Below, piece after piece: positions 1 through 64,000 of a stretch of DNA of 64,000 bases (its first letter is position 1; each line of letters begins with the position of its first letter). Both the position numbers and the translations under genes were made by a program. This DNA comes from Candidatus Latescibacterota bacterium. GTDB taxonomy: Bacteria > Latescibacterota > UBA2968. The notes under the pieces were generated by a model, which was given only the letters and a program-made list of their open reading frames with translations, ran no database searches and was not told the origin of the DNA. The stretch is from contig OZ242311.1 of assembly GCA_965207885.1 (NCBI GenBank), forward strand, positions 1,952,001 through 2,016,000. Reading direction: 5' to 3'.

Positions 1-56
1 TTGTTTTTGGCATCTCATCTCGTTATGTTAGGGCAAAACTCTCAAAGGAGGATTCT

Positions 57-3000
57 ATGACCCGACGCGATGCCTTATGGATCGTTTGCTTCCTGATCGC
101 AGGTGCGCTCGGTCTAACCTGTTATATACAGTTTTTTGACCGCGCGCTTCCAGTTGCTTCGCTCAATTTTCGCGTTGATCGCGAACAAGCACATCAGGCT
201 GCCGAAGCGTATCTTAACCACCTGGGTTACGATCTCACAGATTATGAAAGTGCTCAGGTCTTTTCATACTCCAGCCTGCCCCAGGTGTTTCTCGAACGCA
301 CCCTGGGTCTTGAGGAAACCAACCGTCTCGTGCGTGAGTGGGTCTCGGTATGGTATTGGAACATCCGCTGGTTTAAGCCGCTGCAAAAAGAAGAATTGCG
401 CGTGCGTATTGATCCCGGCGGACGCATCGTAGGGTTTACGCATAGTATTCTGGAGTCTGACGAAGGCGCGAGTCTTTCAGAAGAAGATGCCCGCGTTATT
501 GCGGAAGTCTTTCTAACCAATGTGCAGGGCTTTCAACTCGACGATTACGAATCTATCGAAGCGTCGAGTATTGAGCGCCCCAATCGAATGGATCACACTT
601 TTACTTACCGCAAAAAAGATTTTGTTGTGGGCGATGATGGGCACTACCGTTTGCGCGTTACGGTTAAGGGCGACAAAGCGGGTTATTTTGCCGAATATCT
701 CAAAGTGCCCGAAACTTTTTCGCGCAATTATCGAGAAATTCGCTCGCGTGCGGGCCTGCTCACCAATATTGCTTCGGTTTTCTTTTTTGCGCTGGGTATC
801 GCAATGGTTGTCGTGCTCGTGCGTAAATATCGCCAGCACACATTGATATGGCATGCTGCTCTTGGCGTGGGTATTCTCGTGGCTGCTACCAGTTTCCTCG
901 GTGCCGTCAATGGGTATCCGCTCACGCGCTTCGGTTACGATACCACGCAGTCATTTGTTTCTTTTATTCTCACCTTTATCTTCGGCGGTCTGTTGAGTGC
1001 AGTGCTGAGCGGGGTTATTATCGCGTTGTCCGGTACAGCCGGGGGGGCTGCCGCTCAGGATGTGGAAGGCTGGAAAAATCCGCTCGCGCGTCTGTCTCTG
1101 CGGGGCTGGCGATCTGCGAATTTTGCGCATGTCACCCTTGTCGGTTATGGGCTTGCATTTGCCCATCTGGGATACGTCACCATCTTTTACATTTTGGGCA
1201 ATGATTATCTGGGGGTCTGGTCTCCCGCGGCGATGACACAGTACAGCAATACGTATAGTACTTACTTGCCGTGGATTTATCCCCTGCTTATCGGTCTTCT
1301 CGCTGCGACGATGGAAGAATTTTTCTTCCGCCTACTCGCCATTTCCCTGCTCATTAGGTATCTAAAAAAGACCTGGTTGGCCGTGCTCATTCCCGCGATT
1401 GTGTGGGCCTTTTTGCACGCGAATTATCCGCAGGAGCCTATTTATATTCGCGGTCTTGAACTCACAGTAGTCGGCGTTATCTTTGGCATTGTGTTTTTGC
1501 GCTACGGTGTTTGGGCAACGATTATTTCGCATTATGTGTACAATTGCTTTCTCGGCATTTATCCTATGGTGCAGTCCGATAGTCTCTACTTCAAGGTCTC
1601 GGGTATTCTGGCGGTTGCGATTATCTTTATTCCTGCCATTCCCGCTATTTTTGGCGTGATTACGGGGCGCTATAAAGAGATTGAGGAACCCGAGGAGGTT
1701 TCGCCCCCTGAACCGCCAGAGGCGCCAGTATCCGAAACACCGATTTCCGAACCCGAACCACCCGCTGAACCCGAGGTCGAACGCAAAACCCTTTCGGATT
1801 ATCTCATTCCCAAAAGTGGTCTCGTCGTTTTTGGCGTTCTGGGGCTGATCGGTTGGTCCGTGTATTTTATATCCGACCTCCCGGGATTTGCCAAATACGC
1901 CCGCGAGTCCATGATCACACGGGCCGAGGCGATTGAGAAGGCAGAGGACATCCGGCGTCAACTCGGGCTCGATCTCGAAAGTTATCAACGCACCACGTCA
2001 TTTTCCAGTGGTTTTGGATCTGGCCATTTTACACATCTTATCCGAAATGTCGATCTGGCGCGTGCGGACACGCTCGCTGCTGAGCATACAGCTTCGTGGC
2101 GCTGGAGGGTGCGCTGGTTCAAACCTCTGGAAAAGGAAGAACTCACCATCAGTATTGATGGCAATGGCGATTTATGTCGCATATCGCATTATGTCCCCGA
2201 AAATCGGGAAGGCGCAGAACTCAGTACGGAAGAAGCGCAAAAGATCGCCGAGGTCTTTCTATCCGAATATTTACAGCGCGATGTGACAGATACTGCTCTT
2301 TACAAACGCCTTGAAGCTCGTTCGCAAAAACGCGAAAACAGAATGGACCACAGTTTTGTGTGGGAGCGCACGGATATCAAAGTTGAAGAGGGAGAATTTC
2401 GCATTATTGCCTCTGTACAGGGCGATCAAATCGGTCAGACAAACGCATACTACAAAGCACCCGAAGAGTTTTTGCGCAAATTGCGCGAACGCACGGCCAA
2501 AATTACCATTGTCTCTACTGTCTCGACAATCGCAGTTATTGTTACGGCTGTGCTCGCCATTATTTTCTTTTTACGCGCCTATCGCGATGGACATGTCAAC
2601 TGGCAGTTGCCCATTCGCGTTGGCATTCTATCTGGTGTGTGCTTTGTACTCGCAACACTCAATAATCTGCCTGCGTTCTACGCAGGTTATAATACCAGTG
2701 AAGCAATGAGTACTTTTCTCGGAGATAAACTCATTGGCTTCGTCATAGGACTTGTTACTGCTGCGATCATGGTTTTTTTACTTTGTGCGTTTGGCGATAC
2801 GATGTATCGCCGTGAACGCCCCCGTGAGATGCAAATTTCCGATTGGATCAATGTGCTCCGCCTTAAGATAAATAGCGGGGCACTCTGGTGGCAGGTTGCC
2901 TTTCTGGTCGTATGCTGTTTGGGTATTGCCAGGGGGAATGGCATTTTTTCGTCTTATATCAATTTCACCTATCTCGGCGATTATCTCGTCGCAGGTGGTG

Positions 3001-3455
3001 GTAGGCCCCCTGAAATCAATAGCTATTTCCCCGCATTTGGGGAACTAATCGACGAAGTCAACGGTATGCTCATAGCTCCCTTTGCCATTCTGGGTATTCT
3101 GTTTGTCTGGTGGCGCGTGATAGGCAAGATAAATCTGGTTATTCTCGGCGTATTGCTCGTGCTTATCTTTCAATCGGTGATCTCGCCAGCAAAAGACTTT
3201 TACCACGCGGGCATTCTTCTCGCCAAAAGCATCCCATATTGGGTGATTATGGCTTTCCTCATTTTGAAGTATATTCGCTTCAATCTGCTCTTTTATGCCG
3301 TGATGGCCTGGTGTTCAATTATTTTTGTTGGCATTCGCTATCTCAAATACGATCCCGGTATTTACCAGATCAATGGCACTCTCATGATCCTCTTTGGCCT
3401 CGTTCCCCTCATTCTCGCCGTTCTCGCATGGTACAAAGCGCGATCCTCTGTGTAG
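57..3455 (+). CDS. Large CPBP (Abi/CAAX-protease-like) intramembrane glutamic endopeptidase with duplicated extracytoplasmic domain
   Basis: 1132-aa ORF with RBS GAGGA; CPBP motifs EEFFFR, WAFLH, SHYVYN; many TM segments; two copies of W.W..RWFKPL.KEE..V.ID..G; Pro/Glu linker. Confidence 0.8.
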   Translation: MTRRDALWIVCFLIAGALGLTCYIQFFDRALPVASLNFRVDREQAHQAAEAYLNHLGYDLTDYESAQVFSYSSLPQVFLERTLGLEETNRLVREWVSVWYWNIRWFKPLQKEELRVRIDPGGRIVGFTHSILESDEGASLSEEDARVIAEVFLTNVQGFQLDDYESIEASSIERPNRMDHTFTYRKKDFVVGDDGHYRLRVTVKGDKAGYFAEYLKVPETFSRNYREIRSRAGLLTNIASVFFFALGIAMVVVLVRKYRQHTLIWHAALGVGILVAATSFLGAVNGYPLTRFGYDTTQSFVSFILTFIFGGLLSAVLSGVIIALSGTAGGAAAQDVEGWKNPLARLSLRGWRSANFAHVTLVGYGLAFAHLGYVTIFYILGNDYLGVWSPAAMTQYSNTYSTYLPWIYPLLIGLLAATMEEFFFRLLAISLLIRYLKKTWLAVLIPAIVWAFLHANYPQEPIYIRGLELTVVGVIFGIVFLRYGVWATIISHYVYNCFLGIYPMVQSDSLYFKVSGILAVAIIFIPAIPAIFGVITGRYKEIEEPEEVSPPEPPEAPVSETPISEPEPPAEPEVERKTLSDYLIPKSGLVVFGVLGLIGWSVYFISDLPGFAKYARESMITRAEAIEKAEDIRRQLGLDLESYQRTTSFSSGFGSGHFTHLIRNVDLARADTLAAEHTASWRWRVRWFKPLEKEELTISIDGNGDLCRISHYVPENREGAELSTEEAQKIAEVFLSEYLQRDVTDTALYKRLEARSQKRENRMDHSFVWERTDIKVEEGEFRIIASVQGDQIGQTNAYYKAPEEFLRKLRERTAKITIVSTVSTIAVIVTAVLAIIFFLRAYRDGHVNWQLPIRVGILSGVCFVLATLNNLPAFYAGYNTSEAMSTFLGDKLIGFVIGLVTAAIMVFLLCAFGDTMYRRERPREMQISDWINVLRLKINSGALWWQVAFLVVCCLGIARGNGIFSSYINFTYLGDYLVAGGGRPPEINSYFPAFGELIDEVNGMLIAPFAILGILFVWWRVIGKINLVILGVLLVLIFQSVISPAKDFYHAGILLAKSIPYWVIMAFLILKYIRFNLLFYAVMAWCSIIFVGIRYLKYDPGIYQINGTLMILFGLVPLILAVLAWYKARSSV

Positions 3456-3458
3456 GAG

Positions 3459-4682
3459 GTGTCTGTGACCCCTATCCGCACGGCCTGGCCGACTTCGGTA
3501 GCGGAGGAGGCTTACTGGCAGTCGATTCGCAAGGAGTACATGATTGCGCCGGATGAAGTTTATCTCAATACTGGCTCTTTTGGTTCACAGCCCAGACCCG
3601 TGTTTGAGAAGATGTTGGAAATATTGGAGGATGTTGAACGCAACCCTACGCGACATCGGGCGGAATATAACAGCGTAGTAGATAACTCTCGTGCCCACCT
3701 GGCAGCGTTTATCAATGCGCCAGCAGAGGATATTGCTTTTGCCACCAATGTTACTATGGCTATCAACATGGTGGTGCATGGGCTGGATTGGCGGCCAGGC
3801 GATGAAATTCTGGCTTCAAATCAGGAGTACGGCGCGATTGACAACTGTCTGCATCTGGCAGAGCACCGCTATGGCGTGGTGGTCAAGCGCGCCCAGATTC
3901 CTATACCTCCCGAGCACCCAGAAGATATTCTGAATGCTTTTGAAAGTGAATTTACAGACCGCACCAGACTGGTTTTTTGCAGCCATATCACCACCCGCAC
4001 GGGGCTGATCACTCCGATTAGAGCACTGACCCGACTGGCACACGATCGCGGTGCGCTGATTGCAGTAGATGGCGCGCACGCTCCTGGGATGATTCCACTG
4101 AACTTGCGGGATCTCGGTTGTGATTTTTACGGCGGCAATTGTCACAAATGGCTTTGTGCGCCCAAAGGCACTGGTTTTCTTTATGCATCATCGTCAATGC
4201 AAGAACGACTCAATCACGTTGTTGTGAGTTGGGGATATAGCCAGGAAGGCGCGAGGAGGGGGACAGACGGCATTTTGCGGATTAATGACCGTCCGTTTAT
4301 GTGGGGTATTGAAAACTGGGGCACTCGAGACCAGGCCTGTTTTGCATCGGTGAGCGCAGCGGTTGAATTTCAAGAGGCGGTTGGCAAAAAGCGGATTCGA
4401 GAACGGGGGCAGCAACTGGCGGCGTACTTGCGGGATCGTTTGGCTACAACTGGTTGGGCAAAATTGCTTACGCCTTCTGTGCCAGATCTATCTGGATTGA
4501 TCTCGGCTTTTCATCTTTCTGGATTTGACGACCTGGATCTTCTTTATGAGCGATATCGGATTACTGTGCCGACTGCAAAGAGCGATGGTGTTTACTGGAT
4601 GCGCGTTTCTACCCATATCTGCAATGGCTTTGATCATGTAGATCGTTTGATAGATGCGTTATATGAAGAAAGAGATGCCTGA
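3459..4682 (+). CDS. PLP-dependent aminotransferase class V (isopenicillin N epimerase/cysteine desulfhydrase-like)
   Basis: YLNTGSFG, VDGAHAPG, GNCHKWLCAPKGTG (PLP lysine), RVSTH; GTG start after AGGAG. Confidence 0.85.
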   Translation: MSVTPIRTAWPTSVAEEAYWQSIRKEYMIAPDEVYLNTGSFGSQPRPVFEKMLEILEDVERNPTRHRAEYNSVVDNSRAHLAAFINAPAEDIAFATNVTMAINMVVHGLDWRPGDEILASNQEYGAIDNCLHLAEHRYGVVVKRAQIPIPPEHPEDILNAFESEFTDRTRLVFCSHITTRTGLITPIRALTRLAHDRGALIAVDGAHAPGMIPLNLRDLGCDFYGGNCHKWLCAPKGTGFLYASSSMQERLNHVVVSWGYSQEGARRGTDGILRINDRPFMWGIENWGTRDQACFASVSAAVEFQEAVGKKRIRERGQQLAAYLRDRLATTGWAKLLTPSVPDLSGLISAFHLSGFDDLDLLYERYRITVPTAKSDGVYWMRVSTHICNGFDHVDRLIDALYEERDA

Positions 4683-4692
4683 ATTGTTGTGT

Positions 4693-6486
4693 TTAAGAAT
4701 TTACTTCATGAAATCCTCTGGGCAAATCTTCTCCCTTTACAAGTGCGGCTTTCAATGCGCGTGAGTGCTGACAATTACCTCTGTATTGAAATCCGCGGCA
4801 TGCACAGGACACGTCGTTTCCATCTACTTCTAATTCGTAAAAAGCCCCCGGCCGTGATGAACTCTCCGCGCGATACTTTGTAATTTTGGGTCCACTCAAT
4901 ACCCGCGCCAAAATCTCAATGGCTTCTTGCGATGGTTGTTGGCGTTCAACCGGTTCACCTGTGCCAAATGCCTCTGCATGCGCTTCCCGGAAGGTTGCGC
5001 TTGCCTCGCGCAACACTTCGCCCACTTGTGCGCTGTCTATGTCCCTGAGCAAGGCATCTACTCTGGGTTGTAACACGTTCATAATGCGTCGCATTTCACC
5101 CATTACATCGCGATGGAAGTCTTCGGGCAGTGCGCGGCCTTCTACCATTTGATCAATCAAATCCGCTTTTGTTTCCAGTACTGTGCGTACAAATGTATCG
5201 ACTGTATCACGTCCAACCATGTACGTCACATTTACCATACCCGTCTGCCCAATGCGATAAGCCCGATCTTCGGCTTGCCAGTGATTGACGGGTACCCAGT
5301 CCAGATCGTTAAAAATGACCTGGCGAGCCGCTGTCAGGTTTAGCCCCACGCCGCCTGCTGTGATATTTGCCAGCAATAATCGCACGTCATCGTCTTCCTG
5401 AAACCGATCCGCCCTTTCTTGTCGTTGTGCTACCGGCACTTCACCTGTGATGACCACGGCCTGGTCGCCGAATTTTGTTTTTAAAATTTCCAGTGGGCGC
5501 AAGAAGCACGAAAATACTATCGCTTTTTCTCCTTGATCCACCACATTCTCTACAAAGGGCAATGTCGTTCGCACTTTGGAAGTTGCCAATCGAAGTCTTG
5601 CCCTTGTCAACTGTCCCAGCGCGCGTCCCCGGTCTTCAGATGACGAGGATTCCTCCAAAGCCTCTCGCACTCCTCGCCGAGAGTATTTTTGTAGCAGTTC
5701 CAGGACGGCTGTGCTCATTCGATGCGCGACTCTACTCGATACATCTACATCCAACCACGTCCGTATCTTGGGTGGCAAATCCAGGACCTGATTCTTTGTC
5801 CGCCGCAGCATAATTCCGTGTAAATGTACAGTTAATTCTTCGATATTACTCGCGCCATCTGTTACCCATCCGTATTCCCCTTTATACGCATCGCAATACC
5901 GTTTTGCAAATCCCATAAAACTGCGTCCCAGGGCGTGTCGAGCAAGTTGTAGCAATGGAAAAAGATCTCTTGGCCGACTTGTCAAGGGCGTGCCCGTCAA
6001 GATATGCACTACTGTCTCTTCGGGCAATTGCCTCACCAGTTGCATAGAAAATTTGTGCCGCTGACTGCGGTGGTTTTTCAAATAATGCGCCTCGTCAAAG
6101 ACAACGCCTTTCCATTCCAGTGTACATAACGCATTGATGTGTTTGCCCAGGATATCGTAATTGACAATCGCCCAGCCCTCAAACCCAGCCTCGGGGGGAT
6201 CGTCCGGTCCAATAATCCATGTCTGTACACGGGGTAGAACAACCGCAATTTCTCTCGCCCAATTGCGCTTCACTGTTGCCGGGCAAATCACCAGATACGG
6301 TCCCTGAGGTTCGGTTTGTGACATCGCTATTACGGACTGTCGCGTTTTGCCCAGTCCCATGTCATCGGCTAAGATCGACCGCCGACGCCCCATCAAAAAC
6401 GCTATCCCCTCTACCTGATGTGGATATAGTCCTTTGGCAATATCTGTTGCGCGGTTGAGTATTCCTGTGTCGAATGTTTCAGCCAT
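4693..6486 (-). CDS. SNF2-family helicase/translocase with C-terminal SWIM zinc finger
   Basis: LADDMGLGKT, DEAH, LTGTP, GLNL, QAEDRAYRIGQ; C-terminal CACRGFQYRGNCQH; start moved to MAETFD (6486) because the upstream extension is an AT-rich intergenic tract. Confidence 0.9.
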   Translation of the reverse strand: MAETFDTGILNRATDIAKGLYPHQVEGIAFLMGRRRSILADDMGLGKTRQSVIAMSQTEPQGPYLVICPATVKRNWAREIAVVLPRVQTWIIGPDDPPEAGFEGWAIVNYDILGKHINALCTLEWKGVVFDEAHYLKNHRSQRHKFSMQLVRQLPEETVVHILTGTPLTSRPRDLFPLLQLARHALGRSFMGFAKRYCDAYKGEYGWVTDGASNIEELTVHLHGIMLRRTKNQVLDLPPKIRTWLDVDVSSRVAHRMSTAVLELLQKYSRRGVREALEESSSSEDRGRALGQLTRARLRLATSKVRTTLPFVENVVDQGEKAIVFSCFLRPLEILKTKFGDQAVVITGEVPVAQRQERADRFQEDDDVRLLLANITAGGVGLNLTAARQVIFNDLDWVPVNHWQAEDRAYRIGQTGMVNVTYMVGRDTVDTFVRTVLETKADLIDQMVEGRALPEDFHRDVMGEMRRIMNVLQPRVDALLRDIDSAQVGEVLREASATFREAHAEAFGTGEPVERQQPSQEAIEILARVLSGPKITKYRAESSSRPGAFYELEVDGNDVSCACRGFQYRGNCQHSRALKAALVKGEDLPRGFHEVNS

Positions 6487-6512
6487 AGAGACGACCTGTT
6501 TGGTGAATTTAG

Positions 6513-8084
<1,572 letters not shown>

Positions 8085-8106
8085 GCTATCTGTTTTAGTA
8101 CATGAC

Positions 8107-8145
8107 AAAGCGCTGTGCAGAAGTGATCTGCACAGCGCTTTTTTG
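8107..8145. terminator. Intrinsic terminator between convergent ilvC and RND gene
   Basis: AAAGCGCTGTGCAG-7 nt loop-CTGCACAGCGCTTT followed by a T tract. Confidence 0.85.
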
Positions 8146-8166
8146 TTAGGTGTTGGTGCGATTCAG

Positions 8167-11100
8167 TCAGGCCCTTTTTGCCACGGCTACAATCCGCTTT
8201 GTATATCCCGACAGGTCGTCCATGAGCGAATATATGGTGGGCAAGATGACGAGCGTGAGGATGGTAGAGATCGAGAGGCCAGAGATAATGACCAGACCAA
8301 TTGGTCCCCAGCGCCTGGCATTGCCTTCGGCATTGCCGTAAATCATCGGGATAACCAGCGGCGTAAGCCCCAGGATGGTCGTGGTTGCTGTCATCAAAAT
8401 GGGACGCAGGCGATCCTGTCCGCCGCGCAAGATCGCATCTCTGCGATATAGCCCTTGTTTGCGATAGCGATTGATGTGGTCGATTAATACAATGCCGTTG
8501 TTGACCACAATGCCAAACAAGATGAGCAATCCATAGGTCGCATTGCTGTCCAGCGCTATGCCAAATATGTAAAGTCCCAATGCGACACCTATAAACGCAA
8601 AACTGATCGAAAACATGATGGTAAATGGATGGATGTACGATTCAAATAGCGATGCCATGATCAGATAAATGAGTAGTGCCGCGAAAATCATAGTGAAATT
8701 CGTTTCGCCCTCTTCTGAAGCCATATAGCGGAATCGTCGATCCATCTGCCAACTATACCCCTGGGGCAATGGGATGGCATCCATGCGGTCGCGCATTTCA
8801 TAACCGACCGTTTGGACTTCGGATGCTTCCGTGTTTGCGAACACGGTTACGGTTGACATCCGATCCTGGCGTTCAATGGATCGGGGACCTTTGGTCAATT
8901 CAAAATCGGCCAGGCTGGCAAATGCAATCATATTGCCCCGGTTGTTTTCAAAAGAGAGGGTTTTGAGTTGATCCAGCGTGGCGCGGTCCTCTTCTCGCAA
9001 TTGCAGCGCAATATCGATTTCTCCATCCGGCGTTTTGAATTTGCTATTTCCGCGCGCTCCCAATGCCGTGGCAACAGTTGTAGCTATTTGCTGCGGTGAC
9101 AGGCCGTATTGTTGCGCGCGTTCTCTCCTCACCGAGACCCTGATTTCTTCTGTGCCACTTTCCAGGCTGGTTTCCACGTCGTGAATGCCCTCGATATCGT
9201 CCATTCGCAGCCGAATATCTTCAGCCAGGATAGCCAGTACTTCGGGATTTCGCCCTTTGATTTCTACCCCGACGCCCGTGCCACTGCTACCACCACGCCT
9301 GAAGCCCGCCTTAAAACGCACGCCCGGGATGTCTTTGGGCAGCAAAGCACTTACCTTTTTTTTCACATCATCTGTGCTCAATGGGCTTTCTTCGACGGGT
9401 TTTAAGTACAAATAGATCGTATTGCCGCGTCGGGTGCTAAATCGCGTTTTTATCGCTTCGATATCCAGTTCTTCCTTTTGCGGGATGATAATGGCTTCGA
9501 TTTGTTTGAAAAGCGCGAGTGCGTCGTCGATATCGTACGTTCGCGGCATTTCCACCATATAGCCCACCATTCGGTCGGGTTGATAGCGATAGCGCTGTAC
9601 TTCAATTTTGGTGAAAATGTATATGCCGCCAAATAGGATAAATATAGCGACGACAACGGTGGTCCAGCGATAGTGCAGGGTTGTGCTAATTACGCGCGTG
9701 TAAACACCTTTGAGACCAAGATGTCGAAAGCGAAAATAGAAATAGCCGGTTGTGGCGACGAATGCGCCCAGCACGATCCACACGGCTATTGGCACGGTTG
9801 AAAGCCCGCCTAAAACCCACAGAGTACTATCTTTGAGCCAGTTGGCCGATTCGACAATGCCTTCCTGGTAAATGAGATACGCAGCGCCTGTGGCGAATAA
9901 AGTGCCCAATCCAATTTTTAAGAAGAGATCAACGCGATTACCCGCATTTGAAAATGCCCGAGAGCAGGCCAGGGGTATGAGTGTTAAAGCCACGCATAGT
10001 GCGGCTACGACTGCAATGCACACGGTGATGGCAAAATCGCGCATCCACATTGTATTGTACGATCCAGAAATAAAGATGAGGGGTACAAATACACATATTG
10101 TCGTCAGTGCCGCCGCCAGTACGGGTATGCCGATTTCGCGGCTGCCCTCAATTGCTGCGGTTCGCGTGCCATCGCCGACATCAAAACGCCTGCGATAAAT
10201 ATTTTCCAGAGCCACGACCGCTGGATCGACCAGCATCCCAATGGCGACCATCAGACCCATCATCGAGATCATGTTCAGCGTAATAGTCGATCCAAATACT
10301 TGCCGCATCAGATACATGATCATAAAAACGCACAATACCGAAATGGGAATGGCCGACCCCACAATGAGCGTGCTGCGGAAGTTTCGCAAAAACACAAAAA
10401 TGATGCCAATAGCCAGCATGCCTCCCAACATGGCGGATTGCCCCAGGCTGGTAATGCCCCTTACCACTGCTTCTGATTGGTCTCGACGTAAGTGCAATCG
10501 CAATTTGTCGCGCCCAATTTCATCTTGAAGAGCGTCTAACTCTGCCCGAACCAGCCGGCAGGTTTCTACCAGATTGGCTGTCGAGGTTTTGCGAATTTCC
10601 ATAGAGACCACATCGCGCCCGTCCATGCGTTCAAAATATCGCTTTTCAGGATAGTCGTAACTCACCTGCGCCACATCTTTTATTTCCAGACCATTGGGAA
10701 GCGTGAGATCGCGTATTTGATCCACTTCGTCAAATTCGCCCACTGTCCGAACAGCGAGGCGTTTGTCGCCTTCGGTGACGTAACCGCCAGAAATATTGAT
10801 GTTGTTGAAGCGAATCGTTCTGTTGAGGGTGCGGATATCTAAGCCATGGGCATGCATGCGATTTTTATCGACATCGACTCGGAGTATTCTTTCATCGGCA
10901 CCTTCCATTTCGACATTGCCCACCCCGGGGATGCGTTGCAAGCGCGGTAAGATTGTGTTTTTATACACTGTGACGAGTTCAGATTGATTATCGCCCAGCC
11001 AGATCATATTGTAGTCCAGAATTTCCCAATCCGACGAGTCCCATCTGCGCATCTCAATGCGTTCGAGGTCTTCGGGAAGTCTGCCGCGAACTTGATCGAC

Positions 11101-11433
11101 GCGATCTCGCACCTGAATAGATTTGAGATCCATATCGGTACCGTAGTCAAATTCCATGAACACATAACCCCGACTGTCATAGGATCGCGCGCGGAGTGAC
11201 TCAATGCCGGGAATCGTGCCCAGCATCTCTTCCATTGGCTTGGTAATTTTCTTTTGGATCTCTTCGGGCGATGACGAGGGATATGTATAGCTCACATACA
11301 TCCTGGGATACTGCAAGTCGGGCGCGTATTCGAGCGGCAATCTGAATAGGGAAATAAAACCCATGACTATGAGACTGAGCGCTATCATTACAGCAGTAAT
11401 GGGTTTTTTGATCGCGTATTCCGAGAGTTTCAT
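8167..11433 (-). CDS. RND efflux transporter permease (AcrB/AcrD/AcrF family)
   Basis: 1088 aa; SPEEIQKKITKPME, GMLVDPAVVALENIYR, GIVVNNGIVLID, RLRPILMTATTTILGL. Confidence 0.93.
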   Translation of the reverse strand: MKLSEYAIKKPITAVMIALSLIVMGFISLFRLPLEYAPDLQYPRMYVSYTYPSSSPEEIQKKITKPMEEMLGTIPGIESLRARSYDSRGYVFMEFDYGTDMDLKSIQVRDRVDQVRGRLPEDLERIEMRRWDSSDWEILDYNMIWLGDNQSELVTVYKNTILPRLQRIPGVGNVEMEGADERILRVDVDKNRMHAHGLDIRTLNRTIRFNNINISGGYVTEGDKRLAVRTVGEFDEVDQIRDLTLPNGLEIKDVAQVSYDYPEKRYFERMDGRDVVSMEIRKTSTANLVETCRLVRAELDALQDEIGRDKLRLHLRRDQSEAVVRGITSLGQSAMLGGMLAIGIIFVFLRNFRSTLIVGSAIPISVLCVFMIMYLMRQVFGSTITLNMISMMGLMVAIGMLVDPAVVALENIYRRRFDVGDGTRTAAIEGSREIGIPVLAAALTTICVFVPLIFISGSYNTMWMRDFAITVCIAVVAALCVALTLIPLACSRAFSNAGNRVDLFLKIGLGTLFATGAAYLIYQEGIVESANWLKDSTLWVLGGLSTVPIAVWIVLGAFVATTGYFYFRFRHLGLKGVYTRVISTTLHYRWTTVVVAIFILFGGIYIFTKIEVQRYRYQPDRMVGYMVEMPRTYDIDDALALFKQIEAIIIPQKEELDIEAIKTRFSTRRGNTIYLYLKPVEESPLSTDDVKKKVSALLPKDIPGVRFKAGFRRGGSSGTGVGVEIKGRNPEVLAILAEDIRLRMDDIEGIHDVETSLESGTEEIRVSVRRERAQQYGLSPQQIATTVATALGARGNSKFKTPDGEIDIALQLREEDRATLDQLKTLSFENNRGNMIAFASLADFELTKGPRSIERQDRMSTVTVFANTEASEVQTVGYEMRDRMDAIPLPQGYSWQMDRRFRYMASEEGETNFTMIFAALLIYLIMASLFESYIHPFTIMFSISFAFIGVALGLYIFGIALDSNATYGLLILFGIVVNNGIVLIDHINRYRKQGLYRRDAILRGGQDRLRPILMTATTTILGLTPLVIPMIYGNAEGNARRWGPIGLVIISGLSISTILTLVILPTIYSLMDDLSGYTKRIVAVAKRA

Positions 11434-11527
11434 AAATGGGCCTCAAAGGGGCAAAAATTGAAGGTTGAAGTAAGATGTGAGACGCGATTCGCAGGGTGCG
11501 TCTATCAGAGACTGAGACAGATTTCGC

Positions 11528-11545
11528 TAAGTAACCATTTACTTA
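11528..11545. promoter_or_regulatory. Palindromic operator-like site in the divergent RND/aldolase intergenic region
   Basis: TAAGTAA-CCAT-TTACTTA, perfect 7-bp inverted repeat. Confidence 0.35.
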
Positions 11546-11698
11546 CTTACGGATAATATACCACATTTCGCCGCAAAAGCAACCATAGTTTTTTAAAAAT
11601 TTTACCGTTACAGAAAAGACTTGCGATTTTGTTTTAATAGATATTTCATGCTGAAGTCTGGGTCATAATCACACATTCACTTTCCAAAGGAGACTTCC

Positions 11699-22054: not shown

Positions 22055-23535
22055 GCCAACTCGTAGTGTCTGGGGTCAGGTAGTGGCACTGGCCGGGCAT
22101 CTTCGGTGTTGATGCTCCAGTCGGCCAGTCGCAGACGCATGGCGGCGAGGGCGTCGCGATGTTGATCTTCGTCGATCACATTGACCAACTCGCCTGGGTC
22201 GGCGACGAGGTCGTAGAGTTCGTCGCGGTCCCCCATGGGGTCGTGGACGTATTTCCACTGGCGGGTGCGGACCATCTTGCACCGACCAGCTGCCTCGCGC
22301 CACTGCAAGGTGTCAATCAAGGTCTTGCGGCCCCAGGGTTGAGGTAGCTTTTCCAGGTCGGCCATAGTAAAGAGCGGTCCTCCGCTTCCGTATTCGGAAA
22401 AAGTCGCGTCCCGGGGTGCGGTTGCGGTTACAGTGGGTAGCGGTATTCCGTGCATGGAATGCGGTTGGGCCATTCCTTGCAAGTGCAACAGCGTGGGTAC
22501 CACGTCAATCAGATTGGCCATGCTCTGATCGCGCACCCCGGCGGTGACCTGCCCGGGCCAGGAGACGATCAGCGGCACCCGCGTCAGGCTGTCGTAGAAG
22601 ACGCCGCCCTTGCACTGCATGGCGTGTTCTCCCATAAAGTCGCCGTGGTCCGAACAAAAGACGACAATTGTCTGTTCTCGTAGCCCCAGTGCCTCGAGTT
22701 TGTCGAGTATTTGACCGAGTGCGTCGTCGATAAAGCGCACCATGCCAAAATACGAGGCCATAACGCCGTAAACGTCTTCAATTGGATCGCGGTGCATCCC
22801 CAGCATCTGGTAGAGCACGCGGTTGCGCTCGGGCGCTCGCTCGTCGTCAAATTCCCCGTCGCGCCAGGGGGGAAGGTCAATATTTTCGGGTGGAAACAAG
22901 GCCGCGTACTCGGCCGGACATAGCCAGGGCTCGTGTGGATCGGGAAAGGAGACCCACAGGGCAAAGGGTTGGTCTTGGTACTTTTCGATAAAGCGCGTCG
23001 TCTGTCCGGCGATCAGGCCGGTGGAGTGATCCTCCAGGGGCAACTCGGAGGTGCCGTAGCTGAAGCGGGGGTTCTGATGGGCGAGCTGGCGATTTTCGGC
23101 GGCGACCTTGCGGCGGCCTTCTGCCGGGCGGAACCAGTCCATGCCCCGCGTCTCTTCGCCGCTACCGCCGTGGGTACCGGGGTTCCACACGTCGAAGAGG
23201 GCCAAATCCTCCTCCTGTTCGAAGCAGTGGTTTTTGCCGATTAGACCCGTGGCGTAGCCCGCTGCTTTCCAGAGTTGCCAGGCGTGTTCGGCACCGGCTG
23301 GCATCAAGGTCTGGTTGCGTCGGCCCCCGTGCGAGTGGGGAAACTGCGAGGTCCAAAATGAGATGCGTGCCGGCACGCAGAGGGGGTGCGGGGTGATGGC
23401 GTTTTCAAAGAGGACTCCGCTGTCTGCCAGGCGTTCCATCGACGGGGTTTGACAAAAGGTGTTGCCGTAGAGATGGCTGGCTGTGGCGCGCTGTTGGTCG
23501 GTCATGATTACCAGGATGTTGGGGCGGTCAGTCAT
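22051..23535 (-). CDS. Sulfatase (choline-sulfatase-like)
   Basis: PNILVIMTDQQR, CVPAR (CxPxR), GKNH, PDPHEP, SDHGD, ELYDL. Confidence 0.9.
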   Translation of the reverse strand: MTDRPNILVIMTDQQRATASHLYGNTFCQTPSMERLADSGVLFENAITPHPLCVPARISFWTSQFPHSHGGRRNQTLMPAGAEHAWQLWKAAGYATGLIGKNHCFEQEEDLALFDVWNPGTHGGSGEETRGMDWFRPAEGRRKVAAENRQLAHQNPRFSYGTSELPLEDHSTGLIAGQTTRFIEKYQDQPFALWVSFPDPHEPWLCPAEYAALFPPENIDLPPWRDGEFDDERAPERNRVLYQMLGMHRDPIEDVYGVMASYFGMVRFIDDALGQILDKLEALGLREQTIVVFCSDHGDFMGEHAMQCKGGVFYDSLTRVPLIVSWPGQVTAGVRDQSMANLIDVVPTLLHLQGMAQPHSMHGIPLPTVTATAPRDATFSEYGSGGPLFTMADLEKLPQPWGRKTLIDTLQWREAAGRCKMVRTRQWKYVHDPMGDRDELYDLVADPGELVNVIDEDQHRDALAAMRLRLADWSINTEDARPVPLPDPRHYELA

Positions 23536-23554
23536 GGTGTTCTGCCTCGTTTTT

Positions 23555-24817
23555 TTATGCGGTTGCCGACATGGCTTTGCTCAATATTTCCGATGTGCTG
23601 GGGCGCATGATTCGGGGATCGACTTGTTCGCCGTTGCTGAGTGTGTCGCGCACTTGAGAGCCTGAGATAAAGACCGGTTGTTCATCGGGGTGATTTTCCA
23701 TCAAATCCACGCGTCCAAGTGATTCGTAATAGGCGGCAAATCCCACGTTCACGGGCTGAATTTGGAGGTCGCCATTCAGGTGCTCAAAAATTTCCTGTGC
23801 ATCGAAGTCTCCCCAGATCGCGCTGCCGTCGTGATAGGGGGCATCGGCGTGTTTGCGGCCGATGATGATGTCGGTGAATCCAAAGTTCTGGCGGTAAATG
23901 GCGTGCATGACGGCTTCTTTGGGTCCGGCGTAGAACATTTTGATGTCCAGCCCGAGCAAGATCACCCTGTTCGGTACAGATTCACCGCGTTTTTGCCACA
24001 GGTCCGCATCGCTATCCCCTTCGCCCAGTCCCCGAGATGCGATGAGTGCTTCGTAAGTTTGCATGCGAATCTCTGCGTTCACGTCGTCCGATTTGGTTTC
24101 GCCCACCAGGGGATTTAAGCACGCGCCTGCGTTGTGTCCCTGGTGCAGGAGGGTTTCCAAACCATATACCAGCGCGTATTCGTGTGCCCGATGCAGGGCA
24201 TTGCGCGTTTGAAATGCCACAACGCGGTTCCAGCCTTTTTGTGTCAGGAGAGGTCTGACTTCACGCGGGCTGAGGACGTATTGTCCAAAATGTGGATTTT
24301 TGGGTTGGGGTAGTACCTGAATTTCGCCGCCTATGAGATGGGTTTTGTCGGCATCGTCCTTCAGGACCATATCGGCACCGGGATGGTCTGTGCGGTCTGT
24401 TAAATATACGCGCTGGAGATATTTGGTTTTGTCCCATTCAAAGATGTCGCTGATGTCCAGTACCGCCACAGTTTCGCCAGATGTGTTTTCCAGCGCAACT
24501 TTTTGCCCAATCGAAAGGGTTTTGGCGAGATCGGAACTTACGGGTAGTGATATTGGGATCGTCCAGGCATAGCGCTTGCCGCCCACTTCGATGACGGATT
24601 CGTCGAGTACCCGATGATATGTTTGTGCATCCATTGGTCCTGTGAGCGGACTCAGCCCGCCGTCGCCGAAACGATAGACCGAGGATAGGTCTGCATCGCT
24701 GACCGGGACACGCGTCAGCCCGTTTGCTCTGGACAAAAATGTTTCAATATCTACTACCATGCGATTGACCGGTTCGGATAGACCACCGTGGGGTGCTATC
24801 AGGGGTGTATCGGACAT
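23555..24817 (-). CDS. sat: Sulfate adenylyltransferase (ATP sulfurylase)
   Basis: [54 protein letters not shown]. Confidence 0.95.
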
Positions 24818-24865
24818 TTGGATAAACCTCCTATTATTATGATATTCTTGATTTACTAAGTAATG

Positions 24866-24893
24866 AATATATCTTTGGCCTGTTTTCTGTCAA
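24866..24893 (-). promoter_or_regulatory. Sigma70-like promoter of sat
   Basis: Minus strand TTGACA-16 nt-TATATT. Confidence 0.5.
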
Positions 24894-24923
24894 GAAAGAA
24901 AGCGGTTTTGGGCTTCTGCTGCT

Positions 24924-25979
24924 TCAACGCAATTCATCCCATTTGAATTCCAGGCGGATGAGATCCGGAGGCGATTCACGGAGGTGGAGAGATTTATAGG
25001 TTATGACATTGAAATACACTTTTTCTGCGCGCGTTGTGAAATAGGGCATCGCATAGTATCCGTCGGGTACAATCGCGCCTTCGTAATTGTCCAGTATGGC
25101 GTAGGAGAGGATGTCGAGTGATTCGGGATCAAATTTGAATAGGCATAGTTTCATACCGCGTATCGATTCCATGTAATTTCGACCGATAAAGTAGTAGCCG
25201 CCATCTCGCTTGAAAAGTCGCGGTCTGCCTATCTGAGCGCGTATGAATTTATAGGTCTCAGTCAGATTCACTTCTCTGATTAAGCGGAACGATCTATCGG
25301 TAACATGCATTCGCTGGATGCCGTCCAGTCCCCGCGTGTTGAAGATGTATCCGTCTTCATATCGCAGGAAGGATGTTTCATTGATGGGGGCGTTGCCAAA
25401 GGCTTTTGTGAGGTTTGCCACAAACTGCCAACTTTTCCCATTGTCATCGGATCGAATCACATCCACATTGGGACTGTTATTGCGATAATGCCGGTAAGGC
25501 GTCAGGAGCATCCAGGTTGTTTCTCTCTCTGTCAGAGATTCAAACGCATAGACATATTCCGTGCCGTTGATGGGGCCGAGTTTTTCTCCGCCTTCAAAAT
25601 GCACGCCATTATCCGAAGACCGATATGCCAGTAGCCCAAATTTGTCTTTGGAATTTGGGAAATGCGGATCTACGTACAGGCCAATATCCCCATTGGCGAA
25701 TCGGACAAATTCTCCGTTTTGAATGGTGAAACCATCCAGATGTGCGACAATTTTCCGATCCGAAATTGTCCCCGTGATGAGATTGTAGCGAAACATCTCC
25801 CAGTCGGCCGCTGGTTCTGTGTTGTGCCGGGTGCCGCGCTTGTAGGCGATCAGGACATTATGCTCGTCCAGAAACAAGAGGTGTGGGGCTTTCACATAAG
25901 GCAGTGTCTTTTGTTCTGCGGCTCGTATCAGGATTTCCTGGGTTTTGTAATGAGGCAGGATGGGGATATGAGGTTTCAT
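24924..25979 (-). CDS. BNR/Asp-box beta-propeller protein (sialidase-like)
   Basis: Asp boxes SSDNGVHF and SDDNGKSW; NETSF; DGYY. Confidence 0.65.
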   Translation of the reverse strand: MKPHIPILPHYKTQEILIRAAEQKTLPYVKAPHLLFLDEHNVLIAYKRGTRHNTEPAADWEMFRYNLITGTISDRKIVAHLDGFTIQNGEFVRFANGDIGLYVDPHFPNSKDKFGLLAYRSSDNGVHFEGGEKLGPINGTEYVYAFESLTERETTWMLLTPYRHYRNNSPNVDVIRSDDNGKSWQFVANLTKAFGNAPINETSFLRYEDGYIFNTRGLDGIQRMHVTDRSFRLIREVNLTETYKFIRAQIGRPRLFKRDGGYYFIGRNYMESIRGMKLCLFKFDPESLDILSYAILDNYEGAIVPDGYYAMPYFTTRAEKVYFNVITYKSLHLRESPPDLIRLEFKWDELR

Positions 25980-25988
25980 GGTATTGTC

Positions 25989-26597
25989 CTACTGACAGTT
26001 GTCGCCCGCAAAAAAGGGAATGCCCTGAAGCCAGGTCTGAAAGGCGGCATTGGGCGGCGCGCATAGCTCCGTGTCTTGAAAGATGAATTCCTTTAGATTC
26101 GTCAGGTTTGTCAGGCTTTGGGGAAGTGGACCTGTCAGGCCATTCTGGTCGAGATACAGTCCCGTGAGGTTGGACAGGTTACTCAATTCAGAGGGGATTG
26201 ATCCGCTCAATGCATTTTTGGAAAGATACAGGTCCGTGAGGTTGGCCAGATTGCCCAATCCGGATGGGATAGGGCCATGCAACTGGTTATTGGAAAGGTT
26301 CAGTGTTTTGAGGTCGGACAGGTTGCCCAATACCCCGGGAAGCTCGCCCGTCAGGTTATTGTTGGCGAGTTCCAGGGATATGACCCGTTCATTAGAAACC
26401 GTGACGCCATGCCAGGTCGAAAGGTCGCTATCGCTCAGCCAATTTGTCTCGTTCGTCCAGTTTGCTCCATCAGTGGCATTGTACAGAGCCACCAGTACAT
26501 CGCGGTCTGCCTCCAGTGACTGTTCTGGTCCCGTGCTGTTATTCCCACAACTGAAAAGGAGAAATACCAGCATAATGTAAATGGGAAATGGTCGCAT
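25989..26597 (-). CDS. Leucine-rich-repeat lipoprotein (plant-type LRR)
   Basis: Lipobox LFSC; cap DRDVLVALYNATDG.NW; 24-aa repeats LxLxxNxLxGxIPxxLGNL. Confidence 0.9.
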   Translation of the reverse strand: MRPFPIYIMLVFLLFSCGNNSTGPEQSLEADRDVLVALYNATDGANWTNETNWLSDSDLSTWHGVTVSNERVISLELANNNLTGELPGVLGNLSDLKTLNLSNNQLHGPIPSGLGNLANLTDLYLSKNALSGSIPSELSNLSNLTGLYLDQNGLTGPLPQSLTNLTNLKEFIFQDTELCAPPNAAFQTWLQGIPFFAGDNCQ

Positions 26598-26613
26598 TAT
26601 GCCATCCTAATAT

Positions 26614-26655
26614 AAGAAAACAGGCACTTGCGAGAATATGCGTAAGTGCCTGTTT
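26614..26655 (-). terminator. Terminator downstream of tRNA-Lys
   Basis: AAACAGGCACTT...AAGTGCCTGTTT inverted repeat with a T-rich tail on the minus strand. Confidence 0.7.
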
Positions 26656-26661
26656 AGATTA

Positions 26662-26737
<76 letters not shown>

Positions 26738-26756
26738 GTTTTTTCAGGTGATTGGA

Positions 26757-26785
26757 AATGTAAAGAAGCCACTATGCCTTGTCAA
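26757..26785 (-). promoter_or_regulatory. Sigma70 promoter of the tRNA
   Basis: Minus strand TTGACA-17 nt-TACATT, 19 bp upstream of the tRNA. Confidence 0.7.
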
Positions 26786-26852
26786 GCATCTTGACTTTGA
26801 CTGCGATGGAGAGCAGGTCAACCGATCAGTTTATTGAGAGGTGTTGAAAATT

Positions 26853-27323
26853 TTACACTCCGGGGAGCTTAGGCTGGTAAGATAAATTCGGATGGCCGAT
26901 CCTGAGACCGGGATCGCCAATATTGCCATTCAGCTTTATCAAATCTTCATCAAATGTGTCGAGAGACGCCACTTGATACTCGACTGCCGTAGCTGCATGG
27001 ATGGAATCCTTCGGCTGAAGGTGGGAATATTCCCAGATCAAATTTCTGGCCGCCAAACCTATTGAAGTGTCAACTGGGCGGATGATGATAAATTCCTGTT
27101 CAAAAAATTTCTGAATCGTCTCTTCGTGTTCTTGACCGAGTGGCTGTTCTCCTCTTAGCTTGATCACTTCAACCAGTGTGATCGCCGAAGTGACAATGTG
27201 GACTTCATTGCGTTCCGCAGCCTCTATGACCCCCTGACACACATTTACCCTACCTGGTTCGTCGTTAAGCAGACCAAGAAAAACCGACGAATCCCAGTAC
27301 CTCAATTGACGTTTCTTGTTCAT
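26853..27323 (-). CDS. PIN-domain (VapC-like) ribonuclease
   Basis: Acidic PIN motifs YWDSS, TSAITLVEV, KDSIHAATA, TFDEDL. Confidence 0.85.
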   Translation of the reverse strand: MNKKRQLRYWDSSVFLGLLNDEPGRVNVCQGVIEAAERNEVHIVTSAITLVEVIKLRGEQPLGQEHEETIQKFFEQEFIIIRPVDTSIGLAARNLIWEYSHLQPKDSIHAATAVEYQVASLDTFDEDLIKLNGNIGDPGLRIGHPNLSYQPKLPGV

Positions 27324-28084
27324 AGATTTTTGTAGATGCCAATAATGTCGGAAAAAGATGGGAGTTCATCGGAAGAAGCAAAAACTTTAAAATCTTCTAC
27401 ATGGATACTGGAAGGCTTTCCTTCTTTTCTATAGTTCACCATCCCATAAGCCTGTACGCGTTTGTCAAACGCCTTCAAGACTTCCTGTTTTAATTCGTTA
27501 GGAAAAAAACAGGTCACAGGATGATCTGTTAACCGGTCATAAATACGGAATTTATACTTCCCGCGACTCGTAATGGCTTGTAAGTAGCCTTCAACAGAAC
27601 CCAAAGTAGCGCGATGGACCTGAAACATTGCATCTACTGTTGCGACCGCACGTTTAGAAAGTGTTTGTCTGTGCTCGGAAAAATCAACACGCACGCGATT
27701 GAGTTCGTCATGCCCAACTTTTACCAAGTTTGCCAGAGATTTGGCAGACTTTAGGGCATCGTCATTGAAATAGCTGGGGCGATCTTCTCGCCCATCCTCA
27801 AGATGCGCTAAGCCATCAGAGATGAACTTGATCGCCTTGGGGACATCATCTTTGTGGGCAGTTTCTGGTTCAGGATCAAAATGAACAACAACACTTCCAG
27901 GTTCGACTGATACAACCCAGTCAACAGCCTTCCGCGTATCCATCACCTCATCAGAAACGGCATTTATGAGCTTGAATAGAGCATTAATCCCTTTGACGAA
28001 TTGTGTCCCTGGGATTTTGGGTCCCTCAAGCGTCAAAGTGATCCGATTTTGAGAACGATCTATATCCATTTCTTTTTGCTCCAT
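27320..28084 (-). CDS. Hypothetical protein translationally coupled to the PIN gene
   Basis: 254-aa ORF with ATGA overlap; beta-rich C-terminus (GSVEGYL...FRIYD...VTCFF...RVQAYG) may be an OB fold. Confidence 0.7.
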   Translation of the reverse strand: MEQKEMDIDRSQNRITLTLEGPKIPGTQFVKGINALFKLINAVSDEVMDTRKAVDWVVSVEPGSVVVHFDPEPETAHKDDVPKAIKFISDGLAHLEDGREDRPSYFNDDALKSAKSLANLVKVGHDELNRVRVDFSEHRQTLSKRAVATVDAMFQVHRATLGSVEGYLQAITSRGKYKFRIYDRLTDHPVTCFFPNELKQEVLKAFDKRVQAYGMVNYRKEGKPSSIHVEDFKVFASSDELPSFSDIIGIYKNL

Positions 28085-28155
28085 TTGGTCTTACTCCGAT
28101 TTTGCTTCTCTCCGAGAGTGAGATAATAGCAAATTAAAGAAGCCCTTATACGATG

Positions 28156-28629
28156 TCAAGTCTTGCGAATATAAGTCCCGCTGCGTCCACCGCTTTTTTG
28201 CAAGAGACAGATTTCTCCGATGACCATGTTGCGATCTACTGCTTTACACATGTCGTATATGGTCAACAGGCCGACACTTACCGCGGTGAGCGCTTCCATT
28301 TCGACACCTGTGCGGTCGGGTACGCGCACGGTTGCACGCGCGATAATGCTTGCGTTTTCGATTTCAAAATTGAGTTCAACGCCCGTAATGCCCAGCGGGT
28401 GACACATTGGGATGAGGTCAGAGGTGCGCTTGGCAGCCATGATGCCCGCAATGCGCGCGGTTTCCAGCACATTGCCTTTGGGGATGTTTCCCCCAGTGAC
28501 GAGTTGCAGGGTTTCGGGTTGCATTTCAATTTTGCCCGATGCGATTGCCTCGCGGTCTGTCACAGCTTTATCTGTGACATCCACCATCTTCACGGATCCC
28601 TGTTCGTCAATATGTGTCAATTTAGCCAT
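28156..28629 (-). CDS. moaC: Cyclic pyranopterin monophosphate synthase
   Basis: LTHID..G..KMVDV, ARIAGIMAAKRT, LIPMCHP, TGVEMEALTA, IYDMCKAVD, KSGGRSG. Confidence 0.98.
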   Translation of the reverse strand: MAKLTHIDEQGSVKMVDVTDKAVTDREAIASGKIEMQPETLQLVTGGNIPKGNVLETARIAGIMAAKRTSDLIPMCHPLGITGVELNFEIENASIIARATVRVPDRTGVEMEALTAVSVGLLTIYDMCKAVDRNMVIGEICLLQKSGGRSGTYIRKT

Positions 28630-28635
28630 GATCTG

Positions 28636-29859
28636 TTACCAACTGTTTAGTAAAATGAGGTCTAATTCAGTGCCCGCATGCACATGGGCATCTTCGGCAT
28701 TGACCACGAATAAGCTGTTTGCGCGGGCCATTGAAAATAGATCCGCCGAGCCGTGGTGCCCGACCCAGGTGCTTTTCCATACGCCGTTTTTGCCCTGAAC
28801 ACTGTGCGCGGGTACAAATTGCTTTCGTCCGGGTGTTTGTCGAAAGTCGGCGTTGAGCACTGTGCGGACCGTGGGAAGGTGCAGATCTGTCAGGCACTGC
28901 ATTTTTCTGATCGCAGGGCGCATGAGCAGTTCCAGGCCGACCACAGAGGATACCGGATTGCCGGGCAGTCCAAATACCTGTCGCGCACCTTTTACGCCAA
29001 ATGTTAGGGGTTTGCCGGGTTTCATGCGGATGCGGTCAAATAGCACTTCGACACCCAGATCTCGCATGCCGTCTTGTACCAGGTCGTATTCACCAGCAGA
29101 GACGCCGCCCGAAAGGGCGACTATATCACAGGTCTCCAGGCCTTTGCCGATGGTTTGTATCAACGCATGGATGTCGTCTTCTACAATGCCGAGATAACGC
29201 GCCTGCGCCCCCGAGCGCAGGACTTGGGCTACCATCGAGTACCCATTGCTGTTTCGAATTTGTCCGGGTTTGGGTTTGTGGTGTGGTTCCACTACTTCGC
29301 TGCCGGTTGCCACAATGCCGACTATTGGTTGGCGATAGACCTCGACATGGACATGTCCCACAGCGGCGAGAATGCCGACTTCGGGGGGGCGTATGACTGT
29401 GTTGGCCTGTAATACCACCTGTTTGACGCGCACATCTTCGCCGAGGCGGGCGATATTTCTGCCTGTTTCCGTGGTGTCGAGCACGCGCACTTTTTGGGCA
29501 TCTGCGTGTGGTTCTGTATCTTCGACCATAATTACCGTGTCTGCGCCATCGGGTACAGGTGCGCCTGTCATAATTTGAGAGGCTTGCCCGCATTCCACGC
29601 GTTTTTGCGGTACTGTGCCCGCTGGAATCTCTTCGATTACATCGAGTATGACCGGTGTATTACTGGATGCGGATGCGATATCTGCTCCCTGAAGGGCATA
29701 ACCATCCATAAGGGCTTTGTCAAAGGGGGGCATGTCGATATCTGAGCATACGTCTTCGGATAAAACGCGCCCGAGCACATCGTTCAATCCAACGTGGGTT
29801 TTGTCAATTGTCCGGGTATTTTCCAGTACTATGCGAATGGCGTCGTCCATTTCAATCAT
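28636..29859 (-). CDS. moeA: Molybdopterin molybdenumtransferase
   Basis: PPFDKALMDGYA, IMTGAPVP, SGGVSAGEYD, MKPGKP, GLPGNPVS. Confidence 0.96.
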   Translation of the reverse strand: MIEMDDAIRIVLENTRTIDKTHVGLNDVLGRVLSEDVCSDIDMPPFDKALMDGYALQGADIASASSNTPVILDVIEEIPAGTVPQKRVECGQASQIMTGAPVPDGADTVIMVEDTEPHADAQKVRVLDTTETGRNIARLGEDVRVKQVVLQANTVIRPPEVGILAAVGHVHVEVYRQPIVGIVATGSEVVEPHHKPKPGQIRNSNGYSMVAQVLRSGAQARYLGIVEDDIHALIQTIGKGLETCDIVALSGGVSAGEYDLVQDGMRDLGVEVLFDRIRMKPGKPLTFGVKGARQVFGLPGNPVSSVVGLELLMRPAIRKMQCLTDLHLPTVRTVLNADFRQTPGRKQFVPAHSVQGKNGVWKSTWVGHHGSADLFSMARANSLFVVNAEDAHVHAGTELDLILLNSW

Positions 29860-29990
29860 AACTTTACTCCTTGTTTTATTTTCATTAATCGCGCATAATA
29901 TACGTAAACTTGCCCGAAGTATCTGAGATTTTTTTGTATTTTTTTATGGGAAAATCGTGATAGAGTGTATCTTAAACTATGAGGAGCAAT

Positions 29991-30710
29991 ATGTCCAAGA
30001 CAGCAATTATTACTGGCGCAGGCACCGGAATTGGTGCGAGTATTGCCATTGCATTTGCCGAAGCGGGCTATAATCTCGCGCTCGTGGGACGGCGCGTAGA
30101 ACCCCTTGAAGAAACGGCAAGGCAATGCGGCTCTGCCAATATCGAGATCTGCGCTGCCGATGTTGCCGACCGCCAGGCGGTTCAATTGCTTGCCGAACAA
30201 ACGGTCGCGGCATTTGGTCGCATCGATATTTTAGTGAACAACGCGGGTATCAATACCAAAAAACGCCACTTGAACGATATTGCGGATGAAGACTGGGACC
30301 GCGTTATGGAGATCAATCTCACGGGTGCTTTTAATGCGTTTCGCGCTGTTTTGCCACACATGAAAGTGCAAAATGACGGTCTGGTTATCAATATTTCATC
30401 TATGGCTGGCAAAAGAGCGGGTATGATCAGTGGTGTGGCTTATTGCGCGTCCAAATTTGGCATGGCCGCGCTGAATCAATCAATCAATGTCGAGTTTCGA
30501 GAGGAGGGCATTCGCGCCTGCTGTATTTATCCCGGCGAAGTCGATACTCCTATCTTAGACCACCGCCCCAATCCCGTTTCAGATGAAAAACGCGCCGCCG
30601 CTCTTTTGCCCGAAGACATTGCCGCCGCCGCATTTATGGTCGCCCAGATGCCAGACCGCGTCATTGTCGAAGAAATTACCATTTTCCCACGCCATGTGGT
30701 CAGTAGATAG
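29991..30710 (+). CDS. SDR family oxidoreductase
   Basis: TGAGTGIG, NNAG, YCASK, PGEVDT; RBS GAGGAG before ATG 29991. Confidence 0.93.
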   Translation: MSKTAIITGAGTGIGASIAIAFAEAGYNLALVGRRVEPLEETARQCGSANIEICAADVADRQAVQLLAEQTVAAFGRIDILVNNAGINTKKRHLNDIADEDWDRVMEINLTGAFNAFRAVLPHMKVQNDGLVINISSMAGKRAGMISGVAYCASKFGMAALNQSINVEFREEGIRACCIYPGEVDTPILDHRPNPVSDEKRAAALLPEDIAAAAFMVAQMPDRVIVEEITIFPRHVVSR

Positions 30711-30820
30711 ACGGAGCGGTGTATGATGGCGAGTAAATCGAGCATGACTAGCCGTATCTCAGAGTCTGCCCCACAAGTGGGTAATGTGGGGCCAGTTCAT
30801 ATCAGTAAGGATAAAATAAA

Positions 30821-32362
30821 ATGAAAACCGAAATTATTATTAATGTCGCTTCACACGAGTCGCGAATTGCCATCCTCGAAGATGGTCGGCTCGCAGAAAT
30901 TCTCGTTGAACGCGCTGAAAAAGAACGCATGGTTGGCGATATTTATCAGGGGGTTGTAACCGCTGTTCTGCCTGGCTTACAGGCAGGTTTTGTCGATATT
31001 GGGCAGGAAAAAGCGGCTTTTTTACACGTTTCTGATATGCCTGGCTCGCCCGGCTCAATGGTCGAACTCGACTCGGAAATTCTCGAGGATATCCGGGATC
31101 AGAGCAATGGGCAGGGCAAGTTCAATATTGATGAGCTTTTGTCCAGGGGGCAGGAAGTCATTGTGCAGATTAAAAAAGAGTCCATCAACACAAAAGGACC
31201 GCGCATTTCTGCTGTGCCGTCGCTTGCCGGTCGGTTTATGGTGCTTGTGCCCGATGGCGATAAAGTAGGCGTGTCTCGCAAAATTACCAATTGGCGTGAA
31301 AAGCGGCGCCTTCGAGATCTCGCGGGCAAGCTCAAGCCCGAGGGCTTTGGCCTTATCGTGCGCACCGAAGCCAATGGCAAAGGTGATCGGGAACTCGGGC
31401 GGGACCTCAAGCAGCTTTTGTCAACGTGGAAACGGCTTCAAAAACAGGGTAAAAAAAGCAGCGGCCCCAAATTGCTTTACAAAGAAGTGGGCATGACGTC
31501 TGGTCTCATCCGCGATTTGTTCACGGAGGATGTTCACCGCCTTGTCGTTGATTCAAAGCGCGAATACAAGCAAATTCAGGCATATCTCAAAGGGGTTTCA
31601 CCCGAGTTGCGCCGAACCGTCGAATACTACGGCGATACGCGACCGATTTTTGACGCTTTTGGCATTGAGGCTGAAATTGAAAAGCTCACCGAACGCAAAG
31701 TCTGGTTCAAAGGCGGTGGTTATCTGGTTATTGATCCGACAGAAGCGCTGGTTGCCATCGATGTCAACAGCGGGCGCAGCGTGGGCAAAGGGCGTGCCAA
31801 GCAGGATGAGACCGTGTTGAAGACCAATTTGGAGGCTGCCCGAGAGGTTGCCCGCCAACTCCGTTTGCGCGATATGGGCGGGCTTGTGGTTGTCGATTTT
31901 ATCGATATGGACCATGCGCGAGATCGCAAGCGCGTTGAAGATGAAATGCGTCAGGCTATTCGCCGTGACCGGTCCAAGATCCGGTATTCGCGGATTACAC
32001 AGTTTGGTCTGATGGAGATGACCCGCCAGCGGGTGCGTCCCAGTTTGATGTCCACTTATTCTGCGCCCTGCCCGCAATGCCATGGCACGGGACATATTCC
32101 GAGCCAGGAAACCGTGCTGTCGCGCATCGAACGCTGGCTCAAACGCTCTCGCGCAGCCGCGCTCGAAAGACGGCTCACTGTGCAGGTTCACCCCACACTC
32201 GGATTTTATTTGCTCGAAAATCGCAGGGAGCGCCTCAGAGCTATTCGCAAATCCACCCGGGTTTGGCTTGATGTCGAATCGGCTCCGGATTTGAGCGAAG
32301 AAGATTATCGCATTTTTTCCAGAAAGCGGAAGGTTGATGTGACAAATGAAGTTCAAACTTGA
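30821..32362 (+). CDS. rng: Rne/Rng family ribonuclease (RNase G-like)
   Basis: S1 domain GDIYQGVV...AGFVDIG, TEALVAIDVNSG, RQLRLRDMGG.VVVDFIDM, CPQCHGTG. Confidence 0.93.
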   Translation: MKTEIIINVASHESRIAILEDGRLAEILVERAEKERMVGDIYQGVVTAVLPGLQAGFVDIGQEKAAFLHVSDMPGSPGSMVELDSEILEDIRDQSNGQGKFNIDELLSRGQEVIVQIKKESINTKGPRISAVPSLAGRFMVLVPDGDKVGVSRKITNWREKRRLRDLAGKLKPEGFGLIVRTEANGKGDRELGRDLKQLLSTWKRLQKQGKKSSGPKLLYKEVGMTSGLIRDLFTEDVHRLVVDSKREYKQIQAYLKGVSPELRRTVEYYGDTRPIFDAFGIEAEIEKLTERKVWFKGGGYLVIDPTEALVAIDVNSGRSVGKGRAKQDETVLKTNLEAAREVARQLRLRDMGGLVVVDFIDMDHARDRKRVEDEMRQAIRRDRSKIRYSRITQFGLMEMTRQRVRPSLMSTYSAPCPQCHGTGHIPSQETVLSRIERWLKRSRAAALERRLTVQVHPTLGFYLLENRRERLRAIRKSTRVWLDVESAPDLSEEDYRIFSRKRKVDVTNEVQT

Positions 32363-32387
32363 CATAAAGTACGACTTCGGATAAATT
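32359..32387 (+). promoter_or_regulatory. Sigma70 promoter of rplU-rpmA(-mdh)
   Basis: TTGACA-17 nt-TAAATT overlapping the rng stop codon. Confidence 0.7.
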
Positions 32388-32502
32388 TAGCTCTCTTTGG
32401 ATTTTCCGAATCCACACCGGGTCGGGAAGTTTGTTTGTAAATAAAAAGTGGGGGCTGGGAACTGGTGGTTGGGGACTGGAACAGTTTCTGGAGGTTTTGA
32501 GT

Positions 32503-32820
32503 ATGTATGCAGTGGTCGATATCGCTGGTAGCCAATACAAGGTGCAAGAGGGCGATCATATCCGCGTGGCCCGGCTCGATGCCGAGGAGGGGGATTCACT
32601 TACTTTTCCCCAGGTGTTGCTCGTAGGTGACAGCGATGAAATTAAGGTGGGTACGCCTCAAGTTGAAGGGGCTACCGTTGAAGTGAGTGTTAAAGGACAT
32701 GGTCTCGCAGACAAAGTCATGATTTTTAAGATGAAGCGCCGCAAGAATTACCGGCGCAAGAGAGGGCATCGGCAATCTTATACCGATCTTCAGGTTGAAA
32801 AAATTGTAGCGGAAAGCTAA
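32503..32820 (+). CDS. rplU: 50S ribosomal protein L21
   Basis: [31 protein letters not shown]; RBS GGAGG. Confidence 0.98.
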
Positions 32821-32837
32821 AATCGAGGAGGCTTTTC

Positions 32838-34033
<1,196 letters not shown>

Positions 34034-34048
34034 AATAGAATTATGATT

Positions 34049-34080
34049 GTCATTGCGGCATGGTTTTAGCCGCAATCCAG
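34049..34080 (+). repeat. REP-like palindromic element
   Basis: GTCATTGCGGC-atggtttta-GCCGCAATCCAG hairpin resembling GTCATTGCG...GCAATCC repeats. Confidence 0.4.
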
Positions 34081-34120
34081 TGGTTTTGAGCCGTCACACG
34101 CGTGTAGCGGTTCCTAAGTC

Positions 34121-34170
34121 AGCCCGTTCAATCTCCCCAATAGAAGGGTAGTTGGACGGGCTTTTATCTT
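34121..34170 (+). terminator. Probable terminator after mdh, at the left edge of the defence island
   Basis: AGCCCGTTCAA...TTGGACGGGCT followed by TTTATCTT. Confidence 0.6.
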
Positions 34171-34197
34171 ATGTGCAAAAAATGAGAGGACGATCAA

Positions 34198-36333
34198 ATG
34201 CAAGATAGCCAGGTTAGTCGCATTCCCAACTTTATCTGGGGCATTGCCGACGATGTGTTGCGCGACCTGTACGTGCGGGGCAAGTACCGCGATATTATTC
34301 TGCCGATGACGGTGATTCGACGGCTGGACGCGGCGCTCGAGCCGACCAAGCAGGCTGTTCTCGCTATGCGAACCAGACTGGACGAGGATGGCGTTATTGA
34401 GCAGGAAGCCGCTCTGAAACAGGCTGCCGGGCACGCTTTTTACAACGCATCGCCATTCACGTTGCGCGATCTTCGCTCCCGCGCCAACCGGCAGCAACTT
34501 CGCGCTGACTTTGAGGCGTACCTGGAAGGATTTTCGTCCAATGTGCAGGATATTTTGAAGAATTTTGAGTTTCGCAATCAGATTCCGCGTTTGTCCGATG
34601 CCGATGCTCTCAGCGCGCTGATTGAGAAATTTCTGTCGCCGGATATCAATCTGAGTCCCTATCCGGTGGAGAATGGCGATGGCTCTGTGCGGTTTTCCGG
34701 TCTGGACAACCACGCGATGGGGACAATTTTCGAGGAATTGGTGCGGCGGTTTAACGAGGAGAATAACGAGGAGGCGGGCGAACACTGGACGCCGCGCGAT
34801 GCTGTCAAGCTGATGGCGAATCTCATTTTTCTCCCGGTGGCCGACGAGATTGAGTCGAGTACCTATTTGCTCTACGATGGTGCTTGCGGTACGGGTGGTA
34901 TGCTGACTGTCGCAGAGGAGACGCTTCGAGATCTCGCCCAGGAGCGCGATAAGCAGGTTTCCACGCATCTTTACGGACAGGAGATCAATGCCGAGACCTA
35001 TGCCATTTGCAAGGCGGATCTGTTGCTGAAGGGCGAAGGTAGTGCGGCGGATAATATTATTGGTGGACCGGAGTATTCGACGCTTTCCAATGATGCTTTC
35101 CCCTCCCACAAGTTTGATTTTATGCTCAGCAATCCGCCTTATGGCAAGAGTTGGAAGAATGATCTGGCTCGCCTGGGGGGCAAGAGTGGCTTATCTGATC
35201 CGCGATTTCTGATCGCTCATGACGGCGATGCGGAGTATTCTCTACTCACCCGCTCCAGCGATGGGCAGATGCTGTTTCTCGCCAATCTGCTTTCCAAAAT
35301 GAAGCGCGATACCACGCTGGGTAGCCGCATTGCCGAGGTTCACAATGGGAGTTCCCTGTTCACAGGTGACGCCGGGCAAGGTGAGAGCAATATTCGCCGC
35401 TGGATTATCGAGAATGACTATCTGGAGGCGATTGTCGCGCTGCCGCTCAATATGTTCTACAATACGGGTATTGCCACGTACATCTGGGTGCTTACCAATC
35501 GCAAGCCAGCGCGTCGGCGTGGCAAGGTGCAACTCATTGATGCTACTGAGTGGTATAGCCCTCTGCGTAAGAATTTGGGCGCCAAGAACTGCGAGTTGTC
35601 CAATGGCGACATTCGCCGCATTTGTGACGCTTTTCTGGCGTTTGAGGAGACCGAGCAGTCGAAGATTTTTCCCAATAAAGCATTCGGCTACTATAAGGTA
35701 ACGGTTGAACGACCACTGCGCCTCGCTGTGGATTTGTCGCGTGAACACCGCGGTCGGTTTCGGGATGCGTGCTGCGAAGCAGATGAAGAACCGCTCGCCG
35801 ATGTGGTTGATCGGGTGGCAGAGAATATTGGTAATGGTCCCCATCTCAATTTCAATTGTTTTACGGATGCGGTTGACGCAGAGGCGTCTGAGCAGGGTGT
35901 CAAGCTGATCGCTAAACGGAAAAAGCTGTTGCAAACGTCGCTGGCATTCCGAGATGAAACCGCCGAGCCAGTGATTAAGAGGGTTCACAAATTGGGCAAT
36001 AGAGAGCCAGATCCGATTCGCGGTCTGGTAGAGGCGACTGTGAATGACCAGTGCGTTGTCGTTGAATATGAACCCGATAGCGAGTTGCGCGATACCGAAC
36101 AGGTGCCCCTGCTCGATGAGGGTGGTATTGAGGGCTTCTTGCACCGCGAGGTGCTGCCTTATGCTCCGGATGCATGGTACGTTCCGACGAGTGTTAAAAT
36201 TGGCTATGAGATCAGCTTTACCCGTCACTTCTACAAGCCACAGCCCATGCGTTCACGAGAAGAAATCCGTGCTGATATTTTGAATTTGGGGCGGGAGAGT
36301 GAAGGGGTGTTGGCAGAGATTATGGGGGAGTAA
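34198..36333 (+). CDS. hsdM: Type I R-M N6-adenine methyltransferase
   Basis: FIWGIADDVLRD, AGEHWTPRD, YDGACGTGGML, NPPY, FYNTGIATY, KIGYEISF. Confidence 0.96.
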   Translation: MQDSQVSRIPNFIWGIADDVLRDLYVRGKYRDIILPMTVIRRLDAALEPTKQAVLAMRTRLDEDGVIEQEAALKQAAGHAFYNASPFTLRDLRSRANRQQLRADFEAYLEGFSSNVQDILKNFEFRNQIPRLSDADALSALIEKFLSPDINLSPYPVENGDGSVRFSGLDNHAMGTIFEELVRRFNEENNEEAGEHWTPRDAVKLMANLIFLPVADEIESSTYLLYDGACGTGGMLTVAEETLRDLAQERDKQVSTHLYGQEINAETYAICKADLLLKGEGSAADNIIGGPEYSTLSNDAFPSHKFDFMLSNPPYGKSWKNDLARLGGKSGLSDPRFLIAHDGDAEYSLLTRSSDGQMLFLANLLSKMKRDTTLGSRIAEVHNGSSLFTGDAGQGESNIRRWIIENDYLEAIVALPLNMFYNTGIATYIWVLTNRKPARRRGKVQLIDATEWYSPLRKNLGAKNCELSNGDIRRICDAFLAFEETEQSKIFPNKAFGYYKVTVERPLRLAVDLSREHRGRFRDACCEADEEPLADVVDRVAENIGNGPHLNFNCFTDAVDAEASEQGVKLIAKRKKLLQTSLAFRDETAEPVIKRVHKLGNREPDPIRGLVEATVNDQCVVVEYEPDSELRDTEQVPLLDEGGIEGFLHREVLPYAPDAWYVPTSVKIGYEISFTRHFYKPQPMRSREEIRADILNLGRESEGVLAEIMGE

Positions 36334-36489
36334 ATACCATGTCCAATGCAAACCCCTTCTTAAAAACAGGCGGGGATGGGCTTGAATGTGTGGGTAAAGT
36401 TGACTATACTAAATGCAGACTGCTATCACTCTGAATGCAGACCGAAATAAATAAGTGCTTGACCGCTAAAAGAAGGGCGAGGAGACAAA

Positions 36490-37536
36490 ATGCCACAAAA
36501 AAATGACTTAAAGAAAATTTACGCAGTAGATCTTTTTTGCGGTATTGGTGGATTGACAAAAGGTCTCGATTTGTCTGGCATTAGCGTCAAGGCAGGTTTC
36601 GATATTGATCAGTCGTGCCAATACGCATATGAGGCAAATAATCCTCAATCAAAATTTTTCACCGCCGATATTCGTGACATTCAATTCAGCGATATTGCGC
36701 CACATTATAAGGGCGCGGATATTGCGGTGATGGCCGGTTGTGCGCCTTGCCAGCCTTTTTCAGCGCATAATCAAAATAGAAAGACGCAAAATTGCCGAAC
36801 GGATGATTGTTCTTTGGTCGGGGAATTTGCTCGTCTTATTAGAGAGGGCTTGCCCGACTTAGTCACTATGGAAAATGTTCCCGGCCTCGCCAAACATGAA
36901 GCATTCGACGAATTTCTCATAATGCTCAACGACTTGGGTTACAAGTTGGACTATGATGTTTTGTCATGCGCGGATTACGGTGTTCCACAAAACAGAAAAC
37001 GCCTTGTTCTATTAGCATCCATGTTGGATGAAATTTCTTTGCCGCTCCCAATGAAAAACAAAAAGACTGTTGCCGATTTCATTCAACATTTGCCTGCGAT
37101 TAAAGATGGAGAAGTCTCTCCCGATGACCCTGCTCATATTTCGATGGCATTGTCTCCTAAAAATAAATTACGAATTCGCCAATCAAAACCGGGGGGGACA
37201 TGGAAGGATTGGGATGAGGATATTATCAACGATTGTCATCGCAAGGCATACTATTCATCGTCCTACGGTAGAATGAGTTGGGATGCGCCCGGGCCAACTA
37301 TCACTACGCAATTCTGTTATTACAGCACTGGACGATTTGGACATCCTGAGCAGGATCGAGCAGTATCAGTTCGTGAAGCTGCATTGTTACAAACTTTTCC
37401 ACTCGATTACAAATTCGCAGAGCCGGGGCAACCTGTTGTCATAACGAAAACGGCTCGGTACATTGGCAATGCTGTGCCGGTCAAACTGGCTGAAGCCATT
37501 GGGAAATCACTTATAGAGGCGGCAAATGTCCAATAG
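36490..37536 (+). CDS. C5-cytosine DNA methyltransferase (M.HgiDII-like)
   Basis: DLFCGIGG, GCAPCQPFS, ENV, PQNRKR, YGRMSWD, GRFGHPEQDRA, IGNAVP. Confidence 0.93.
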   Translation: MPQKNDLKKIYAVDLFCGIGGLTKGLDLSGISVKAGFDIDQSCQYAYEANNPQSKFFTADIRDIQFSDIAPHYKGADIAVMAGCAPCQPFSAHNQNRKTQNCRTDDCSLVGEFARLIREGLPDLVTMENVPGLAKHEAFDEFLIMLNDLGYKLDYDVLSCADYGVPQNRKRLVLLASMLDEISLPLPMKNKKTVADFIQHLPAIKDGEVSPDDPAHISMALSPKNKLRIRQSKPGGTWKDWDEDIINDCHRKAYYSSSYGRMSWDAPGPTITTQFCYYSTGRFGHPEQDRAVSVREAALLQTFPLDYKFAEPGQPVVITKTARYIGNAVPVKLAEAIGKSLIEAANVQ

Positions 37537-39553
37537 CAGATACAAAATGAGCATCAGTTTGAATGTACTCAACCACTTGGGATTGAACCTGTATAGCAAT
37601 ACGCCAGCGGTGCTTGCCGAAGTAATTGCCAACGCTTGGGATGCCGATGCTACCGAGGTAAAAGTTGATTTCGATATTGGACAGAAAACAATCACCGTTA
37701 CTGATAACGGGCACGGAATGGACCTGAGTGATATCAATGATAAGTATCTGCATGTCGGGTATCAAAAGAGGGGGGTTGAATCTGATTATCACACGCTTGG
37801 TGGTAGAAAGCCGATGGGTAGAAAAGGTATTGGGAAGCTGTCTTTGTTCTCCATTGCAAAAAAAATCTTTGTCTATAGCCTCAAAGAAGGTGGTGAGAAC
37901 GAATCCTTTTTAATGGATTCAGACGAGATTAAAAAGGCTATACAAAATGAAGACCCGTCATCGCCGGGAGAATACGAGCCTGAACCAGTGCCGTTTGACG
38001 CTGACATTGAGGAACAGGGGACGGTCATAAAAATTACGGAACTGAAGAAGCTGCGATTGACACAAGCGTCAATCAATGGGCTTAGAAAGAGAATTGCTCG
38101 CAGATTTGGGATCATTGATGATCAGTTAGGCTTTCGTATCGTCGTGAATGGGAAAGAAGTAAGTTTTTCTGACCGAGATTATTTTCATAAAGCTCGTTTT
38201 ATTTTTCAATATGGTGATTATGACTACGCTCAATATTGCCAAAATTTAGACACGGATAGCGACACAGGCGAGAAGATGAGCTTTGAACGCCCCTTCCGTT
38301 TCGATTCGGAGGGCAATGCTACTGAAGAAGGGGAATACAAGATTAGCGGCTGGATTGCCATCGCACGTCACTCTAACGATTTGGATGACCGGGGGCAGGA
38401 CGATAATCTGAACAAAATTACGATTGTTGTACGGGGTAAAGTTGCCCTAGAGGATATTCTACAAGAATATCGCATGGGATCAATGATAAGCAAGTTTATC
38501 TACGGAGAAATCAACGCTGATTTTCTTGATGAAGATGGTAAGGATGACATCGCCACTTCCAGCCGCCAGAGACTTGTTGAGGATGACCCACGGTATATCG
38601 CACTTAGGAAGTTTATTGATAGGGAACTTCGGACTATAAGGACAGAAACCGATAAGCTAAAAAGAAATAAAGGTATAGAAGAGGCGGTTAAGCACAATCC
38701 CCATATCAAAGAGTGGTATGATGAATTGCAGCCGCGTGACTTGCAAGAATCAGCAAAGAAAATTTTTGCAGTTATTGACCAAGCCGGCGTTGATGAGACG
38801 TATAAAAATGATTTATATGCCAATGGCATCTTGGCTTTTGAAAGGCTAAAAATGAACCACGCGCTGGAGAAATTAGAAACCATCGATGCGTCCAATTTAG
38901 ACGAGTTTCTTAGTTATTTGTCTGATGTCGATGCTATAGAGGCGGCACACTACCACGAGATAGTTCAAGAACGACTCAGTATAATCCGCAAATTACGAGA
39001 GCAGGTTGACAAAAATGTTATTGAATCGTTATTACGGGATTACATATTTGATCACTTATGGCTTCTTGATCCTGCATGGGAACGTGCAACCGTGTATAAA
39101 AACATGGAACAAACTCTTCAAAGAATCGTGGATGGAGTCACCCAAAAAAACAGGTTCGTAAGAACAGATATCAGATATCGTAGGGTTTCCGGCGCACATG
39201 TGATTATCGAACTAAAAAGACCTAAAAGGCTTTTGGAAAAGACAGAAATTGAGTCTCAGGTCCGTAAGTATATTGATGCCGTTAGCAACGAATTGAAAAA
39301 GGATCCTAATGAGAGCCATTTCCTTATTGAATCATTTTGCATTGTAGATAGACTGCCTCAGGGATGGGAGGATCGTGAAACCCGAAGAACCGACGAAGAT
39401 TCATTGAAACTTTATCGTATTAGAGTTCTCACTTATACCGAACTAATTAACAATGCTAACTCAGCATACTCGAAGTTTATTCAGGCATCCGAGTCAGTAA
39501 CAGAGTTGCGTACTCTGCTTGATAACATCCGGACATATAAAAAAGTGCCGTAG
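37526..39553 (+). CDS. MORC/GHKL ATPase fused to a PD-(D/E)xK nuclease (BbrUII/HgiDII-like restriction enzyme)
   Basis: LGLNLYS, EVIANAWDADA, DNGHGM, MGRKGIGKL, DIATSSRQ, HLWLLDPAWE, TDI...IIELKRP; overlaps the methylase gene. Confidence 0.85.
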   Translation: MSNSRYKMSISLNVLNHLGLNLYSNTPAVLAEVIANAWDADATEVKVDFDIGQKTITVTDNGHGMDLSDINDKYLHVGYQKRGVESDYHTLGGRKPMGRKGIGKLSLFSIAKKIFVYSLKEGGENESFLMDSDEIKKAIQNEDPSSPGEYEPEPVPFDADIEEQGTVIKITELKKLRLTQASINGLRKRIARRFGIIDDQLGFRIVVNGKEVSFSDRDYFHKARFIFQYGDYDYAQYCQNLDTDSDTGEKMSFERPFRFDSEGNATEEGEYKISGWIAIARHSNDLDDRGQDDNLNKITIVVRGKVALEDILQEYRMGSMISKFIYGEINADFLDEDGKDDIATSSRQRLVEDDPRYIALRKFIDRELRTIRTETDKLKRNKGIEEAVKHNPHIKEWYDELQPRDLQESAKKIFAVIDQAGVDETYKNDLYANGILAFERLKMNHALEKLETIDASNLDEFLSYLSDVDAIEAAHYHEIVQERLSIIRKLREQVDKNVIESLLRDYIFDHLWLLDPAWERATVYKNMEQTLQRIVDGVTQKNRFVRTDIRYRRVSGAHVIIELKRPKRLLEKTEIESQVRKYIDAVSNELKKDPNESHFLIESFCIVDRLPQGWEDRETRRTDEDSLKLYRIRVLTYTELINNANSAYSKFIQASESVTELRTLLDNIRTYKKVP

Positions 39554-39554
39554 A

Positions 39555-40859
39555 ATGACCGCCCACTTGAAACCCTATCCTTCCTACAAGCCCTCCGGTG
39601 TTGAGTGGCTCGGCGATGTGCCAGCGCATTGGGGAGTAGTAAGAATCTCTGCGACAGCAGGTGGCGGCGTGGACTCTTTCACCGACGGTGACTGGATTGA
39701 ACTACCCTATATCACGGACAATGGAGTCAGGCTCATTCAGACGGGGAACATAGGTATTGGGATGTATCGCGAACAGGGATTTCGCTACATCAGTCAACTA
39801 TCGTTTGACACGCTTCGCTGCACCGAAGTCAACCCTGGTGACGTTTTGATTTGCCGCTTGGCCGACCCTGTCGGTCGAGCTTGTCTGGCACCAGATCTCG
39901 GCGTGCGGATGATCACATCCGTTGATGTGTGCATCCTTAAGCCCTCTGAACAGTTCTCGGCCAAATATCTGGTTTTCCTCTTGAGTTGCAATCATTACCT
40001 CAACTATGTGGCGTCTCTCGTACGGGGCGGTACGCGTGATCGCATCAGTCGGTCAATGTTGGGAGTCATCAAAATTCCTTTTCCACCCCTCTCCGACCAA
40101 ACTGCCATCGTCCGCTATCTCAACCAGGCAGACGAGCGCATCCGCCGCTACGTCAGCAGCAGGGAGCAACTCATCGAACTGCTGGTGGAATATCGGTCGG
40201 CTGTCATCCACCACGCTGTCACGCGCGGCCTTAACCCCGATGTGCGCTTCAAGTCCTCTGGCGTGGAGTGGCTTGGCGATGTGCCGGTGCATTGGGAGGT
40301 GAGGCGGTTACGGTCTCTTGCTAAAATCACAACTGGTGGACAGGATACAATCAATCAACGAGACGATGGCAAGTATCCTTTTTTTGTTCGGTCTCAGACT
40401 GTTGAGAGAATAGATACGTGGTCTTTTGATGGTGAAGCAGTTTTGACAGCCGGGGATGGAGTAGGTGTTGGGAAGGTCTTCCATTATGTCAATGGAAAGT
40501 TCGACTATCATCAACGTGTTTACAAGTTCAGTGATTTTAGTGCCGTTTCGGGAAAGTTTTTTTTCCACTACTTTAGGGCACTACTTCGCTTTGAAGTGTT
40601 GCAGGGAACTGCGAAATCCACGGTAGATTCCTTGAGACTTCCAATGTTGCAGAACTTTCCTGTGGCTCTCCCATCCCTTCCCGAACAAACCGCTATCGTC
40701 GCGTATCTCGATAAGGCCACCGCCGATGTTGATGTCGCCATTGACCGTGCGCGACGAGAAATTGAGTTGCTGGGCGAATACCGCACCCGGTTGATTGCCG
40801 ATGTGGTTACAGGCAAAGTAGATGTGCGCGAGGCAGCGGCTGAGTTGTCTGCTGTTTAA
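39555..40859 (+). CDS. hsdS: Type I R-M specificity subunit
   Basis: Two conserved KxSGVEWLGDVP.HW blocks, PPL.(D/E)Q.AIV.YL, EYRTRLIADVVTGK; two TRDs. Confidence 0.95.
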   Translation: MTAHLKPYPSYKPSGVEWLGDVPAHWGVVRISATAGGGVDSFTDGDWIELPYITDNGVRLIQTGNIGIGMYREQGFRYISQLSFDTLRCTEVNPGDVLICRLADPVGRACLAPDLGVRMITSVDVCILKPSEQFSAKYLVFLLSCNHYLNYVASLVRGGTRDRISRSMLGVIKIPFPPLSDQTAIVRYLNQADERIRRYVSSREQLIELLVEYRSAVIHHAVTRGLNPDVRFKSSGVEWLGDVPVHWEVRRLRSLAKITTGGQDTINQRDDGKYPFFVRSQTVERIDTWSFDGEAVLTAGDGVGVGKVFHYVNGKFDYHQRVYKFSDFSAVSGKFFFHYFRALLRFEVLQGTAKSTVDSLRLPMLQNFPVALPSLPEQTAIVAYLDKATADVDVAIDRARREIELLGEYRTRLIADVVTGKVDVREAAAELSAV

Positions 40860-41494
40860 TGTACAGAAATAGAGATTATATGGACAATCGCTCAGTTCTC
40901 AAGATGACGCCCGGACGCGCCGCACTGGTCGGGCTGATGAACTGCTATCTTCGCGGCTTACTGGATCCATTTATAACGTTGCTGGAAGTGCATAAGCTCA
41001 TGTATTTTATGCAGGCCGCATTCGAGCCGTTGAAACTGAAATTCGCCAAAGGTACGTATGGACCGTATGCTGAGAACCTTCGGCATGTGTTGAACGCCAT
41101 TGAGGGATATCTGGTGTCTAGCTATGCCGATGGTGGTGCTCCCGATAAGGAATTGGAATTGGTTCCGGGTGCGCTCGACGATGCCCATGCGTTTCTCGAA
41201 AACACACCTGAAACGCAGGCGCGCTTTGAAAGGGTTTCCGCGCTCATTGAAGGGTTCGAGTCGTCGTTTGGCCTGGAATTGCTCTCTACGGTGCATTGGA
41301 TCGCCAGCGAGGAGAAGATATTGGATTTTGACGATATCGTGAATCATACTTATGCCTGGAGCGAAAGAAAGAAGCAGTTTTCACAGCGTCAGATTAAGAT
41401 TGCATTTGATGTTTTGTCGGAGAAGGGCTGGATTGAGCATACCGATGGGCGTGAGACAGCGCATCCGGGAAGGACATCTGAAAAAAATAAGTAA
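40859..41494 (+). CDS. Orphan C-terminal domain of a DarG-like antitoxin (no macrodomain)
   Basis: MTPGRAAL, LLEVHKLMYFMQ, YGPYAENLRHVL, LIEGFESSFGLELLSTVHW, W.ERK..F match my recollection of DarG C-termini; only 211 aa. Confidence 0.7.
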   Translation: MYRNRDYMDNRSVLKMTPGRAALVGLMNCYLRGLLDPFITLLEVHKLMYFMQAAFEPLKLKFAKGTYGPYAENLRHVLNAIEGYLVSSYADGGAPDKELELVPGALDDAHAFLENTPETQARFERVSALIEGFESSFGLELLSTVHWIASEEKILDFDDIVNHTYAWSERKKQFSQRQIKIAFDVLSEKGWIEHTDGRETAHPGRTSEKNK

Positions 41495-41563
41495 AGGAAA
41501 CGAGTTTGAAAAAGGATATTATAGAAAAGAAACATATATAAATATTTGTTTTGCAAAGACTTG

Positions 41564-41606
41564 TCCTTTACTAAATTTTAGAATATTTTGAGAGTTTAGT
41601 AAAGGA
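41564..41606. promoter_or_regulatory. 12-bp perfect inverted repeat in an AT-rich intergenic region
   Basis: TCCTTTACTAAA-19 nt-TTTAGTAAAGGA. Confidence 0.45.
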
Positions 41607-41667
41607 TTTAGCAAAGCCGCGTCGTTTTTCAAGCTCTTAATTGACTGTGGGCATAAATTTTTCAACT

Positions 41668-41854
41668 TTGTTTGACGGTTGTTTGATGGTTGTTTGATGG
41701 TTGTTTGATGGTTGTTTGATGGAAAACCCGAAAAATGACTCGGTGAAGCAGGTGTGATTTTGTAATGCATTGTTATTAAATCACTTACTGTTTTGTAATT
41801 TGTTTGATGGTTGTTTGATGGAAAGCCAAATGACCATTGACACCATCGAGCGCG
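41668..41854 (+). repeat. 11-bp repeat element, copy 1
   Basis: 5x TTGTTTGAYGG (41668-41722), 77-bp spacer, 2x TTGTTTGATGG (41800-41821), 33-bp tail shared with copy 2. Confidence 0.95.
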
Positions 41855-41870
41855 GTGCGGAGGTTTTGAT

Positions 41871-43349
41871 ATGAACGGTCAACGTTCCCCCGAGTACCTG
41901 GAAGGTCTTCTCCGAGAGCTATGTGCTTTGCCGTACGAGACCGAGTGGGTAGAATTTAAGGAAGACAACACTGACCCACAGGAGATCGGCGAGTATCTTT
42001 CTGCCCTTGCCAATTCGGCGGCACTTGCGGGCAAAGCCGCGGCCTATCTGGTGTGGGGTGTGCGCGATCAGGACCACGCAGTCGTGGGGAGCAACTTTGA
42101 TCCCAGGTCCGCCAAGAAGGGAAGTGAGGAACTGGAAAATTGGCTGCTACGTTTGCTCGAACCGAAGATTGATTTTCATTTTTTTTCCTTGAGTACCGAG
42201 AAGGGGGCAGTCATCCTGACGGAAATTAACCGTGCTTCGCGGCATCCGGTACGCTTTGCCGGTCAGGAATATATCCGTGTGGGCAGCTATAAGAAAAAGC
42301 TCAAGGATCATCCCGAAAGAGAACGGGCGCTGTGGCGCATTTTTGACCAGACGCCATTCGAGGAAGGCGTTGCACTTGAACGGGCGACGGGCGACGATGT
42401 TGTTCGTCTGCTGGATTGTCAGGCCTATTTCGATCTGCTGAAACTGCCACAGCCGAGGACCCAGCGCGGCCTCCTTGAGGTGCTGGCGAGCGACGAATTG
42501 ATCCGGCCTTCGGTAGCTGGTGGATGGGACATCACCAATCTCGGAGCGATACTCTTTGCCAAAGATCTCGACGATTTTCGAACCTTGCGTCGAAAGGCCA
42601 TGCGTGTTATTCATTACAAGGGTAGTGGCCGGTTGGAGACCTTGAAGGAACGCGAAGTCCCCAGGGGCTATGCTTCTGGATTTGAAGGGCTGAACGAATA
42701 CATCCACGCGTTATTACCTGAGAACGAGGTTATTGAACAGGCTCTGCGCCGAACAGTAGCGACATTTCCAATCGTAGCCGTGCGCGAACTGGTCGCCAAC
42801 GCACTCATCCATCAGGATTTTTTTGCAACGGGAACCGGGCCAATGGTAGAAATATTCGAAGGCCGAATCGAGATTACCAATCCCGGCGCACCTCTCGTCG
42901 ATATTGACCGATTGGTGGATGCAGCACCGAAATCGCGCAACGATAAACTGGCATCGCTCATGCGGCGCTTCAACTTGTGTGAGGAGCGCGGTAGCGGCAT
43001 CGACAAGGTGGTATTCCAGGTTGAGTTGTTCCAACTTCCCGCGCCGTTGTTCGAGATACCTGGAGATGCCACTCGCGCTACGCTTTTTGCGCCTAAGGCA
43101 CTAAGGGAAATGAATCGGCAGGAACGAATTCGCGCCTGTTATTTTCACGCCTGCCTGAATTATGTGCTGAGCAAACCTGTCACCAACTCCTCAATTCGCA
43201 CGCGATTTGGCATTCCAGATCACAACGCTTCGACTGCCTCACGGCTACTGAATGAAGCTGTCGAAGCAGGTGTTATCGCCGTTGAGATGGCCAATAGCGG
43301 CACCAGAAATCGCCGCTACGTGCCCTTCTGGGCGGCCCAGACGGATTGA
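41871..43349 (+). CDS. AlbA_2 (Schlafen-like) + HATPase_c_4 + wHTH protein
   Basis: ETEWVEFKE, SALANSA, LVWGV, YIRVGS; VRELVANALIHQD, IEITNPG, SRNDKLASLMRR, CEERGSGID; C-terminal HTH ending YVPFWA. Confidence 0.88.
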   Translation: MNGQRSPEYLEGLLRELCALPYETEWVEFKEDNTDPQEIGEYLSALANSAALAGKAAAYLVWGVRDQDHAVVGSNFDPRSAKKGSEELENWLLRLLEPKIDFHFFSLSTEKGAVILTEINRASRHPVRFAGQEYIRVGSYKKKLKDHPERERALWRIFDQTPFEEGVALERATGDDVVRLLDCQAYFDLLKLPQPRTQRGLLEVLASDELIRPSVAGGWDITNLGAILFAKDLDDFRTLRRKAMRVIHYKGSGRLETLKEREVPRGYASGFEGLNEYIHALLPENEVIEQALRRTVATFPIVAVRELVANALIHQDFFATGTGPMVEIFEGRIEITNPGAPLVDIDRLVDAAPKSRNDKLASLMRRFNLCEERGSGIDKVVFQVELFQLPAPLFEIPGDATRATLFAPKALREMNRQERIRACYFHACLNYVLSKPVTNSSIRTRFGIPDHNASTASRLLNEAVEAGVIAVEMANSGTRNRRYVPFWAAQTD

Positions 43350-43356
43350 CGGCCAT

Positions 43357-43510
43357 TTGTTTGATGGTTGTTTGATAGAAAACCCGAAAAATGACTCGGC
43401 AGGACAGGTCTGGCTTCATAAACCATTGTTATCCAAACACTTACTGTTTTGAAATTTGTTTGATGGTTGTTTGATGGAAAACCAAATGATCACTGGCACA
43501 ACCGAGCACG
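43357..43510 (+). repeat. 11-bp repeat element, copy 2
   Basis: 2 units (43357-43378), 77-bp spacer, 2 units (43456-43477); colinear with 41701-41854. Confidence 0.95.
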
Positions 43511-43678
43511 TTTGACACCTATTGCACAGCATCGCGATATTGGATATACTCTCACAGACTTGAAGAACCATAGTGAGGCCGCGCGAAATAATTTGAGGGT
43601 GGAGGTCTTTGAAGGGGCTATGGAAGAATTGGGTGATGTGACGATTGTAGCAGAGGTTAATGATAGAGGTTGTAACCC

Positions 43679-44851
43679 ATGAGTAGCCGACGTTTGCAAA
43701 TAACATTGCAGCCTGCTGTGTTGCGGTGGGCGCGGGAGCGGGCGCGCATTGATGCCGAGCAACTGGCGGATAAGATGCAGGTGAAGCCGGAGCGCGTGTT
43801 GGCGTGGGAGCGCGATGGCAGGATCAGCATTGCCCAAGCAGACAGACTTGCCCAGCGTACGCATACTGCTCTGGGCTTGCTATACTTGACAGAACCGCCC
43901 AAAGATCTCTTGCCAATACCCGATTTTCGTACCCGAGACGATGATCTGCAGCCGAGTGTCAATCTCCTCGATACTATTTATCTGATGCAGCGTCGTCAAT
44001 CCTGGATGCGCGACGAGTTAATCGGGGAGGGTGCTCGACCGCTGAACTTCATTGGAAGCTATGAGATAGATGGCGATCCCCTGCAAGTCGCCCGTGCAAT
44101 GCGTGATGCACTCCAACTTACTGACGATTGGGCAGCATCTGTATTTACCTGGTCTGATGCCCTTGGGCATTTACGAAATAAAGCTGAAGATGCCGGTGTG
44201 CTGGTAGTTTTCAATGGCGTTGTGGGAAATAATACAAGCCGCAAACTCGATCCAGATGAATTTCAGGGCTTTGCTCTTGTAGATGAGTATGCTCCGTTGG
44301 TCTTTGTGAACAATGCCGACTTCAAAGCAGCGCAGATGTTCACCCTGGCTCACGAACTCGCACATCTTTTTGTTGGAGAGACTGGGGTGTCCAGTTTTGA
44401 ACATCTGAAGTTCGATTCTAATACCACAGAGAGATTTTGTGACCAGATAGCGGCGGAGTTTTTGGTGCCAGCAGAGGAGTTGCGAGCCTTTTGGCCTATA
44501 GCTGAGCAGGCAAGCGATCCTTATCAGCCTGTTGCACGCCAGTTCAAGGTAAGTTCTCTCGTAGCCGCACGTCGAGCGCGCGATCTCGGCTTGATTCAAC
44601 CGATTGCCTTTTTCAAATTCTATGACGAATATATGGAGAGGGAATGGCACAGCAGCCAGCAAAGTCAAGCAAGTGGTGGCAATTTCTGGAATACTCAGAA
44701 ATGGCGCATTGGCACCCGCTTTGGCACGGCAATCTTCCGTGCAGTGAAGGAAGGCCGTCTGCTCTATCGCGAAGCGTACAATCTCACCGGTCTAAAGGGA
44801 GAAACTTTTGAAAATATGCGAGACAAGATGGGAATACTGCCCGGTAATTGA
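43679..44851 (+). CDS. XRE-HTH + ImmA/IrrE (M78) metallopeptidase
   Basis: VLRWARER, PDFRT, EFQGFAL, FTLAHELAH (HExxH), ERFCDQIAAEFLVP. Confidence 0.9.
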   Translation: MSSRRLQITLQPAVLRWARERARIDAEQLADKMQVKPERVLAWERDGRISIAQADRLAQRTHTALGLLYLTEPPKDLLPIPDFRTRDDDLQPSVNLLDTIYLMQRRQSWMRDELIGEGARPLNFIGSYEIDGDPLQVARAMRDALQLTDDWAASVFTWSDALGHLRNKAEDAGVLVVFNGVVGNNTSRKLDPDEFQGFALVDEYAPLVFVNNADFKAAQMFTLAHELAHLFVGETGVSSFEHLKFDSNTTERFCDQIAAEFLVPAEELRAFWPIAEQASDPYQPVARQFKVSSLVAARRARDLGLIQPIAFFKFYDEYMEREWHSSQQSQASGGNFWNTQKWRIGTRFGTAIFRAVKEGRLLYREAYNLTGLKGETFENMRDKMGILPGN

Positions 44852-45044
44852 CGGGTAATTGATGGGTAATTGACATATAGGGAACCGGGAAACTGTGAAT
44901 TTTACTTAACTTATTTATTTTACTTAATTTATGTAATTGACGGGTAATTGACTGTTACTTGACTGGCGATCCGAGGTGTGAGATCGTATTTCTCATAACT
45001 TATTGAATATACGACGTTTATTTTACTTGACTGTTACTTGACTG
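44844..45044 (+). repeat. 11-bp repeat elements, copies 3 and 4 (stacked)
   Basis: 3x GTAATTGAYNN (44844-44876), 56 bp, GTAATTGACGG-GTAATTGACTG-TTACTTGACTG (44933-44965), 57 bp, 2x TTACTTGACTG (45023-45044). Confidence 0.93.
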
Positions 45045-45104
45045 AAACGCATTTGGAATGATATTTTTCCATACCTGAAAAGCAACCCAAAGAGAGAGTA
45101 AGGT

Positions 45105-48100
45105 ATGAGGAGTCCGGATACTGAACCAACGCAATCTCAGAAAGAAGAGTTGGACGCGCTTGCGGCTCTGCCCGATGATCAGATAGATACTTCTGATATC
45201 CCTGAGATTATTGAGGGGTCAAATTATGTACGCGGGCTGTTTCAGAAGTCCGCCAGTGAGCGGAGTAAGGCGATAGGTGAACTCAGAGGCAGACGTTCGT
45301 CGGTTACCGATACTTCTGAACGCGGTTTGGAAGATCGTATTTGTGAGATGTTGGCTGGTAGGGCGGATGAATCGAGTTCGGGTGATGTAGGGGAACGTCC
45401 GGCTGCATATAGCGCGGGTTGGCGGTATGGGGAGCGCGAGGATTACGACCGTGAGTATTGCGTGGATCTGGCGCAGTTGACGGCTTTTCTGATGGCGACG
45501 CAACCGAGGGTTGCTGAGGCGCTGTCTCTGGAGAGCGATAATCCAACGCGACGCCGTTTTCTCGCCCGGCTGAAGAATGAAGTTAGCAGGCGCGGGATTG
45601 TGGATGTGCTTCGCAATGGCGTTAAGCACGGGCCGCACGATATTACGCTTTTTTACGGTGCGCCATCGCCGGGCAACCGACGGGCAGTGGTGCTTTACGA
45701 GCAGAATCGCTTTTCGGTTACGCGCCAGTTGTCGTATAGCAATGCCAATAAGCGGCTCGCGCTTGATCTCGCGCTGTTTATCAATGGCCTGCCGGTGGCG
45801 ACTTTTGAGTTGAAAAATAGTCTTACGAAGCAGACGGTGGCAGATGCGGTTGAGCAATACAAACGCGACCGCGATCCGAGGGAGGAACTTTTCCGCATTG
45901 GTCGTTGTTTGGCTCATTTTGCTGTGGATGAACACGAGGTGATGTTTTGTACGCATTTGAAGGGCAAATCGTCATGGTTTCTGCCTTTCAATAAGGGGTG
46001 GAATGACGGTACTGGCAATCCGACCGATCCCAATGGTCTTAAGACCGATTATCTGTGGCAGGAGGTTCTGACCCGGCAGAGTTTGACGGATATTATCGAG
46101 AATTATGCTCTGCTGGTGGAGTCTGCCGACGTGCAGACCGGGCGTAAGACGCGGAAACAGATCTGGCCGCGCTATCACCAGTTGGATGTGGTGCGGAAGT
46201 TACTGGCCGATGCTGTGGAGAAGGGGGCGGGGCAGCGTTATCTCATTCAGCATTCGGCGGGTAGTGGCAAGTCCAATTCTATCGCCTGGTTGGCACACCG
46301 TCTCATTGGGTTGGAAAAGGGCGGTGAGACAGTTTTTGATTCGATTATTGTTGTGACTGATCGGATTATTTTGGACCGACAAATCAACGATACTATTCGG
46401 CAGTTCGCGCAGGTGGGCGCGACTGTTGGGCACGCCGAAAACTCTGGCGATTTGCGTCGTTTTATCGGTGCGGGAAAGAAAATCATTATCTCTACTGTGC
46501 AGAAGTTCCCGTTTATCCTGGACGAGATTGGCGCAGATCATCGGGGGAGCCGGTTTGCTATCATTATTGACGAGGCGCATTCCAGCCAGGGTGGGCGTAC
46601 GTCTTCGGCAATGGCACAGGCTCTGGGCGACCATGAGGACGGGGATGATGAAGATACGTTTGAAGATAAAATTAACCGGATTATTGAGCAGAAGCGGCTG
46701 TTGACCAATGCGAGCTATTTTGCCTTTACTGCTACGCCGAAGAATAAGACGCTGGAGTTATTTGGTACGCCAGCGCCGCAGCCCGATGGTACGACAAAGC
46801 ATTGGTCCTTCCACGGCTATGCAATAAAACAGGCGATTGAGGAGGGTTTTATTCTGGATGTGCTGGGTAATTATACGCCGGTAACGAGTTATTATCACCT
46901 CGCCAAGACGATAGAAGATGATCCGGAGTTTGATACAATAAAGGCGAAGAAGAAGCTCATCAGCTATGTGGAAACGCACAGCCATGCGATTCGTCTCAAA
47001 GCCGAGATTATGGTTGACCATTTCCACGAGCAGGTGCTGGCACCGCGCAAAATTGGGGGACAGGCGCGGGCGATGGTTGTAACTGGTGGTATTCAGATGG
47101 CGATTGAATACTATCACGCCATCCGCGATTATCTGAAGGAGCGCAATAGCACGCACAAAGCTATTGTCGCTTTTTCTGGCGAGGTGGATTACGGCGGTGA
47201 GAGGGTGAGTGAATCGTCGTTGAACGGTTTTCCATCATCGCAGATTGCCAGTAAGATTCAGGAAGATCCCTATCGGTTGCTGGTCTGTGCGGATAAGTTC
47301 CAGACGGGTTATGATGAGCCTCTGCTACATGTGATGTACGTGGATAAGGTGCTTTCTGGTATTAAGGCCGTGCAGACGCTCTCTCGTCTCAATCGCGCCC
47401 ACCCTGATAAGCGCGATACGTTTGTGCTGGATTTCTACAATGACGCTGATATGATAAAGGATGCTTTTGCTGATTACTACCGTACGACTATTTTGGCGGA
47501 TGAAACCGATCCCAATAAGTTGCACGACCTCAAAGCCTCGCTGGATGTCCGGCAGGTTTATTCAGATGAGCAAGTCCACAATGTGGTGGTGTCGTATTTG
47601 AAGGGCGATGACCGCGGGGCTTTTGATCCAATTTTGGACGAGTGTGTGGCGATCTATCGCAGTGAATTGGATGAGGATGGGCAGGTTGAATTTAAGGGCA
47701 ATGCCAAAGCCTTTGTGCGCGCATACAACTTTTTGTCTCAGGTGCTTCCATACGCGAATGTGGAGTGGGAACAGCTTTCCATTTTTTTGAATTTTCTCGT
47801 TCCCAAGCTGCCGACGCCCGTTACTGAAGATTTGTCGCTAGGGATTGAGGGTGCTATTGATATGGATAGCTATCGCGCCGAGAAACAGGCGACGATGAAA
47901 ATTTTGCTGTCCGATGAGGATGCGGAGATCGAGCCGGTGCCCGCAGGTGGTGGCGGTCATAAGCCAGAGCCGGAAATGGACCGGCTTTCCAATATTCTCC
48001 GGTCGTTTAACGACCTTTTTGGCGATATTCCGTGGACCAATGAAGACCGTATTCGCAGGATGATTACTGAGGATGTTCCGAAGATGGTTGATGCGGATAG

Positions 48101-48284
48101 TGCCTATCGCAATGCGCGGGAACATTCAGATGAGCAGAATACGCGCATTGAACACGATAAGGCGTTGGAGAAAGCGATTATGGCGCTGCTCTCTGATGAT
48201 ACTGAACTTTACAAGCAGTATTCCCAGAATGAAGCGTTTAAACGCTGGCTTGAAAATAGCGTGTTTGAATTGACCAATCGCTAA
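45105..48284 (+). CDS. hsdR: Type I restriction subunit R with an extra N-terminal BrnA-like segment
   Basis: DLALFINGLPVATFELKN, QHSAGSGKS, IIDEAHSSQ, FTATPK, KFQTGYDEP, QTLSRLNR. Confidence 0.96.
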   Translation: MRSPDTEPTQSQKEELDALAALPDDQIDTSDIPEIIEGSNYVRGLFQKSASERSKAIGELRGRRSSVTDTSERGLEDRICEMLAGRADESSSGDVGERPAAYSAGWRYGEREDYDREYCVDLAQLTAFLMATQPRVAEALSLESDNPTRRRFLARLKNEVSRRGIVDVLRNGVKHGPHDITLFYGAPSPGNRRAVVLYEQNRFSVTRQLSYSNANKRLALDLALFINGLPVATFELKNSLTKQTVADAVEQYKRDRDPREELFRIGRCLAHFAVDEHEVMFCTHLKGKSSWFLPFNKGWNDGTGNPTDPNGLKTDYLWQEVLTRQSLTDIIENYALLVESADVQTGRKTRKQIWPRYHQLDVVRKLLADAVEKGAGQRYLIQHSAGSGKSNSIAWLAHRLIGLEKGGETVFDSIIVVTDRIILDRQINDTIRQFAQVGATVGHAENSGDLRRFIGAGKKIIISTVQKFPFILDEIGADHRGSRFAIIIDEAHSSQGGRTSSAMAQALGDHEDGDDEDTFEDKINRIIEQKRLLTNASYFAFTATPKNKTLELFGTPAPQPDGTTKHWSFHGYAIKQAIEEGFILDVLGNYTPVTSYYHLAKTIEDDPEFDTIKAKKKLISYVETHSHAIRLKAEIMVDHFHEQVLAPRKIGGQARAMVVTGGIQMAIEYYHAIRDYLKERNSTHKAIVAFSGEVDYGGERVSESSLNGFPSSQIASKIQEDPYRLLVCADKFQTGYDEPLLHVMYVDKVLSGIKAVQTLSRLNRAHPDKRDTFVLDFYNDADMIKDAFADYYRTTILADETDPNKLHDLKASLDVRQVYSDEQVHNVVVSYLKGDDRGAFDPILDECVAIYRSELDEDGQVEFKGNAKAFVRAYNFLSQVLPYANVEWEQLSIFLNFLVPKLPTPVTEDLSLGIEGAIDMDSYRAEKQATMKILLSDEDAEIEPVPAGGGGHKPEPEMDRLSNILRSFNDLFGDIPWTNEDRIRRMITEDVPKMVDADSAYRNAREHSDEQNTRIEHDKALEKAIMALLSDDTELYKQYSQNEAFKRWLENSVFELTNR

Positions 48285-48329
48285 TGTTGGGTACTCCGCG
48301 TATTGGAGAATATAGAGCAAAAGGTGAGT

Positions 48330-48499
48330 AGTTCGGTGCGGATGGGAGGGAGCTCGACACGGATGAGGGGGAGTTCAGTGCGGATGGGAGGGAGTTCGGT
48401 ACAGATACAGGGGAGCTTGGCAACGGATACAGGGGAGTTCGGCTCGGATACAGGGGAGCTTGGCAACGGATACAAGGGAGTTCGGCTCGGATACAGGTA
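48330..48499 (+). repeat. Degenerate 21/22-bp tandem repeat, about 8 units
   Basis: Units such as AGTTCGGTGCGGATGGGAGGG, AGTTCGGCTCGGATACAGGGG, AGCTTGGCAACGGATACAGGGG. Confidence 0.85.
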
Positions 48500-48551
48500 A
48501 GCTTCACTCGGATGCTTAGCCCGGATACCGGTATGCTCCTGGTTGCTTAAC

Positions 48552-48588
48552 AAAACAGCCCGTCCTGAAAATGGATGGGCTATTTTTT
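48552..48588. terminator. Bidirectional terminator at the right edge of the island
   Basis: AAAACAGCCCGTCC-tgaaaat-GGATGGGCTATTTTTT between convergent genes. Confidence 0.7.
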
Positions 48589-48978
48589 ATTAAATCCGCC
48601 TTCACGCGCCTGGCGGGTCATTTCCTGGATGAGTTTGGGTGCGGGGTCTTCCCAGCCTTCGGGTTTGAGTATCTTGCCGTCTTCTCGGCGAATGACTTTT
48701 CCGTTTACGACTTTTTGCATGTTTGCATTGTGGACGATGTCGAAGAGCGGATCGAGGTTGATGCCGTTTCGGACGGCGAAGTCGCAGATGTAGTAAATTG
48801 CATCGACGAGCGCGTCAGCCTGTTCTGTGACGGTTTGCGCGGCCATTAATTCGTCCATTTCATCGTTGACCATTTGTCGTATAAATGCGATGCCTTCTGT
48901 TGTCATGTTTTGCGGATGCGCTGGCAGGTCGTCGTTACAGGCCATTGTAAATTCGCGCACTTGAGCGGTGTATCCCAT
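48580..48978 (-). CDS. All-alpha NTP pyrophosphohydrolase (MazG/PRA-PH-like)
   Basis: EMDEL, QADALVDAIY, IVHNANMQK, RREDGKILKPEGW. Confidence 0.8.
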   Translation of the reverse strand: MGYTAQVREFTMACNDDLPAHPQNMTTEGIAFIRQMVNDEMDELMAAQTVTEQADALVDAIYYICDFAVRNGINLDPLFDIVHNANMQKVVNGKVIRREDGKILKPEGWEDPAPKLIQEMTRQAREGGFNKK

Positions 48979-49071
48979 GCGTACTCCAGTTTGAAGTGTG
49001 AAGTTTGAAGTGTGAAAACCCCGCCCAACCAACCCCTATCCTCCAGCCTCTATTATGCGTTAGAAATTACT

Positions 49072-49131
49072 AAAGTCAAAGATCAAAAACAAATGCAATG
49101 GTTCGTCCATTCGTTTTTGGTCTTTGACTTT
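49072..49131. repeat. 24-bp inverted repeat in a divergent intergenic region
   Basis: AAAGTCAAAGATCAAAAACAAATG-12 nt-CATTCGTTTTTGGTCTTTGACTTT, 2 mismatches. Confidence 0.8.
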
Positions 49132-49205
49132 TGGGCGTTGCGTCTATATTTTTTGGCGCGATATTTTGTTGACAGGTGACTATGACGCGAAAGGATTTAC
49201 ATTAC

Positions 49206-50432
49206 ATGGCGAGTATTAATGCAAATTATGACAAATTGGCTGCGGGATATTTGTTTCCCGAGATTGCGCGGCGGACGGAGACTTTTCTCGATGCACATCC
49301 AGAGGTGTCGGTGATGCGGTTGGGTATTGGCAATACGACCGAGCCGCTGACGAGGAGCGTGATTGCCGGTTTGCACGATGCGGTGGATCAGATGGCGCGT
49401 GTGGAGACGTATCGCGGCTATGCCGATGGCGGAGAGGGTGAGCCTGAGATGCGGGAGGCTCTGGCGAAACGCTATGCAAAGTACGGGGTGGATCTCGATG
49501 CGTCTGAGGTTTTTGTGAGCGATGGCGCCAAGTCGGATTCGGCGAATATCCAGTCGATTTTTGGTATGGATAATGTGATTGCTGTGCAGGATCCGGCGTA
49601 TCCGGTATATGTCGATAGCAATGTGATTGCCGGACGGACGGGCGAGGCGGTGAACGATCAGTACGAAGGGCTGGTTTATATGCCGTGTACTGAGGAGAAT
49701 GGTTTTATGCCCGAGGTGCCGGATGAAAAGGTGGATTTGATCTATATTTGCAGCCCGAATAATCCTACGGGTGCTGTGGCAACGCGAGCACAGTTGCAGG
49801 CGTTTGTGGATTATGCGAGAGAACACAGGGCGGTGATTATTTACGATGCGGCTTATGCCGGGTACATCTCCGATACGGATTTGCCGCGAACGATTTACGA
49901 GGTTGAAGGGGCAAAGTCCTGTGCGATTGAGATCAATAGTTTTTCTAAAGATACCGGGTTTACGGGTGTGCGTCTGGGGTGGACGATTGTGCCGATGGAT
50001 CTGGTGGTAGAAGACGCAGAGGCGGGCAAGTTGAATACGCTGTGGGGCAGGCGTCAAAATACGTTTTTTAATGGTGCTTCGAATATTGTGCAATTGGGTG
50101 CTTTGTCGGTGTTTACAGAAGAAGGCGAGCGAGAGTGCCAGGAAATGATTGCGTATTATATGGAAAATGCGCGCATTATTCGAGCGGGGCTGAGGCGTAT
50201 TGGGCTGACGGTTTTCGGTGGTGTACACGCGCCTTATTTGTGGCTCAAGACACCGAATGGTATGTCGTCGTGGGACTTTTTTGACAAGTTGTTGTCAGAA
50301 ACCCATGTTGTGGGTACGCCGGGTTCGGGTTTTGGTCCTGCTGGCGAAGGTTATTTTCGCTTGAGTTCTTTTGGGCATCGAGAAGATGTCGAGCGGGCAG
50401 TGGCGAGTATTCAGGCGAATTTGAAGATTTGA
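49206..50432 (+). CDS. dapL: LL-diaminopimelate aminotransferase
   Basis: GYLFPEI, FVSDGAKSD, DPAYPVYVD, CSPNNPTG, SFSKDTGFTGVRLG, TPGSGFGPAGEGYFRLS. Confidence 0.96.
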   Translation: MASINANYDKLAAGYLFPEIARRTETFLDAHPEVSVMRLGIGNTTEPLTRSVIAGLHDAVDQMARVETYRGYADGGEGEPEMREALAKRYAKYGVDLDASEVFVSDGAKSDSANIQSIFGMDNVIAVQDPAYPVYVDSNVIAGRTGEAVNDQYEGLVYMPCTEENGFMPEVPDEKVDLIYICSPNNPTGAVATRAQLQAFVDYAREHRAVIIYDAAYAGYISDTDLPRTIYEVEGAKSCAIEINSFSKDTGFTGVRLGWTIVPMDLVVEDAEAGKLNTLWGRRQNTFFNGASNIVQLGALSVFTEEGERECQEMIAYYMENARIIRAGLRRIGLTVFGGVHAPYLWLKTPNGMSSWDFFDKLLSETHVVGTPGSGFGPAGEGYFRLSSFGHREDVERAVASIQANLKI

Positions 50433-50441
50433 GGTGAACAG

Positions 50442-51887
50442 ATGATGCAGTCCAATCCGAATATTGTTTTTATTCTGGCTGATGATATGGGTTATGGAGA
50501 TCTGGCGTGCCAGAATCCAGAGTCTAAAATTCCAACGCCAAATCTGGACAGGTTGGCGTCACAGGGAGTTCGTTTTACCGATGCCCACGCGCCGTCCAGC
50601 GTTTGTACGCCGTCGCGCTATGCGATTCTTACGGGGCGGTATTCGTGGCGCACCCGGTTGCAAGGTGGCGTGTTGTGGCCCTGGGATCCGCCTTTGATTG
50701 ATCCGAAGCGAACGACGGTGGCGAGATTGCTGCGAGATCAGGGGTATCGCACGGCCTGTATTGGGAAGTGGCATCTGGGATGGCACTGGGAGACAAAGGA
50801 TGGGCGTGCGGCTTATGAAGGCGCGGAATACGGGGTGTTGGGTAGAGATCATCGGTATGAATTGGGCAAGAATATCGATTTTAGTAAGCCGGTTACTGGC
50901 GGTCCTGTAGAATGTGGATTTGATTATTATTTTGGCGATGATGTGCCCAATTTTCCGCCTTATACCTGGTTTGAAAACGATCGTTTGGTGGATGCGCCAG
51001 TTGAGGAGAAGCCCGAGGAGATGTTTGGATCGCCCGGGCCAATGGCGCCGGGATGGTCTCTCGAAGCGGTGATGCCCGAGTTGACCCATCGCGCAGTTCA
51101 ATATATTGAGGCAGCGGATGAGCAACCGTTTTTTTTGTATTTTCCGCTGACTGCGCCGCACACGCCGATTGTTCCAATAAATGAGTTTAAGGGTATGAGC
51201 GAGGCGGGTGAGTACGGAGATTTTGTGTGTGAAGTGGATTGGACTGTGGGCGAGGTGATGGCGGCTCTTGATCGAAAAGGGATTGCCGAGAATACGCTGA
51301 TTATTTTTACCAGCGATAATGGGCCCGAAAATTTTGCGTATAGACGGATCCAGGAATACGGGCATTACAGTATGGATGGCTTGCGGGGGTTGAAACGCGA
51401 TGTGTGGGAAGGTGGACACCGGGTTCCGTTTATTGCCAGGTGGCCCGGTCAGATTGAGGGGGACAGGGTTTGCGATGAGGTGATTTGTATGTCCGATTTT
51501 ATGGCTACGGTGGCGGCGATAACCGGCGTGTCTTTGTCGGAAGATATGGGTGAAGATAGTTATAATATATTGCCCGCACTTTTAGGTGAGACTTTTGATA
51601 CGCCTATCCGGGAGGCGACTGTGCATCACAGCATTCGGGGGAAGTTTGCTATTCGGAAGGGGCGCTGGGTATTGATTGATGCACCCAATGGGGATGATAA
51701 TAAAGAACCGGATTGGTTTGTGGAAGAACGCGGGTATGTGCCCCACGATCATCCGGGCGAACTTTTTGATCTCGAACGCGATCGGATTGAGCGATTTAAC
51801 CGTTATGCAGAATATCCCGAGGTCGTTGAAGAACTCAAGACTTTGCTCGAAAAGTATAAGCGAGAGGGTCGAAGTGTTTCGCGCTGA
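50442..51887 (+). CDS. Arylsulfatase
   Basis: PNIVFILADDMGYGD, CTPSRY, GKWHLG, TAPHTP, SDNG, WEGGHRVP. Confidence 0.93.
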   Translation: MMQSNPNIVFILADDMGYGDLACQNPESKIPTPNLDRLASQGVRFTDAHAPSSVCTPSRYAILTGRYSWRTRLQGGVLWPWDPPLIDPKRTTVARLLRDQGYRTACIGKWHLGWHWETKDGRAAYEGAEYGVLGRDHRYELGKNIDFSKPVTGGPVECGFDYYFGDDVPNFPPYTWFENDRLVDAPVEEKPEEMFGSPGPMAPGWSLEAVMPELTHRAVQYIEAADEQPFFLYFPLTAPHTPIVPINEFKGMSEAGEYGDFVCEVDWTVGEVMAALDRKGIAENTLIIFTSDNGPENFAYRRIQEYGHYSMDGLRGLKRDVWEGGHRVPFIARWPGQIEGDRVCDEVICMSDFMATVAAITGVSLSEDMGEDSYNILPALLGETFDTPIREATVHHSIRGKFAIRKGRWVLIDAPNGDDNKEPDWFVEERGYVPHDHPGELFDLERDRIERFNRYAEYPEVVEELKTLLEKYKREGRSVSR

Positions 51888-51898
51888 ACGGTAGAGGA

Positions 51899-52855
51899 AT
51901 GAATTTTATGAGACGTATTTTTTGTATCCTGATTGTATTTGTATGGATTGGTACGGTTGGGGCAGAGGTGCAGGTCGCATTTCGCTTTGAGGCTGTTTTT
52001 GGCGAAGTAGGGGGTGGCGATGGGCAGTTTCTCAATCCCGAGGGGTTGACTCTGGATACGTCGGGCAATGTGTTTGTGGCCGATACGGGAAATGACCGCG
52101 TCCAAAAATTGTCCCCAACAGGCACTTTTTTGAGGGCGGTGGGTGGACCGGGCTGGGAAGATGGGCAATTTAACAAACCGGGTGGTATTGCCGCGAGCAA
52201 GGGGTTGGATATTTATGTGGCGGATGGCCGAAATCGCCGCATTCAGGTGTTTAATCTAAATTTGCGTCTTCTGGCGGTGATTGGGGGTGCGGATGCTGGT
52301 GGTTCTGTGGATCTGGGTACGCTCAGTGGTATTGCCGTGTCGGATGCAGATGAGATTTTGGTGAGCGATATCGATGCCGATCAACTGGTGCAGATCGATA
52401 CGTATAGCCGCGTTGATCGCAGTTTTGGCGGTTTTGGATATGGGGCTGGCAATTTGCGGCGTCCTTTGGGGGTTGCAATAGAAGGTCGCAAGGCAGTTTA
52501 TGTTTGCGATAGCGAGAATGATCGGATTGCGGTATTCGACAGGTTTGGCAATTTTCAAAAGACGATGGGCGAAGATGTTTTATTGCAGCCCTCGGCGCTG
52601 TGTGTAGGGCCTGATCGGACGTTGATTGTAGCGGATACGGGCCACCATCGCATTGTGGTGTTTGACCTCGATTCTGGCGGGGTTGCAGGGTTGTTGGGCG
52701 GTCCCGGTCCGGGAAAGGGCGCGATGGCTTTTCAGTTTCCCCGGGGTGTCGCACTTGGACGCGCTGGCAGGTTGTTCGTTCTGGATTCGGGGAACGGGCG
52801 TATTCAGAAATTGCAATTGCAAGTTTCGAGGATCCGCAGAAAAAAACGCGAATAA
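51899..52855 (+). CDS. Secreted NHL-repeat beta-propeller protein
   Basis: Signal peptide; repeated GQF..P.G.....G...VADT.N.R.Q. Confidence 0.88.
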   Translation: MNFMRRIFCILIVFVWIGTVGAEVQVAFRFEAVFGEVGGGDGQFLNPEGLTLDTSGNVFVADTGNDRVQKLSPTGTFLRAVGGPGWEDGQFNKPGGIAASKGLDIYVADGRNRRIQVFNLNLRLLAVIGGADAGGSVDLGTLSGIAVSDADEILVSDIDADQLVQIDTYSRVDRSFGGFGYGAGNLRRPLGVAIEGRKAVYVCDSENDRIAVFDRFGNFQKTMGEDVLLQPSALCVGPDRTLIVADTGHHRIVVFDLDSGGVAGLLGGPGPGKGAMAFQFPRGVALGRAGRLFVLDSGNGRIQKLQLQVSRIRRKKRE

Positions 52856-52924
52856 TTTGAGCGTTTTTCGCAGATGGGCGCAGATGAAAAGAGGGTCTGT
52901 GAATTGGGAAGGATGAAGTGAGAC

Positions 52925-52982
52925 GTAGGGGCGAAAATTTTTTCGCCCGTCCATAATGTAGGGGCAACCCTCGTGGTTGCCC
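52925..52982 (+). repeat. Two GTAG-type REP palindromes
   Basis: GTAGGGGCGAAAATTTTTTCGCCC and GTAGGGGCAACCCTCGTGGTTGCCC. Confidence 0.75.
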
Positions 52983-53072
52983 GTGTTCATGGGCAGACCG
53001 CATTAACACAACAGGCCGGGATGTTCCGCGGGGGCGGGATGTCCTGTTTTTTTTACATACGAGACATGAGAG

Positions 53073-56000
53073 ATGAGTTTTGGCACCCTTTATATCGTTC
53101 AGGGTATTTTATTTTTTTTAGCCTGTGTTGTGACGGCACACGCACAGGTTCCCGTGCCGGAGAAGTTTACGTTGTTCGATGGGGAACGGGTGTTTCAATC
53201 GGATGGGAGCCGCGGGCCTTTTTCGATTTCCGACCGCGCCATTGAGGCGGCGAGTGAACGGGTTTGGGTGGATGGGGTGTTGCTCGTTCGGGATCGGGAT
53301 TATGTAGTGGATGCCGATCGCGCGTTGCTGACGCTTTTGCGGGATGTTGTGCGGGGTGTGGAGATTGTGGTGCGTTTTAGACAGCGTCCTCTGGTGACCG
53401 CGCCTGTGGTTCAGCGTCGCCAGTTTCAACCGGGGAAAGGTAGTGGGGATCAACCGATTGTGCGCGTGTTTTCTCCTCCTGTTGTGCGAGATAGGGATGA
53501 GGAGCAGAAGTTGACGATTGGTGGTCATAAGAGTATTTCTGTGACCGCGGGATCTCAACACGCGGTTCATCAAGCTTTGCAGTTGCGTATTTCGGGCGAG
53601 GTTGCCGAGGGGGTCAATTTATTGACCGTGCTGTCCGATCGCAATTTGCCAATAGGCGAGCAGGGGGGATCAAAGCGGTTGCAGGAATTGGATCGCGTGT
53701 TTTTTCAGGTTGACGCCGATCAGGTATCGGCTACGCTCGGCGATCTCGATGTGGCGTTTGACGGGACTGTGTTTGGGCGCTATCGGAGGCAGTTGCAGGG
53801 CGCGCGCGTGTTGGCCCATCGGGAGAAGGGGCAGGTTGCGGTTTTTGGGGCGGTGTCGCGGGGGCGTTGGGAAACGCGACGGCTGGTGACGGTTGAGGGG
53901 TTTCAGGGACCTTATTCTTTGTCGGGTGGCGGGTTGAGAGGACAAATTGTGCCGGAGTCTGAGCGCGTGTATCTCAATGGGCGATTGCTCACCCGCGGGG
54001 ATGGGGCAGATTATACGATTGATTACGAGCGCGGGCATGTGGCGTTTATGCCTGAGATACCAATTGGGGTGGAGAGCCGCGTTACAGTGGAGTATCAGGT
54101 GATTGATGCCGGTATGAGAAGCCGGCTGATGGGTATGGAGTCCCGCGTGTCGCTCGGTGAAGGGATGTCTGTGGGGACAACGCTGATTCGAGAGTCTGAT
54201 CGTTCTGCATTGTCGCCTGGTCCTACTGCGGTGCAGCGGCAGTTGGGAGTGGTGTACGCGACGTACACGCCGTGGTCAAATGCGCGTATTTCTGGAGAGG
54301 TCGCCCTGAGTGATCGGGATTTGGGAAGTGGGCGCGGGGTTCGCATGGATGGTGCGTGGACAGGGCGAAATTTTGAAGTCACAGGGCGGTTTCGCCAGGT
54401 TGGGGCCGATTTTGAAGCATTTGAGCGATTGGACAGAGGGCGGGCGGCTGGACGATGGGGTTGGCAAGCCGATACTGCGCGAACTGCCCAACGCGAGGGC
54501 GAGATGGCTGTGCGTTGGGATTTGGGCAAGGCGCTTTCTGTTACCGGGGAATACGGACAGCATGTGGGTGTTTTGCGAACGGATCGGAAGAGTGTGGGGA
54601 TCCGTTCACCCGTGGGGATGTACCGCTATGAGTCGCTCGGGCGCAATAGCGGTGGGATGCGCCGGCATGAGGGGCAGGTTGAAGTGTCGATGGGGGAGGT
54701 TGTGCCGGGGTTCCGTTTTTCGCTGGAAAATGGGGTGGGCGATGGGGTGGGTAGCAGTTCGCTTTTTTATGCGGCGCGTCCGCGCGTTTTGCCCCAGGGC
54801 ATTGACAAACAGGAGTTGGTGTGGCACCTGGGCATTGGCGAAGGGCGGAATTGGTCGTGGATGTCAGAGTTGAAATACCGGAAGTTCAGGCAGCGAGAAA
54901 CGGTGTGGCAGGATAGTTTGCGCGGGTGGTTGCATACCCACAGGGCACAGGTGACAAATTGGAGGGGCTGGATTTTTTCGGGTTCTTATACGCACGGGGA
55001 AATTCAGATCGGGCGCGAACGTCGGCAGACGACGACGCATCTGGGGCGCGTGCGGTTGGGGCATAGTCGTCCCGGCGCGTCACATCAGATAACGTATCGC
55101 GTTTCGAGTACGCGGGTCAGTCAGCCCATTTTTGTCGAGGTGGCGTCCGGGCTGGGAGAATATATTTGGGAGGATGCCAATGGCGATGGTTTGCGCGATG
55201 TGGAAGAGTTTGTGCCCGATATCGATGGCGATTATGTGCGGGTTTATGATTACGGGCAGTTTGCTCCGGCTCGCGATGGCGCGCTGGGCATGCGCGTGGA
55301 GATTGATTTTCGGCGTTTGATTGGAGATGCGCACATTTTGTCCGCTGTTGCGCTGGATGCATCGCTGCGTACAGAGCGGCAGATTGCGATCGGGACAAGG
55401 CACGCGGCTCCCTGGGATTTGTTTGGTTTTGATGCGGGTGCTGGGATTTTGGGCGCTCGGAGAGACGGATTGGTGCGTCTTTATTTGTTTCGGTATCACA
55501 GACGGGGATCGCTGCGTTTGACTGCGCGCGTGCGCGATCAGGTCAATCGGGCGTTTTACGGAGGTGCTGCCGAATCTTTTGTGCAGGGTGGTGCGTTGGG
55601 AAAATTGAGGCCTGTCGATCGCCTTGAACTGGAGACGGAATTTGATTTGGAGCACAGAGCGCGCGAGGGTGCCGGTGCTTTTGCCTATCGCATTGATGGT
55701 GCGAGTAGTGCGTTGCGCTGTGCGTTCAGGTCTGCGCATAAATGGTATTTGCGTCTGGGCGTTTTGGGTGGGCGAGATTGGGAGCGCATCCGGGTGTTGC
55801 GCGCGTGGCATATCGGCGTTCAGCCAGAGGTGATTTACGCTTTGCCCGGTCGTGGGCGATTGCGCGGGCGGTTGGATTGGACGCGGGTTTGGGCGACGGA
55901 TACAGTGCCCTTATTTTTGGGGTTGGCAAGGGGTAATCGCCAGGGACAGAACTGGGCGTGGCGGTTGGGGATGGATTACCGTTTTGGCAAATATGTATCG

Positions 56001-56084
56001 GCGCGGGTGATGTACGATGGTCGCGTAAGACCTGCTCGTCAGACGATACATCTCGGGCGCGTGGAGATGCGGGCGGTATTTTAA
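53073..56084 (+). CDS. Large outer-membrane beta-barrel protein with SprA-like N-terminal modules
   Basis: Signal peptide AHA-Q; two SERV..(D/N)G.LL.R...DY..D modules; QGPYSL; amphipathic beta strands; C-terminal Phe (MRAVF). Confidence 0.6.
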   Translation: MSFGTLYIVQGILFFLACVVTAHAQVPVPEKFTLFDGERVFQSDGSRGPFSISDRAIEAASERVWVDGVLLVRDRDYVVDADRALLTLLRDVVRGVEIVVRFRQRPLVTAPVVQRRQFQPGKGSGDQPIVRVFSPPVVRDRDEEQKLTIGGHKSISVTAGSQHAVHQALQLRISGEVAEGVNLLTVLSDRNLPIGEQGGSKRLQELDRVFFQVDADQVSATLGDLDVAFDGTVFGRYRRQLQGARVLAHREKGQVAVFGAVSRGRWETRRLVTVEGFQGPYSLSGGGLRGQIVPESERVYLNGRLLTRGDGADYTIDYERGHVAFMPEIPIGVESRVTVEYQVIDAGMRSRLMGMESRVSLGEGMSVGTTLIRESDRSALSPGPTAVQRQLGVVYATYTPWSNARISGEVALSDRDLGSGRGVRMDGAWTGRNFEVTGRFRQVGADFEAFERLDRGRAAGRWGWQADTARTAQREGEMAVRWDLGKALSVTGEYGQHVGVLRTDRKSVGIRSPVGMYRYESLGRNSGGMRRHEGQVEVSMGEVVPGFRFSLENGVGDGVGSSSLFYAARPRVLPQGIDKQELVWHLGIGEGRNWSWMSELKYRKFRQRETVWQDSLRGWLHTHRAQVTNWRGWIFSGSYTHGEIQIGRERRQTTTHLGRVRLGHSRPGASHQITYRVSSTRVSQPIFVEVASGLGEYIWEDANGDGLRDVEEFVPDIDGDYVRVYDYGQFAPARDGALGMRVEIDFRRLIGDAHILSAVALDASLRTERQIAIGTRHAAPWDLFGFDAGAGILGARRDGLVRLYLFRYHRRGSLRLTARVRDQVNRAFYGGAAESFVQGGALGKLRPVDRLELETEFDLEHRAREGAGAFAYRIDGASSALRCAFRSAHKWYLRLGVLGGRDWERIRVLRAWHIGVQPEVIYALPGRGRLRGRLDWTRVWATDTVPLFLGLARGNRQGQNWAWRLGMDYRFGKYVSARVMYDGRVRPARQTIHLGRVEMRAVF

Positions 56085-56094
56085 TAAGTGTGAA

Positions 56095-57777
56095 GTGAGA
56101 AGACAAATGTGTGCGGATAAATACATAAGAGTGTGGCGGTATTTGCTTTTTGCGATTTGGATGGTCTGTGTCGCGTCCAGCGCGGGGGGAGGGGTGCGTG
56201 CGATTGTGAAGCGCGTGCAGGTTGAAGGTGCGCGGTCTGTAAGTGCGCGCGATGTGCGGGGTTGGCTGGTTACGCGGGAGGGTGTTGTGGTGGATTCGAC
56301 GTTGTTGCGAAAGGATGTTTCCCGCATTTTGAAGGGGTATCAGGCGCGTGGATTCTGGCATGTGGCGGTGGCCTTTCCCAGGGTTGCTATGCGCGGGGGC
56401 GACGCGGCGGTGGCTTTTGCGATTGTCGAAGGGGTGCGAACGCGGGTTGCGTCTGTGGATGTGCGCGGTGATTTGATCTTTGATCATTCAGATGTGCATT
56501 TGGCTTTTGGTCTGGCGCAGGGTATGGTGTTGCTTGAGAGCGATTTGAACCAGCGGTTGGATCATTTGTTGCGTTTTTATGAAGACCGGGGCTATCCGTT
56601 TTGCGCGTTGCGTCCAGATGTGCGATTTGACGACGATGGGGCGTGGGTGCAGGTGGTGGTGTCGCCCGGTCCTCTGGTGCATGTCGATACGGTGCGCTTT
56701 GAGGGCAATGAAACGACGCGGGAAGATGTTTTGTTGCGTCATATTTCGTTTGTTGCGGGCGAGGTCTATAACCAGCGTCGCGTGGATGCTTTTGTGAGGC
56801 AGTTGCAGAATTTGCCGTTTATTGACCGGGTTTATGCGCCCGAACTCGTATCTACCGGCGACGAGATGGCGCTTGTGATCGATTTGGAGGAGTCGCGCCA
56901 CACGCGCGTTGAAGGGGTGCTCGGTGTGGGGTCTGGACAGGGTTTGACCGGGGAGATTGCGATCGATGTTCTGAATTTTTCCGGTGGGGGACGAGAGGGG
57001 TACGCGCTGTGGTCGCGGCAGGGGGTGGGTTTGTCGAATTTGCGCGTGTCGTATCGCGAACCCTATGTTTTAAATAGTCCGCTTTCCGGTTGGGGTGCTG
57101 TGGAGATGGTTGCGCGTACGGGGTATGTGACGCATAAGTTTGGGGGAGGCGCTGATATTTCTGTGGGTGAGGGTGCGCGATTTTTCGGCGGGGTTGCACA
57201 CAGGCGCGTTTTGCCCGATTCCTCGGGGTTGGGATTCTTCGAGGCTGAGAGGATGTGGTCTATCGAGTCAGGTGTTCGATTTGATCGGCGAGGGCATGCT
57301 ATGGGCGGTTGGAAAGCGGAGTTCAGGGGAGAGGTCGGCGAGGTTTCTGATGGGATCAGGCGGGTGCAGTGGGGTGTTGATGGACAGGTGTTTTTGCCTG
57401 TGGGTCGGCAGTCTGTTGTTGCGGGTCGAGCGCGCGCTTTTTGGGTGGGACAAAAGGGGGATGTGCCGCAGGCTGCCGGCATCTGGCTGGGGGGCACACA
57501 ATCGCTGCGGGGGTACCGGGAAGAGATGTTCTGGGGAACGAATGCGGGGTGGGTTAATGTGGAATGGCGGTGGTTGCTGGGACCGAAAGCGCGGCTTTTT
57601 GCTTTTGTCGATGTGGGAAGGATCGCGGGGGCAGGAACGCGTTCATGGCCCGTGTCCTATGGCGTGGGTCTTTTGGCAAATGGACGTATGGGCGCAGTTG
57701 GGATAGATTATGGATTGCCTCGGGGCGAGAGTTTGGGACAGGGTATGGTGCATGTGCGGATGGTTAGTGCTTTTTAA
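56095..57777 (+). CDS. Omp85 (BamA/TamA) family outer-membrane protein with POTRA domains
   Basis: POTRA motifs Y...G(F/Y), FEGNETTR; SYREPY, GGTQSLRGY, FVDVG, C-terminal Phe; start uncertain. Confidence 0.85.
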   Translation: MRRQMCADKYIRVWRYLLFAIWMVCVASSAGGGVRAIVKRVQVEGARSVSARDVRGWLVTREGVVVDSTLLRKDVSRILKGYQARGFWHVAVAFPRVAMRGGDAAVAFAIVEGVRTRVASVDVRGDLIFDHSDVHLAFGLAQGMVLLESDLNQRLDHLLRFYEDRGYPFCALRPDVRFDDDGAWVQVVVSPGPLVHVDTVRFEGNETTREDVLLRHISFVAGEVYNQRRVDAFVRQLQNLPFIDRVYAPELVSTGDEMALVIDLEESRHTRVEGVLGVGSGQGLTGEIAIDVLNFSGGGREGYALWSRQGVGLSNLRVSYREPYVLNSPLSGWGAVEMVARTGYVTHKFGGGADISVGEGARFFGGVAHRRVLPDSSGLGFFEAERMWSIESGVRFDRRGHAMGGWKAEFRGEVGEVSDGIRRVQWGVDGQVFLPVGRQSVVAGRARAFWVGQKGDVPQAAGIWLGGTQSLRGYREEMFWGTNAGWVNVEWRWLLGPKARLFAFVDVGRIAGAGTRSWPVSYGVGLLANGRMGAVGIDYGLPRGESLGQGMVHVRMVSAF

Positions 57778-57853
57778 TTTGTGTGACATTTGCGCGTAGA
57801 GTATATTCTGAGGCGCACGAAATTCGTATGCAATTATTCACAGGGAGGACCTT

Positions 57854-59785
57854 ATGTTGAACAGGATTCGCAGTATCATGCTGGTAACACTTGCCGTGGG
57901 TCTCATGTGGGGCTGTGGCGGTGAGCGCGGGATGGAGTCTTCCGGGGTAGATGAGCAGATTGGACATCCGCTGAGTAAAATGGCTGTAGCGGGTGGTGGT
58001 ATGTCTCAAGCGACGGTGGTGGCGACTGTGTCGCAAGATGATGCGCCTGTGGCAGGTGTGATGGTCGAGTTTGCGCGTTCTGTTGCCGGGCAGGTGCCCG
58101 ATTATCAGTGGTCGGGTATGACCGATGATATGGGGCGCGTTACGGTGGAGATATCCGGTCTGGCGACGGGATATTATCAGGCGCGTGCGTCTCAGGATGG
58201 CTCTGTGATAGGGAGCTGGTCGAGTATTCCGATCAATGGGGGCTATACGTCAACAGTTGCGTTGCCCATTGGTGGGATGGCACAGGTGACGGGTACGTCT
58301 AAACTCATATCAGTTGGCCTGGTCGTGTCCAAAACAGGGCGATTATCCGAGACTGGGCAGGGGTTTATCAATGGCTTTGAAATGGCGCTCGAAGAGGTGA
58401 ACTCACAATTGAGTGATGTGAGTTTGAGGTTTATTGTCGAGGATGATCAGAGTACTATAGAAGGCGCTACTGCGGCGTATAATAAACTTATTCATGAAGA
58501 TGGCGTGCCAGTTATTCTCGGTGTTTATACTTCTACCATGGTGCGTGCGGTTTTTCCCATTGCACAGGAAAATGAAGTCGTGGCGATTAGTCCCACTTCG
58601 GCTGCACGCGGTCTCAGCGCGATTGGCGATTTTGTTTTTCGCGTCGCCCTTACTGTTGATGCGCTGATTCCGTGGAGTGTAAAACTAACTCGGGAAAAAC
58701 TGGGCTATGAGCGCGTGGTTACGATGTATCAAAGCATGGATGTTTTTTCGCAGAGTAGCGATGAGGTGTTGAAAAGTGCCTTTAGTGAGAACGGGGTCGA
58801 GGTTCTGACTACTGAGACTTTTGAAACCGGCGCTATGGATCTTTCCGAGCAATTTTCCAGGATTGTGGCACTGAATCCAGATGCGATTTTTGTTTCGGCT
58901 ATATCAGCAGGGCGGACACAGGCTCTGATTGATGGGGGACAACACGGTATTCCTATCCTGATGCCCCTGCTCACTATGGATGAGGTAGAACGCGCCGGGG
59001 AGGCAGCTGAGGGGGCAATTAGTTTTACGTATTGGAGCAGTACGGGCAATGTGCCGGCCAATCGCGCCTTTGTTGAGAATTATATGACGAAATACGGTGC
59101 CGCGCCGGGCCGATTCGCCGCCGTGTCCTACGCGACGGTTCACATTTTGGCAAAGGCGATTGCAGATGCCCCGTCCTCCGATTCGCGCGCGATTCGGGAC
59201 GCATTGGCTCAAATCGAGAATTTGGATACGATTTTGGGTTCGTTCTCATTTGACGCCAATGGAGATGCGATTTACGATCCGGCTGTTCTGATTGTCAAGG
59301 ATGGGAAATTTGAGGTTTTTGATACAAAAACTGCCATGATTGCGACTGCGACAATCGGCGAGACGAACGAAAGCGGTGTGGCTGGAAAAGCGGTTTTCAC
59401 ACAAACCGGCGATAATATCAAGCTAGTCGTTTCGCTCGCTAATGCGTCCGCAGGCGAACACGCTGTCCATATCCACACAACTGGCGATTGCAGTGCCCCA
59501 GACGGGAAATCGGCTGGCGGGCACTGGAATCCCACTGGCGTTGCACACGGAAAATGGGGAGAAGGTGAATTTCACCTCGGCGACATTGGCAATATGACTG
59601 TCGATGATCAAGGCATGGGGAAGATTGAATTGACGACAAATCTTTGGGAGATGAACACTGGCTCAGACATAGATATTGTTGGAAAAGCGATCATCGTCCA
59701 TGCGGGTGCTGATGATTTTGTCTCACAACCTTCGGGCAATGCTGGCGCACGCATCGGTTGCGGTGTGATTGAGTTAGGACAGTAA
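57854..59785 (+). CDS. Lipoprotein: Ig-like domain + branched-chain amino acid ABC substrate-binding domain + Cu/Zn superoxide dismutase
   Basis: Lipobox MWGC; LivJ-like region (VEDDQS, ILG, SPTS, GDFVFR, FSFDANGD); SodC motifs HAVHIH, GDCS, AGGHWNP, HLGDIGN, IIVHAGADD, GNAGARIGCGVI. Confidence 0.88.
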   Translation: MLNRIRSIMLVTLAVGLMWGCGGERGMESSGVDEQIGHPLSKMAVAGGGMSQATVVATVSQDDAPVAGVMVEFARSVAGQVPDYQWSGMTDDMGRVTVEISGLATGYYQARASQDGSVIGSWSSIPINGGYTSTVALPIGGMAQVTGTSKLISVGLVVSKTGRLSETGQGFINGFEMALEEVNSQLSDVSLRFIVEDDQSTIEGATAAYNKLIHEDGVPVILGVYTSTMVRAVFPIAQENEVVAISPTSAARGLSAIGDFVFRVALTVDALIPWSVKLTREKLGYERVVTMYQSMDVFSQSSDEVLKSAFSENGVEVLTTETFETGAMDLSEQFSRIVALNPDAIFVSAISAGRTQALIDGGQHGIPILMPLLTMDEVERAGEAAEGAISFTYWSSTGNVPANRAFVENYMTKYGAAPGRFAAVSYATVHILAKAIADAPSSDSRAIRDALAQIENLDTILGSFSFDANGDAIYDPAVLIVKDGKFEVFDTKTAMIATATIGETNESGVAGKAVFTQTGDNIKLVVSLANASAGEHAVHIHTTGDCSAPDGKSAGGHWNPTGVAHGKWGEGEFHLGDIGNMTVDDQGMGKIELTTNLWEMNTGSDIDIVGKAIIVHAGADDFVSQPSGNAGARIGCGVIELGQ

Positions 59786-59806
59786 TAGGAGACAGAAAGT
59801 TTTGTT

Positions 59807-59836
59807 AAGCCGTCACATTGTGTGGCGGCTTTTTTA
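59807..59836 (+). terminator. Intrinsic terminator
   Basis: AAGCCGTCACA-TTG-TGTGGCGGCTT followed by a T tract. Confidence 0.8.
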
Positions 59837-62800
59837 TTAAAGCAGCAAACTGTCACGACCCCAATCTTTCGCCCCATTTCTAAGAGCCACAGGTTTTCCA
59901 CCCACCGGTTTGCCAAATCCCTGTGCAAAAATCAGAAAATCGCTGAATCCCACCATCCCATTGCCATCCATATCGTATTTTGCGTCAAAACCCGCATCAC
60001 CCTCCGACAGACCAAATTTGCTGGTAAAAAGCAAAAAATCCGTGAACCCGATTATACCGTCCCCATCAAAATCCAGATTTACATCACCAATACCTGTTCC
60101 CGATACCAGTTTCACCTCTACGCTCTTGCCATCCTGACAAATAAAAGCCACAACCGTCTGATCCTCGTTCTCCTCTACAATCTCTACCAGATCATAGGAC
60201 TGATCCAAACGCCATTTTCCGCGCACTGTCACCTCTACCTTCCGCGGCTCACTCGGCTGATTGACAATCAACGAGCCGTATTGGTGTGGGTCTTGAATGG
60301 TCCAACTCCACCCAAAATCCGGGTCAGCCACCGAAAGCAATAACCCATCACCTATCTCGCGGGTCATCACCAAACTCGGCAAAGACACAGACACAATAGC
60401 TCCATCCTTCGGCCTCGCATCCGTATCGAACAGCGCATAACCCGTAGCCTTCATCCCGCGATGATACACAATATGTGCCTTGTGGTCTCTCTGCCACACA
60501 TCGTATTCCGGCGCACTCGCAAACGCACGCACTTGACCAGGCGACCTCTGCACCAGCACGGCATAGTGATATGACGCACCTTGAGGCATAGGACCGTGAT
60601 CCAGATACGCCAATTCAAAAGTTCCTGTACCACCCTCTCTGCCAAAATCTCCAGAAGTTTGTACCTGACGCTGCACCCGCAAGTCGCCCCCATCTGGAAC
60701 CACATAGCCATTACCCCGTGAATCCATAAGCCACGCAGTCTGTCCCGTTGCTCCCGAAAATGTATAGGGAATCCCCCGCACACTTTCCCCATTCACCCCC
60801 GTAGGACGATCCTCAGAAATAGCCGCCTGAAACAGAGGCGTCACAGTCGCATGCCCGCCATCATCATTCTCAATACCAGAACCCAGACAAACCAGCACAT
60901 CGTCAAAACAGAACACCGTCTTAACCGCCCGAAAACTCGTATTGAACCTCGTATCGTGCAACTTCAGCGCGAACACGCCATCTTGCCCTTTCAGATTCAC
61001 CCCACCCACAAAAGTCTCATCCGAAAAATTGCGATCGCGTCCCTCGTGTTTGAGCTGCTCATGACTCAAGCGAATCACCGTCGTACCCGGCCACATGCTC
61101 CAATCCCATCCCTCCCGCACAATCCCGCTCGCCTCGCGACCAACCGGATCGCCACTGCCGTAAATCAGCATCGAACCATAGCTCAAATAACGACCGAGTT
61201 GATTTTCACCACCGGCTGACGACTCATAATCCCACACATATTTACTCCACCCCTTCATACTCACCATCCAGTCCCCACGCCTATGGATGGACAACGCACC
61301 ATAAGGCAATGTCCAGTGCCCAGACGGCGGAGCGGCAGGTGCGTGCCCTGCCGCTGCAAAATCCGTCATCATCTGCATCGCACCCGGCGTGTGCAAATAC
61401 ATGATTCGAGCAGCTACCTGTTCAAACAAACGTTCTATCACTAACTGCGATTGAGGTCTCCAAAGCTGCATGAACGCGCCAGACAATTCTGCATCCACCG
61501 AAGGATAGCTCAAAGCCATATACATATACGCTGGCAAAAGACCACCGGTTATCGTTACCGTTGTACTGAGCGGGAAGCGACCATTAATAGCTGTTGAAAT
61601 ATCATACGTATTCGCCATAATCCTGGACGTCAACAGCGCCTGCTTCAAATTATCGCGCTTATCATCCGCAACTGCAAAAGGCGTATCGTGCAACAAATAC
61701 ACCAGCACAGAAGCCACATGAAAAGCCTTCGGCGCATACGCATTGGCATAGATACCCCGATGGTGAAAACCCACAAAATCCGGCTTAATCGTATCCAACC
61801 ACCCAGGTGCAATAGATAGTGCATTATTCAACCATGCAATATAGCGGCGCATATTCGCCACCTTCTCGGGCGAATCGTCCATCATCAAAATGCACAACAA
61901 CCGATACAGCGCTACCGTACGCAAAAAATCTGCATTTGTGCCCGGATCCCAGGTCTGTTCATACAACTCGCCAAACATGCTATACCATTTCAAACTCGCC
62001 AATTCTCGTTCCAACCGATCTGTATCCTCCAGAATATCCCGCATCAAATACACCGCATGGGCATAGCTTGCAATCCGCAAAAACTCGTGATGCAACGCGC
62101 CAACACCACTGCCATCTGCCCATCCCTGATCGTGCAGATAATCGAAAACATCTATCACCCGGTCTCTCGCCTCCTCATTGCCATTCAACCGATAATCCAG
62201 CACCAGACGCAACAAAACACCCTGAAAAACACTCTGAAAAAGAGGCTTATAGGGTGACCGCTCAGCAAAGAGTGGGGTTCCCAAAATGCGGTCGCCCTCG
62301 CGTCGAATCTCGTAATCTGTTAGATTGCTATGCCCTCGCCTTATATAGGCTGTAAGCTCATTAAGCCGAATCCGCACAGGCTCCCGCTGGTCATCCTTCA
62401 CCCTGTTACCGAACACCCAGCTCTCATATCGTGCGGCAATCGTCTCAAAAGCCTGCCTCTCATCATCGGTGATCTGCGAAGGAAGCGGACCCGGCAATGT
62501 GTTCAAACTCCACCGATATTCGCGGCTCCTACCTGCACTATTCGCATTGACAAAGGGAACCTGTGCATCTGGAGATCGTCTGGGGTGAATCCTCTCCACC
62601 AACTCCATCAAATCCAGATAAACAGCTCCGCTATTCGGTGCCCTAATTTCAAATGCAGTCACACGTCCATTTCTCGGACCCGTATAAGAATTATTCCGCG
62701 CATCATCCCGCAAATGGATCCACATCGCCCGCCAGCCCGTAAAATTCAAGCCAAACTGAAATTGGTAACGCGGATTATTTGCCGACAACTCAGACTCTGT

Positions 62801-63127
62801 TCCAAACCCAAACGTCAGCACCTCATCGAGAGCCTCCTCGTTATACACCCACGCCCGAAAACCGTTCAGCGTCCGATTGCGTTGTGTTGCCGGATCCGTG
62901 AACACAAGCCGCCCATTATTCTGCCATGCCCACTTCAGAGATTGTGCTCCTCCCTTGTAACGCCTCGTCGAAAGCGAAACCTGACTGCCTGAATCTGCCC
63001 GATAGGCCGCCGACAGCGTCGTCCCCTCAAAACTGTAGTGCCACGGTGTATTCTGTGCCATCGCAACGTTAACCATCCCAATTACAACGTTTATAAAAAT
63101 AATTATCCATCTCTGCAAGTCCATCAC
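59837..63127 (-). CDS. Chondroitinase ABC-like polysaccharide lyase (PL8) with C-terminal EF-hand/dockerin-like domain
   Basis: GLNFTGWR, DQGWADGS, IKPD...HH...Y, HRRGDWMV, GRYLSYGS, GWDWSMWPGTT; DFDGDGIIGFTDF / DMDGNGMVGFSDF. Confidence 0.88.
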   Translation of the reverse strand: MMDLQRWIIIFINVVIGMVNVAMAQNTPWHYSFEGTTLSAAYRADSGSQVSLSTRRYKGGAQSLKWAWQNNGRLVFTDPATQRNRTLNGFRAWVYNEEALDEVLTFGFGTESELSANNPRYQFQFGLNFTGWRAMWIHLRDDARNNSYTGPRNGRVTAFEIRAPNSGAVYLDLMELVERIHPRRSPDAQVPFVNANSAGRSREYRWSLNTLPGPLPSQITDDERQAFETIAARYESWVFGNRVKDDQREPVRIRLNELTAYIRRGHSNLTDYEIRREGDRILGTPLFAERSPYKPLFQSVFQGVLLRLVLDYRLNGNEEARDRVIDVFDYLHDQGWADGSGVGALHHEFLRIASYAHAVYLMRDILEDTDRLERELASLKWYSMFGELYEQTWDPGTNADFLRTVALYRLLCILMMDDSPEKVANMRRYIAWLNNALSIAPGWLDTIKPDFVGFHHRGIYANAYAPKAFHVASVLVYLLHDTPFAVADDKRDNLKQALLTSRIMANTYDISTAINGRFPLSTTVTITGGLLPAYMYMALSYPSVDAELSGAFMQLWRPQSQLVIERLFEQVAARIMYLHTPGAMQMMTDFAAAGHAPAAPPSGHWTLPYGALSIHRRGDWMVSMKGWSKYVWDYESSAGGENQLGRYLSYGSMLIYGSGDPVGREASGIVREGWDWSMWPGTTVIRLSHEQLKHEGRDRNFSDETFVGGVNLKGQDGVFALKLHDTRFNTSFRAVKTVFCFDDVLVCLGSGIENDDGGHATVTPLFQAAISEDRPTGVNGESVRGIPYTFSGATGQTAWLMDSRGNGYVVPDGGDLRVQRQVQTSGDFGREGGTGTFELAYLDHGPMPQGASYHYAVLVQRSPGQVRAFASAPEYDVWQRDHKAHIVYHRGMKATGYALFDTDARPKDGAIVSVSLPSLVMTREIGDGLLLSVADPDFGWSWTIQDPHQYGSLIVNQPSEPRKVEVTVRGKWRLDQSYDLVEIVEENEDQTVVAFICQDGKSVEVKLVSGTGIGDVNLDFDGDGIIGFTDFLLFTSKFGLSEGDAGFDAKYDMDGNGMVGFSDFLIFAQGFGKPVGGKPVALRNGAKDWGRDSLLL

Positions 63128-63148
63128 AAGCCCCTTTGCATTTCATAA

Positions 63149-63320
63149 TCAGGCGCGGAACAACTCGCCCATGCGCCTGCCCAAAAATCGCCCGGCCAAA
63201 AACAAACTCACAATCAGCAACACCATACCAAAAACACCCATCGCACTGGCCAAATACGCGCCATCTGCAATGCACTCTATAAGCGCGTAAATCGCTTTTG
63301 TGATGGGATAGTACTCGCCC
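63149..63320 (-). pseudogene. C-terminal remnant of an iron-type ABC permease
   Basis: Manual translation EYYPITKAIYALIECIADGAYLASAMGVFGMVLLIVSLFLAGRFLGRRMGELFRA*; in-frame stop shortly upstream, so the N-terminal part is absent. Confidence 0.55.
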
Positions 63321-63548
63321 TTGAGCGGTGTTTGTGACGAGTCATCTCCTTAAACAGAGTAGGGTATGGTTTGTTGGACCATTCTCGCTCTGTATGTTGC
63401 GGCAGAAGACCACAGGCTGACTACCAATCCGACAGGGACCTTCTGCCGTTTTCGCTGAGAAATATCACGGCTGATCCTTAAAATATTTGAGACGATCTAC
63501 CAGGCGGGGCTTTGTTTGGCTGTGTGATTTGGGGGTATGCCATCGCGA

Positions 63549-64000
63549 TTAGTCGTCGTCGTCAATGATTACATTTACACCTACTACTACTGAGTCATAT
63601 CCACCCCCACTGGCCGTGTGCGTCAGCCGCACCCAGTAATCTATACTGTCATCGTCCTGGGCGGCTGTCATTGTCACCGTCTGCGCTGTGTTCCAGTTCT
63701 GATCAGTGAATGTGAGACTTGTGGGATCTGTCGATAGCTTGTCCGAATCAGAACTGCTAATTGTTACGGTGACATCTGCCGAAGGCTGGGTTTTTAAGGC
63801 CACTGTGTAGGTCGCGGTCAGCCCTTCTGTGACCGTGAACGCCGTCGGCGTCAGGACCAGATCTGCTGTGCTTGGAGTACCATCGGCAACCGTAGAATTG
63901 TTCGTGACGTCCTGGTAGGAAAAGAAGGCGAGCGCGTTGCCAACTGTATCGAGGAAGAATCCCGGCGCATTCTGGGCGAAGTGGTTGTTGTAATCTACTT
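63549..64000 (-). CDS. Partial surface protein (5' end beyond the window) ending in an Ig/cadherin/Calx-beta-like domain
   Basis: Frame open to the window edge: ...TVTEGLTATYTVALKTQPSADVTVT...LTFTDQNWNTAQTVT...DDD. Confidence 0.75.
   Translation of the reverse strand, partial: VDYNNHFAQNAPGFFLDTVGNALAFFSYQDVTNNSTVADGTPSTADLVLTPTAFTVTEGLTATYTVALKTQPSADVTVTISSSDSDKLSTDPTSLTFTDQNWNTAQTVTMTAAQDDDSIDYWVRLTHTASGGGYDSVVVGVNVIIDDDD

Follow-up and report, generated by a model that had tools for sequence, protein, structure and literature searches.

An 11-bp direct-repeat module with a phased spacer accompanies a Schlafen-type gene and marks the cassette boundaries of a Type I restriction-modification island

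A Type I restriction-modification (R-M) island of Candidatus Latescibacterota bacterium raises the question of why one repeat module should stand four times at its gene boundaries, and which protein it might serve. The window analyzed is a stretch of 64,000 nt (contig OZ242311.1, positions 1,952,001-2,016,000), and all coordinates below are those of the window. The four copies, E1-E4, each of ~100-155 bp, share one plan: a left array of 1-5 units, a spacer of 56-77 bp whose centre holds TAA-N4-TTG, and a right array, which has two units in E1, E2 and E4 and two to three in E3, where the single left unit of E4 abuts. The unit is an 11-bp NNNN-TTGAY-GG with a variable 4-nt prefix, and units are repeated directly and in phase. 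All parts lie on the + strand. In E1 the left array (41668-41722) holds five 11-bp units of class A, TTGTTTGAYGG, the first being TTGTTTGACGG; the 77-nt spacer (41723-41799) carries an IHF-like centre, TAATGCATTGTTA, at 41763-41775, 40 nt from the left array and 37 nt before the two-unit right array (41800-41821). E2 is also of class A and is 84% identical to E1 across 154 nt; its two-unit left array (43357-43378) starts 8 nt past the stop codon of an AlbA_2 gene, and its 77-nt spacer (43379-43455, with the centre TAAACCATTGTTA at 43419-43431) is followed by a right array of two units (43456-43477). E3 (44844-44954) is of class B, GTAATTGAYGG, with a left array of three units of which the third is degenerate (GTAATTGACAT; 44844-44876), a 56-nt spacer (44877-44932, TAA at 44907) and a right array of the same class (44933-44954). 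E4 (44955-45044) has one left unit of class C, TTACTTGACTG, directly against the right array of E3 (44955-44965), a 57-nt spacer (44966-45022, TAA at 44996) and two right units (45023-45044). The anatomy and coordinates that the sequence-only reading had given for the four elements hold on re-examination, and its start-to-start distances of 51/51/41/41 and 37/37/26/27 on the two sides of the centre proved exact when re-read from the sequence. By eye, CACTTA(G/C) recurs 11-19 nt before the right array, and an imperfect inverted repeat is visible in some class-A spacers only; a search for inverted repeats turned up no conserved palindrome that spans an element. Rfam returned no match at gathering score, and its sole sub-threshold match (Yfr1, 26.1 bits against a cutoff of 38) sits inside the AlbA_2 gene on the minus strand.

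The elements are real and occur far beyond chance expectation. Within the window, TTGTTTGATGG with at most one mismatch is found 12 times against 2.09 expected, a number reached in none of 100 shuffles. In the 6.23-Mb genome, four of only 13 exact period-11 tandem duplications fell within these 3.4 kb, and 11 of the 14 places with paired similar TTGAY units 11 bp apart fell at this island. A generic pattern (TTGAY-N6-TTGAY-N55-85-TTGAY-N6-TTGAY) matches 41 of 168 genomes of the phylum and its reversed control none.

The gene between E1 and E2 (41871-43349, +) encodes a 492-aa protein for which Pfam, alignment, AF2 and Foldseek indicate an AlbA_2/Schlafen domain, a GHKL ATPase (HATPase_c_4) and a winged helix. 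Its N-terminal part matches AlbA_2 (PF04326, E 2.9e-18), with E23, E28, F29 and K30 of the Schlafen E..EFK motif invariant in 28 aligned sequences; the next part matches PF13749 (E 6.9e-21), a histidine-kinase-like ATPase here joined to an HTH, with conserved N- and G-box residues, E306, N310, D316, G374 and G376 being invariant in the same alignment. In the winged helix-turn-helix (wHTH), R443, R445, Y483, P485 and W487 are invariant and S457 and R458 nearly so. The AF2 model (pLDDT 86.4) ends in a winged helix of the order helix-helix-helix-strand-strand (H416-432, H439-446, H453-465, E469-471, E483-485), which places the recognition helix at about residues 453-465; Foldseek matches comprise 3LMM, the Schlafens SLFN5/11/12/13/14 and histidine-kinase ATPase domains. 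This is exactly the pSlfn-HisKinase-HTH architecture, a class that makes up 19.2% of 5,930 pSlfns, whose genes cluster with defence genes (PMC13056530, Nat Microbiol 2026). The accessible passages of that study, in which constructs bore 100-150 bp of upstream sequence as native promoter, present no cis element for this class, and the words "repeats", "restriction-modification" and "DNA-binding" each have 0 occurrences in its main text; nor was a description of the element found in the literature searched.

The proposal that the wHTH of this AlbA_2-HATPase protein is the best candidate partner of the elements is borne out by linkage. Tandem 11-bp units, scored within 260 nt 3' of homologous genes, accompany 52 of 67 homologues (rows not de-duplicated), in hosts that include Latescibacterota, Binatia, Acidobacteriota, Nitrospirota, Planctomycetota, Pseudomonadota, Actinomycetota and archaeal Methanotrichaceae. 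A DNA pattern scan blind to genes leads to the same family: of the 20 regions fetched, 14 carry an AlbA_2+HATPase_c_4 gene next to the element, and seven of these 14 have no Type I R-M gene within about 4 kb. In the source genome both HATPase_c_4 paralogues with a C-terminal wHTH have 3' arrays, the second with a different wHTH and a different unit, TGGCTAATTC, versus none of the four paralogues without a wHTH. Every class-D element keeps ~25 nt of the gene's 3' end (..YVPFWA-stop), even behind PIN or AAA_21 genes. The earlier description of the gene as lying between copies 1 and 2 is true here and yet understates the rule, as the primary unit is the gene plus its 3' element. The pairing is not strictly one to one, since TTGAY arrays also flank the genes of longer AlbA_2-HATPase proteins (582-625 aa) whose C-terminal wHTH is of another type. 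Counting against a docking/operator role, the source genome has a single wHTH-query hit, yet E3 and E4 are intact as orphans with no cognate B- or C-type gene in that genome, and the DNA from E4 to hsdR is conserved across the genus. Among the 41 element-positive genomes of the phylum, 14 (one of them a false positive) have no wHTH-query hit, and G087 has elements at two loci while its only HATPase_c_4 protein is an unrelated one.

The period-11 arrays in the flanks of homologues also differ by class, and their class co-varies with the wHTH helix: helix signatures sort with the 4-nt unit prefixes, and the class A of E1 and E2 matches the resident protein. When class changes were counted on trees of 56 proteins, array class required 18 changes when mapped on the N-terminal 370 aa and 8 when mapped on the C-terminal 80 aa, where 5 is the minimum, so that unit class tracks the wHTH and not the enzyme body; well-supported N-terminal sister pairs of unlike class are L107/L111, L057/L036 and L039/L041. 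It is the 3' element that matches the gene's class, and an upstream 5' element need not do so (L017). Because the element adjoins the part of the gene that encodes the wHTH, the correspondence could mirror block inheritance rather than recognition.

The helical phasing seen in the four copies generalizes. Spacers of 48 of 51 clusters fall into bands of 55-57, 64-68, 76-78 and 87-89 nt, ~10.5 bp apart, and none is 58-63 or 71-75 nt long, even though spacer sequences are unalignable; the right array has exactly two units in 81 of 85 elements, with 1-5 in the left. The IHF consensus is YAANNNNTTGATW, from which the centres in the window differ by one or more mismatches, and exact matches occur in L025, L036, L039, L109 and L111. 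In 26 of 51 clusters a YAA-N4-YT begins at a distance of 26-28 or 36-38 nt ahead of the right array (background 0.016 per position), and 33 of 51 have TAA at spacer positions 29-31 or 39-41. The IHF-like core first proposed from the window is therefore sustained, at the level of sequence, for bacterial elements, where it is enriched at fixed positions, and fails for the three archaeal core clusters (L013, L032, L057), where the motif is not at those positions. Two archaeal spacers are off-band (82 and 70 nt) and that of L057 is 68 nt; archaeal hosts are not known to have IHF, which speaks against the reading favoured below. So does the element of E. coli, whose spacer of 75 nt misses the band by one base and lacks the central motif.

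What follows the elements is also regular. A same-strand ORF of at least 100 aa begins within 200 nt of 50 of 65 terminal elements, and in many cases it is hsdR (MTTDTSE..), starting 9-53 nt after the array; where that distance is 9-16 nt there is no room for a promoter behind the right array, so that transcription would have to begin in or before the element. In the window the stacked E3/E4 precede a 1059-aa hsdR (45105-48284, +), for which a promoter-like site (45038-45067, +) has its -35, TTGACT, in the last E4 unit and, 18 nt on, the -10 TATTTT. From this array to the ATG, mean column identity is 93% across five genus members; TTGACT-18-TATWTT is conserved in all five and the -10 reads TATATT in four, and the suggestion that TTGAY may act as a -35-like box is thus upheld for E4. 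A sigma-70 consensus scan found nothing in the spacers of E1-E3, and scans of Enterobacterales gave one match for the E. coli element, equal to the shuffle mean, and none for that of P. rettgeri. The Enterobacterales scans and the lack of promoter room behind some right arrays count against the reading favoured below.

We lean, by a little over even chance and from sequence evidence, to the reading that the element is a phased docking/operator module of the Schlafen-GHKL-wHTH protein and governs the gene that follows. The anatomy, the phasing, the linkage to the gene, the match of class to helix and the cassette polymorphism are observed; that the protein binds and bridges the DNA, that the centre is bent and which way regulation runs are inferences. 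Each 11-bp unit would be one wHTH site, its 4-nt prefix setting the class that the recognition helix matches; the left array (1-5 units) and the right array (exactly two) would lie on the same face of the DNA, with the IHF-like bend site 30 or 40 bp from the left array and starting 27 or 37 bp before the right one. The protein, probably dimeric via its GHKL domain, would bridge or wrap both arrays, and the closed complex would cover the promoter or start of whichever gene comes next, hsdR or another defence cassette, and most likely repress it, the ATPase/Schlafen part acting as the switch.

An unlikely alternative is that the element stores a latent Schlafen nuclease-ATPase on the DNA near its own gene and hsdR, from which infection cues, for example DNA mimics, disappearing host DNA or a failed R-M enzyme, would release and activate it, with no operator function. 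The gene order hsdM-hsdS-gene-hsdR matches that of prrC in the prr locus. Storage of this kind would agree with the position of the element in simple loci, 3' of the gene and not upstream, with its presence after genes without a downstream defence gene (L109, L113, E. coli L293), and with the weak promoter consensus inside it; the invariant Schlafen residues make a nuclease plausible. Bacterial Schlafens act as phage-activated tRNases in the single case studied in the available text of PMC13056530. Orphan elements nevertheless persist without the protein, and 50 of 65 elements stand at a fixed short distance from the next start codon and in the orientation of that gene, neither of which a mere dock would require.

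Quite unlikely, in our estimate, is that the elements are primarily sites of cassette exchange, either attC/attP-like for a recombinase encoded elsewhere (the arrays being arm-type sites and the centre an IHF site) or simply portable homology through which circles of gene, element and target stub would enter and leave. The elements are also cassette boundaries: they stand at every such boundary in the island, and E1 and E2 are each followed by an hsdR 5' stub. The first, decayed stub (MTIDTIERGAEVLI and a stop; 41830-41874, +) overlaps the AlbA_2 start and aligns over ~26 nt with the true hsdR start of L017, and L010 has a longer hsdR stub ahead of the same junction; the second, likewise decayed (MITGTTEHV and a stop; 43486-43515, +) and recognized by sequence comparison, runs into a sigma-70-like promoter (TTGACA-18-GATATT, 10/12 by consensus match only; 43512-43541, +) that heads the ImmA cassette and is conserved in L011. 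That cassette holds an RmrA/CapP-like HTH-ImmA/IrrE (M78) metallopeptidase gene (43679-44851, +), whose stop codon lies inside the first E3 unit. A DarG remnant is also present in the island. Strain variants without the AlbA_2 cassette have their joint where the left arrays of E1 and E2 begin (41666 to 43356), and one related strain without E3 is joined from 44852 to 44980; at the post-mdh site, relatives hold different cassette sets. Between uvrD and gatC, copies of the 3' end of uvrD (at least 38 nt in G081) come after class-D elements, G087 has a lone element between 9-bp direct repeats, and 6 of 21 genus genomes have nothing inserted at this site. The boundary positions, the hsdR stubs, the strain and post-mdh variants and the uvrD-gatC findings would suit exchange. 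Against it, none of the 43 window ORFs of at least 110 aa is a recombinase, integrase or transposase at the Pfam level, as the sequence-only reading had said of recombinases, and across the 20 pattern-derived regions no recombinase is found repeatedly; at the uvrD-gatC hotspot the majority of inserts are free of the element; and stubs that range from ~20 nt to more than 150 nt, with a 5' context that is an hsdS end, a truncated hsdM or an hsdR fragment, fit homologous over site-specific recombination. The earlier idea of a dedicated cassette recombination site is accordingly not supported, and homology alone leaves the class-specific units, the two-unit right array and the quantised spacers unexplained. 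Among the pattern-derived regions, a serine recombinase lies near L097, itself a false positive, and DDE transposases occur in L100 and L101 only.

Very unlikely is a mere promoter or leader of hsdR or the next gene, recognized by RNA polymerase, IHF or a nucleoid protein of the host, and with the Schlafen gene a frequent neighbour that has no molecular link: the repeats could be -35/UP-like or slippage-prone spacers, TTGACN being -35-like, the E4 -35/-10 pair is conserved, elements survive without the gene and unit numbers vary by strain (in RNA-library contigs the E1 left array is 22 nt shorter in one and the E2 left array has one unit more in two), but these changes affect the outer end of the left array, with the inner spacing unaltered, the class follows the wHTH, the elements carry the gene's 3' end along, and discrete unit classes are conserved over phyla, archaea included, with very different transcription machinery.

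Several known systems share part of this design. Type II R-M systems have C proteins, small HTH dimers whose binding sites are the palindromic C-boxes, and the regulator gene lies directly upstream of the restriction gene; here too the candidate regulator precedes the restriction gene with possible operators between, and a role in timing or limiting a nuclease is plausible, but the candidate is a large multidomain protein, the sites are direct-repeat arrays and the system is Type I. The lambda attP intasome combines arm-type direct repeats with IHF sites beside int, and the elements resemble it in their direct repeats of about one turn, the IHF-like site between them, their position 3' of the presumed binder's gene and their association with inserted DNA; they differ in having no tyrosine recombinase, no core-type inverted repeat conserved across classes and no fixed junctions. 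An arm-type/IHF recombination site of the lambda attP kind was rejected on the lack of a recombinase in the window, or of one recurring in the 20 pattern-derived regions, and on the varying stubs and 5' contexts, and integron attC on the direct-repeat arrays, with no conserved palindrome spanning the element and no integrase. In parC of plasmid R1, as described in the available text of PMC2241845, two sets of five 11-bp iterons surround a 39-bp promoter core, and ParR represses in a U-shaped complex, a precedent for the architecture. The likeness lies in two same-orientation arrays of 11-bp direct repeats around a short core; unlike the 5+5 units and 39-bp promoter core described there, the elements have 1-5 + 2 units, a quantised spacer of 55-89 bp and an IHF-like centre, and the -35 of E4 is part of the right array and lies outside the core. 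The parR gene, next to parM, encodes a small ribbon-helix-helix (RHH) protein, whereas the candidate here is the wHTH of a 490-aa Schlafen-GHKL protein, with the site 3' of its gene in chromosomal defence islands; neither parR (RHH) nor parM families occur among the 43 window ORFs. RptR, from the Type I R-M/DarTG island of EPEC, is likewise a defence-island regulator with direct repeats at a promoter, described in the accessible part of PMC12255303 as a small dimeric protein with three 9-bp repeats, each with a TAGCTA palindrome, upstream of the whole island. The present elements differ from that description in their two arrays and phased spacer, in the protein family and in a site ahead of hsdR, and an RptR operator was rejected, as the units are NNNN-TTGAY-GG and not TAGCTA 9-bp repeats.

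For the phased docking/operator module that we favour, the primordial unit would be the gene plus a module that starts a few bases past its stop codon, typically between hsdS and hsdR. E3 (class B) and E4 (class C) would then be leftovers of B- and C-type genes that are present in relatives, E4 now bearing what would be the hsdR -35. As direct repeats of 100-150 bp, the modules may in addition serve as homology for the gain and loss of cassettes. The module is not a local feature of this island; it accompanies a Schlafen-type gene across many phyla.

Each of the four elements (E1–E4) consists of a left array of 11-bp units, a spacer with a central TAA, and a right array; E1 and E2 belong to class A (class being set by the 4-nt prefix of the unit) and have spacers of 77 nt, E3 to class B (56 nt) and E4 to class C (57 nt). 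When the arrays, units and spacers described in the sequence-only reading were rechecked, together with all eight distances assigned to them, every one was correct. At up to one mismatch the unit TTGTTTGATGG occurs 12 times in the window vs 2.09 expected, and 0 of 100 shuffles reached 12; exact period-11 tandem duplications number 13 in the 6.23-Mb genome, four of them at island elements, and paired similar TTGAY units 11 bp apart occur at 14 places genome-wide, 11 of them at island elements. In a scan of the phylum by DNA pattern alone the two-array pattern was found in 41 of 168 genomes and a reversed control pattern in none; within the genus, each of the other 20 genomes has it. Chance or slippage as the origin of the arrays is ruled out by the unit counts, the shuffles and the genome-wide and phylum scans.

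The elements fill gaps in a Type I R-M island (34198–48284) inserted 3' of mdh, in which Pfam, NCBIfam and PADLOC annotation gives hsdM (34198–36333), a low-GC Type II pair of Dcm and a BbrUII/HgiDII-family enzyme (36490–39553), hsdS (39519–40859), a 211-aa protein corresponding to the C-terminal half of DarG only (40859–41494), a 492-aa AlbA_2/Schlafen and HATPase_c_4 protein (41871–43349), an HTH-ImmA/IrrE peptidase (43679–44851) and hsdR (45105–48284). E1 lies 5' and E2 3' of the Schlafen gene, and E3 and E4 are stacked 5' of hsdR.

The surroundings show further features. The Type II pair, between hsdM and hsdS, comprises a C5 methylase and a GHKL restriction enzyme of the BbrUII/HgiDII family at a GC content of 0.39–0.46, and its borders are without TTGAY arrays. 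The 211-aa ORF covers positions 154–338 only of the DarG antitoxin model, with neither macrodomain nor DarT gene, and looks like a deletion remnant; intact DarT–DarG occupies the same position, 5' of a class-A element, in two genus relatives (L288, L290). At the mdh spot (33107–34033) the upstream order is RNase G–L21–mdh, followed by the island; in genomes G072 and G079 the post-mdh spot (L289, L292) is without Type I genes and holds elements with two longer AlbA_2–HATPase genes (582 and 615–624 aa). A 71-aa ORF (43467–43682) starts with TTG within the E2 right array and overlaps the start of the ImmA gene by ATGA; this stretch upstream of ImmA is conserved in relatives. A DUF4411 partner 3' of ImmA in L290 is absent here. 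Directly 3' of the hsdR stop, at the island's right edge (48330–48504), are tandem 21/42-bp repeats with ~8 GGGAGYTYGRCACGGATACAG-like copies. Just 5' of E1 (41549–41620) lies another repeat motif, in which TCCTTTACTAAA (41564–41575) and TTTAGTAAAGGA (41595–41606) are perfect 12-nt inverted copies of each other, with TTTAGCAAAG after them; at the corresponding place relatives have two to four tandem copies of GGATTTAGTAAA (L010 7251–7289, L017 7471–7520, L011 2366–2389), a motif also found in a Fibrobacteraceae locus (L049 5718–5741) and in viral-collection contigs (L251, L262). On the 5' side of the second hsdR of the same genome (G000:C1:3904230–3904600; L124 1100–1480) are three other short-unit arrays, GTCTYATTGGG five times, GGCTTATTCT four times and GCGCAATAGGA four times.

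The anatomy of the element was compared across 85 copies grouped by spacer sequence into 51 clusters, each represented by one spacer length. These lengths fall into bands of 55–57 nt (10 clusters), 64–68 nt (20), 76–78 nt (15) and 87–89 nt (3); the only off-band lengths are 44, 70 and 82 nt, and none of the 51 clusters has a spacer of 58–63 or 71–75 nt. Between distant taxa the spacer sequences cannot be aligned. Of the 85 elements, 81 have a right array of exactly two units, and left arrays of one, two, three, four and five units occur in 21, 43, 14, 3 and 4 elements. TAA is at spacer index 29–31 or 39–41 in 33 of the 51 clusters, and YAA-N4-YT starts 26–28 or 36–38 nt 5' of the right array in 26 (background 0.016 per position). 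Given these bands and motif positions, the difference of one helical turn on each side that the sequence-only reading described for four copies is a general rule, with 30 or 40 bp on the left and 27 or 37 bp on the right. Several spacer centres exactly match the IHF consensus (e.g. TAAGTGGTTGATA in L036). The central motif is missing from the YAA-N4-YT positions in all three archaeal clusters; one of these, L057, is in band at 68 nt, and the other two are among the three off-band clusters.

Other identities for the spacer fared poorly. Reading it as an RNA element was dropped because the CCGA..TCGG hairpin of class-A spacers is confined to Latescibacterota copies; an Rfam scan of 40500–45500 gave no match at threshold. 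The central motif as an additional wHTH unit was rejected by eye, since the 4 nt before its TTG diverge from the class prefix, and a tyrosine-recombinase core, GTGATTTTGTAA-N7-TTATTAAATCAC, in the class-A spacer of E1 is absent from E2 and from the other classes.

One-genome-per-species contigs yielded 58 loci with homologues of the 492-aa protein, in Latescibacterota (the nearest relatives), Binatia, Acidobacteriota, Nitrospirota, Planctomycetota, Actinomycetota, Alpha-, Beta- and Gammaproteobacteria, Methanotrichaceae archaea and others. As the sequence-only reading anticipated, period-11 arrays of the form NNNN-TTGAY-GG flank the homologous genes, with tandem units within 260 nt 3' of the stop in 52 of 67 genes that reach the C-terminus (rows not de-duplicated). 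Conversely, when 16-kb regions around 20 matches of the DNA pattern were fetched and annotated for ~4 kb on each side, an AlbA_2 and HATPase_c_4 gene adjoined the element in 14, in seven of which Type I R-M genes were absent from the annotated stretch; non-R-M settings include positions between an SDR and a GFO/IDH/MocA gene and between DHFR and an aminotransferase. One match, L097, lies in sequence coding for NHL repeats and is a false positive. Plasmids of cultured bacteria (Providencia rettgeri and, with weaker elements, Cupriavidus and Burkholderia) also carry homologues with an element, as does one E. coli chromosome. The latter (YZ22PE67, L293 3344–4945) encodes a 489-aa homologue beside a retron St85 system, and its 3' element has two copies of TTGCTTGATGG, a 75-nt spacer and two further copies, with ~800 bp beyond it free of annotated genes; this locus could be a tractable model.

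A phage origin of the element was rejected: the 35 and 58 viral-contig loci returned by 18-mer unit-pair scans are at about chance level by our own rough estimate, no AlbA_2 homologue was detected by tblastn within 3 kb of the 93 viral-contig loci, and only two of these (L243, L284) have the two-array architecture. One phage-like contig family in IMG/VR (L232, L234, L236, L245, L247, L250, L265, L269, L270, L274, L280, L281) has three copies of GTACTTGATGG directly 3' of a terminator-like hairpin, with neither a second array nor an AlbA_2 gene within 3 kb.

The C-terminus of the 492-aa protein is modeled as a winged helix of three helices and two strands (AF2, pLDDT 86.4); Foldseek matches of the model are to 3LMM, Schlafens and histidine-kinase ATPase domains, and 28 sequences agree without exception in the Schlafen E..EFK motif, in the GHKL N- and G-boxes and at several wHTH residues. 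The sequence-only reading had linked the unit variant to the recognition helix of this wHTH, and across homologous genes and their 3' elements the two co-vary: units TTG(T/C)-TTGAYGG go with helix NAxxASRLLxEA, GTAC- with NRSxVSRLIREA, GTAA- with NKAAVSR(Y/R)IREA, GT(A/G)G- with NKAxASRL(L/I)REAL, YCAT- with ASRLIKEA, and GGTT-TTGATT with NAAQVSQVIRRA. The class label requires 18 changes when the tree is built from the N-terminal 370 residues, where well-supported sister pairs are of unlike class, vs 8 when it is built from the last 80 (minimum 5); the wHTH and its element have therefore been exchanged as one against the enzyme body. The 3' element has the class of its gene, and the 5' element is free to differ (L017). 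Within the genome itself both HATPase_c_4 paralogues that end in a wHTH have 3' arrays, and none of the four without a wHTH does; the second of the two (G000 C1:984847–986400) combines another wHTH with another unit, TGGCTAATTC, and keeps the array–spacer–array layout. Class-D elements all carry ~25 nt of the gene 3' end, even when behind other genes. Much of the correspondence between class and helix could reflect block inheritance alone, because the region coding for the helix is contiguous with the element.

Several observations count against the elements being docking or operator sites of this protein family. The wHTH query is unmatched in 14 of the 41 element-positive genomes of the phylum (one being a false positive), and among the 168 genomes 13 have the wHTH without the strict pattern and 114 have neither. 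In five of the apparently element-only genomes the elements flank longer AlbA_2–HATPase proteins with other types of C-terminal wHTH; in two more, no AlbA_2–HATPase gene was found in the 10-kb island, and G087 has elements at two loci without a cognate gene. In the genome under study the only cognate gene is of class A, and E3 and E4 are thus orphans; they are nevertheless intact.

Evidence of cassette turnover is present at several sites. Decayed 5' pieces of hsdR (stubs) of the MTTDTSE type lie 3' of E1 (41830–41874) and E2 (43486–43515) and align over ~24–26 nt with a true hsdR start, and relatives have longer stubs at the corresponding junction. Among RNA-library contigs from related sponge-metagenome strains, one allele lacks the AlbA_2 cassette (joint 41666->43356) and one lacks E3, and left arrays differ by one or two units. 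In the genus, the uvrD–gatC intergenic spot is a hotspot for insertions. It is empty (8–60 bp) in six of 21 genomes, holds a lone element with a 9-bp repeat on both flanks in G087, and in G081 contains AlbA_2 and AAA_21 cassettes bounded by three elements, with the uvrD 3' end copied after two of the elements. Apart from the six empty genomes and G087, the remaining 14, including the genome studied here, have inserts of 1–5.4 kb, and most inserts outside G087 and G081 are without an element; that of the present genome (G000:C1:3129985–3133720, compared across loci L154–L162) is 3.7 kb long, with three ORFs and no TTGAY arrays. The sequence-only reading allowed that the elements are cassette recombination sites and stated that the window has no recombinase gene. 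The second statement is borne out by Pfam, which assigns no recombinase family to the 43 window ORFs of at least 110 aa, and no recombinase recurs in the 20 pattern-derived regions. Since, in addition, stub lengths and 5' contexts differ between loci, a dedicated site-specific system is disfavoured, and turnover is read as probable homologous exchange through the repeated modules.

A same-strand ORF begins within 200 nt downstream of 50 of 65 terminal elements, and many of these ORFs are hsdR, with the start MTTDTSE(K/R)GLE 9–53 nt 3' of the right array; so short a gap requires transcripts of these hsdR genes to begin within or before the element, with the right array at or after the start site. 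The last unit of E4 provides TTGACT, 18 nt and TATTTT (the -10 being TATATT in four relatives), and from the E4 array to the ATG mean column identity is 93% in five genus members. Consensus matches to a sigma-70 promoter within the spacer are at most at chance level in the E. coli and P. rettgeri elements. RNA-library contigs from four runs (contigs only, with no starts or strand readable) span E1 into the Schlafen gene.

Among known systems the nearest in architecture is R1 parC, with a promoter core between two groups of five 11-bp iterons each, where, in the passages found, ParR represses and the complex is U-shaped (PMC2241845). The nearest in biological context, a Type I R-M/DarTG island, is RptR, described in the passages found as a small repressor acting on three TAGCTA-containing repeats (PMC12255303). 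The 492-aa protein is a member of the pSlfn-HisKinase-HTH class, of which a catalogue appeared in 2026; according to the passages found of that catalogue, which describe no cis element, Schlafen-HisKinase(-HTH) proteins, with and without the HTH, are the commonest bacterial Schlafen class (53% of 5,930), and the assayed fusions without an HTH were not among the two protecting genes (PMC13056530). The element is a real, conserved module with no published description found in literature on AlbA_2/HATPase_c_4, on Schlafen with R-M and winged helix, or on 11-bp repeats with hsdR.

Judged from sequence and gene context, the module is most likely a cognate phased docking or operator site of Schlafen-GHKL-wHTH proteins, placed 5' of hsdR or other defence genes, with a most likely secondary role as repeat homology for cassette turnover. 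A bolder and, in our estimate, improbable extension is that the arrays form an addressing system parking a latent Schlafen tRNase/GHKL switch at the hsdR entrance, as a PrrC-like guard of Type I restriction. The protein docked in the phased, bent complex would then be inactive and the next defence gene shut; phage anti-restriction, in the form of DNA mimics, breakdown of host DNA or a stalled HsdR, would cause undocking, turning on the nuclease together with the downstream cassette; the unit/helix classes would allow several guards per island without cross-talk; and guarded cassettes would become exchangeable from one genome to another through the same repeats.

As a docking or operator site, the class-coded, helically phased module attached to the gene offers a concrete, testable DNA target for the Schlafen-HisKinase(-HTH) class, and suggests that such proteins are DNA-docked regulators or guards of neighboring defence genes, above all hsdR; constructs that omit the 3' flank and the gene downstream may thus miss the function of these Schlafen proteins. 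Across bacterial phyla and in some archaea, the module also provides a sequence signature by which the boundaries of cassettes in Type I R-M defence islands can be found, and it is a possible case of a Type I restriction subunit being controlled at the level of transcription.
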